Shown piece by piece: positions 1 through 32,000 of a stretch of 32,000 nt of DNA. The stretch spans positions 1,350,001-1,382,000 of the forward strand of contig NC_017262.1 of NCBI RefSeq assembly GCF_000175255.2, written 5' to 3'. The notes beneath the pieces were generated by a model. That model searched no databases, was not told where the DNA came from, and worked only from the letters and a program-made list of their open reading frames with translations. This stretch comes from Zymomonas mobilis subsp. mobilis ATCC 10988. GTDB taxonomy: Bacteria > Pseudomonadota > Alphaproteobacteria > Sphingomonadales > Sphingomonadaceae. Position numbers and translations under genes: made by a program. Within the stretch, counting starts at the first letter, position 1. The number at the start of each line of letters is the position of its first letter.

Positions 1-1
1 T

Positions 2-1159
2 GCCGCTGGAGAACATTCTGGTCACGATCATTTTTTCTCTAGCTTTTTTCATTTTGCAGCAGCCTTAGATAATAATTTTGGCCGGATGATTGCCTATAGC
101 CGTCGTGATGCAGCGGCGAATAACCTGCTCTATATTGAAACGATGCAGAATCCGAAGGTGGTGTCGACTTTTGCACGAAGTGTTTTGCAAGACGCAAAAG
201 GCAAAAATTCGCCGGAGGATTTATGGAAAGTCGTGAAAAATCGTCTTCCGGCGGCGGTAGCGGCAGCAAAGGCTGAAACCACGGAAGCGGAGGCGCAATC
301 TCGTCAGATATTACAATGCGATGGTCGCCAGCCAGATCCTGCTTGTTCGGTTACAATGCGTTATATGGTTTATGCTGTACGAGCGATGCCGCCTGAAATG
401 GTTTTTGCGCAATTAGCGTTGGGTTTTGCCTTGGCGCATAGTGATCCAAGATGGGTCGGGGTGAATATTGTCGCACCAGAGGACGGTGCGGTTTCTATGC
501 AAGATTATGACCTACATATGCAGTTTTTCCGTTTTTTAAGGCAGTTATATCCTGATGTAAAAATCACACTCCATGCAGGTGAGCTGGCTTTACCATTAGT
601 GCCTACTGCCGGTTTGAGAGATCATATCCGGAAAGCGGTTTTTGTTGCAGGTGCTGACCGTATCGGTCACGGAATTGATATTGGATCAGAAATGAATCCG
701 GTCGAAATTTTGCATCATATGGCTGAACGTCCTGTGCCAGTTGAAATCAATTTATCCAGCAATGATGCTATCTTGAATATCAAGGGTAATCAGCATCCTT
801 TTGCTCTTTATCGTCAGTATAATGTACCTGTCGTTATTTCGACGGATGATGCCGGTGTCTCTCGTAATGATCTGACCACGGAATATATGCGAGCGATAGA
901 AGAGCAACATGTTTCTTATAGTGACTTGAAAAAGCTTTCCCGTGACAGTTTGGAATATGCTTTCTTGTCAGGAGAAAGCTTATGGCAGAAAAATACGGGG
1001 GAGAGCGTGAAGCCTGTCTGTAATGGTATAGCATTTACAGCTATGCCCCAAGGCAAATGCGCTGATTTCTTGGTAAAGAATGACAAAGCTGCCTTGCAGT
1101 GGAAATTGGAAGCAGCCTTTATTCGTTATGAAGAACAGGTCAGGGAAGGGGCTTTATAA
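2..1159 (+). CDS. add: Adenosine deaminase family protein, 5'-partial (frame open to window edge)
   Basis: ORF track 86..1159. I checked that the same frame has no stop back to nt 2, so the gene probably starts upstream of the window. ADA-family metal and catalytic motifs are present: HAGE, DRIGHG, STDDAGV, EINLSSN. Confidence 0.75.
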   Translation, partial: AAGEHSGHDHFFSSFFHFAAALDNNFGRMIAYSRRDAAANNLLYIETMQNPKVVSTFARSVLQDAKGKNSPEDLWKVVKNRLPAAVAAAKAETTEAEAQSRQILQCDGRQPDPACSVTMRYMVYAVRAMPPEMVFAQLALGFALAHSDPRWVGVNIVAPEDGAVSMQDYDLHMQFFRFLRQLYPDVKITLHAGELALPLVPTAGLRDHIRKAVFVAGADRIGHGIDIGSEMNPVEILHHMAERPVPVEINLSSNDAILNIKGNQHPFALYRQYNVPVVISTDDAGVSRNDLTTEYMRAIEEQHVSYSDLKKLSRDSLEYAFLSGESLWQKNTGESVKPVCNGIAFTAMPQGKCADFLVKNDKAALQWKLEAAFIRYEEQVREGAL

Positions 1160-1179
1160 GTTAAGGCAATTTTTTCGGA

Positions 1180-1635
1180 CTAGGTTATGTTGACAAAGAA
1201 AGGTAACCACAATTTTACGGCCGCGAGATGAAGGAAGGCGAGAAAAGATTTTCTGGTTTTGTCATAGCGTGTGGCAATGCGCCTGAACTGCTTTAGCTTA
1301 TTAAACATCCGCTCAATACGATTACGATCTTTGTAGTGCTGGAGATTATAAGGAATAGGCTTTTTTCGATTGGAACGAGGCGGGATAACAGGAAGAATGC
1401 CTCGAAAAAGCAGTTTTTCGCGTAACCTATCGCTATCATATCCTTTATCAGCGAGAAAACAGTGGGGTGTTGTGACAGGGATATCGATCAAGCTATCAGC
1501 GCCAGAATAATCAGAGACCTCACCACCGGTTAGTGCGAAAGCTAGAGGGCGGCCTTGACCATCGGAACGGGCGTGGATCTTGCTCGTAAAGCCTCCGCGG
1601 CTGCGACCAAAGCCTTCCTTATACGTCCCCCTTTT
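1180..1635 (-). CDS. IS5-family transposase OrfB (DDE catalytic part), probably made as an OrfAB fusion by -1 frameshift
   Basis: My translation of the -1 frame gives YKEGFGRSRGGFTSKIHARSDGQGRPLAFALTGGEVSDYSGADSLI, continuing into track ORF 1180..1491 (DKGYDSD...NRIERMFNKLKQFRRIATRYDK). There is no ATG upstream. The frames overlap at caaaaggggg (T4 at 1632-1635 on the plus strand). The upstream boundary is approximate. Confidence 0.7.
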   Translation of the reverse strand, partial: KRGTYKEGFGRSRGGFTSKIHARSDGQGRPLAFALTGGEVSDYSGADSLIDIPVTTPHCFLADKGYDSDRLREKLLFRGILPVIPPRSNRKKPIPYNLQHYKDRNRIERMFNKLKQFRRIATRYDKTRKSFLAFLHLAAVKLWLPFFVNIT

Positions 1636-2031
1636 GCGCCAGCCGCTTGGCTGTGGGCGCGAATAATCGTACTATCTATCATATGTTGCCAGTCATCTGT
1701 CAGGCCAAGGTCAACGAGAGTTTCAAGAAGAGCGTCCCACACACCCTGTTCTGCCCACCTACGAAACCGAACATAGACCGAATTCCATTTCCCATAACGT
1801 TCATGCATATCTCGCCACGGGCAGCCTGTTCGAAGCACATAAAGCATACCATTGAGAAATAACCGATTACTTTTGGCGGGACGCGCGCAGCGGCCTCGTT
1901 CGCTTGGAAGAAGACCCTGTATTATCTCCCACTCCGCGTCCGTCAGATCTCCTCGCATCCTATCTACCCTACAAAACTTGTTCTCAAGTTATCTCTAAAA
2001 ATCTTAAATTATACCCTTTGTCAACAGAACC
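1183..2031 (-). mobile_element. IS5-family (IS427-group-like) insertion sequence, 849 bp, copy A
   Basis: Terminal inverted repeats ggttatgttgacaaag (1183-1198) and the reverse complement of 2016-2031 (ggttctgttgacaaag) match at 15/16. It is flanked by TA (1181-1182 and 2032-2033) within ctag contexts. It carries two overlapping transposase ORFs. Confidence 0.85.
1542..1958 (-). CDS. IS5-family transposase OrfA (N-terminal DNA-binding part)
   Basis: 138 aa. The sequence LTDAEWEIIQGLLP...GCPWRDMHERYGKWNSVYVRFRRW is typical of IS5/IS427-group OrfA. Confidence 0.85.
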   Translation of the reverse strand: MRGDLTDAEWEIIQGLLPSERGRCARPAKSNRLFLNGMLYVLRTGCPWRDMHERYGKWNSVYVRFRRWAEQGVWDALLETLVDLGLTDDWQHMIDSTIIRAHSQAAGAKGGRIRKALVAAAEALRARSTPVPMVKAAL

Positions 2032-2088
2032 TAGGTACTCAAATTGCCTAAAAACGGACTGTTTAAAACGACTATTATCGTTTTTAAG

Positions 2089-2130
2089 GGGGCAATAAAG
2101 ATCACATATCTTGTGAATATTTATTGCCCC
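2089..2130 (-). terminator. Stem-loop directly downstream of the phosphoribosyltransferase gene (no U-tract)
   Basis: Perfect 11-bp inverted repeat: ggggcaataaa (2089-2099) and tttattgcccc (2120-2130). No T-run follows on the minus strand, so terminator function is uncertain. Confidence 0.35.
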
Positions 2131-2137
2131 AAGCCTA

Positions 2138-2659
2138 TTAGGCCAGCCGTTCTGGAATAGAATTGGCTTCTTCGTTAATTGTATCCTGACTACCCATGGC
2201 TTCCCAAGGGAAGATCAGCCAGCTTTTATCGACATCACGGTCGATGCTGCGCGCAGTGATGTCAACCCGCGCTTTTGAGCGGATATTATCTAATAAAACC
2301 GCAAAACGGACATTTTGAGTAACGGCACCATTTTTATCCATCATTTGGCGCAAATAGGCGATGGTGCCGCCGGAATCATTGATGTCATCAACAAAAAGCA
2401 GCTTACGTCCTGCAATGGTTAATTGCGCCAGTTTTAAGAGCAACTCATCAGCAAAATCAAAGACTTTAGACGAGTGATCAACCGAAAGCATTGGGACATT
2501 TAGGCAGTGGGACAAGTAAACGGCTGGAACCAAACCGCCTCGTCCTACCCCGACTACAAAATCGGGATATTCGTTGCTGTTTTCTACTTTTTTAGCCAGC
2601 GATTTTACATCACTGATAAAAGATTCATTATCGATATGGGTAAATTCAATTTGCGCCAT
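2138..2659 (-). CDS. Type I purine phosphoribosyltransferase, Gpt-like
   Basis: PRPP-binding motif LLFVDDINDSGGT. The C-terminal SWLIFPWEAMG resembles the Gpt TWIEQPWDMG motif. The ATG at 2657-2659 (MAQIEF...) is preferred over the TTG at 2668 used in the track. Confidence 0.7.
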   Translation of the reverse strand: MAQIEFTHIDNESFISDVKSLAKKVENSNEYPDFVVGVGRGGLVPAVYLSHCLNVPMLSVDHSSKVFDFADELLLKLAQLTIAGRKLLFVDDINDSGGTIAYLRQMMDKNGAVTQNVRFAVLLDNIRSKARVDITARSIDRDVDKSWLIFPWEAMGSQDTINEEANSIPERLA

Positions 2660-2736
2660 AATACTCAATATTCCGTTTAGGGAAATGATACATAAAGGGA
2701 AGCCTATATCCTATTTTTCATGATTTGTCGGATTAT

Positions 2737-3413
2737 TCAGCGAGGGATATGAACGAAATTATCGCCGGATGTAAGCTGTAAATTATCGATGGCTTCCTTG
2801 TTAAGTCTTATCTGTGTGCTATCTTTTTTCTCTTCGCTAAGAAAAGCATAGCTGGCTCGAAAATCTTTTAAGCGACCTGTTGCAACGACGGATAGTTGTC
2901 CTTCACCCTCATTAAGGGCAGCGGTTTCTAGCGTGGCTTCTTTTGCATGGGCGACAGAAATAATGTGATCGGTTTCAGCGACCATTGTGGGCCCACCGTC
3001 AAAAATATCGACATAGCCATTTGAAGAGAAGCCTTCTTTTTGAAGCATCCGCATGGCTGGCCTGCCACTTGTATGGGGATGACCAATAACTTCGCGTGCA
3101 GATTCTGGTAACAAGGCAGTATAGATCGGGTAGTCAGGCATTAAATCCGAAATAAAATGATTACCCTTAATAGAATTGAGATAGTCTGCTTCCTGAAAAG
3201 ACATTCCGAAAAATTTGTTACCTAGTCCGTCCCAAAACGGAGATTTGCCATTCTCATCAATAACGCCGCGTAATTCAGCCAGAAAACGGTCTGCAAAGCG
3301 GGCGCGATGTAATTTGATAAAAAGATAGCGGGATCGTGCCAGCAATAGACCAAGGCCACCGGTACGGTGATCAGGATGTAAAAATAAACCGCCGACTTCG
3401 GAACAGCCTTCTA
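2737..3413 (-). pseudogene. astA: Arginine N-succinyltransferase (AstA) remnant, lacking roughly the first 110 codons, truncated by IS copy B
   Basis: SPFWDGLGNKFFGMSFQEADYL...LMPDYPIYTALLPESA...YVDIFDGGPTMVAE matches the C-terminal two-thirds of AstA. The frame stays open upstream of the track start (…EGCSEVGGLFLHPDHRTGGLGLLLARSRY), runs into the IS end at 3414, and stops inside the IS at 3424-3426. Confidence 0.8.
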
Positions 3414-3423
3414 GGCTCAGGAC

Positions 3424-3866
3424 TCATTCTTTGAGATAGAAGATGAAACTTGCTGCGATATGGATTGCTGACATGAATGTGTGAGCGCACCGGTCGTATC
3501 GTGTTGCGACACGCCGCCAGTCTTTGAGCTTTGCGAACATATTTTCGATGAGGTGACGCTTTTTATACAGATGCCAGTCGTAAGGCGGCTTTGATTTCCG
3601 GTTCTTCTTCGGCGGAATACAGGCGGTGATATTCCGGTCTGCGAGAGACTGTCTGATTTTATTACTGTCGTATCCCCGGTCCCCGAGAATTTCTTGTGTT
3701 TCTTCCGGCAGATTTGCCAGCAGAACATCCGCGCCTTTGAAGTCACTGACCTGACCTGCGGTCAGATGCAGCCGGACAGGGCGGCCCTGACTATCGCATA
3801 CAGCGTGAAGCTTTGAGTTCAGTCCGCCTTTCGTGCGTCCGATATGGCGGGGAAAAGCCCCTTTTT
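3424..3866 (-). CDS. IS5-family transposase OrfB (DDE domain), -1 frame relative to OrfA
   Basis: This frame is not in the ORF track because it has no start codon. My translation is KGAFPRHIGRTKGGLNSKLHAVCDSQGRPVRLHLTAGQVSDFKGADVLLANLPEETQEILGDRGYDSNKIRQSLADRNITACIPPKKNRKSKPPYDWHLYKKRHLIENMFAKLKDWRRVATRYDRCAHTFMSAIHIAASFIFYLKE, with stop TGA at 3424-3426. The frames overlap at ctcaaaaagggg (T5 at 3862-3866). Confidence 0.75.
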
Positions 3867-4220
3867 GAGCAGGGAGGCCGCTGTCCGGTGTGCTTTCAGA
3901 TGTGTTGCATCGATCATCAGACGCTTCGAACGGCCTGCCTGCTCCGTCAGGGCGACGAAGATCCGGTCAAAGACACCCAGGCGGCTCCACCGGATAAACC
4001 GGTTGTATAAAGTCTTGTGCGGGCCATACGCTTTCGGGGCGTCTTTCCACTGAAGGCCGTTGCGGATCACGTAAACGATCCCGCTCAGGACACGACGGTC
4101 ATCGACACGCGGCACACCATGCGCCAGTGGAAAAAACGGCTTAATCCGTTCCATCTGGTGCTCAGACAGCAAAAACACGTCACTCACAGCTTCACCTCCA
4201 TCGGTAAACCTGTGAATCAC
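3819..4220 (-). CDS. IS5-family transposase OrfA
   Basis: 133 aa. The sequence LSEHQMERIKPFFPLAHGVPRVDDRRVLSGIVYVIRNGLQWKDAP...YNRFIRWSRLGVF is typical of the family. The exact start is uncertain (GTG at 4220). Confidence 0.85.
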   Translation of the reverse strand: MIHRFTDGGEAVSDVFLLSEHQMERIKPFFPLAHGVPRVDDRRVLSGIVYVIRNGLQWKDAPKAYGPHKTLYNRFIRWSRLGVFDRIFVALTEQAGRSKRLMIDATHLKAHRTAASLLKKGLFPAISDARKAD

Positions 4221-4564
4221 AACAGCCCGCTCAACTCAAGAAATTAACAGGTCCTGAGCCTAGTTTTATAAGATTGCTCACAGGATCAATTTTTCAGGCA
4301 TCCTAAAAATAAAAAGCATTATATATAATGAAAATCTTTATCATTAAAACGCTATCAAAAATAATATAGAAGGCTTTCTTAATATTCATTCAAAACCAAT
4401 ATTATTAAATGATGAAATAATATCATTCACATTTCCAAAATATTACGCTTTCTTAAATCAGTATATTGATTAAACCCCATAATGGAAAAAATTAGTCTTT
4501 GAGACTATTCTTTTCAAAGCCTAAAAAGCATTGATTCTCTCAAGACTTATTTTGGAATAATATT

Positions 4565-5308
4565 ATGCGGGTTGCTTTGTTTGTTCCCTGTTATGTGGAC
4601 GAATTTCATCCAGAAGTAGGCATCGCCACCCTCGAATTGCTAGAAAAGCTGGGGGTTGATGTCGAATATCCACCAGAACAGACATGTTGTGGTCAGCCGA
4701 TGACCAATTCTGGCTGTCATGAGGAATCGGCGGCAACGGAAGCCAATTTTGTCCGCAATTTTGCCGGTTATGATTATATTGTCAGCCCTTCGGGAAGCTG
4801 TACCCATCATGTCCGTGCCAATATGGATGCGGTCGAACAAAGTGATGCGGTGAAAGAAGTCCGCAGCCGTAGCTTTGAACTGGTCGAATTTCTCCATGAT
4901 ATTCTGAAAGTCGAAGCCTTTCCTTGGGCGGAATTTCCTCACAAAGTAGCCTTGCACAATAACTGTAATGCCCTTCGCGGCCTGAATATCGCCAGCATGT
5001 CAGAATTGCGGGTGCCGTTTTTCTCAAAGCCCAAATCGCTTCTTGAAAAGGTCAAAGGCCTGACCTTTACCGAATTGGAACGCCCTGACGAATGTTGCGG
5101 CTTTGGCGGCACTTTTTCTGTCTTTGAAGAAGGGGTCTCGACCGCCATGGGCTACGACAAGGTGCAAGACCAATATCGCTCAGGTGCAGAATATGTCACC
5201 TCTTCCGACAGCTCTTGTATGATGCATCAACAGGGCTGTGCTGAACGCTTGGGACTCCCGTTAAAATATATTCATATTGCCCAAATCTTGAACGGAGCGC
5301 GTGAATAA
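4565..5308 (+). CDS. lutA: L-lactate utilization protein LutA ((Fe-S)-binding, cysteine-rich CCG-domain oxidoreductase; YkgE-like)
   Basis: 247 aa with two CCG-type motifs (TCCGQP, ECCGFGG). It is the first gene of a lutABC-type triplet. Confidence 0.85.
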   Translation: MRVALFVPCYVDEFHPEVGIATLELLEKLGVDVEYPPEQTCCGQPMTNSGCHEESAATEANFVRNFAGYDYIVSPSGSCTHHVRANMDAVEQSDAVKEVRSRSFELVEFLHDILKVEAFPWAEFPHKVALHNNCNALRGLNIASMSELRVPFFSKPKSLLEKVKGLTFTELERPDECCGFGGTFSVFEEGVSTAMGYDKVQDQYRSGAEYVTSSDSSCMMHQQGCAERLGLPLKYIHIAQILNGARE

Positions 5309-6750
5309 TGGAAAAATCGGATCCAACCGCTTTAACCGAAGCCCAACCACGAGGTGCCGTTATCAAAGGCAACCATCCGGTCGATCAATCAGAAGCAGCC
5401 AACCGCTTCATTGCCGCGCCCCGTCATGAAAAATCCCATGATAAAAGATTGTGGGAATTGCGGAAAAGACGCGATCACGCGATGCATTCCATCGAAGAAT
5501 GGGAAGAATTGCGACAACTGGCATCCGATATCAAAAGCCATACTCTGTCTCGGCTGGATGAATATCTGCTGGAATTTGAAAAGAACGCCACCGCCAACGG
5601 GGTGCATGTCCATTGGGCATTAGATGCCGAAGAACATAACAAAATCGTCCTCGACATTCTGAACAGCCATAAAGCCAAACGCTTCATCAAAAGCAAATCC
5701 ATGCTGACCGAAGAATGTGGCCTGCGGGATTATCTTAAAAAAGCGGATATCGAGGTTGTTGAAACGGATCTTGGCGAACGGATTCAACAGCTCGATAACG
5801 AAGACCCAAGCCATGTCGTGGTTCCGGCTGTGCATAAACTCTGCGAAGATGTCGCACAGGTCTTTCACAAAAGCTATGGCTCGGACGAACATAACGCCGA
5901 TGCCCATTATCTCGCCGAATGTCAGAGGGAAGCGACACGGCCGCTTATTCTCTCGGCTGATGCCGGCATGACCGGTTGCAACTATGCGGTCGCCGAAACA
6001 GGCAGCATTGTGGTCTGCACCAATGAAGGCAATGCCGATCTTTCGGCGAATGTCCCGCCACTCCATATCGCTTCTGTCGGGATTGAAAAGGTCATCCCCC
6101 GCCTTGAAGATGTGCCGGTCTTTGTCCGGCTGTTATCACGCAGCGCTTTGGGATCACCGATTACGCAATATACCTCACATTTCCGCGCGCCGAGAAAAGG
6201 CGGCGAAATGCATATTATTCTTGTTGATAATGGCCGTTCGGAAAGACTGAAAAACGAAACATTTCGCCATTCACTGAAATGTATTCGCTGCGGCGCTTGC
6301 ATGAATACCTGTCCGGTTTTCCGCCGCTCGGGAGGTCTCAGCTATGGGGCAACCTATGCTGGTCCCATTGGCCTGATTATCGACCCGACCTATAATCTCC
6401 ATAAATATAGCCGCTTGCCGTTTTCTTCGACCTTGAATGGCAGTTGTGCCAATGTCTGTCCGGTCAAAATCAATATCCATGAACAGATCGCGTCTTGGCG
6501 GCAATTTATTTCAGAAAATCACGAATTACCTTTTGTGAAAAAGGCAATGATGAAATCAGCCGGAGCCTTACTCTCCAGTCCGAAACTCTATCGGAAAGCC
6601 CTACCGATCACGAACAGCATCCTGCGGCATTTACCGCATTTTGCGATTTATAACCGCTTGAACAGTTGGACAACCGGACGGGAAATGCCGGAGGTAAAAC
6701 GCGAAACCTTCTATCAGTGGTATCAGAAAAACAGAGGGAAAAAAGCATGA
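5308..6750 (+). CDS. lutB: L-lactate utilization iron-sulfur protein LutB (YkgF-like)
   Basis: 480 aa with 4Fe-4S ferredoxin motifs (CIRCGACMNTCP, CANVCP) and a DUF162/LUD domain. Its start overlaps the lutA stop (TAATG). Confidence 0.85.
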   Translation: MEKSDPTALTEAQPRGAVIKGNHPVDQSEAANRFIAAPRHEKSHDKRLWELRKRRDHAMHSIEEWEELRQLASDIKSHTLSRLDEYLLEFEKNATANGVHVHWALDAEEHNKIVLDILNSHKAKRFIKSKSMLTEECGLRDYLKKADIEVVETDLGERIQQLDNEDPSHVVVPAVHKLCEDVAQVFHKSYGSDEHNADAHYLAECQREATRPLILSADAGMTGCNYAVAETGSIVVCTNEGNADLSANVPPLHIASVGIEKVIPRLEDVPVFVRLLSRSALGSPITQYTSHFRAPRKGGEMHIILVDNGRSERLKNETFRHSLKCIRCGACMNTCPVFRRSGGLSYGATYAGPIGLIIDPTYNLHKYSRLPFSSTLNGSCANVCPVKINIHEQIASWRQFISENHELPFVKKAMMKSAGALLSSPKLYRKALPITNSILRHLPHFAIYNRLNSWTTGREMPEVKRETFYQWYQKNRGKKA

Positions 6751-7343
6751 CCAGCCGTCAACGCATTCTCGACAATATCGCGCTTGCCCGCCATGATGCC
6801 GAACATCCTCTACCGAAGGTGCCGCTTTTCGATGACAAAGCGGCGACAACCGATCTGGTAAGCCAATTCACCCAAGCGGTTATCAATATGGGCGGTGAGG
6901 TTGCCGCGCTAGAAGGTCAAAGCTTGGCGGAATTGGTTGATAAAAAGACCAAAGACGCAAAAATCATCTGCTCCCATGTCGAAGAAATAAAGGGCAATTT
7001 CCCGCTAACCACCGACACCCAACCAACCGATTTGAAAGATGTTGATTTCGGCATTGTCCGAGCGTCTTTCGCGGTCGCTGAAACCGGTTCACTTTGCCTG
7101 ACAGACAGCAATTTTGGTATCAATACATTGGGTTATCTGCCGCAACATCTGATTGTTTTGGTCGATCCGGCTGATATCCTGTTTAACCTGCATAATGCCT
7201 ATCAACGGCCAGAATGGCGCGAACATGGCTATGCTGTTTTCCATACAGGGCCTTCCGCCACGGCCGACATCGAAGGGATTCTTATCCACGGTGCGCAAGG
7301 TGTCCGTTCTCTTTTGGTGATTTTGCAACCGCGCCAAGCGTAA
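6747..7343 (+). CDS. lutC: L-lactate utilization protein LutC (LUD domain, YkgG-like)
   Basis: The internal ATG at 6747 overlaps the lutB stop (ATGA). The product (MTSRQRILDNI...) has the typical ~198 aa size. The 27-aa N-terminal extension in the track lies inside lutB. Confidence 0.8.
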   Translation: MTSRQRILDNIALARHDAEHPLPKVPLFDDKAATTDLVSQFTQAVINMGGEVAALEGQSLAELVDKKTKDAKIICSHVEEIKGNFPLTTDTQPTDLKDVDFGIVRASFAVAETGSLCLTDSNFGINTLGYLPQHLIVLVDPADILFNLHNAYQRPEWREHGYAVFHTGPSATADIEGILIHGAQGVRSLLVILQPRQA

Positions 7344-7347
7344 TTTC

Positions 7348-7394
7348 TTACCCGTCTCTCTTCCCAGATTAGAGACGGGTAAAATCAATTTTTC
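7348..7394 (+). terminator. Rho-independent terminator after lutC
   Basis: 12-bp stem ttacccgtctct (7348-7359) / agagacgggtaa (7371-7382), followed shortly by a T-run (caattttt). Confidence 0.6.
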
Positions 7395-7451
7395 TAATCC
7401 GATAAAAGGCGGAAGAAATCTTTATCCCCGCAAGCTGAAAGGCTTTAAACT

Positions 7452-7510
7452 TAAAAAAACACCCTATCAAAAGAAGGCCTCTCAACCCAAAAGGCTTTCC
7501 TTTGATAGGG
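7452..7510 (-). terminator. Rho-independent terminator of the minus-strand operon ending at 7573
   Basis: ~18-bp imperfect stem (ccctatcaaaagaaggcc / ggctttcctttgataggg, 7462-7510), followed on the minus strand by T7 (the A-run at 7453-7459). Confidence 0.7.
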
Positions 7511-7572
7511 CATTCCATCATTCAGGCTATACGGAGATAGGCTTCAATCAATCTATCCGAAAACAGCCGAAT

Positions 7573-9339
7573 TTATCCCGCTCTTTTCAACACCCAATCA
7601 ATATTACAGCCACCAGCTGGGGTTAAACCGGATATCGTAATCTGGTTGGTCAAACGCGGCCACCCTGTCGGATCAATCCAGATGCTGGGTTCGCATCCCA
7701 ATTTCCCACCACGGCAACGGAATTGCCACAAGGCGCCCCGCTCAATTCGTAACAAAGCCCCCATGCCATCAGCCGTATTGGTCACCTCTACCCAAGGGGC
7801 GAGGTGGAAACGCAGAATAAAGGGCATCTCGCTGGCTCTTCTGCGCCCCGCAGGCAACAAAATATCCTCACCCCGTAATTCCCAACCATTGGCCGATAAA
7901 GCCAGCTTCCGGCGGTGAATAAAACCGAAACGCCGCATATAGCCGTCATGACTAGCTTCTAACAGGCTACCATTCTGGCCTTCATGGCGATCCAGCTCGA
8001 CTTCACTAACACCGCGCCCCAGACTGCCATCTTCCATCAAAGCGGTCGAATTGCTGTCTTTCAAAACAAGGGTTGAATGGGCAGCGGTTGCCCGCAATAA
8101 TTGGCTTAATTCCGGCGGCAAGGCTTCGCTGGTATCGCCTTGGTCAAGATCACTTCCCAAAACGCCGCCGCAATTAACAATCAAGCGATCGGCACCATCC
8201 GACATTTCAAAAGCCAATGTCGAAGCCGAAGCCAATCCGGCACGATGAATAACCGGCGGCGGAGCCGTATCAATCACCAAAGTCGTCTGACCATGACTTA
8301 AACGCTGATAACCCCATTCACCGGCACGACTTAACGGGCGACTGCGAATACCCGCGGCATAGATAGCGGCATCGACCCGTTTTTTATCGACTGGAACACC
8401 GCCTTGGAAACTGGCAAGCCCACCATCGCCCAAGGTTACACCTAACAAAGCCCTGACAGCACGCGCCATCATACGGGTAATCATGGTGTTGGGCTGCATA
8501 TCGCGGGAATGATACACCGCCAACAGCATCGCACTATATTCAACCAACTCAAGCTGGTCATAGGGGGTGCGGCTGATGATACCACCATCTTCAAAAAGAC
8601 AACGGTTCAAAGCCTTTAACAAACCCTGCTCATGCCGCTGTAGGAAGGTTTTTTCATCCGGCAATAATAGGGTTGCTGCCACCAAACCCATCCATGCAAT
8701 GGCACGGTTAAGGCCGTTTGGCATTTTATCAGCACTGCGGGACAGATGCCGCCCTCCACGGGCAAGGCTGTTTAATAATTTCGATCGGTAAACCAAATCG
8801 GTCGAGGATAAAATAAGTGGCGCATAAGCGCCCCAAAATAAAATCCTGCGTCCCCAAATATCGGGTTGCCACGCTTTATCATCAATTTCATCAGCATGGA
8901 CTTCAAGCCAGTTTCGGGTCAGTTTTTCCGCAATTTTGGCGACTTCCTGCCGATTTCCGGCTGCCGCCAAATCGCGCAGCCAGATAAAGCTATGCAGATA
9001 ATCCGTAAATTCAGGCGAAATCCCTGTAACAGGGAAGAGAGGGTGATCCAGCTTAATCTTTTCATGGAAAAACCGAATTTCTCCATGACGGATAGCATTA
9101 CCGGCTTCGGCATTACCGGAAAAAGGATCGCGTGGCACCGCCATCAACCGCAAAGGCGGTCGCCCCCGCAAACGCAGGGCATAAAAAGGGGTGTGCCATG
9201 ACAAGCGACTCAAACGGTTAACAATCCGTTCGGTTAAAGAAGGCTGCTTGTCACTATTGACACGGATCAACCATTTACCGGGTTTCGGCTCGCCGGAGTT
9301 TTCATCTCCGTTAAGATCGGGATCTCCCTTTTCTCTCAT
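7573..9339 (-). CDS. Heparinase II/III-like family protein (conserved alpha-proteobacterial protein)
   Basis: 588 aa. The family call comes from remembered resemblance to alpha-proteobacterial heparinase II/III-like proteins, which are commonly found downstream of rpe. Its start overlaps the rpe stop (ATGA at 9336-9339). Confidence 0.55.
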   Translation of the reverse strand: MREKGDPDLNGDENSGEPKPGKWLIRVNSDKQPSLTERIVNRLSRLSWHTPFYALRLRGRPPLRLMAVPRDPFSGNAEAGNAIRHGEIRFFHEKIKLDHPLFPVTGISPEFTDYLHSFIWLRDLAAAGNRQEVAKIAEKLTRNWLEVHADEIDDKAWQPDIWGRRILFWGAYAPLILSSTDLVYRSKLLNSLARGGRHLSRSADKMPNGLNRAIAWMGLVAATLLLPDEKTFLQRHEQGLLKALNRCLFEDGGIISRTPYDQLELVEYSAMLLAVYHSRDMQPNTMITRMMARAVRALLGVTLGDGGLASFQGGVPVDKKRVDAAIYAAGIRSRPLSRAGEWGYQRLSHGQTTLVIDTAPPPVIHRAGLASASTLAFEMSDGADRLIVNCGGVLGSDLDQGDTSEALPPELSQLLRATAAHSTLVLKDSNSTALMEDGSLGRGVSEVELDRHEGQNGSLLEASHDGYMRRFGFIHRRKLALSANGWELRGEDILLPAGRRRASEMPFILRFHLAPWVEVTNTADGMGALLRIERGALWQFRCRGGKLGCEPSIWIDPTGWPRLTNQITISGLTPAGGCNIDWVLKRAG

Positions 9340-9998
9340 GATTTACGCAATATCCTGATATTATCGGTGTAACATGTTGCGCCGCCTTTAAAGCTGGCCG
9401 TTCCCGCGACCAAAACATCGGCACCGGCTTCGACGGCAAGCGGTGCAGTCGTGGCATCAATTCCGCCATCCACTTCCAAGCGGATATCCCGCCCAGAGGC
9501 GGTAATTCTTTGACGGATATCTTTAATCTTTTCTAATTGGGTTTTGATAAATTTTTGGCCGCCAAAACCGGGGTTAACGCTCATCACCATAATCAGATCA
9601 AGATCATCCATTAGATAATCAAGCCAGCTTAAAGGGGTCGCCGGATTAAAAACTAATCCCGCTTTTTTGCCCAATGATTTGATATGCTGAATAGTGCGAT
9701 GGGGATGCGCGCCCGCTTCGGGATGGAAACTGATAATATCAGCACCCGCTTCAGAAAAAGCCTCGATATATTGATCGACAGGCGCAATCATCAAATGGAC
9801 ATCAAAAGGCTTTTGGCTATAGGGACGCAAAGCCTTCACAACCATGGGGCCTATGGTGATATTCGGCACGAAATGGCCATCCATCACATCAATATGGATC
9901 CAATCGGCACCGGCCTGATCTATCGCCGCGACCTCATCTCCCAAATGGGCAAAATCCGCCGAAAGGATAGAGGGAGCAATCAGGGGTAATTTACTCAT
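9336..9998 (-). CDS. rpe: Ribulose-phosphate 3-epimerase
   Basis: IAPSILSADFAHLGDEV...HIDVMDGHFVPNITIGP...MSVNPGFGGQKFI are canonical Rpe motifs. The ATG giving MSKLPLIAPS (9998) is preferred over the track start at 10028. Confidence 0.9.
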   Translation of the reverse strand: MSKLPLIAPSILSADFAHLGDEVAAIDQAGADWIHIDVMDGHFVPNITIGPMVVKALRPYSQKPFDVHLMIAPVDQYIEAFSEAGADIISFHPEAGAHPHRTIQHIKSLGKKAGLVFNPATPLSWLDYLMDDLDLIMVMSVNPGFGGQKFIKTQLEKIKDIRQRITASGRDIRLEVDGGIDATTAPLAVEAGADVLVAGTASFKGGATCYTDNIRILRKS

Positions 9999-10149
9999 AA
10001 AATATAGCCAGACAGAATATAGAGACAAAAACTTTTAAGGCCGCCTTCTGGGACAAAAGCGACCTTAAGTCTTTACCGTATCTTGAAATGACGAACCAGT
10101 AGGCTTCAGACTATTATAAATCCATTTGGAAAAAATAGCCTGAATTCAA

Positions 10150-11556
10150 TCATTTTGCTTCTTTTTCGTCATACCGTGTAAAATACGCTATAAAAAAGCC
10201 ATCATTTCCGCCTTTTTCGGCCAGATTTTCTGGTAAAATCCGAAGCCAGCCTTCTTCAGAAGGTGACAAACCGGCAGGCAGCGTCTCTTTTTCCAAAGAA
10301 TCAATCCGGTAATCGGAATGATGGGCTAAAAAGTCGCGAATAACCGCTTCGCCTTCTTCCGGCTCCAAAGAGCAGACGGCATAGACGAGCTTCCCCCCTT
10401 TTTTGACCCATTGCGATGCACGGTGAAGCAACTTTTTCTGCTGTTCAGCCATATCGATAATGATGCGGGAACTGACACGATAAAGCACATCAGGATGACG
10501 GCGGAAAATCCCGCTAGCGGAACAAGGCGCATCCAACAAAATCGCATCAACGGCTTCTTTGGGGGTGTAGTCAGCCAGATCAGCCGTCACCACTTCAGCA
10601 GACAAGCCCATGCGTTTCAGATTGTCATGCAGTCGGGTCAATCTTTTGGCTGCAATATCAACAGCCGTGACCTGCCACCCTTGAGAAGCCAGTTGCATGG
10701 TCTTGCCACCGGGGGCAGCGCAAAGATCAAGAATTGTGCGATTTTTACCCTTGCCCAATAATCGGGCAGCAAGGGAAGCCGAAATATCCTGAACCCACCA
10801 TGCGCCTTCCTGATAGCCCGCCAATTCGGCAATCGGGGGATGCCCCTCTGGAAGACGGATATGACCTAGAAACAGGCTTTCACCGGATAATTTTTCTTGC
10901 CAGAAAGCGGTCTCTTCGGGATTTTTCAGGGTCAGATCAACCGGCGGCTGGTCTGCCAAAGCCCGACTAGCGGCAGCCAACATGGGCTCACCCCAGGCTT
11001 TTTCCCAACGATAGGCGGTTTCATCCGGCAAAGTCGGATATTCCGGCAAAGCCACGCCTTCCCGTCTATCAAGGCTGCCATAAACACCATGAACCAGACG
11101 GCGAGGGCCTCCATCCACCAAAGGCAGAACTGTTGCAATCGCTACATGGGCGGGCTGTTTCAAAACCAGCTTTTGAGCCAGAGCCATTCTCAAAACCATC
11201 CGCGCTTTGACATCGGGGGCAAGGGGCTTAGCGGTCGCACTATCAATCAGTTGATCGAGATCATGACACCAACGCAACACCGCCGCCGCCAAAGCATGCA
11301 CCAAGGCGCGATCAGCATTTTGTTTCAGACCTTGGGTAATTCGGCCAATAACCTGCTCAAGTGGCAAGCCTTGCCGCAATACCGCTTCAAGAAGTTGTAA
11401 AGCCGCTTTTCTGACAGGAAGGCCGATAGGCTGGGCATTTTTTCTTTGCGGAGGACGTTTCGCTGACGAGGCAGAGGCGCGTCCCTCTTTTTTAAAAGAA
11501 CGCGCCTCATTCCGGCTGTCTTTCCCTTTGGGACGGGATGGCCGTGTAGTATTCAT
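10150..11556 (-). CDS. rsmB: 16S rRNA (cytosine967-C5)-methyltransferase RsmB/Sun
   Basis: SAM-binding DLCAAPGGKT and catalytic DAPCSASG motifs, an NusB-like N-terminal region, and a basic N-terminal extension. Confidence 0.8.
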   Translation of the reverse strand: MNTTRPSRPKGKDSRNEARSFKKEGRASASSAKRPPQRKNAQPIGLPVRKAALQLLEAVLRQGLPLEQVIGRITQGLKQNADRALVHALAAAVLRWCHDLDQLIDSATAKPLAPDVKARMVLRMALAQKLVLKQPAHVAIATVLPLVDGGPRRLVHGVYGSLDRREGVALPEYPTLPDETAYRWEKAWGEPMLAAASRALADQPPVDLTLKNPEETAFWQEKLSGESLFLGHIRLPEGHPPIAELAGYQEGAWWVQDISASLAARLLGKGKNRTILDLCAAPGGKTMQLASQGWQVTAVDIAAKRLTRLHDNLKRMGLSAEVVTADLADYTPKEAVDAILLDAPCSASGIFRRHPDVLYRVSSRIIIDMAEQQKKLLHRASQWVKKGGKLVYAVCSLEPEEGEAVIRDFLAHHSDYRIDSLEKETLPAGLSPSEEGWLRILPENLAEKGGNDGFFIAYFTRYDEKEAK

Positions 11557-11583
11557 AAAATTCCCGCCCGAATGGACAACCGA

Positions 11584-11604
11584 AGGTTATGTTGACAAGG
11601 AAAA
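11584..11604 (+). repeat. Solo terminal-IR-like remnant of IS copy A
   Basis: aggttatgttgacaa (11584-11598) is identical to the IS-A left end at 1182-1196. Partial similarity continues for a few more nucleotides (Ggaaa). Confidence 0.55.
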
Positions 11605-11611
11605 GACTGGA

Positions 11612-12184
11612 TCACGCGGATTTCGTCTCACCAGATTGAGCCTTGGCAACGCCCACCATCGCCGGACGCAATAAACGGTCATGAATGGTATAACCGGCCT
11701 GCATTTCCTGAACGACAGTGCCTTCCGGCTTTTCGCTTTCGATTTCGATCATCGCCTGATGCAGATTAGGATCAAGTTTTTGACCAACGGATTCGACCCG
11801 TTTGATACCGTGACGCTGCAAGATGTTCAAAAGCTCCTTGCCGGTCATTTCAATACCGGTGACCAGATTTTTGATCTTTTCATCCTGCTTGATGTCATCA
11901 GGAATAGCCGCCAAAGCGCGTTCCATATTATCCGCTACTGAAAGCATGTCGCGCGCAAAACCGGTCACAGAATAGGCAATTGCTTCCGATTTTTCTTTTT
12001 CAAGACGGCGGCGGGTATTCTGGGCTTCGGCTTTACTATAAAGTAGGTCTTTTTTCAGCTTTTCATTTTCAGCCTGCAAATCCTCTACCCCATTTTCTGA
12101 TTTTTCAGCCGAGGCCTCTTCTGGATTTTCGCTTTTGCTTTCCAGATTTTCGGCATCTTCGTATTTTTTCTGTTCTTCGGTCAT
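11612..12184 (-). CDS. grpE: Nucleotide exchange factor GrpE
   Basis: 190 aa with an acidic, coiled N-terminus and a GrpE C-terminal domain (LDPNLHQAM...GYTIHDRLLRPAMVGV). Its start overlaps the hrcA stop (ATGA). Confidence 0.9.
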   Translation of the reverse strand: MTEEQKKYEDAENLESKSENPEEASAEKSENGVEDLQAENEKLKKDLLYSKAEAQNTRRRLEKEKSEAIAYSVTGFARDMLSVADNMERALAAIPDDIKQDEKIKNLVTGIEMTGKELLNILQRHGIKRVESVGQKLDPNLHQAMIEIESEKPEGTVVQEMQAGYTIHDRLLRPAMVGVAKAQSGETKSA

Positions 12185-13218
12185 GCGATTATTCTCGATA
12201 AGGTTTTTGCTGTGAAGTCAACCATGGGGACGATGCGGCCATAGTTCAACCTTGTCGGGCCTATCACCGCCACTACCCCGACCATATGCCCGTCTTCCCC
12301 GTGATAGGGAGAGGCGATAACGGAAGAACCGGAAAGCGAAAACAACTTATTTTCGGAACCGATAAAAATTTGTGCCGCATCGCTTTCGGAAACTTTTTCC
12401 AACAAGCCTGCGATTTCCTTTTTATCTTCCAGTTCTTCAAGAAGCTGTTTGGCGCGATCAAGGTCTTCGCTGGCATCCTGAAGCAGATGGGATTGCCCCC
12501 TGACAATCAGGACAGGCCTTTTCCGGCTATCTTCCGACCAGACAGCCAAACCGCGCTTAATCAGATCGGAAGCCGCTGAATCCAGCTCGCTCCGCTCCAG
12601 ATCAATCTGGCTAAACAGACGTTTTTTGGCTTCGGAAAAACTATATCCCGAAAAATGAGCGTTGATATAGTTACTCGCCTCGGTCAAAGCAGAAGCCGGA
12701 AAGCCCGATGATAATTCGATTACCCTGTTTTCAACCGACCCATCCGAACCGACAATAATGGCCAAAGCCCGATTATCATCCAGCACCACAAAACCCAGTT
12801 GTTTTAAAACCAGCTCTTGTTTTGGAACCAGAACCAATCCGGCACAGGCCGAAAGACCCGACAAAGTCGTCGTGGCATTGACCAGTCTTTCTTTGGGCGA
12901 ATGACCGCGAATAACATCGGCTTCGATGGCCGAACGTTCTTCCTCACTCGGCTCCGAAAGCTGCATCATGCCATTGACGAACAGACGCAAGCCCAATTCT
13001 GTCGGCATACGTCCCGCTGAAATATGCGGGCTTAGCAACAGGCCTTTGGTTTCCAGTTCCTGAAGCACGTAACGAATGGAGGCGGGAGAAAGATTTACCC
13101 CCTGCCTTGCCAGTGTTTTTGACCCCACCGGCAACCCGCTTCCAAGGTAACTTTCCACCACCAGTTGGAAAATCTCGCGCGCCCGCGATGATAATTCTAT
13201 GACCGGTATGGATGACAT
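12181..13218 (-). CDS. hrcA: Heat-inducible transcriptional repressor HrcA
   Basis: 345 aa with the N-terminal winged-helix sequence VGSKTLA...SPASIRYVLQELE..GLL. hrcA-grpE synteny supports the call. Confidence 0.9.
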   Translation of the reverse strand: MSSIPVIELSSRAREIFQLVVESYLGSGLPVGSKTLARQGVNLSPASIRYVLQELETKGLLLSPHISAGRMPTELGLRLFVNGMMQLSEPSEEERSAIEADVIRGHSPKERLVNATTTLSGLSACAGLVLVPKQELVLKQLGFVVLDDNRALAIIVGSDGSVENRVIELSSGFPASALTEASNYINAHFSGYSFSEAKKRLFSQIDLERSELDSAASDLIKRGLAVWSEDSRKRPVLIVRGQSHLLQDASEDLDRAKQLLEELEDKKEIAGLLEKVSESDAAQIFIGSENKLFSLSGSSVIASPYHGEDGHMVGVVAVIGPTRLNYGRIVPMVDFTAKTLSRIIA

Positions 13219-13470
13219 AGGCTATAAATAAGCATCAAAAGGCGTTTCGTCACCCCTCGGACAGGAATAAATATCCTGTTTTCATGCCATTTTTACAAGA
13301 AAATCTGTCGGTTTTGATTGAATGATGCCTGCCCTCGTGGCAGGAGAACGCTCTATCATTTGATTATTCTTTCTGCGGCCGGTATTTTCTGGACAGACAC
13401 CGGAATTTCCGAATTGCAGAAACTTCCCCGTTATAAATTTAAGGGTTACTCCCCAAAGAAAGGTTATCCC

Positions 13471-14175
13471 ATGCGTCCTTCAGGTCGAACGCCGGATCAA
13501 TTACGCTCACTTTCCATCGAAACCGGCTTTACCCGCCATGCCGAAGGCTCCTGCCTGATCAGCTTTGGCGACACCCGCGTTTTGGTCACGGCTTCACTGG
13601 AAGAACGCCTGCCTTCATGGTTACGCGGTAAAGGCCAAGGCTGGGTCACGGCAGAATATGGGATGTTACCCCGTTCTACCCACAGCCGCACCAATCGCGA
13701 AGCGGCTCGCGGCAAACAGTCAGGCCGGACGCAGGAAATCCAGCGTTTGATCGGTCGCTCTTTGCGCGCCGGTATTGACCTCAAAAAATTGGGTGAAAGA
13801 CAGATCACCATCGATTGCGATGTGTTGCAGGCCGATGGCGGCACTCGCACCGCTTCGATTTCCGGCGGCTGGGTAGCCCTTCGCCTCGCCGTCAATAAAT
13901 TACTGGCATCCGGCCAACTGACCGAAGACCCAATCATTTCCCAAGTGGCCGCCGTCTCCTGCGGTATTTCGCAAGGGGTGCCGGTGCTTGATCTTGACTA
14001 TGCCGAGGATTCAACCGCCGAAGCTGATGCCAATTTCGTGATGATGGGCGATAGCCGCCTGATCGAAGTTCAGGCCAGCGCCGAGGGCGCACCTTATGAT
14101 GAAGAAGGTCTGTTGCGTCTGGCGCGCATGGGCTGCCAACAAATCTTCGCAGAACAGAAGAAAGCGGTCGCCTAA
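13471..14175 (+). CDS. rph: Ribonuclease PH
   Basis: [12 protein letters not shown]...[14 protein letters not shown]...[15 protein letters not shown] is canonical RNase PH. The internal ATG at 13471 is preferred over the track start at 13318. Confidence 0.9.
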
Positions 14176-14176
14176 G

Positions 14177-14806
14177 ATGACCCAGACGCACTCTTCCGAA
14201 AAACGCCGCCGTCTCGAACCGGGACGGCTGGTGCTTGCCAGCCATAATCAGGGCAAATTGCGGGAAATCCGCGAACTACTGTCCCCCTTTGGCTTAGAAA
14301 CCGTTTCAGCGGCGGAATTGGGACTGCCCGAACCTGTCGAAGACGGGAACAGCTTTATCGCCAATGCCGAAATCAAGGCGCGCTTTGTCGCGGAAAAAAC
14401 CGGCTCGGTTGCCTTGGCCGATGATAGCGGCCTTTGCGTCGAAGCGCTGGACGAAGCCCCCGGTATCTATTCCGCCCGCTGGGCAGGTGAGCCGCGTGAT
14501 TTTGATAAGGCCATGGAAAAGGTGCATCAGGAATTAACGGCCAAGGGCGCAGAGGCTTCCAAACGGGCGCATTTCGTTTGTGCTTTGTCCCTTTGCTGGC
14601 CAGATGGCCATGTCGAAAATTTCGAAGGCCATGTCTGGGGTAATCTGATCTGGCCGCCACGGGGGGATCGGGGCTTCGGTTATGATCCGATGTTTGTCGC
14701 CGATGGTCACCAGCAAAGCTTTGCTGAAATCGGTGCCGAGGCCAAAAAAGCCATCAGCCATAGAAGCGAAGCCTTCAAACAACTTTTAGCCGCCTGTCTC
14801 CGTTAA
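14177..14806 (+). CDS. rdgB: dITP/XTP pyrophosphatase (non-canonical purine NTPase) RdgB
   Basis: [14 protein letters not shown]...FGYDPMF...[11 protein letters not shown] are Ham1/RdgB motifs. The ATG at 14177 lies 1 nt after the rph stop. The track extension overlaps rph. Confidence 0.9.
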
Positions 14807-14812
14807 TCGGCC

Positions 14813-15994
14813 ATGACAGAACAGGCCTTGGGTAAGGACAAAAGACAGGAAAAACAGGATATGCCTTTGGCTTTGTATATCCATTGGCCATTCTGCCTTG
14901 CAAAATGTCCTTATTGCGATTTTAACAGCCATGTTCGGCCAGATATTGATGCCGCCCTTTGGCAGGATGCTTTACTTTCTGACATGGCGCATGAAGCTGC
15001 CCTCACCCAAGGCCGCCGGCTCAGTTCGATCTTTTTCGGGGGTGGCACGCCTTCTCTGATGCCTCCCGAAACGGTAGCCGCGCTGATTGATGCCGCCACC
15101 CGCTATTGGCAACCGACCCCCGATATCGAAATCACACTTGAAGCCAACCCCTCTTCAGTTGAAGCTGACCGTTTCCAATCCTTGGCTTTGGCAGGGGTTA
15201 ATCGTCTATCTCTCGGTATTCAGGCCTTAGACGATACCAGCCTGCATTTTCTAGGAAGAATCCATAATGTCCAAGAAGCCTTATCCGCGCTCGATATCGC
15301 CCAGAAAAACTTCTCCCGTGTCAGCTTTGATCTGATCTATGGCCGCCCGAACCAATCCCTCAAAGATTGGGAAGAAGAATTAAAACAGGCCTTGGCTTTT
15401 GGCAGTGACCATCTGTCCCTTTACCAATTAACGATTGAAGAAGGCACCCGCTTTCACAGTCTGGTAAGACAAGGCCAATTTACCCCGATGGATGGCGACA
15501 AAGCCGCCGATCTTTTCGATCTCACCCGCGATATGACCAAAGCGGCAGGCATCCCCGCTTATGAAATATCCAACCATGCCCGCAAAAATTCGGAAAGCCG
15601 CCATAATCTCACCTATTGGCGTTATGGCGATTATATCGGCATCGGGGCAGGCGCCCATGGCAGAAGACTGAATAACGTCACTATCCGCCATAAAAAACCA
15701 GAAAACTGGCTGTCTGCAGTTCAAAAACAGCAACAGGGTATTCAGGAAGAAACCCCGCTATCACCCAAAGATCAGGCCATAGAAGCCGTCTTGATGGGCT
15801 TGCGCTTAACTGAAGGCATCGATCCCAAAAATATCCAAAAACGCACAGGCTTGGATATCTCCGAATTTCTCGATATCGCCGCTATTCAATATTACAGCGA
15901 CCAAGGATTACTCACCTTCAATAACGGCTTATTACGCATTACCGAGCAAGGCGCTCTATTAACAGATGCCTTAATAAGAGAAATTAGTTTATGA
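14813..15994 (+). CDS. hemW: Radical SAM family heme chaperone HemW (HemN-like, oxygen-independent coproporphyrinogen oxidase-like)
   Basis: Radical-SAM CxxxCxxC motif (CLAKCPYCDF), GGGTPS, 393 aa. An alternative start is at 14861 (MPLALYIHWPFC). Confidence 0.85.
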   Translation: MTEQALGKDKRQEKQDMPLALYIHWPFCLAKCPYCDFNSHVRPDIDAALWQDALLSDMAHEAALTQGRRLSSIFFGGGTPSLMPPETVAALIDAATRYWQPTPDIEITLEANPSSVEADRFQSLALAGVNRLSLGIQALDDTSLHFLGRIHNVQEALSALDIAQKNFSRVSFDLIYGRPNQSLKDWEEELKQALAFGSDHLSLYQLTIEEGTRFHSLVRQGQFTPMDGDKAADLFDLTRDMTKAAGIPAYEISNHARKNSESRHNLTYWRYGDYIGIGAGAHGRRLNNVTIRHKKPENWLSAVQKQQQGIQEETPLSPKDQAIEAVLMGLRLTEGIDPKNIQKRTGLDISEFLDIAAIQYYSDQGLLTFNNGLLRITEQGALLTDALIREISL

Positions 15995-16197
15995 TTTTAT
16001 TGATAATGATATTTCCTATTACTTTCATTATTCGAATGGTGATGATTAATATAATGGCTAACCATGATTATTTTACTTTCTTTACTACATTAATTAGCAC
16101 TACCGTTGGTGTAGGGGCAACTTATTTTGCTAACTATCTTTTTGAAAACGAAAAGCGAAAAAAATATTACAAGAAAAACTTAATAGAAAATCAATAA
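15991..16197 (+). CDS. Hypothetical small membrane protein (two predicted TM helices); probably the N-terminal part of a frameshift-split ~249-aa gene
   Basis: 68-aa ORF in roughly 20% GC DNA. Its ATG overlaps the hemW stop (ATGA). Hydrophobic segments: MILLIMIFPITFIIRMVMINIM and FFTTLISTTVGVGATYFANYLF. Confidence 0.55.
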   Translation: MILLIMIFPITFIIRMVMINIMANHDYFTFFTTLISTTVGVGATYFANYLFENEKRKKYYKKNLIENQ

Positions 16198-16403
16198 AAA
16201 TTATAAGAAATTTAAATATATATTATAATATTTCATTAGAACTATATAATAAATTTAATCAAAAAATTTACCAAAATCCACAAATAATACCTAAACGTAT
16301 TTTTTCTTTAATAAAAGATATAGAATTTTCTTTTAAAGAAAGCGATATATCAGATAATGAAATATATGATATTTTTCATATTACAGATTTTTGTACATCA
16401 AAT

Positions 16404-16739
16404 ATGTATGAAAATTTATTTCTTCAAATAAATAATAATTTTAATTATATTAAAAAATATATTAATAAACACGATTTATTTTGGAGAGATGCTGATCTGG
16501 ATTATTTTTCTCAAAATGAAAATGAATTTCATGAATTTATTCAAAAAAGAGAACCTTTAATATTAGAAACATTGGGATTAGCAGGAAAAATATCTCTTTT
16601 ATCTAAAGAAAATATGGAAGGCATAAAAAAATTCTTATCTGTTTTCGTCAACGGCGATAATTTCTATGCAAAAGATATAGAAATAAAATTACCAAAAATT
16701 GATGGCGGTTTCGAAACAATAAAAAGAACCGTCCCTTAA
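16404..16739 (+). CDS. Hypothetical protein, no recognisable family; the frame is open from 16146 with no start codon, so it is probably the C-terminal part of the split gene
   Basis: 111 aa counted from the first ATG. I translated the same frame upstream and found 86 consecutive sense codons (16146-16403) with no ATG, GTG, TTG or stop. That is very unlikely by chance in such AT-rich DNA. Confidence 0.55.
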   Translation: MYENLFLQINNNFNYIKKYINKHDLFWRDADLDYFSQNENEFHEFIQKREPLILETLGLAGKISLLSKENMEGIKKFLSVFVNGDNFYAKDIEIKLPKIDGGFETIKRTVP

Positions 16740-16745
16740 TAAAAC

Positions 16746-17456
16746 TCACATAATCGGAAAATGATTAAGCCGCCTCCGCCTTTCTTTCCAATCGGGCAAA
16801 AAGCGATCCATAAAGGCATAAAAACGGCGATTATGGGAAGCCTCCAACAGATGCACCATCTCATGCACCACAACATATTCAAGACATTCAGGCGGTTTTT
16901 TCACCAATTCGCTATTTAACCAGATACGCCCTGCCCTGACGTTACAACTACCCCACAGGGTTTTCATGGTCTTAACCCGCCAAACAGCGACCTCCACGCC
17001 GATAATTTTTTCCCAACGCGCCGCTAAATCGGGGATAGCCTGCTCTAATTGCGCTCGAAACCACAAGGCTAACCATTTCTCTTTCTTCTCGGCAGAAGGC
17101 GGAATCGCCGTATGCATTTGCAATCGAGAGGGTGACAGCGGCAGAATTTTCGATTGCAACGAACCTGCCACTATTTCCAAATGATATCTCTCACCCCATA
17201 ACCAATAGGCTTCTTCACCGCGATCTTGGGCTTTTATCTCGATTGCTTTTTGGTAGCGTTTTTGACGTTTTTCTATCCATGCCATGCGGCCAGCGAGAAT
17301 ATGACGAAGCGTCGCCTCTTTCATATTTCGGGGTGCCGAAACCACAACCGAACCATCATCAGGGGACAACCGGATATAAAGATTTTTAATCTCTTTCCGC
17401 AGGATATGGATCACAACCCCTGCAAGAATAATATCGCTCGCCGCTTCTTTTGCCAT
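16746..17456 (-). CDS. YgjP-like metal-dependent hydrolase (DUF45 / M48-type HExxH protein)
   Basis: 236 aa with the WGSC motif and the zinc-binding HEMVHLLEASH motif characteristic of DUF45. Confidence 0.75.
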   Translation of the reverse strand: MAKEAASDIILAGVVIHILRKEIKNLYIRLSPDDGSVVVSAPRNMKEATLRHILAGRMAWIEKRQKRYQKAIEIKAQDRGEEAYWLWGERYHLEIVAGSLQSKILPLSPSRLQMHTAIPPSAEKKEKWLALWFRAQLEQAIPDLAARWEKIIGVEVAVWRVKTMKTLWGSCNVRAGRIWLNSELVKKPPECLEYVVVHEMVHLLEASHNRRFYAFMDRFLPDWKERRRRLNHFPIM

Positions 17457-17798
17457 AGGCTCTTATCTAACACTCAAAAAAAATTTCACGCCCATTTCTC
17501 GGTATTTAAGACGCATTATCGAATAATCTTGGAGATAATTTGCGCTTTACCGCCTTTCCATCTCATCACAGCTTTTTTAGAAAGACAGCCGCTCTGGCCT
17601 TAGCCTAGGAAAGAAAAAATATATTTTAGAGTGTAAACAAAATATTGTTATCATTCACCCCCTCCATAACGATAAAAAGAGGATAAACATTCTTTGTGGA
17701 TCGACAGGTCAACTTTCAAAGTCTATGATGCCACCTCATCTTTAATCCCTCTTTATCTGTTATAAAAACGGATCGCTGATACTGAAAGTCCTTGTATA

Positions 17799-19619
17799 AT
17801 GACGAATGAGGCATCTCTCACTCCTATTCCGTTGCCAGCGGAAAAACTGGCACAATTACAGACAGTTACCAATGGCCTGTCGACCGCACAGATAGCGTGG
17901 ATTTCAGGCTATCTCTGGGGCAGAAGCAGCGGCGCTGATACGACGAATCAATCGCTTCCCACTTCTCCAGCCACAGAACAGCCCGTTGAACCGACCGTCA
18001 TCACGATCTTGTCGGCTTCCCAAACAGGGAATGCGCGCAGGATTGCCGAAGAATTGCGCGATGACCTTCTGGCCGCGCATCTCAAGGTCAATCTGATCAA
18101 TACGGGCGATTACAAATTCAAACAGATTGATCGCGAAAAGATCATTCTGATGGTCACGTCAACCCAAGGCGAAGGCGAACCCCCAGAAGAAGCGGTCGCT
18201 TTTTATAAATTCCTGTTTTCGAAAAAAGCCCCGAAACTGACGCATACCGCTTTTGCCGTTTTCGGATTGGGTGACATCACCTACGAACATTTTGCTCAGG
18301 CTGGTAACGACTTCGATCGTCGTTTTGAGGAATTAGGCGGTGAACGCCTATTGCCTCGCGTCGATGCTGATGTCGATTACGAAGAAGCCGCCGAAGCATG
18401 GCGGAAAGAAGTCACCGAACTTCTCGAAAAACGGGTGCCATCGGCCAATTCTGCCCAGATAGCGGCCACAGCCATTAGTCCGGTAGATGAAGTTTCCAGC
18501 ACGCCTTATGACAAAGAAAGCCCGTTAACGGCCACGCTTTCGGTGAACCAGAAAATCACCGGTCGTCATTCGGATAAAGATGTCCGCCATATCGAAATTG
18601 ATCTGGGGGATTCTGGATTACACTATAAACCGGGCGATGCCTTGGGTGTCTGGTATGAAAATGATCCGGCACTTATCCGCGAATCTCTTGATCTTCTCGG
18701 CTTGTCCGGCGAAGAAAGCATCAAGGTCAATGACAAAATCCTGCCCTTGGCACAGGCCTTACAGCAATCTTTCGAACTGACGGTCAACAATACCCGACTG
18801 GTAGAAAGCTACGCGACCTTGACGCAAAACAAGGCTTTGGAAAAAATCATTTCCGATAAAGCCGCGTTACAGGATTATGCCCAGAATACGCCTATTGTCG
18901 ATATGATTAGACAAGCGGGCGGCAAACTGACGGCAGAACAATTTGTCAGCCTTTTGCGCCCCTTAACGCCGCGCTTATATTCGATCGCCTCATCACAGGC
19001 CGAAGTCGAAAACGAAGTGCATCTGACGGTTGGCGTTGTCCGTTATGAAATCGACGGCCATAAACGAGCAGGCGGTGCCTCCAGCTTCTTGGCTGACCGG
19101 CTTGCTGAAAATGGCAATCTTCGGGTTTTTGTCGAACATAATGACAATTTCCGGCTGCCAGATAATCCCGATGCTCCCGTTATCATGATCGGGCCCGGCA
19201 CGGGGATCGCCCCTTTCCGCGCCTTTATGCAACAACGGGATAATGACGGGGCAAAGGGTAAAAACTGGCTCTTCTTCGGCAATCCTCATTTTATCGAAGA
19301 TTTCCTCTATCAGGTCGAATGGCAGGCTTATGTCAAACAGGGCTTATTGACCCATATTGACCTTGCATGGTCACGCGATCAGGCAAAAAAAGTCTATGTG
19401 CAGGATAAACTCCGCGAGAAAGCAGCCGAAATCTGGAAATGGATCAAAGAGGACGGCGCTTATCTCTATGTCTGCGGTGACGCGACACATATGGCAAAAG
19501 ATGTCGATAAAGCCTTGATTGATATCATCCGCCAAGAAGGTGGCATGGATGAAGAAGCCGCCGACGAATTTTTAACCGAGCTGCGCCTAGAGCGCCGTTA
19601 TCAGCGAGATGTCTACTAA
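17799..19619 (+). CDS. cysJ: Sulfite reductase [NADPH] flavoprotein alpha-component
   Basis: 606 aa. Flavodoxin-like FMN domain ([10 protein letters not shown]), FAD/NADPH domain ([18 protein letters not shown]), and the C-terminal YQRDVY. Confidence 0.92.
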
Positions 19620-21331
19620 TGACCCAAAAACATCCCCAGACGCTGGTGGTCGATGCCCCCTTATCCGATGCTGAAAGGCTAAAAAGGGAAAGCAATTTTC
19701 TGCGCGGCACCATTGCCGAAGACCTGAATGATGGCCTGACCGGCGGATTTAACGGCGACAATTCAACCCTGATCCGCTTTCACGGCATGTATCAGCAGGA
19801 TGACCGCGATATCCGCGCCGAACGCGCAGAGGAAAAACTGGAACCGCGCTATGCGATGATGCTGCGCTGCCGTTTGCCGGGGGGCATTATCTCCCCCGAA
19901 CAGTGGTTAAAGATGGACAGCTTTGCCAGCGAAAAAACGCTCTATGGCAGCATCCGCCTAACCAATCGCCAGACATTCCAATTTCATGGTATTTTGAAAA
20001 AAGACCTGAAAACGGTTCATCATCTTTTGCATGACTCCGGTCTGGATTCACTGGCAACGGCCAACGACGTTAACCGGAATGTGCTTTGCACCTCTAATCC
20101 GGTGGAATCGGATCTCCATGCCGAAGCCTATGAATGGGCAAAAAAGATTTCAGAACATTTGCTGCCGCAAACGCATGCTTATGCAGAAATCTGGCTCGAT
20201 CAGGAAAAGCTGGCAACGACAGATCAGGAACCGATCCTGGGCGCGACCTATCTGCCACGGAAATTCAAAACCACCGTCGTTATTCCGCCGCAGAATGATG
20301 TTGATATCTACGCTAATGATCTCAACTTCATCGCTATTTCTGAAAATGACCAATTGGTTGGCTTCAATGTTCTGATTGGCGGCGGCTTGTCGATCACGAT
20401 CGGTGATAAAACCACCCATCCGGGGGTGGCGAAAGACATCGGCTATATCGAGAAAGAGAAAGTCCTCGCCGTTGCAGAAGCGGTGGTGACGACCCAACGC
20501 GATTGGGGCAATCGGAGCAACCGTAAAAATGCCCGCTTGCGTTACACGCTGGAACGGGTCGGCCTTGATGTTTTCAAAGCCGAAGTCGAAAAACGGGCAG
20601 GCGTCACTTTCGAAGCCTCACGCCCCTTCACATTGACGGGGCGTGGTGATCGTTTCGGCTGGGTGAAAGGCATTGATAATCAGTGGCATCTGACGCTGTT
20701 CGTCGAAAATGGTCGCCTATTGGATTATCCTCATCGACCATTGAAAAGCGGCATTGCCGAAATTGCCAAGGTGCATAAAGGCGATTTCCGCCTGACAGCC
20801 AACCAAAATCTGATTGTCGCTGGCGTTTCGGAAGAAGATAAAGATACCATCGAAAAGATCGCCCGCGATCATGGCCTTTTGGAAAATATTTCCGAATTGC
20901 GCAAAAATTCGATGGCCTGCGTTTCTTTCCCGACCTGTCCTTTGGCGATGGCCGAGGCGGAACGTTTCCTGCCGAATTTCTTGACCAAGGTCGAAGCGGT
21001 CATGACGAAATACGATATTGCCGATGAATATATCGTTTTCCGGACAACAGGCTGCCCGAATAATTGTGGCCGCTCGCTTCTGGCTGAAATCGGTTTGGTC
21101 GGAAGAGCAATAGGCCGCTATAATCTTTATATCGGTGGCGATCGGGTCGGCACCCGTATTCCACGCCTCTTCCGCGAAAATATCACCGAAGACGAAATTT
21201 TATCCGAAGTTGATAGCCTGATTGGCCGTTGGGCAAAAGAACGCGATGGCAAAGAAGCCTTTGGCGACTTTGTTGTCCGCGCCGGTATCGTCAAAGCCGT
21301 TACCGATCCTGCTATCGACTTTTATGACTAA
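19619..21331 (+). CDS. cysI: Sulfite reductase [NADPH] hemoprotein beta-component
   Basis: 570 aa with siroheme/4Fe-4S ligand motifs ([19 protein letters not shown]). Its start overlaps the cysJ stop (TAATG). Confidence 0.92.
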
Positions 21332-21341
21332 GGAGGCGTTC

Positions 21342-22076
21342 ATGTCTGCGTTTCATCTCGAAACTTTAAAATCCTTCCCCAAAGCCGAACAAGAGGCGGC
21401 TTTGTCCGAAGCCAATCGGCAATTGGAAGAGATGAGCGCAGAAGATCGTCTCAAATGGGCTTTTGACAATCTTTCGGGTCAATTTGTGCTGTCATCCAGC
21501 TTCGGCATTCAGGCAGCTGTGATGCTGCATCTGGTGACCCGAAAGAAAGCCGATATTCCAGTTATCCTTACCGATACCGGCTATCTTTTTCCTGAAACCT
21601 ATCGCTTTATTGATGCCCTGACCGAAAAACTCGATTTGAATCTTCAAGTCTTTCGGGCGGCTTTGTCTCCGGCATGGCAAGAAGCTCGCTATGGTAAATT
21701 ATGGGAACAGGGTGTCGAAGGTATCGAACGGTATAACGACATCAACAAAGTCGAACCCATGAACCGCGCTTTAAAAACCTTGGAAGCTGGAACATGGTTT
21801 GCCGGATTACGGCGCGATCAGTCGAAAAGTCGGTCACATCTACCGATTTTGGCAATCCAGCGCGGGGTTTTCAAATTCCTGCCGATCATCGACTGGGATA
21901 ACCGCAAAATCCACTATTATCTGAAAGAGCACGACCTCCCTTATCACCCGCTTTGGGATGAAGGCTATCTCTCTGTCGGCGACACCCATACAACCCGCAA
22001 ATGGGAAGAGGGGATGAGCGAGGAAGAAACCCGCTTTTTCGGTTTAAAAAGGGAATGTGGGCTACATGAAGGATAA
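21342..22076 (+). CDS. cysH: Phosphoadenosine phosphosulfate (PAPS) reductase
   Basis: [20 protein letters not shown] and the C-terminal ECGLHEG. The ATG at 21342 is preceded by AGGAGG (21331-21336). The track extension overlaps cysI. Confidence 0.92.
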
Positions 22077-22346
22077 GTAAATTGGCCTAACCGCCTTTTA
22101 AAAAATTACCTGAAAAAGACAGCCGGCTTTAAATATTTTAAATGCCGGCCAAAGGCGTTTTACCTAAACTTTAGGGCAGTAAAGAAAAGCTAACTGTCCT
22201 TTCAAAGATAGGGACTGCTAAGTCCTATTCAAAATCAAAGGCTTGCCTCTCTATTTACTTTCAGGCTTCGTTGAATGAACAGGAATAGAGCTGCAATCTG
22301 CGACAAAACTGGATAATAGGTTAGGGGCTCTGTTCCAAAGGTTGTT

Positions 22347-23762
22347 ATGGATTATCTTCCTCTTTTTGCAGATATCAGACAACGTCCGGTTTTAGTCGTT
22401 GGCGGTGGTGAAGTGGCGGCTCGGAAAGTGGCCTTGCTCAAAAAAGCAGGGGCAATCATCAAAATTGTCGCGAAAAATATCCACCCTGAATTACAGATTT
22501 TACAGGAAAGTCACGAAATAGAATGGCTGGCGAAAAGTTTTTCACCGGAACAGCTCGACCACGTCTTTCTAGTGATCGCTGCCACCAATGACAGCCTTTT
22601 AAATCAACAGATTTATCAAGCCGCGGAACAACGCCATCGCTTGGTCAATGTGGTTGATGACCAACAAAAATGCTCTTTTATTTTCCCGTCAATTGTTGAC
22701 CGCGCTCCGATAACTTTGGCGTTATCCTCTGCGGGGACGTCTCCGGTTCTGGTGCGGATGCTCCGTGAAAAGCTGGAAGCCTTATTACCGCAATCTTTGG
22801 GGAAAATGGCCGAAATAGCGGGGAAATGGCGGCCAAGAATCAAAGAAAAATTACCTGCAATCAAAGACCGCCGTCTTTTCTGGGAGAAAGCCTTTAATGG
22901 CCTCTTCGCCCATAAAGTCGCTAGCGGTGATTGGGAAGCCGCTGAAAAAACGCTGGCCGAACAACTGGAAAAAGACAACCCGAAACAAGGCGAAATTATC
23001 CTTGTCGGGGCAGGGCCCGGTGATGCAGGCTTGCTGACATTGCGTGGCTTACAGGCCTTACAACAAGCCGATATTGTGCTCTATGATTATCTGGTTAGTC
23101 CGGCCGTTTTGGAAATGATCCGTCGCGATGCTCAAAAAATCTGTGTCGGGAAACGCGCCGGACATCATTCGGTAGCGCAGGAAGAAACCAACCGCCGCTT
23201 GATTGAATGGGCGCAGCAGGGAAAAAAAGTTGTCCGCCTGAAAGGTGGCGATCCTTTTATTTTCGGGCGCGGCGGGGAAGAGTTACAGGCCGCAAAACAG
23301 GCCGGTATTCCTTTCCAAGTCGTTCCTGGTATCACGGCGGCGTCAGGGGCGGCGGCTTATGCGGGTATTCCGCTTACCCATCGTGATTATTCCCAAAATG
23401 TTGTTTTCATTACTGGCCATTGCCAAAAAGACGGCAACGGACTGGATTGGGCAACTTTGGCGCGCCCCCATCAAACGCTGGTTATCTATATGGGGGTCAT
23501 GAATGCGGGTAAAATCAGCGAAGCCCTGATTAAACATGGCCGGAAAGCCGATACACCGGTGGCGATTATTGCCCATGCAACCCTTCCCAATCAACAAATA
23601 TTAAATGGTCGGCTGGATCAGTTGGAAAGCCTCGCCAAACAGGCCGAAACACCAGCCTTATTAATCATTGGCGAGGTCGGCGGATTACAATCCGATCTTT
23701 CATGGTTTTCTTCAAAAACAGACAAAGAAGACACCAAGTCTTCTCTTATCAATCTGGCTTAA
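22347..23762 (+). CDS. cysG: Siroheme synthase (uroporphyrinogen-III C-methyltransferase / precorrin-2 dehydrogenase / sirohydrochlorin ferrochelatase)
   Basis: 471 aa. N-terminal Rossmann fold ([13 protein letters not shown]) plus a C-terminal SUMT domain ([28 protein letters not shown]). Confidence 0.9.
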
Positions 23763-23772
23763 AGGATTAGTG

Positions 23773-24681
23773 ATGCAGGAAGAACGGCTCACCCATTTAC
23801 GGCAGTTAGAAGCGGAAAGCATCTATATCATCCGCGAAGTCGCCGCCGAATTCGGCAATCCGGTTATGCTGTATTCCATCGGCAAAGACTCTTCTGTCAT
23901 GCTCCATCTGGCGCGAAAAGCCTTTTTCCCGGGGACATTGCCTTTCCCGCTCTTGCATGTTGATACCGGCTGGAAATTCCGCGAAATGTATGAATTCCGC
24001 GACCGGACAGCCAAAGAATACGATTTCAACTTGCTCGTCTATAAAAATCCCGAAGGGGAGGCCTTAGGCATCAATCCCTTCATTCATGGCAGCGCCAAAC
24101 ATACCGACATCATGAAAACCGAAGGCCTCAAACAAGCCTTGGACAAATACGGCTTTGACGCAGCCTTTGGCGGTGCCAGACGGGATGAAGAAAAATCCAG
24201 AGCCAAGGAAAGAATCTACTCTTTCCGCGATAAATTCCACCGCTGGGACCCCAAAAACCAACGCCCCGAATTATGGCACAATTATAATGGTCAGATTAAC
24301 AAGGGTGAATCCATCCGCGTCTTTCCGCTCTCTAATTGGACGGAACTCGACATCTGGCAGTATATTTATCTCGAAAATATCGACATTGTGCCGCTTTATC
24401 TCGCAGCCAAACGCCCGGTTATCGAACGTGACGGCATGTTAATGATGGTCGATGATGACCGCATTGATCTCAAAGAAGGCGAAAAAGTCGAAGAACGGAT
24501 GGTGCGTTTCCGAACATTAGGATGCTGGCCATTAACGGGAGCCGTGGAATCCCAAGCCCAAACGCTTCCCGAAATCATCGAAGAAATGCTGGTTTCAACC
24601 ACCAGTGAACGCCAAGGCCGTGTTATCGACCGCGACCAGTCAGGGTCAATGGAACTGAAAAAACGTCAGGGTTATTTCTAG
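23773..24681 (+). CDS. cysD: Sulfate adenylyltransferase subunit 2
   Basis: 302 aa from the ATG at 23773 ([17 protein letters not shown]...), with the PP-loop SIGKDSSV and the C-terminal [10 protein letters not shown]. The track extension overlaps cysG. Confidence 0.92.
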
Positions 24682-24691
24682 GATTCAAGCC

Positions 24692-26122
24692 ATGCAGAAT
24701 AATAGTATTGCCAAACAGATTGCCGAAAAGGGCGGGGTTGAAGCCTATCTGAAAGCCCAGCAATATAAAGGGCTGTTACGTTTCTTGACCTGCGGTAGCG
24801 TCGATGACGGCAAAAGCACGCTTATCGGCCGCTTATTACATGACACTCGCCAGATTTACGAAGACCAGTTATCTTCCTTACATAACGACAGTAAACGGCA
24901 TGGGACACAGGGGGAAAAGCTCGACCTTGCCTTGCTGGTCGACGGCTTACAGGCGGAACGTGAACAAGGCATCACCATTGACGTTGCCTATCGCTATTTC
25001 TCGACTGAAAAGCGGAAATTCATCATCGCCGATACCCCCGGCCATGAACAATATACCCGCAATATGGCAACAGGCGCGTCAACCTGCGACCTCGCGGTTT
25101 TATTAATTGATGCTCGTAAAGGCGTGCTGGCACAAACGCGCCGCCACAGCTTTATTGCCACTTTATTGGGCATTAAACATCTGGTGGTTGCGGTCAATAA
25201 AATGGATCTCGTGGAATATAGCGAGGCCACCTTCCGCCAGATCGAAAAAGACTATCTTGAGTTTGCGGGCAAACTTGTCCCTGATCTTGATATCCGCTTT
25301 GTGCCGCTTTCCGCTTTGGAAGGCGATAATATTGTCAATGAAAGCGCGCATATGTCTTGGTATAAAGGCGCGTCGCTCTTGGAAATATTGGAAACGGTCG
25401 AGGTCGCAAGAGCGGCCGAACAACAACCGATGCGTTTTCCGGTGCAATATGTGAACCGGCCTCATCTGGATTTTCGGGGTTATGCCGGAACCGTTGCATC
25501 CGGTATTGTCCGCGTAGGCGAAGGTATCAAGGTTTTACCCTCCGGCGTTGAATCAACCATTGCCCGCATTGTTACCTTTGACGGGGACTTGACCGAGGCC
25601 GTTGCCAGCGAAGCTGTAACCCTCGTTTTGGAAGACGAAATTGATATCAGCCGTGGCGATCTGATCGTCGACAGCCGCGAAACAATGCAAGCGGTTCAAT
25701 CGGCACAATGCAATGTCGTCTGGATGGCTGAAAAGCCTCTCACCGTCGGACAAAGCTACGATATCAAGATTGCGGGCAAAAAAAGCCGCGCGCGCATTAC
25801 CCAAATTCATTATCAATTCGACATCAATAACCTGACCCAACAACCGGCAACAGAATTGCCGTTAAACGGGATTGGTCTTGTTGATCTCTTATTTGACGAA
25901 CCGCTTCTGCTCGATCGCTATCAAGATAATCCGGTAACCGGCGGACTGATCTTTATCGACCGTCTCAGCAATGTTACGGTCGGTGCCGGATTGGTAGAAA
26001 CACTGATCGAAGACCAGACGACAACGCCCAGTGAATACAGCGCTTTTGAACTGGAATTAAACGCCCTTATCCGTCGCCACTTCCCTCATTGGGAAGCCCG
26101 CGACCTCCTCGCTGGACGCTAA
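24692..26122 (+). CDS. cysN: Sulfate adenylyltransferase subunit 1 (GTPase)
   Basis: 476 aa with GTP-binding motifs [17 protein letters not shown] and NKMD. Confidence 0.92.
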
Positions 26123-26134
26123 GGGGGGGACATT

Positions 26135-26767
26135 ATGACTGAACCGTCCTCCCGTGATAACAAGCCCGTCGATAATGATAATATCGTCTGGCATCATCAT
26201 CCGGTAACGCAAGCCAGTCGCGAGGCATTGCACCATCATAAAGGGCTCGTCTTGTGGTTTACCGGCCTTTCGGGGTCGGGCAAATCAACCGTTGCCGGAG
26301 CCTTGGAGCAAGTGCTTCATAGCCGGAATGTCAGCAGCTATTTACTAGATGGTGACAATATCCGGCATGGCCTGTGCCGCGACCTCGGTTTTTCTGATGC
26401 CGATCGCAAAGAAAATATCCGACGCGTCGGCGAAGTCGCGAAATTGATGGCGGATGCCGGTCTCGTGGTGCTGACTGCTTTTATCTCGCCTCACAAGGCC
26501 GAACGCCAAATGGTGCGGGATATGATGGGCAAAGACCGCTTTATCGAGATTTTTGTCGATACGCCCTTGGCTATTTGCGAAGCGCGCGATCCCAAAGGTC
26601 TTTATAAAAAGGCGCGGGCAGGGGAGCTGAAAAATTTCACCGGTATTGATTCCGTCTATGAAGCGCCGGAACATCCTGAAATTCACCTCAACGGACAAGA
26701 TTCCTTAACAGCGCTTACCGCGCAATTACTGGAAGCCTTGGAACCCTATCTTAAAATCACCTTATAA
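26135..26767 (+). CDS. cysC: Adenylyl-sulfate (APS) kinase
   Basis: 210 aa with the P-loop GLSGSGKST and the FISP motif. It is the last gene of the cysDNC unit. Confidence 0.92.
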
Positions 26768-26774
26768 AATCCCA

Positions 26775-26806
26775 AGCCTTCCCGCCTTAAACGGGAAGGC
26801 TTTTTT
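26775..26806. terminator. Bidirectional rho-independent terminator between convergent cysC and the aminotransferase gene
   Basis: 10-bp GC-rich stem agccttcccg (26775-26784) / cgggaaggct (26792-26801), followed by T6 on the plus strand. There is a shorter T-run on the minus strand. Confidence 0.8.
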
Positions 26807-26810
26807 CCTA

Positions 26811-27926
26811 TTAAGCCCCGAAAATCCGATTAAGCGCCGTGATAATACGGCTAACCTCTTCATCACGCCCCAAAGACAAGCGGATCCAGTCATTCAAAGG
26901 CGGGAAAGGCCGCGCCACAACAATACCCGATTGATAGAATTTCTCTCGTACTTCAGAAAACGGAATCGGCGTTTTAAAAAACACAAAATTGGATTCACTT
27001 TCTGTATGGGTTAGCTTTAACTTATCCAAAGCAGCGGTCAGCCTTACTCTATTTTTCACAGTATAGTCATGGATAAACAACCGCCTTTTTTGATCGGATA
27101 ATGCCGCTCTCGCGGCGGCAACCGTCAAACGACCCAAATCATGGGGATCACCTAAACCCGCTTCCCGCAAGGAAGCCGCCAAGGCCTTCGGTGCCAAAAG
27201 ATAGCCTATCGGCATACCGGCCAAACCATAAATTTTATCCAAAGTCCGAAAAACAGCGACATTGGCACCCTTCTGGGTAAAACTGGCCGCGGTTTGGGCA
27301 AAACGGGCATATTCAAGATAGGCCTCATCGACAATAATCAATGTCTTTTGCGAGGCTCTCGCCAAAAATTCACTAAAATCGGTATGATGATTGACGGTTC
27401 CGCTGGGATTATGGGGATTAACCAGATAGACCGCTTTGGTTTCCGCTGTAATCGCCTTCTCCAAGGCAGGCAGGTCATTCTGCAACGCCTTATTCAAGGC
27501 TATGCCAATACCCTTCAAACCAGCAGGTTTTCCGGCATCGACGAGGGCAGTATAGCCCGGAACAGAATAGACAATATTCCCCTGATCGGGCTTTATTCCG
27601 GCTAAGAACAGACCAAGGCTACCCAACACTTCACCCAAAATAATCTGATCGGGATCAATATTCTCCAGGCTAGCAATCTGGTTGACCAATTTTTGCGCCG
27701 CCGCTGGTTCGCTATAACGCCCAATCTGATCTAGCTCAGCCTCAATCGCCTGCTTCACCAAGGGCGATGGCGGGAAAGGATTCTCGTTCAAATTGGCATA
27801 GACCAAATTCTTCGAGGCCTCTTTACCGGAATTTTTACCCAAGACTTGGGTTGCCATCGGTAAAAAAGCAGTCAGAGCAGAAAGCGAAAGAAATTGCCGT
27901 TTATTGATGCTGGACAAAGGCTTCAT
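26811..27926 (-). CDS. Class I/II (HisC-like) PLP-dependent aminotransferase with an N-terminal signal-like sequence
   Basis: Motifs NENPFPPSP, NPHNPSG and DEAY, plus the PLP-lysine context TLDKIYGLAGMPIGY. The N-terminus MKPLSSINKRQFLSLSALTAFLPMATQVLG looks like a Tat/Sec signal (KR in place of RR). Confidence 0.75.
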   Translation of the reverse strand: MKPLSSINKRQFLSLSALTAFLPMATQVLGKNSGKEASKNLVYANLNENPFPPSPLVKQAIEAELDQIGRYSEPAAAQKLVNQIASLENIDPDQIILGEVLGSLGLFLAGIKPDQGNIVYSVPGYTALVDAGKPAGLKGIGIALNKALQNDLPALEKAITAETKAVYLVNPHNPSGTVNHHTDFSEFLARASQKTLIIVDEAYLEYARFAQTAASFTQKGANVAVFRTLDKIYGLAGMPIGYLLAPKALAASLREAGLGDPHDLGRLTVAAARAALSDQKRRLFIHDYTVKNRVRLTAALDKLKLTHTESESNFVFFKTPIPFSEVREKFYQSGIVVARPFPPLNDWIRLSLGRDEEVSRIITALNRIFGA

Positions 27927-27947
27927 CCTGATAAAGCTCTGATAAAA

Positions 27948-30317
27948 TCAGAATTGATAAGAAGTCTGGAGATAATAAAATCCGCCATTCACCCCGATCT
28001 GGCTGGCAGCCCCGTCATATTTGCCGGAACCATAATAGCCATTGGCGGCGGGAATACGGGTGGTATGGGCATTGAAAAGATTATTGGCGCCGATAGCGAC
28101 CCGTAATTTTTCAATAGGACGATATCCAATTTCTAAATTGGTAATCCAACGCGGATGATTATGAATGCGGTTAAAATCAGTCATCGAATAGGCATTCGGG
28201 CCCTGATACCAGGTCATTTCATCGGTAGTCTGGCCAAAACGCTGCTCATGCAGGCTGACATCCCATTTTTTGGAAAAAGATTCCCATCTTCCGCCAAAAG
28301 TAATCCGATTTTTCGGGGTGCTACTGGTCAAATAAGCCCGTGTCTGGGCATTCAAGGCTGACATCCCATTCGCCAGTTGGTTGACATGCCGAATGGTGGT
28401 CGCATTGATATTCAAGGCAATATCCCAGTCAACAATACCGAAATTCTCAAAACGACTATGGTAACTGGCGGTAAAATCCAAACCGCGGGTGCGGGTGCTG
28501 GCACCATTGGTAAAGAACCATGCCGATATATTTTGAGCCTCAAGCGTCGAAGCTACGGTCACTCCTTGTGCGTTCAAAGCCGCCAAAGCCGCCTCACCGG
28601 ATATACCGGGGCCACTGACAATCCGGTTACGGATAGCGATCTGATAGCTATCAAGGGTAAAATGAAGATTTTTCAAAGGTGAATAGACCAGTCCGGCCGT
28701 AATATTGGTAGCCTTTTCCGGTTTTAATGGCACCGCCCCCAATAGCTTGGCCGCAGCCGAATTAGCGCCCAAAGTGCCGCTGGCACTATCAGGCCCCACT
28801 GACAAGGTGCTAAAATATTCATTGGCAAGGCTTGGCGCTCTTGTCCCACTGCTAAAGGTCGCCCGAAGCGCGAATTGATCGGTAAAGTCATATCGGGTCG
28901 AAGCTTTACCATTCAGCGTGCTACCGAAATCGCTATAATATTCATAGCGTCCGGCTAAATCGACCTGCCAACGCTTTGTCAAATGGGCAGAAAGATCAAG
29001 ATAACCACTATAGACATTACGGGAATGAGATCCGGCAACAGCGGGTATAATACCGGTTCGGGCTTGGGTTCCGCCATATAAATAGGAGGCCGGATCACCC
29101 GCTCCGGTTTTATAGGTTTCATAACGATGGGCGAAACCGGCCGCCACGGTCAGCGGGCTATAGATCATGGGCAAAGCCAATTCTTTGCTCAGATCAAGGG
29201 TATTATTCAGTTGAGTGGTCGAATAATTATTCAGATGCACCGATAAAGGGGTCGAACCCGTTGCGGCATAAAGGCCAAGATTGGCGGTTTTATCGAGGTC
29301 ATTCCGAATGAAATTGCCGCCATAGGTGGAATTGACATCCCAATGGATTCCCAAGGCATTATCACCACGCAACCCAAGAGAAGCCGAAAAGTCGTTTTCA
29401 GACAATTTTTGTATCGGCATAAAGCCATCAGGATAGGCTTCGGGAAAACGATCAGCCGTTCTATAGACCTGATTAACCTCACTATTGCGATGCGAATAGC
29501 TATCAGTCGTATAAATTTCGATGCCATTTCCAAAATCATAACCGGCATTGATCGCCAGATTATAGCGGGTCGCCATCGGATCACCGACAACTTTCAAACT
29601 ATGGCGCTGGGTTCGGCTATCGATACCATCACGGCTGGTATGATTTTGATGACGAAAATCGAAGGCAACATCAAAGAAACCGGAATGACCAATTTTGAAT
29701 CCCTTATTAAAACCGGCCTGTCCGACCAATCCATCTCCGGCATAGGTCTGTCCGATCTGACTTCTGGCACTGCCACCATGATTGTCAGATTTCAAAATGA
29801 TATTGACGACTCCGGCAATGGCATCGGAACCATATTGGGCAGCGGCGCCATCTTTCAAAACCTCAATATGGTCAATCAATTCGGGGGCAATCAAATCAAG
29901 ATCGGTTGGCGTAGCCGCATCGGCAAAACCATCAATATAGAGGAAAGAGCTATTATGACGGCGCTTGCCATTGACCAAAACCAAGGTCTGATTTGGATTA
30001 AGACCCCGTAAACTGACAAAATTGGTAGGTGCGGCAACAAATTGCCCGACAGCCGGTTGCGTAATAGAAGGCACTAATTGCGCCAAAGCCGAGGTAACAT
30101 TCGTCTGGCCGGTTTCCAGCAATTCTCGATTATTCAAAACTTCAATAGGGGAAAGACTATCCCTTATTTTCTTATGCGTTTCACGGGTGCCGGTAACGAT
30201 AATGGCATCATTATTAGAAGTATTACTAACAGTATCAGTCGCGGCTTCTACCGGATATTGTAAGAAAAACCATGAAAAGGAAAAAAGAAAACCTCCTTTT
30301 TTAATAAAATTTTTCAT
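27948..30317 (-). CDS. TonB-dependent outer-membrane receptor
   Basis: 789 aa with a signal peptide, a TonB-box-like DAIIVTG, a plug domain, and a beta-barrel with a C-terminal aromatic residue (…YYLQTSYQF). Confidence 0.9.
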   Translation of the reverse strand: MKNFIKKGGFLFSFSWFFLQYPVEAATDTVSNTSNNDAIIVTGTRETHKKIRDSLSPIEVLNNRELLETGQTNVTSALAQLVPSITQPAVGQFVAAPTNFVSLRGLNPNQTLVLVNGKRRHNSSFLYIDGFADAATPTDLDLIAPELIDHIEVLKDGAAAQYGSDAIAGVVNIILKSDNHGGSARSQIGQTYAGDGLVGQAGFNKGFKIGHSGFFDVAFDFRHQNHTSRDGIDSRTQRHSLKVVGDPMATRYNLAINAGYDFGNGIEIYTTDSYSHRNSEVNQVYRTADRFPEAYPDGFMPIQKLSENDFSASLGLRGDNALGIHWDVNSTYGGNFIRNDLDKTANLGLYAATGSTPLSVHLNNYSTTQLNNTLDLSKELALPMIYSPLTVAAGFAHRYETYKTGAGDPASYLYGGTQARTGIIPAVAGSHSRNVYSGYLDLSAHLTKRWQVDLAGRYEYYSDFGSTLNGKASTRYDFTDQFALRATFSSGTRAPSLANEYFSTLSVGPDSASGTLGANSAAAKLLGAVPLKPEKATNITAGLVYSPLKNLHFTLDSYQIAIRNRIVSGPGISGEAALAALNAQGVTVASTLEAQNISAWFFTNGASTRTRGLDFTASYHSRFENFGIVDWDIALNINATTIRHVNQLANGMSALNAQTRAYLTSSTPKNRITFGGRWESFSKKWDVSLHEQRFGQTTDEMTWYQGPNAYSMTDFNRIHNHPRWITNLEIGYRPIEKLRVAIGANNLFNAHTTRIPAANGYYGSGKYDGAASQIGVNGGFYYLQTSYQF

Positions 30318-30339
30318 ACGCCCCCTCTTTAATTTTTAG

Positions 30340-30720
30340 ATAATTTTGCTTCTCCTCGATAATTTTTAATATAATTATTTTATTTAATGATAAAATTTAA
30401 ATATAATTTATGGGTATAAAGTATTTATTTATTGGATATAAATTATTAAATAATGTTATATTATATTTCATCTTTTGAAAAATAAAGAGATCGACTATAC
30501 AATAAAGGATAAAAAAGGATGCCATCACCCTAAATTAAAAATAAAAAACTAATTAAAATTAAAATAATTAAACAAATAAAAAAATAAAACAAAATCTATT
30601 TTACAGTAATTTTAAAAATAAAAAATTAACTTTATTTGGAATTAAGAGTTTTTTTGAAAAAGACCTATTCAATAACCTAAAATTTTCAGATTATTTTCAT
30701 CTAAAAAATATACCGCCGTT
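30340..30720. other. Extremely AT-rich tract: candidate DNA-unwinding element of oriC and/or promoter region of the TonB-dependent receptor
   Basis: ~380 bp made almost entirely of A/T. It lies directly beside the DnaA-box cluster. It contains a 14-mer direct repeat, ttaaaaataaaaaa, at 30535-30548 and 30612-30625. Confidence 0.5.
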
Positions 30721-30878
30721 AACAAGAGACAAATCCACAGACAGCTTTCCCTTATCGAGTCGCTTCTTTCGAGTCGGATAGCGACGACTCGACAGTTATT
30801 TATCCTTCATTCAGCCCTATGGAACGCCCTGAGGTGCTCAATTTCATCCTCTTTCGGAAAGAAAAAAGGACAGCCCTT

Positions 30879-31137
30879 TTATCCACTCAATTTCTGTGGA
30901 TAAGCCTGTGGATAACTAAGGTATAAAAATGGGGATAACTACTGACTCCCCAGTTATCCACAAAGTTATCCCAACTATCCACATCCATTCCACAGAGTTA
31001 TCCACAGGATAAGCCATTTTATACAAAGACAATCTATTATGTGTATAACTCATACGACTCCGTAAGACTCAATGAGTCGCAACAAGCATAAATTGTGGAT
31101 AACTCCGTGGATAAAAATGTTATCCCCATTATCCACA
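30879..31137. other. Chromosomal replication origin (oriC) core: DnaA-box cluster
   Basis: Six perfect TTATCCACA/TGTGGATAA boxes: 30895-30903, 30907-30915, 30954-30962, 30998-31006, 31094-31102, 31129-31137. Five one-mismatch boxes: 30879, 30930, 30975, 31106, 31120. One two-mismatch box: 30966. The cluster is immediately upstream of hemE, the conserved alpha-proteobacterial origin position. Confidence 0.9.
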
Positions 31138-31182
31138 GCCCCAACAACAGCAACAACCATTTAAAGATTCTTAAGGATAGTT

Positions 31183-32000
31183 ATGGGTAAATCGCGAAAA
31201 AAGCCTGACGCACCCCTGTTAAAGCTCCTCGCAGGCCAAAAGCTAACAACGCCTCCGATATGGCTTATGCGGCAGGCGGGACGCTATTTGCCCGAATACC
31301 GAAAATTACGAGAACAGAAGGCGGGATTCTTACCGCTGGTCGAAGATTCCGAAGCCGCCGCTGAAGCGACTTTGCAGCCGATCAACCGTTTTCATTTCGA
31401 TGCCGCTATTCTTTTCTCGGATATTCTGGTTATTCCCTATACCCTTGGACAGGATCTTACTTTCGTCAAAGGGGAAGGGCCCAAGCTTACCCCGGCTTTG
31501 GTCAATCATCGTCTGGATCTTCTGACAAAGCTTCCCGATCGCCTAACTCCGATTTATGAAACCGTCCGTCGGGTAGCCCATAGACTTTCTCCTGAAACAA
31601 CCTTTCTCGGCTTCGCGGGCAGCCCTTGGACTGTCGCCACCTATATGGTCGCAGGGGAAGGTAGCCGCGATCAAGCGGTCACAAGGGCAATGGCCTATCG
31701 TGACCCACAGGCTTTTTCAGAAATTATCGAAGCGATCATTGATCTGACGGTTCTCTATCTCGATGGTCAGATCGAAGCCGGTGTCGATGCGGTGCAGCTT
31801 TTTGACAGTTGGGCAGGAACCTTATCGCCACAACAATTTGAACGCTGGGTCATCGACCCAACGGCACGTCTGGTTGAAAAATTACGGGAAAAGCACCCCA
31901 ATATTCCGATCATCGGCTTTCCCAAAGGTGCCGCTAGCCGGATCAAGGCTTATATTGCCGATACCCAAGTCACGGCGATCGGTCTTGATGAAACTATCGA
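31183..32000 (+). CDS. hemE: Uroporphyrinogen decarboxylase, 3'-partial (runs off the window)
   Basis: This gene is absent from the ORF track because it has no stop in the window. My translation from the ATG at 31183 is MGKSRKKPDAPLLKLLAGQKLTTPPIWLMRQAGRYLPEYRKLREQ...FSDILVIPY...GSPWTVATYMV...VQLFDSWAG, which carries canonical HemE motifs. Confidence 0.9.
   Translation, partial: MGKSRKKPDAPLLKLLAGQKLTTPPIWLMRQAGRYLPEYRKLREQKAGFLPLVEDSEAAAEATLQPINRFHFDAAILFSDILVIPYTLGQDLTFVKGEGPKLTPALVNHRLDLLTKLPDRLTPIYETVRRVAHRLSPETTFLGFAGSPWTVATYMVAGEGSRDQAVTRAMAYRDPQAFSEIIEAIIDLTVLYLDGQIEAGVDAVQLFDSWAGTLSPQQFERWVIDPTARLVEKLREKHPNIPIIGFPKGAASRIKAYIADTQVTAIGLDETI

What the first reader, a model, noticed from the sequence alone, without database searches (positions are those of the whole stretch)
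15965..16745. Compositionally foreign ~0.75 kb insert fitted exactly between convergent core genes; encodes an orphan membrane-anchored protein
- Composition: base composition drops abruptly from about half G+C in the flanks to about one fifth (by eye).
- Left boundary: the shift starts in the last codons of hemW, whose TGA at 15992-15994 overlaps the insert's ATG at 15991.
- Right boundary: the insert ends 6 nt before the stop of the convergent DUF45 gene at 16746.
- Amino-acid usage: it is N/K/I/F/Y-rich, unlike any other gene in the window.
- Product: two predicted TM helices, a Lys-rich linker, then a ~190-aa soluble domain with no motif I can assign to a family.
- Interpretation: small, AT-rich, laterally acquired, membrane-tethered orphans in such slots are often phage-exclusion, abortive-infection or toxin-like determinants. 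That functional idea is inference only.
Basis: partly seen in the sequence, partly recalled or inferred. Interest (0 to 1): 0.75.

Follow-up and report, generated by a model that had tools for sequence, protein, structure and literature searches.

The report
Hypervariable membrane-protein gene cassette in Zymomonas
The AT-rich stretch is not a strain-specific insertion: it is one frameshifted allele of an uncharacterised membrane-anchored protein gene that every Zymomonas lineage sampled carries at this spot in very different versions, a pattern typical of genes in conflict with phages or plasmids, though its function is unproven.

Summary
The interpretation needs revision.

- **Not an insertion.** All 11 Zymomonas loci examined carry a homologous gene between hemW and the YgjP-like gene.
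- **Allelic replacement.** Against other Z. mobilis strains the flanks are 97-100% identical. Identity falls to about 50% from the hemW stop (15992) to about 16612. Synonymous divergence is about 10 times that of the flanks.
- **Many alleles.** At least seven or eight classes exist. They share an N-terminal hydrophobic anchor and Lys/Arg/Glu-rich linker and a C-terminal helix plus beta-hairpin (…DGGFETIKRTVP). The roughly 115-residue middle is only 13-25% identical between classes.
- **Distant relatives.** These sit on Acetobacter/Gluconobacter-like plasmid fragments beside toxin-antitoxin, restriction-modification and mobilisation genes.
- **No known family.** Nothing matched in Pfam, PADLOC, PHROGs, NCBIfam or PDB.
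- **Broken here.** In this strain (uvs51, ATCC 10988 lineage) an A7 tract (16158-16164) splits the gene. Three other alleles are also broken.

Best guess, as inference only: a dispensable, membrane-tethered cytoplasmic sensor/effector in conflict with phages or mobile elements, switched off here.

The parts
14813..15994 (+). hemW (radical-SAM haem chaperone); left conserved flank and recombination anchor
   Evidence: Pfam Radical_SAM and HemN_C; NCBIfam TIGR00539 scores 311 bits against a cut-off of 205. It is 97-98% nt identical to other Z. mobilis right up to its stop codon.
15995..16745 (.). AT-rich segment between the convergent core genes (22% G+C)
15992..16612 (+). Replaced (hypervariable) cassette relative to other Z. 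mobilis strains
   Evidence: In 60-column windows against L088, identity drops from 0.97 to 0.35-0.62 at 15990 and returns to 0.87-1.0 from 16613.
16054..16197 (+). First part of the gene, from the family-conserved start ATG 16054 to TAA 16195-16197 (47 codons). An allele-specific upstream ATG at 15991 would add 21 codons.
   Evidence: The MA[DN] start aligns in all alleles. Purine-rich AAGAG/AAGG stretches that could be ribosome-binding sites lie 7-11 nt upstream in the other alleles; this is my reading of the upstream sequences, not a scored prediction.
16072..16143 (+). N-terminal hydrophobic segment FTFFTTLISTTVGVGATYFANYLF, the predicted membrane anchor. It is followed by the Lys/Arg/Glu-rich linker, so the C-terminal domain is inferred to be cytoplasmic.
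   Evidence: The segment is present in every family member. The best 19-residue Kyte-Doolittle mean is 1.2 in P0001 and P0005 and 1.8-2.3 in P0009, P0012 and P0015, so it is marginal in some alleles. Topology follows the positive-inside rule and is inference.
16158..16164 (+). A7 tract where the reading frame breaks. A8 would give an intact 228-aa protein (249 aa from ATG 15991).
   Evidence: The 751-bp segment is identical in the NCBI contig of this strain (L081) and in a Logan assembly of run SRR9435042 (L082). The resulting 111-aa ORF is also annotated in ATCC 10988 (AEH63017.1).
16146..16739 (+). Second part of the gene: 197 codons plus stop, in the frame offset by -1 (equivalently +2). 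Encodes the helical domain and the conserved C-terminus.
   Evidence: The AF2 model has pLDDT 79.8 and pTM 0.77, with long helices and a C-terminal beta-hairpin.
16218..16562 (+). Hypervariable middle module (residues 56-170 of the conceptual 228-aa protein)
   Evidence: 13-25% identity between most allele classes, with indels (up to 43-50% for P0005 against P0001 or P0003/P0004). Mosaic alleles exist: P0005 against P0008 is 74% identical in the N-terminal part and 18% in the middle.
16563..16739 (+). Conserved C-terminal module: last bundle helix, F[VI]NGDNFY motif and beta-hairpin IEIKLPKIDGGFETIKRTVP, plus stop
   Evidence: 41-71% identity between classes. In L083 the amino acids are kept with different codons, and the proportion of synonymous differences (pS) is about the same as in the flanks. 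The constraint therefore acts on the protein, not the DNA.
16746..17456 (-). YgjP-like (DUF45) metallopeptidase gene; right conserved flank
   Evidence: Pfam PF01863, E = 1.4e-61. 97% nt identical to other Z. mobilis.

Best explanation
**What it is (shown).** The segment is one allele of a genus-wide, position-locked, hypervariable accessory gene.
- The protein has a short N-terminal hydrophobic anchor and a Lys/Arg/Glu-rich linker.
- A helical-bundle domain follows, whose middle ~115 residues differ almost completely between alleles.
- It ends in a conserved helix plus beta-hairpin (…NGDNFY…KLPKIDGGFETIKRTVP).
- Alleles are old. They are swapped between lineages by homologous recombination, with one breakpoint at the end of hemW and the other inside the conserved C-terminal coding region.
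- In this strain (Z. mobilis uvs51, ATCC 10988 lineage) the allele is unique and is the most AT-rich of those measured. It is split by a 1-nt shortfall in an A7 tract in the linker, so at most the membrane anchor is made from the normal start.

**How it most likely works (inferred).** It is a single-protein, membrane-tethered cytoplasmic sensor/effector engaged in conflict with phages or other mobile elements.
- The variable middle module sets specificity for a fast-evolving partner.
- The constant N- and C-terminal parts provide anchoring and output.
- It is costly or dispensable, hence often inactivated, and it is off in this strain.
For: **Slot and alleles**
- The gene occupies the same slot in all 11 Zymomonas loci examined: L001, L002, L081-L083, L087-L090, L092, L099-L101.
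- It is absent next to hemW in 78 other Sphingomonadales loci.
- Five classes were seen in loci whose flanks are >=97% identical to the window: window, P0003/P0004, P0005, and P0011+P0010. P0008 may be a further class; it is named Z. mobilis at source, but its locus could not be retrieved.

**Recombination rather than fast local evolution**
- Window against L088: dS is 0.88 in the variable gene and 0.08-0.10 in the flanks.
- L092 against L083: the variable gene has dS 1.14 and 63% aa identity, while the flanks are saturated at synonymous sites. This allele class is therefore shared across deep lineages.
- Breakpoints are sharp and some alleles are mosaic.

**Coding and constraint**
- The ORF is far longer than chance allows.
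- dN/dS is 0.35 within a class, against 0.08-0.15 in the flanks.
- The C-terminus is conserved at the protein level.
- AF2 models reach pLDDT ~80 and pTM 0.72-0.77.

**Mobile-element link**
- Relatives P0012, P0014, P0015 and P0028 are true homologues (hhalign 96.6%, E = 7e-10).
- They lie on Gluconobacter/Acetobacter-like plasmid fragments beside MazEF plus an integrase, PaaA2-ParE, an MvaI/BcnI restriction-modification system, a resolvase/ParA and a MobA/MobL relaxase.
- These genes are likewise 27-29% G+C in contigs of 45-51%.

**Recurrent disruption**
- Four alleles are broken: the window at A7, L001 at A9, P0027/P0026 in the same linker, and L099.
Against: - No similarity to any defence, phage or other known family: PADLOC, PHROGs, Pfam, NCBIfam, PDB sequences, Foldseek against PDB and BFVD.
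- No relatives in IMG/VR, INPHARED phages or PLSDB plasmids.
- The chromosomal neighbours are housekeeping genes, not a defence island.
- No catalytic motif is apparent among the invariant residues.
- The plasmid contexts number only four, and three of them are related to one another.
- The hydrophobic anchor is marginal in some alleles.
- Four of roughly ten alleles are broken, which is also what a decaying gene of little function would show.
- No expression or phenotype data were found. By gene numbering the ZM4 counterpart should be ZMO0011, and no paper in the library mentions it.
Confidence: 0.4

Rival explanations
1. The gene is a decaying remnant of little or no present function. A gene of plasmid origin was captured once in the Zymomonas ancestor. 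It now drifts under weak constraint, is shuffled passively by recombination between lineages, and is repeatedly pseudogenised. In this strain it is simply a pseudogene.
For: - Four broken alleles, one of them (L099) not at a long homopolymer.
- dN/dS is 0.35-0.57, higher than in the flanks.
- No catalytic motif and no family match.
Against: - Intact 207-244-aa ORFs persist in sequence of 22-32% G+C, where stop codons arise easily. This holds across lineages whose flanks are saturated at synonymous sites.
- The C-terminal peptide is kept with different codons.
- dN/dS stays below 1.
- The slot is never empty.
Confidence: 0.25
2. The gene acts in competition between plasmids or other mobile elements rather than against phages. 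It would be an exclusion, incompatibility or maintenance accessory, or an immunity protein to an unlinked toxin, and its variable module would match variable partners on mobile elements.
For: - All non-Zymomonas relatives lie on small plasmid-like contigs, next to partition, resolution, mobilisation and toxin-antitoxin genes.
- No relatives were found in phage collections.
Against: - In Zymomonas the gene is chromosomal, between housekeeping genes.
- No toxin or partner gene is consistently adjacent. A predicted HTH gene precedes it on some plasmids only.
- No similarity to known exclusion or immunity families.
Confidence: 0.15
3. The break is regulatory, not a defect. The A7 tract would act either as a programmed -1 ribosomal or transcriptional slippage site, or as a phase-variation switch (A7 to A8 and back). 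Full-length protein would then be made at a low level or in a subpopulation.
For: - cgA-AAA-AAA is an X-XXY-YYZ heptamer in the correct phase, and a -1 slip gives exactly the conserved downstream frame.
- Two other disrupted alleles are broken at or beside A-runs: L001 at A9, and P0027 in the equivalent linker.
Against: - There is no stimulatory structure downstream: minimum free energy -1.3 kcal/mol, z = +1.3.
- All other intact alleles are read in a single frame.
- The assemblies of this lineage agree. The two contigs read here both show A7, and the same 111-aa ORF is annotated in ATCC 10988 and in two further assemblies.
- L099 is broken away from a long homopolymer.
Confidence: 0.1
4. One reading: a strain-specific, laterally acquired insertion of an orphan gene into an otherwise empty hemW/DUF45 junction.
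For: The extreme composition, and the fact that this allele is known only from the ATCC 10988 lineage.
Against: - Every Zymomonas lineage examined has a homologue of similar length (707-802 bp between the two core genes) in the slot.
- No empty junction was found.
- No mobility genes or repeats flank it.
Confidence: 0.03

Closest known systems
Lactococcal AbiP/AbiC (single-gene, plasmid-borne abortive-infection proteins)
   Same: - Carried on plasmids of fermentation bacteria.
- From my own recollection, not checked here, abi genes also have G+C content below their host's.
   Different: - No sequence similarity was detected; PADLOC found nothing significant. AbiP itself could not be compared.
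- The review describes the AbiC/AbiP soluble domain as an extra-membrane 'ecto-domain', whereas here a cytoplasmic location is inferred.
- No phage phenotype is known.
- The Zymomonas gene is chromosomal, position-locked and multi-allelic.
Defence or variable-gene hotspots between core genes, and constant-variable-constant proteins (type I HsdS, flagellin, CapRel-type variable sensor domains). Comparison from general knowledge.
   Same: - A fixed slot bounded by conserved genes.
- Alleles exchanged by homologous recombination in the flanks.
- Conserved termini with a hypervariable middle that plausibly sets specificity.
   Different: - The slot always holds one homologous gene of about 0.7 kb, not alternative unrelated systems.
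- The protein is unrelated to HsdS, flagellin or CapRel.
- No partner genes are present.
Programmed -1 frameshift genes (dnaX, IS1/IS911-type A-AAA-AAN sites)
   Same: An A-AAA-AAA heptamer in phase, and the -1 frame encodes the conserved remainder of the protein.
   Different: No downstream stimulator. Homologues are not frameshifted.
Laterally acquired AT-rich islands subject to silencing of foreign DNA (xenogeneic silencing)
   Same: A strong G+C deficit (22% against 48%; third-position G+C 12%) with sharp edges.
   Different: There are no integrase, tRNA or direct-repeat boundaries. The gene is ancestral to the genus at this position, yet its G+C has not drifted towards the host's. Low G+C is a trait of the family on every replicon examined.

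Membership tests
AbiC/AbiP-type membrane-anchored Abi proteins | N-terminal transmembrane helix or helices followed by a soluble domain | tested here: met
   A hydrophobic N-terminal segment is present in all members. Its best 19-residue Kyte-Doolittle mean is 1.2-2.3, so it is marginal in some. AF2 models show a long N-terminal helix followed by a helical domain. No dedicated TM predictor was available.
AbiC/AbiP-type membrane-anchored Abi proteins | Sequence or profile similarity to the family | tested here: not met
   PADLOC-DB gave no hit for the window protein. Among the 12 family members only one gave a hit, an insignificant one (PDC-M09B, E = 0.0095). I believe PADLOC includes an AbiC model but did not check this.
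AbiC/AbiP-type membrane-anchored Abi proteins | Reduces phage propagation when expressed | not testable with these tools
   Needs phage challenge of strains carrying intact alleles.
Any catalogued anti-phage defence system (PADLOC) | Profile match, plus the expected partner genes | tested here: not met
   The chromosomal neighbours are rph, rdgB, hemW, a YgjP-like gene and cysJ.
Phage holin (phrog_1350) | Significant profile match and a lysis-cassette context | tested here: not met
   E = 0.047, and only with the allele-specific 21-residue N-terminal extension. There is no phage context.
Programmed -1 ribosomal frameshift gene | Slippery X-XXY-YYZ heptamer in phase | tested here: met
   cgA-AAA-AAA at 16158-16164. 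The -1 frame continues into the conserved domain.
Programmed -1 ribosomal frameshift gene | Downstream stimulatory RNA structure | tested here: not met
   Minimum free energy -1.3 kcal/mol; 183 of 200 shuffles fold at least as well.
Programmed -1 ribosomal frameshift gene | Frameshift conserved among homologues | tested here: not met
   P0001-P0005, P0008, P0009, P0012, P0014, P0015 and P0028 are single ORFs.
Phase-variable contingency gene | Homopolymer tract whose length varies between isolates or within cultures | tested here: inconclusive
   An A7 tract is present, and other alleles are broken at A9 (L001) and in the same linker (P0027). The two contigs of this lineage read here both show A7, and the same 111-aa ORF is annotated in the other assemblies. 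L099 is broken elsewhere. Read-level data are not available.
Horizontally acquired genomic islet (presence/absence) | Deviant composition | tested here: met
   22% G+C against 47.6%; third-position G+C 12% against ~49%.
Horizontally acquired genomic islet (presence/absence) | Empty site in related genomes, or flanking mobility signatures | tested here: not met
   The slot is occupied in all Zymomonas loci examined. No integrase or repeats are present. Outside the genus the hemW-YgjP adjacency itself does not exist.
The family defined here (alignment A4: Zymomonas alleles plus Acetobacteraceae plasmid relatives) | N-terminal anchor, charged linker, helical domain, F[VI]NG.NF motif and C-terminal beta-hairpin | tested here: met
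   The window's conceptual protein aligns end to end. Profile E-values run from 1e-20 to 1e-79 for Zymomonas members. hhalign to P0012 gives 96.6% probability.

The most novel reading that the evidence does not exclude
This is a previously undescribed family of single-protein conflict (anti-phage or anti-plasmid) determinants with a constant-variable-constant design. In this reading:
- a ~115-residue hypervariable helical module acts as a swappable specificity cassette;
- alleles circulate on Acetobacteraceae plasmids;
- in Zymomonas they are exchanged at a dedicated minimal 'docking slot' between hemW and ygjP by homologous recombination;
- frequent on/off inactivation occurs in the A-rich linker.
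Probability: 0.3. Interest if true: 0.75.

Novelty: new variant of a known kind. Interest (0 to 1): 0.55.

Why it matters
- **Uncharacterised family.** The protein family has no Pfam, PDB or defence-database counterpart, yet it gives confident structure predictions.
- **Unusually clean population pattern.** A ~620-bp cassette sits between two housekeeping genes and exists in at least five mutually unrecognisable versions among strains that are otherwise 97-98% identical in the flanking genes.
- **Practical relevance if it is a conflict gene.**
  - Z. mobilis is an industrial ethanologen, where phage or plasmid barriers matter for fermentation robustness and genetic tractability.
  - It would provide a compact natural system in which specificity (the middle module) is separated from constant parts, which suits module-swap experiments.
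  - It would link the mobile gene pools of Zymomonas and acetic-acid bacteria, which I understand share sugar-rich niches.
- **Typing marker regardless of function.** The locus is a sensitive marker for Zymomonas lineages.

Tried and rejected
**Searches that found no known family**
- Family scans of the conceptual protein and of 12 family members (Pfam, PADLOC, PHROGs, NCBIfam): only sub-threshold noise such as RepB_C, DUF7138, VTT and a holin.
- PDB sequence profile search: nothing better than E = 0.19.
- Foldseek of two AF2 models against PDB and BFVD: only generic helical bundles, best E = 0.05.

**Searches for further relatives that found none**
- IMG/VR.
- JGI metagenomes, by DNA pattern and by protein patterns.
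- PLSDB and INPHARED by tblastn.

**Features tested and set aside**
- Promoter/terminator scan: counts no higher than in shuffles.
- Rfam over the whole window: no family.
- The idea that the conserved 3' end is a DNA or RNA element, for instance a terminator of the convergent gene. Rejected because synonymous sites there diverge about as fast as the flanks while the peptide is kept.
- In-situ rapid evolution as the cause of divergence. Rejected because dS, not just dN, is about 10 times the flank value.
- The two-TM model. Set aside because the upstream 21 codons are not shared by any other allele.

**Literature**
- No paper in the library mentions ZMO0011, the positional counterpart in ZM4 inferred from ZMO0009 = cysJ and ZMO0013 = rdgB.
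- No supplementary fitness tables were held.

**Technical**
Full report
**1. What is in the sequence**

The window comes from Zymomonas mobilis strain uvs51. This is contig NZ_VFOI01000001.1, in the 'Drainas' group of ATCC 10988 derivatives (PMC8088579).

- hemW (14813-15994, +) and a YgjP-like/DUF45 metallopeptidase gene (16746-17456, -) are confirmed by Pfam and NCBIfam.
- The 751 bp between them have 22.0% G+C, against 47.6% for the window. This is the lowest 750-bp window of all, about 4.6 sd below the mean.
- Third-position G+C is 12%, against about 49% in the neighbouring genes.
- F/Y/M/I/N/K residues make up 49% of the conceptual product, against 23-26% in neighbours.
ATG 15991 overlaps the hemW TGA, and the TAA at 16737-16739 lies 6 nt from the end of the convergent ORF.

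The coding sequence is interrupted.
- The frame that starts at 15991 (and contains the conserved ATG 16054) ends at TAA 16195-16197.
- The remainder is a 197-codon open frame (16146-16739), offset by -1.
- One extra A in the A7 tract 16158-16164 would fuse the two.
- A stop-free run of 197 codons in this composition is far beyond chance. In 5000 shuffles the mean was 55 +/- 12 and the maximum 128.

**2. It is not an orphan and not an insertion**

Searches of 5.8 billion clustered proteins, and of 1.84 billion representatives with a profile, found relatives mostly in Zymomonas. All 11 Zymomonas loci retrieved carry the homologue in exactly this slot, hemW > gene > < YgjP-like, followed by cysJ where the contig extends that far.
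- These are L001 (Zymomonas sp. W26), L002 (strain AN0101), L083-L086, L087-L090, L092, L099, L100 and L101.
- In 78 other Sphingomonadales loci, hemW has neither the YgjP-like gene, nor cysJ, nor this gene within 6 kb.
- The spacing between the two core genes is always 707-802 bp, and the G+C content there is 22-32%.

**3. Allelic replacement**

The window was compared with a typical Z. mobilis strain (L088).
- Nucleotide identity is 97-100% across 6.7 kb, except from the hemW stop (15992) to about 16612. There it falls to 35-62%.
- Nei-Gojobori estimates for the variable gene are dS 0.88 and dN 0.47. The flanks give dS 0.08-0.10 and dN 0.01.
- A tenfold excess at synonymous sites cannot come from selection on the protein. 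The alleles are old and were brought next to near-identical flanks by recombination.
- The converse case also exists. L092 (P0005) and L083 (P0001) are 63% identical in this protein with dS 1.14, while their flanks are saturated at synonymous sites and 77-78% identical in protein.

Among loci with flanks at least 97% identical to the window, four mutually very different classes were seen in retrieved loci: window, P0003/P0004, P0005, and P0011+P0010. P0008 is probably a fifth, but its locus could not be retrieved. More classes occur in deeper lineages (P0001, P0006, P0009).

Within one class (L001 against L088), dN/dS is 0.35, against 0.08-0.15 for the flanks. The gene is therefore constrained, but more weakly than its neighbours.

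**4. Architecture**

All alleles start MA[DN]… at the position of window ATG 16054.

The shared design has five parts.
- A hydrophobic segment of about 24 residues.
- A Lys/Arg/Glu-rich linker. By the positive-inside rule this places the rest of the protein in the cytoplasm (inference).
- A helical domain.
- A conserved F[VI]NGDNFY motif.
- A terminal beta-hairpin, IEIKLPKIDGGFETIKRTVP.

Identity between classes varies by segment.

| Segment (residues) | Identity between classes |
|---|---|
| N-terminal part (1-55) | up to 74% |
| Middle (56-170) | 13-25% in most pairs, up to 43-50% for P0005 against P0001 or P0003/P0004, with indels |
| C-terminal part (171-228) | 41-71% |

- P0008 is a mosaic. 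Its N-terminal part resembles P0005, but its middle is unrelated.
- In L083 the C-terminal peptide is kept with different codons, so the constraint acts on the protein, not on a DNA or RNA element.
- AF2 models are confident despite shallow alignments. The window C-part has pLDDT 79.8 and pTM 0.77; full-length P0001 has 80.7 and 0.72. Both show three long helices, some short ones, and the C-terminal hairpin.
- Foldseek against PDB and BFVD returns only generic helical bundles, all with E >= 0.05.
- No Pfam, PADLOC, PHROG, NCBIfam or PDB-sequence match was found.

**5. Relatives on plasmids**

P0012, P0014, P0015 and P0028 are 264-273 aa long and 18-21% identical to the window protein. They are true homologues: hhalign gives 96.6% probability and E = 7e-10 over 193 columns. 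They lie on small contigs.
- L091 also carries a tyrosine recombinase and MazEF. Its MazEF region resembles Gluconobacter plasmids.
- L093-L095 also carry a resolvase, ParA/RHH and an MvaI/BcnI restriction-modification system. The backbone resembles Acetobacter plasmids.
- L096-L098 have the gene immediately upstream of PaaA2-ParE, on a replicon with a MobA/MobL relaxase.
- These genes are also 27-29% G+C in contigs of 45-51%. Low G+C is therefore a trait of the family, not of one transfer event.

**6. The break**

- The 751-bp segment is identical in the strain's NCBI contig and in a Logan assembly of run SRR9435042.
- The resulting 111-aa ORF is also annotated in the ATCC 10988 genome and in two further JGI assemblies.
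- The frameshift is therefore real, but it belongs to a single lineage.
- cgA-AAA-AAA is a slippery heptamer in phase, but no stimulatory structure follows it, and homologues are read in a single frame.
- Three further alleles are broken. L001 breaks at an A9 run. P0027+P0026 break in the equivalent linker. L099 breaks away from any long homopolymer.
- Recurrent inactivation fits best. Phase variation is not excluded.

**7. Interpretation**

- **Shown:** this is a genus-wide, position-locked, multi-allelic gene with recombinational allele exchange, a constant-variable-constant protein, plasmid-borne relatives, and a broken copy in this strain.
- **Inferred:** the product is a membrane-tethered cytoplasmic sensor/effector in conflict with phages or mobile elements. 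The middle module would set specificity.
- **Closest functional analogues:** the lactococcal single-gene, membrane-anchored Abi proteins AbiP and AbiC (PMC13064643). No sequence relationship to them was detected.
- **Against the inference:** no defence-family match, housekeeping neighbours, and no phenotype data.

I rate the evolutionary description at about 0.9 and the functional assignment at about 0.4.

Noticed in passing
window 30300-30700: A second sharply AT-rich patch, 15-17% G+C in 200-bp windows. No ORF of 50 aa or more lies within it, apart from ORF ends overlapping its first ~40 bp. It sits immediately upstream of a 789-aa ORF (27948-30317, minus strand) that looks by eye like a TonB-dependent outer-membrane receptor; this was not checked against any profile. 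No Rfam family matched.
   Followed up: partly
window 16746-17456 (-), the YgjP-like/DUF45 gene: By gene numbering its ZM4 counterpart should be ZMO0010 (ZMO0009 = cysJ, ZMO0013 = rdgB). A CRISPRi/knockout study reports that deleting ZMO0010 slightly lowers growth and raises D-lactate titre (PMC10883783). From memory, DUF45/COG1451 genes are often linked to type I restriction-modification loci; no such link was seen here.
   Followed up: partly
L093 3820-6459: The MvaI/BcnI-type restriction endonuclease and cytosine-5 methyltransferase pair on the Acetobacter-like plasmid fragment is 80% nt identical to a pair on a Phaeobacter gallaeciensis plasmid (H7). This suggests wide transfer of that restriction-modification module.
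   Followed up: no
L097 4170-4703 and L098 1656-2189: The small MobA/MobL plasmids that carry the distant relative also encode a PTS_2-RNA (KptA/Tpt1-type RNA 2'-phosphotransferase) domain protein, between two unannotated ORFs.
   Followed up: no
L093 559-714, L094 407-562, L095 344-499: A conserved 51-aa ORF with no family match lies about 190 bp upstream of the plasmid-borne relative P0015. On the L097/L098 plasmids a 108-aa ORF with a weak, sub-threshold HTH_17 match occupies that position instead. A regulator or partner role is possible.
   Followed up: partly
window 14813 versus loci L087, L090, L092, L099: Gene callers disagree on the hemW start: 393 aa here and in L088, L089 and L101, but 375-377 aa in L083, L087, L090, L092 and L099, and 389-390 aa in L085, L100 and L002. 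The first ~16 codons (MTEQALGKDKRQEKQD) may not be translated.
   Followed up: no
P0013: A 1081-aa repeat protein scored E = 5e-5 against the family profile. The match is through short Ala/Glu-rich repeat stretches only, and I regard it as spurious.
   Followed up: no

What the first reader, a model, noticed from the sequence alone, without database searches (positions are those of the whole stretch)
16146..16197. A7 tract in exact X_XXY_YYZ phase links the two island ORFs: programmed -1 frameshift, phase-variable switch, or a very recent pseudogene
- ORF1 (15991..16197) reads ...cgA AAA AAA tat... across an A7 run at 16158-16164.
- The -1 frame is open from 16146 to 16739 and has no possible start codon before 16404 (86 sense codons).
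- With stop codons expected at roughly 9% of codons in DNA this AT-rich, 86 stop-free codons occur by chance at about 3 in 10,000.
- The downstream frame is therefore almost certainly coding and must be reached from ORF1.
- Tandem tRNA-Lys slippage on A_AAA_AAA, or an A8 allele, gives one 249-aa protein: 58 aa from ORF1 plus 191 aa.
Basis: seen in the sequence. Interest (0 to 1): 0.7.

Follow-up and report, generated by a model that had tools for sequence, protein, structure and literature searches.

The report
Frameshifted orphan membrane-protein gene in Zymomonas
The two small "island ORFs" are the halves of one roughly 228-residue membrane-anchored gene of unknown function, broken by a one-base deletion in this Zymomonas mobilis lineage; it is most likely an ordinary recent pseudogene, not a programmed frameshift.

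Summary
There is an A7 run at 16158-16164, read cgA AAA AAA in ORF1. The -1 frame is open from 16146 to 16739 with no start codon before 16404.

The window matches Z. mobilis ATCC 10988 (Zmob_1187 is ORF1). Homologues in other Zymomonas sit at the same site, between the hemW-like and ygjP-like genes. They are single intact ORFs of 207-243 aa that span both window ORFs, so this is one gene with a frameshift. They start at the Met equivalent to ATG 16054, not 15991.

- **No programmed signal.** There is no downstream RNA structure or nearby Shine-Dalgarno stimulator, and no homologue shares the site. In-phase slippery heptamers and A7-A8 runs are common in intact alleles.
- **No length variation.** All five independent datasets of this lineage carry A7, and no repaired protein is on record.
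- **Uncertain lesion site.** The missing base may be in GAAAAC at 16145-16148 rather than in the A7 run.
- **Other breaks.** Two other alleles are independently frameshifted, one at an A9 run and one at no repeat.

Best reading: a recent lineage-specific pseudogene, with at most about 1% leaky read-through.

The more interesting feature is the gene itself. It is AT-rich (22-34% GC) and hypervariable, belongs to no described family, and its distant relatives lie next to mobile-element and defence genes.

The parts
14813..15994 (+). Upstream conserved gene (radical SAM / HemN_C, hemW-like). Its TGA stop overlaps the ATG at 15991.
   Evidence: 393-aa ORF. The flank is 98% identical to other Z. 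mobilis up to 16001.
15991..16053 (+). The 21-codon N-terminal extension of annotated ORF1. It is probably not coding and is AT-rich intergenic DNA.
   Evidence: ATG 15991 is created by TAA>TGA in the upstream gene's stop. The homologous stretch is not alignable or open in L001/L005. All homologues start at the Met equal to 16054.
16054..16164 (+). 5' part of the gene in the ORF1 frame: start ATG 16054 and 37 codons (MANHDYFTFFTTLISTTVGVGATYFANYLFENEKRKK).
   Evidence: Aligns to residues 1-40 of P0001, P0007, P0008 and P0009.
16069..16143 (+). Predicted single transmembrane helix (YFTFFTTLISTTVGVGATYFANYLF), followed by a Lys/Arg-rich stretch. This implies that the C-terminal domain is cytoplasmic (positive-inside rule; inference).
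   Evidence: Read from the sequence. The hydrophobic block is conserved in the family.
16145..16148 (+). A4 in GAAAAC: the alternative site of the one-base deletion. The alleles in L001 and L005 have GAAAAAC (GAA AAA CGn = E K R) here.
   Evidence: Restoring this A gives ...NYLFEKRKAKKILQEK..., which aligns without a gap to the family motif ...NFL[AS]EKRRIK.
16146..16194 (+). Overlap zone in which both frames are open. Any lesion or recoding event must lie here.
   Evidence: The -1 frame stop is at 16143-16145 and the 0-frame stop at 16195-16197.
16158..16164 (+). The A7 run, in phase as A_AAA_AAA. It is the most mutable site in the overlap zone and the only canonical slippery heptamer there.
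   Evidence: It is identical (A7) in L009-L013.
16195..16197 (+). Premature TAA stop of the 0 frame. The truncated product is 47 aa from 16054, or 68 aa from 15991.
16164..16739 (+). 3' part of the gene in the -1 frame: 191 codons plus the stop. It is predicted to form a helical bundle with a C-terminal beta hairpin.
   Evidence: translation. It is homologous to the rest of P0001-P0010. AlphaFold2 gives pLDDT 84.8 and pTM 0.82.
16404..16739 (+). Annotated ORF2 (111 aa, AEH63017.1 / WP_014500913.1). It is an annotation artefact of the frameshift and begins inside predicted helix 76-107.
16001..16609 (+). Hypervariable AT-rich cassette (about 21% GC). It has no nucleotide match to other Z. mobilis alleles, although the flanks are 98% identical.
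16610..16739 (+). Conserved 3' end of the gene (...FLSVFVNGDNFYAKDIEIKLPKIDGGFETIKRTVP), shared by all alleles.
16625..16631 (+). A second A7 run, also in A_AAA_AAA phase (ATA AAA AAA TTC). It lies inside the conserved 3' end and is also present in the intact allele of L001.
16746..17456 (-). Convergent conserved neighbour (YgjP-like/SprT-like metallopeptidase family). Its stop is 6 nt from the stop of the frameshifted gene.

Best explanation
Window 16054-16739 is a single gene for a protein of about 228 aa. The protein has a short N-terminus, one transmembrane helix, a Lys/Arg/Glu-rich linker, a variable helical-bundle domain and a conserved C-terminal beta hairpin.

It belongs to an uncharacterised family found almost only in Zymomonas. 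In that genus the gene occupies a fixed site between the hemW-like and ygjP-like genes and occurs as many very different AT-rich alleles.

In the ATCC 10988 lineage the gene has lost one base in the A-rich linker. The loss was either A8>A7 at 16158-16164 or A5>A4 at 16145-16148. Translation therefore stops at 16195 after 47 residues. The remaining 191 codons are left without a start, and annotators rescue part of them as a separate 111-aa 'ORF2'.

The gene is a recent, lineage-specific frameshift pseudogene. Spontaneous -1 ribosomal slippage or RNA-polymerase slippage on the A7 run may yield traces of full-length protein, on the order of 1% or less. Nothing indicates that this is programmed or selected.

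Shown here: one gene, the frameshift, its fixation in the lineage, and the lack of recoding signals. Inferred: loss of function, membrane topology and the level of leakiness.
For: 1. **One gene.** P0001-P0004, P0007, P0009, P0010 and P0015 are single ORFs of 207-243 aa. They align to ORF1 before the run and to the -1 frame after it. Every allele whose contig could be fetched sits at the same locus (P0009 and P0015 were not located).
2. **The window is the ATCC 10988 lineage.** ORF1 is Zmob_1187 (AEH63016.1) and ORF2 is AEH63017.1.
3. **The frameshift is real and fixed.** One NCBI assembly (GCA_006716005.1), three independent SRA runs and the window all have A7. GCA_006716005.1 differs from the window at another run (17476-17483, A7 against A8), so the datasets are not copies of each other.
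4. **No intact form is on record.** Six start variants of the A8-repaired protein are absent from about 15 billion proteins. The profile search found no near-identical intact allele.
5. **No recoding signals.**
   - The 60 nt downstream do not fold at all; 100 nt fold to -4.6 kcal/mol with z = 0.06.
   - The nearest G-rich stretch is about 40 nt upstream.
   - The site is not conserved in any allele.
   - In E. coli, heptamers without stimulators gave only 2-10 times a background of 0.055% (PMC4066793).
   - Efficient transcriptional slippage is documented for runs of 9 A/T (PMC5009743).
6. **The motif is background.** Intact alleles contain A7-A8 runs and 2-7 in-phase slippery heptamers each.
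7. **The gene is repeatedly lost.** L014 carries a -1 frameshift with no homopolymer or slippery heptamer. L015 and L016 carry one at an A9 run.
8. **ORF2 alone is unlikely to fold.** It starts inside helix 76-107 of a confident model.
Against: - The 191 downstream codons carry no second lesion, although 6.1% of possible substitutions would create a stop. This fits a very recent event, but it also fits continued selection through low-level recoding.
- The AlphaFold2 model of the window's own -1-frame sequence is confident, so the coding information is intact.
- A second allele (L015/L016) is frameshifted at an A9 run and also needs +1 A. This hints at a recurrent and possibly reversible mechanism at A runs.
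- All datasets may derive from one strain held in different culture collections. If so, fixation in the lineage says little about natural populations.
- No expression data could be examined.
Confidence: 0.72

Rival explanations
1. Phase-variable (contingency) gene. The A run expands and contracts during replication, switching the membrane protein ON (A8) and OFF (A7). All sequenced cultures happen to be OFF.
For: - The homopolymer lies in the 5' part of a hypervariable accessory gene.
- The downstream frame is intact.
- Another allele is OFF at an A9 run and needs the same +1 A.
- A nearby A8/A7 difference between two assemblies of the lineage shows that such runs can differ, or be misread, on this time scale.
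Against: - Five datasets all show A7, and no ON protein is on record.
- The run is not conserved in other alleles, whose linkers have A5-A6.
- A7 is short for a contingency homopolymer (general knowledge).
- The L014 allele is broken at a non-repeat site, which argues for plain decay.
- The lesion may not be in the A7 run at all.
Confidence: 0.1
2. Leaky pseudogene rescued by polymerase or ribosome infidelity. RNA polymerase adds an A on the A7 run, or ribosomes slip -1 on A_AAA_AAA. This gives a small but physiologically sufficient amount of full-length protein, as described for poly(A)-tract frameshifts in AT-rich endosymbionts.
For: - The heptamer is in phase, and both routes give the same product...EKRKKILQEK....
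- The downstream ORF is intact.
- A weak AU hairpin (16138-16155) ends 2 nt before the run.
- The review PMC5009743 describes 'savior' indels with low-level compensatory frameshifting, and slippage in Buchnera and Blochmannia.
Against: - The run has 7 A, whereas efficient slippage is documented for 9.
- Heptamers without stimulators give well under 1%.
- The hairpin is not significant (z = -1.2).
- No conservation can be tested because this allele exists in one lineage only.
Confidence: 0.12
3. Programmed -1 ribosomal frameshifting. The gene is designed to make a 47/68-aa membrane peptide and, at a set ratio, the full-length protein.
For: There is an exact X_XXY_YYZ heptamer and a long start-less -1 ORF.
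Against: - There is no downstream structure and no upstream Shine-Dalgarno-like sequence.
- Homologues are unsplit single ORFs without this site.
- The same motif occurs in phase elsewhere in this gene and in intact alleles.
- Two other alleles are split at unrelated positions.
Confidence: 0.03
4. Sequencing or assembly error in a homopolymer. The real genome would have A8 and an intact gene.
For: Homopolymer miscalls are common. One A8/A7 discrepancy exists between assemblies at 17476-17483.
Against: The finished genome, a second NCBI assembly and three separately assembled SRA runs all show A7.
Confidence: 0.02

Closest known systems
Homopolymer-associated frameshift pseudogenes in bacterial accessory genes
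   Same: A one-base deletion lies in an A-rich stretch. Intact single-ORF orthologues sit at the same locus, and the lesion is confined to one lineage. Annotators split the gene into two 'hypothetical proteins'.
   Different: The downstream part is still free of any second lesion. The affected gene belongs to an unusual hypervariable orphan family.
dnaX and IS1/IS3-family programmed -1 frameshift sites (A_AAA_AAG, A_AAA_AAC)
   Same: An A-rich X_XXY_YYZ heptamer is in phase with tandem Lys codons, and the -1 frame carries the rest of the protein.
   Different: There is no Shine-Dalgarno or hairpin/pseudoknot stimulator. The site is not conserved among homologues, and the homologues are unsplit. 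AAA_AAA is not among the most efficient motifs reported for E. coli, which end in A_AAG (PMC4066793).
Transcriptional-slippage rescue of poly(A)-tract frameshifts (Buchnera/Blochmannia; Thermus dnaX run of nine)
   Same: An AT-rich gene is frameshifted at an A run, and adding one A to the mRNA would restore the frame.
   Different: The run is only 7 long here. It is 9 long in the unrelated L015 allele, which fits this model better.
Simple-sequence contingency loci (phase-variable genes of Haemophilus, Neisseria, Campylobacter, Helicobacter)
   Same: A homopolymer lies near the 5' end of a hypervariable non-core gene.
   Different: No length polymorphism was seen. The run is short and allele-specific. 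I know of no precedent in Zymomonas (from memory; not searched).
Single-gene abortive-infection or superinfection-exclusion proteins (analogy for the gene's function only)
   Same: The gene is small and membrane-anchored, much more AT-rich than its host, and highly polymorphic. Distant relatives lie next to restriction-modification, toxin-antitoxin, integrase and resolvase genes.
   Different: There is no sequence or fold similarity to any PADLOC, Pfam, PHROG, NCBIfam, PDB or BFVD entry. The function is untested.

Membership tests
Programmed -1 ribosomal frameshift site | Slippery heptamer X_XXY_YYZ in the 0-frame phase | tested here: met
   cgA AAA AAA at 16158-16164. However, intact alleles have 2-7 such heptamers each.
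Programmed -1 ribosomal frameshift site | Stimulatory element: a downstream hairpin or pseudoknot 5-9 nt after the heptamer, and/or a Shine-Dalgarno-like sequence about 10-14 nt upstream | tested here: not met
   The minimum free energy is 0 kcal/mol for 43 and 60 nt downstream; 100 nt give z = 0.06. No GGAGG-like sequence lies within 35 nt upstream.
Programmed -1 ribosomal frameshift site | The site and the two-frame organisation are conserved among homologues | tested here: not met
   All full-length homologues are single ORFs, and their linker DNA lacks the heptamer.
Programmed -1 ribosomal frameshift site | Measured frameshift efficiency above background | not testable with these tools
   This needs a reporter assay or proteomics.
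Phase-variable simple-sequence contingency locus | A repeat tract inside or just upstream of the ORF whose length sets the reading frame | tested here: met
   A7 gives OFF and A8 would give ON.
Phase-variable simple-sequence contingency locus | Tract-length polymorphism among closely related isolates or within cultures | tested here: not met
   A7 appears in all five datasets, and no ON protein is on record. Within-culture heterogeneity could not be examined.
Phase-variable simple-sequence contingency locus | The tract is maintained across alleles or orthologues | tested here: not met
   Other alleles have at most A5-A6 at this position.
Transcriptional-slippage recoding | A homopolymeric A/T run long enough for efficient RNA-polymerase slippage (about 9 or more) | tested here: not met
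   The window has A7, against the 9 A/T benchmark in PMC5009743. The L015/L016 allele does have A9.
Frameshift pseudogene | Intact single-ORF orthologues at the syntenic position | tested here: met
Frameshift pseudogene | The lesion is lineage-specific and truncates the product before its main domain | tested here: met
   It occurs only in the ATCC 10988 lineage. The stop comes after 47 aa, just past the transmembrane helix.
Frameshift pseudogene | Loss of the full-length product | not testable with these tools
   No expression or proteome data for this strain could be examined.
Known anti-phage defence, Pfam, PHROG or NCBIfam families (for the encoded protein) | A significant profile or fold match | tested here: not met
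   Nothing reached any curated cut-off. No PDB or BFVD fold match had E < 0.1.

The most novel reading that the evidence does not exclude
The locus between the hemW-like and ygjP-like genes of Zymomonas holds a previously undescribed, diversifying, membrane-anchored accessory gene, possibly an abortive-infection or exclusion type defence. Its A runs would act as reversible ON/OFF switches, or would be read through by polymerase slippage. The A7 frameshift here and the A9 frameshift in L015 would then be regulated OFF or low states rather than dead genes.
Probability: 0.1. Interest if true: 0.6.

Novelty: new member of a known kind. Interest (0 to 1): 0.25.

Why it matters
**For the finding as stated: little.**
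- It corrects the annotation of Zmob_1187 and its neighbour AEH63017.1, which are one frameshifted gene and not two hypothetical proteins.
- It shows that an exact-phase A_AAA_AAA in very AT-rich coding DNA is not evidence of recoding.

**Beyond the finding: modest value.** The work exposes a hypervariable, AT-rich orphan gene at a fixed chromosomal site in an industrial ethanologen.
- At least six alleles share only 20-50% identity, between flanks that are 98% identical.
- The gene has been disrupted independently in three lineages.
- Its distant relatives sit among restriction-modification, toxin-antitoxin and recombinase genes.
- If it proves to be a phage-exclusion or similar determinant, allele and ON/OFF state could matter for phage robustness of production strains.

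Tried and rejected
- **Public collection scans.** A profile-derived pattern and a conserved 3'-end DNA pattern found nothing in genome contigs. An A-run-tolerant pattern and the 3'-end pattern found nothing in metagenome contigs. No extra strains could be recruited this way.
- **Function by sequence.** Pfam, PADLOC, PHROGs and NCBIfam, run on the window protein and on 11 family members, gave nothing above the cut-offs. The PDB sequence profile also gave nothing.
- **Plasmid and phage collections.** tblastn of P0017 against plasmids and of P0001 against phages found no match.
- **P0009.** Its encoding contig could not be found.
- **Zymomonas comparative-genomics paper.** PMC5919020 does not mention the locus.
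- **ORF1 and ORF2 as two genuine genes.** Rejected because ORF2 begins inside a predicted helix and no homologue is organised in this way.
- **ATG 15991 as the start.** Rejected because it is not conserved.
- **Caveat on the first protein search.** One search did not list the window's own ORF2 (P0005), although that protein is in the collection and was listed. Negative results from that search alone are therefore weak.

Full report
**1. The observation**

A run of seven A occupies 16158-16164. ORF1 (15991-16197, 68 aa) reads CGA AAA AAA TAT across it, so the heptamer A_AAA_AAA is in X_XXY_YYZ phase.

The -1 frame has a TGA at 16143-16145. It is then open for 198 codons, to the TAA at 16737-16739. 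Its first ATG/GTG/TTG is at 16404.

The stretch 16001-16609 is 42% A, 37% T, 10% G and 10% C, which gives an expected stop frequency of 9.9% per codon.
- The chance of 86 open codons is 1.3e-4.
- The chance of 198 open codons is 1e-9.
- None of 20,000 shuffles of the segment was open.

The island is by far the most AT-rich part of the window, at 16-26% GC against about 50% in the flanks.

**2. What it is: one gene**

A search with the conceptual fusion found four proteins of 231-243 aa that cover 92% of it as single ORFs. A full HMMER scan of 1.84 billion representatives and a second profile search raised the family to about a dozen sequences.
- They include Za10_1166 of strain NCIMB 11163 and several other Z. 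mobilis proteins. One of them (P0007) was seen on 65 contigs.
- All full-length members align to ORF1 before the A run and to the -1 frame after it.
- Every member whose contig could be fetched sits at the same place: rph, the Ham1-like gene, the hemW-like gene, X, the ygjP-like gene (minus strand), cysJ.

The two window ORFs are therefore the halves of one gene.

Exact look-up identifies them as AEH63016.1 (Zmob_1187) and AEH63017.1 / WP_014500913.1 of Z. mobilis subsp. mobilis ATCC 10988.

**3. The start codon**

All homologues begin MA[DEN]... at the Met that corresponds to window ATG 16054. The ATG at 15991 exists only because the upstream gene's stop is TGA in this lineage and TAA in the other alleles compared. 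The 63 nt after it do not align to the other alleles.

The restored protein would therefore be about 228 aa: 37 codons from 16054-16164 plus 191 codons from 16164-16736.

**4. Anatomy of the protein**

- Residues 6-30 (YFTFFTTLISTTVGVGATYFANYLF) form a single hydrophobic helix.
- A Lys/Arg/Glu-rich linker follows. The family consensus is [AS]EKRRIKxDExKExRAEQKRLNKKS.
- By the positive-inside rule the large C-terminal part is cytoplasmic. This is an inference.
- AlphaFold2 on the window's own -1-frame sequence, with an 11-sequence alignment, gives a confident model (pLDDT 84.8, pTM 0.82). It has three long helices of about 30 residues plus shorter ones, and a C-terminal beta hairpin.
- Annotated ORF2 would begin at residue 81 of that model, inside helix 76-107. 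It would lack the membrane anchor and the first long helix.
- No Pfam, PADLOC, PHROG, NCBIfam, PDB or BFVD entry resembles the family.

**5. Is the frameshift real, and does the run vary?**

Five independent sources all read GCGAAAAAAATAT, with A7:
- the window itself;
- NCBI assembly GCA_006716005.1 (loci L009 and L011);
- Logan assemblies of SRR9435042, SRR066225 and SRR3925454.

Over 6.3 kb the window and GCA_006716005.1 differ at one position only. That position is another A run, A8 against A7 at 17476-17483, in the spacer between the ygjP-like gene and cysJ. The datasets are therefore not copies of one another, and run-length differences are detectable in them. None occurs at 16158-16164.

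Six start-codon variants of the A8-repaired protein are absent from the collection of about 15 billion proteins. The profile search returned no near-identical intact allele. A sequencing error is excluded, and phase variation gains no support.

**6. Where exactly is the lesion?**

The two frames overlap only between 16146 and 16194. The window is 22 nt (21 + 1) shorter than the L001 and L005 alleles in this linker. Two single-base repairs are compatible with the alignments.
- **A8 at 16158-16164** gives ...NYLFENEKRKKILQEK.... The EKRKKI stretch then resembles the family's EKRRIK, but a two-residue insertion is needed.
- **A5 at 16145-16148** restores GAA AAA CGA, exactly as in L001 and L005. 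It gives ...NYLFEKRKAKKILQEK..., which aligns to ...NFL[AS]EKRRIK without a gap.

A longer run is the more mutable site a priori, while the alignment slightly favours the shorter one. I cannot decide between them.

**7. Is recoding programmed?**

- The 43 and 60 nt after the heptamer have a minimum free energy of 0 kcal/mol. One hundred nt fold to -4.6 kcal/mol, no better than shuffles (z = 0.06).
- The only G-rich stretch upstream lies about 40 nt away.
- A 7-bp AU-rich hairpin (16138-16155) ends 2 nt before the run, but it is weak and not significant (z = -1.2).
- In E. coli, heptamers without stimulators gave only 2-10 times a 0.055% background. AAAAAAA is avoided in all frames, plausibly because of transcriptional slippage or indel mutation (PMC4066793).
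- Efficient RNA-polymerase slippage is documented for runs of nine A or T (PMC5009743).
- The motif is not conserved. Other alleles have A5-A6 in the linker.
- The motif is background in this family.
  - A second in-phase A_AAA_AAA lies at 16625-16631 in the conserved 3' end, where shifting would truncate the protein.
  - Intact alleles carry 2-7 in-phase slippery heptamers, and runs up to A8, without any frame change.

Programmed frameshifting is therefore very unlikely. Unselected leakiness of about 1% or less cannot be excluded.

**8. Other alleles are broken too**

- In L014 (SRR10982258) a further allele is split into 139-aa and 59-aa ORFs by a -1 frameshift. The roughly 27-nt overlap zone contains no homopolymer and no slippery heptamer.
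- In L015 (MAG GCA_020216885.1) and L016 (SRR12997673) a P0003-like allele is frameshifted at an A9 run. The intact alleles read GAAAAGGAATCTTTT at that position. This allele also needs +1 A.
- Three independent disruptions in about nine lineages indicate a dispensable gene that decays repeatedly.
- The A9 case is long enough for appreciable transcriptional slippage. It keeps a small door open for the 'leaky' or 'switch' readings.

**9. The locus is the more unusual thing**

Flanking DNA of the window and of the common Z. mobilis allele is 98% identical up to 16001 and again from 16609. Between these points there is no nucleotide match.

At least six allele classes occupy the site in Z. mobilis:
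- the window allele;
- P0002, P0003 and P0004;
- P0007 and P0015;
- P0009;
- P0010;
- P0012 plus P0011.

P0001 comes from a more distant, Zymomonas-like organism whose flanks are about 72% identical. The classes share 20-50% identity in the middle and nearly identical N- and C-termini. All alleles examined at the DNA level are 22-34% GC, in a 50% GC context.

Three distant relatives (P0014, P0016, P0017) had a first-pass E-value of 9e-5 over the full length. Two of them could be placed on contigs.
- They are likewise 27% GC in contigs of 51-56% GC.
- P0017 lies beside a resolvase, a ParA/RHH pair and a type II restriction-modification system.
- P0014 lies beside an integrase and a PemK/MazE pair.

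This pattern suggests a horizontally exchanged accessory gene under diversifying selection, perhaps a phage-exclusion or abortive-infection type. That reading is analogy only. No defence-family model matches.

**10. Verdict**

| Reading | Probability |
|---|---|
| Recent, lineage-specific frameshift pseudogene of an uncharacterised, hypervariable membrane-protein gene | about 0.7 |
| Leaky rescue by slippage | 0.12 |
| Phase variation | 0.10 |
| Programmed -1 frameshifting | 0.03 |
| Sequencing artefact | 0.02 |

Its conclusion of one gene is right, and of its three options the least exciting one is best supported. As a recoding candidate the interest is low. The orphan hypervariable locus deserves a note.

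Noticed in passing
window 16001-16609 versus L001, L005, L014, L015, L017 and L018: The site between the hemW-like and ygjP-like genes holds a replaceable AT-rich cassette. At least six allele classes share 20-50% protein identity between flanks that are 98% identical. The N-terminal transmembrane segment and the last 43 residues or so are conserved.
   Followed up: partly
L015 2913-2921 and L016 584-592: A P0003-like allele in a Zymomonas MAG is frameshifted at an A9 run, where intact alleles read GAAAAGGAATC. It needs +1 A, the same polarity as in the window.
   Followed up: yes
L014 1977-2680: Another allele is split into 139-aa and 59-aa ORFs by a -1 frameshift. The context has no homopolymer and no slippery heptamer.
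   Followed up: yes
window 17476-17483: This intergenic A8 run, between the ygjP-like gene and cysJ, is A7 in GCA_006716005.1. It is the only difference between the two over 6.3 kb. It is either real run-length variation or a homopolymer miscall.
   Followed up: partly
window 15989-15994: The upstream gene's stop is TGA here and TAA in the other alleles compared. This change creates the ATGA overlap and the spurious ATG that annotators used for ORF1.
   Followed up: yes
window 16737-16748: The frameshifted gene and the convergent ygjP-like gene end 6 nt apart. No terminator-like hairpin lies between them. The only terminator-like match (16645-16657) is inside the coding region.
   Followed up: no
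L019-L021 and L022: Distant relatives of the family (P0017, P0014) are 27% GC genes in 51-56% GC contigs. They lie next to a resolvase, ParA/RHH, a type II restriction-modification system (MvaI_BcnI plus a methylase), an integrase and PemK/MazE.
   Followed up: partly
window 30401-30800: A second strongly AT-rich stretch (23% GC, with A7 and T7 runs at 30578 and 30649) has no ORF of 60 aa or more. It lies upstream of a large 789-aa ORF on the minus strand (27948-30317) that looks like an outer-membrane receptor; that gene was not analysed further.
   Followed up: no
The first word-indexed protein search did not list the window's own ORF2 protein (P0005). That protein is in the collection, and the later profile search did list it. 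Negative results from the first search should be read with care.
   Followed up: no
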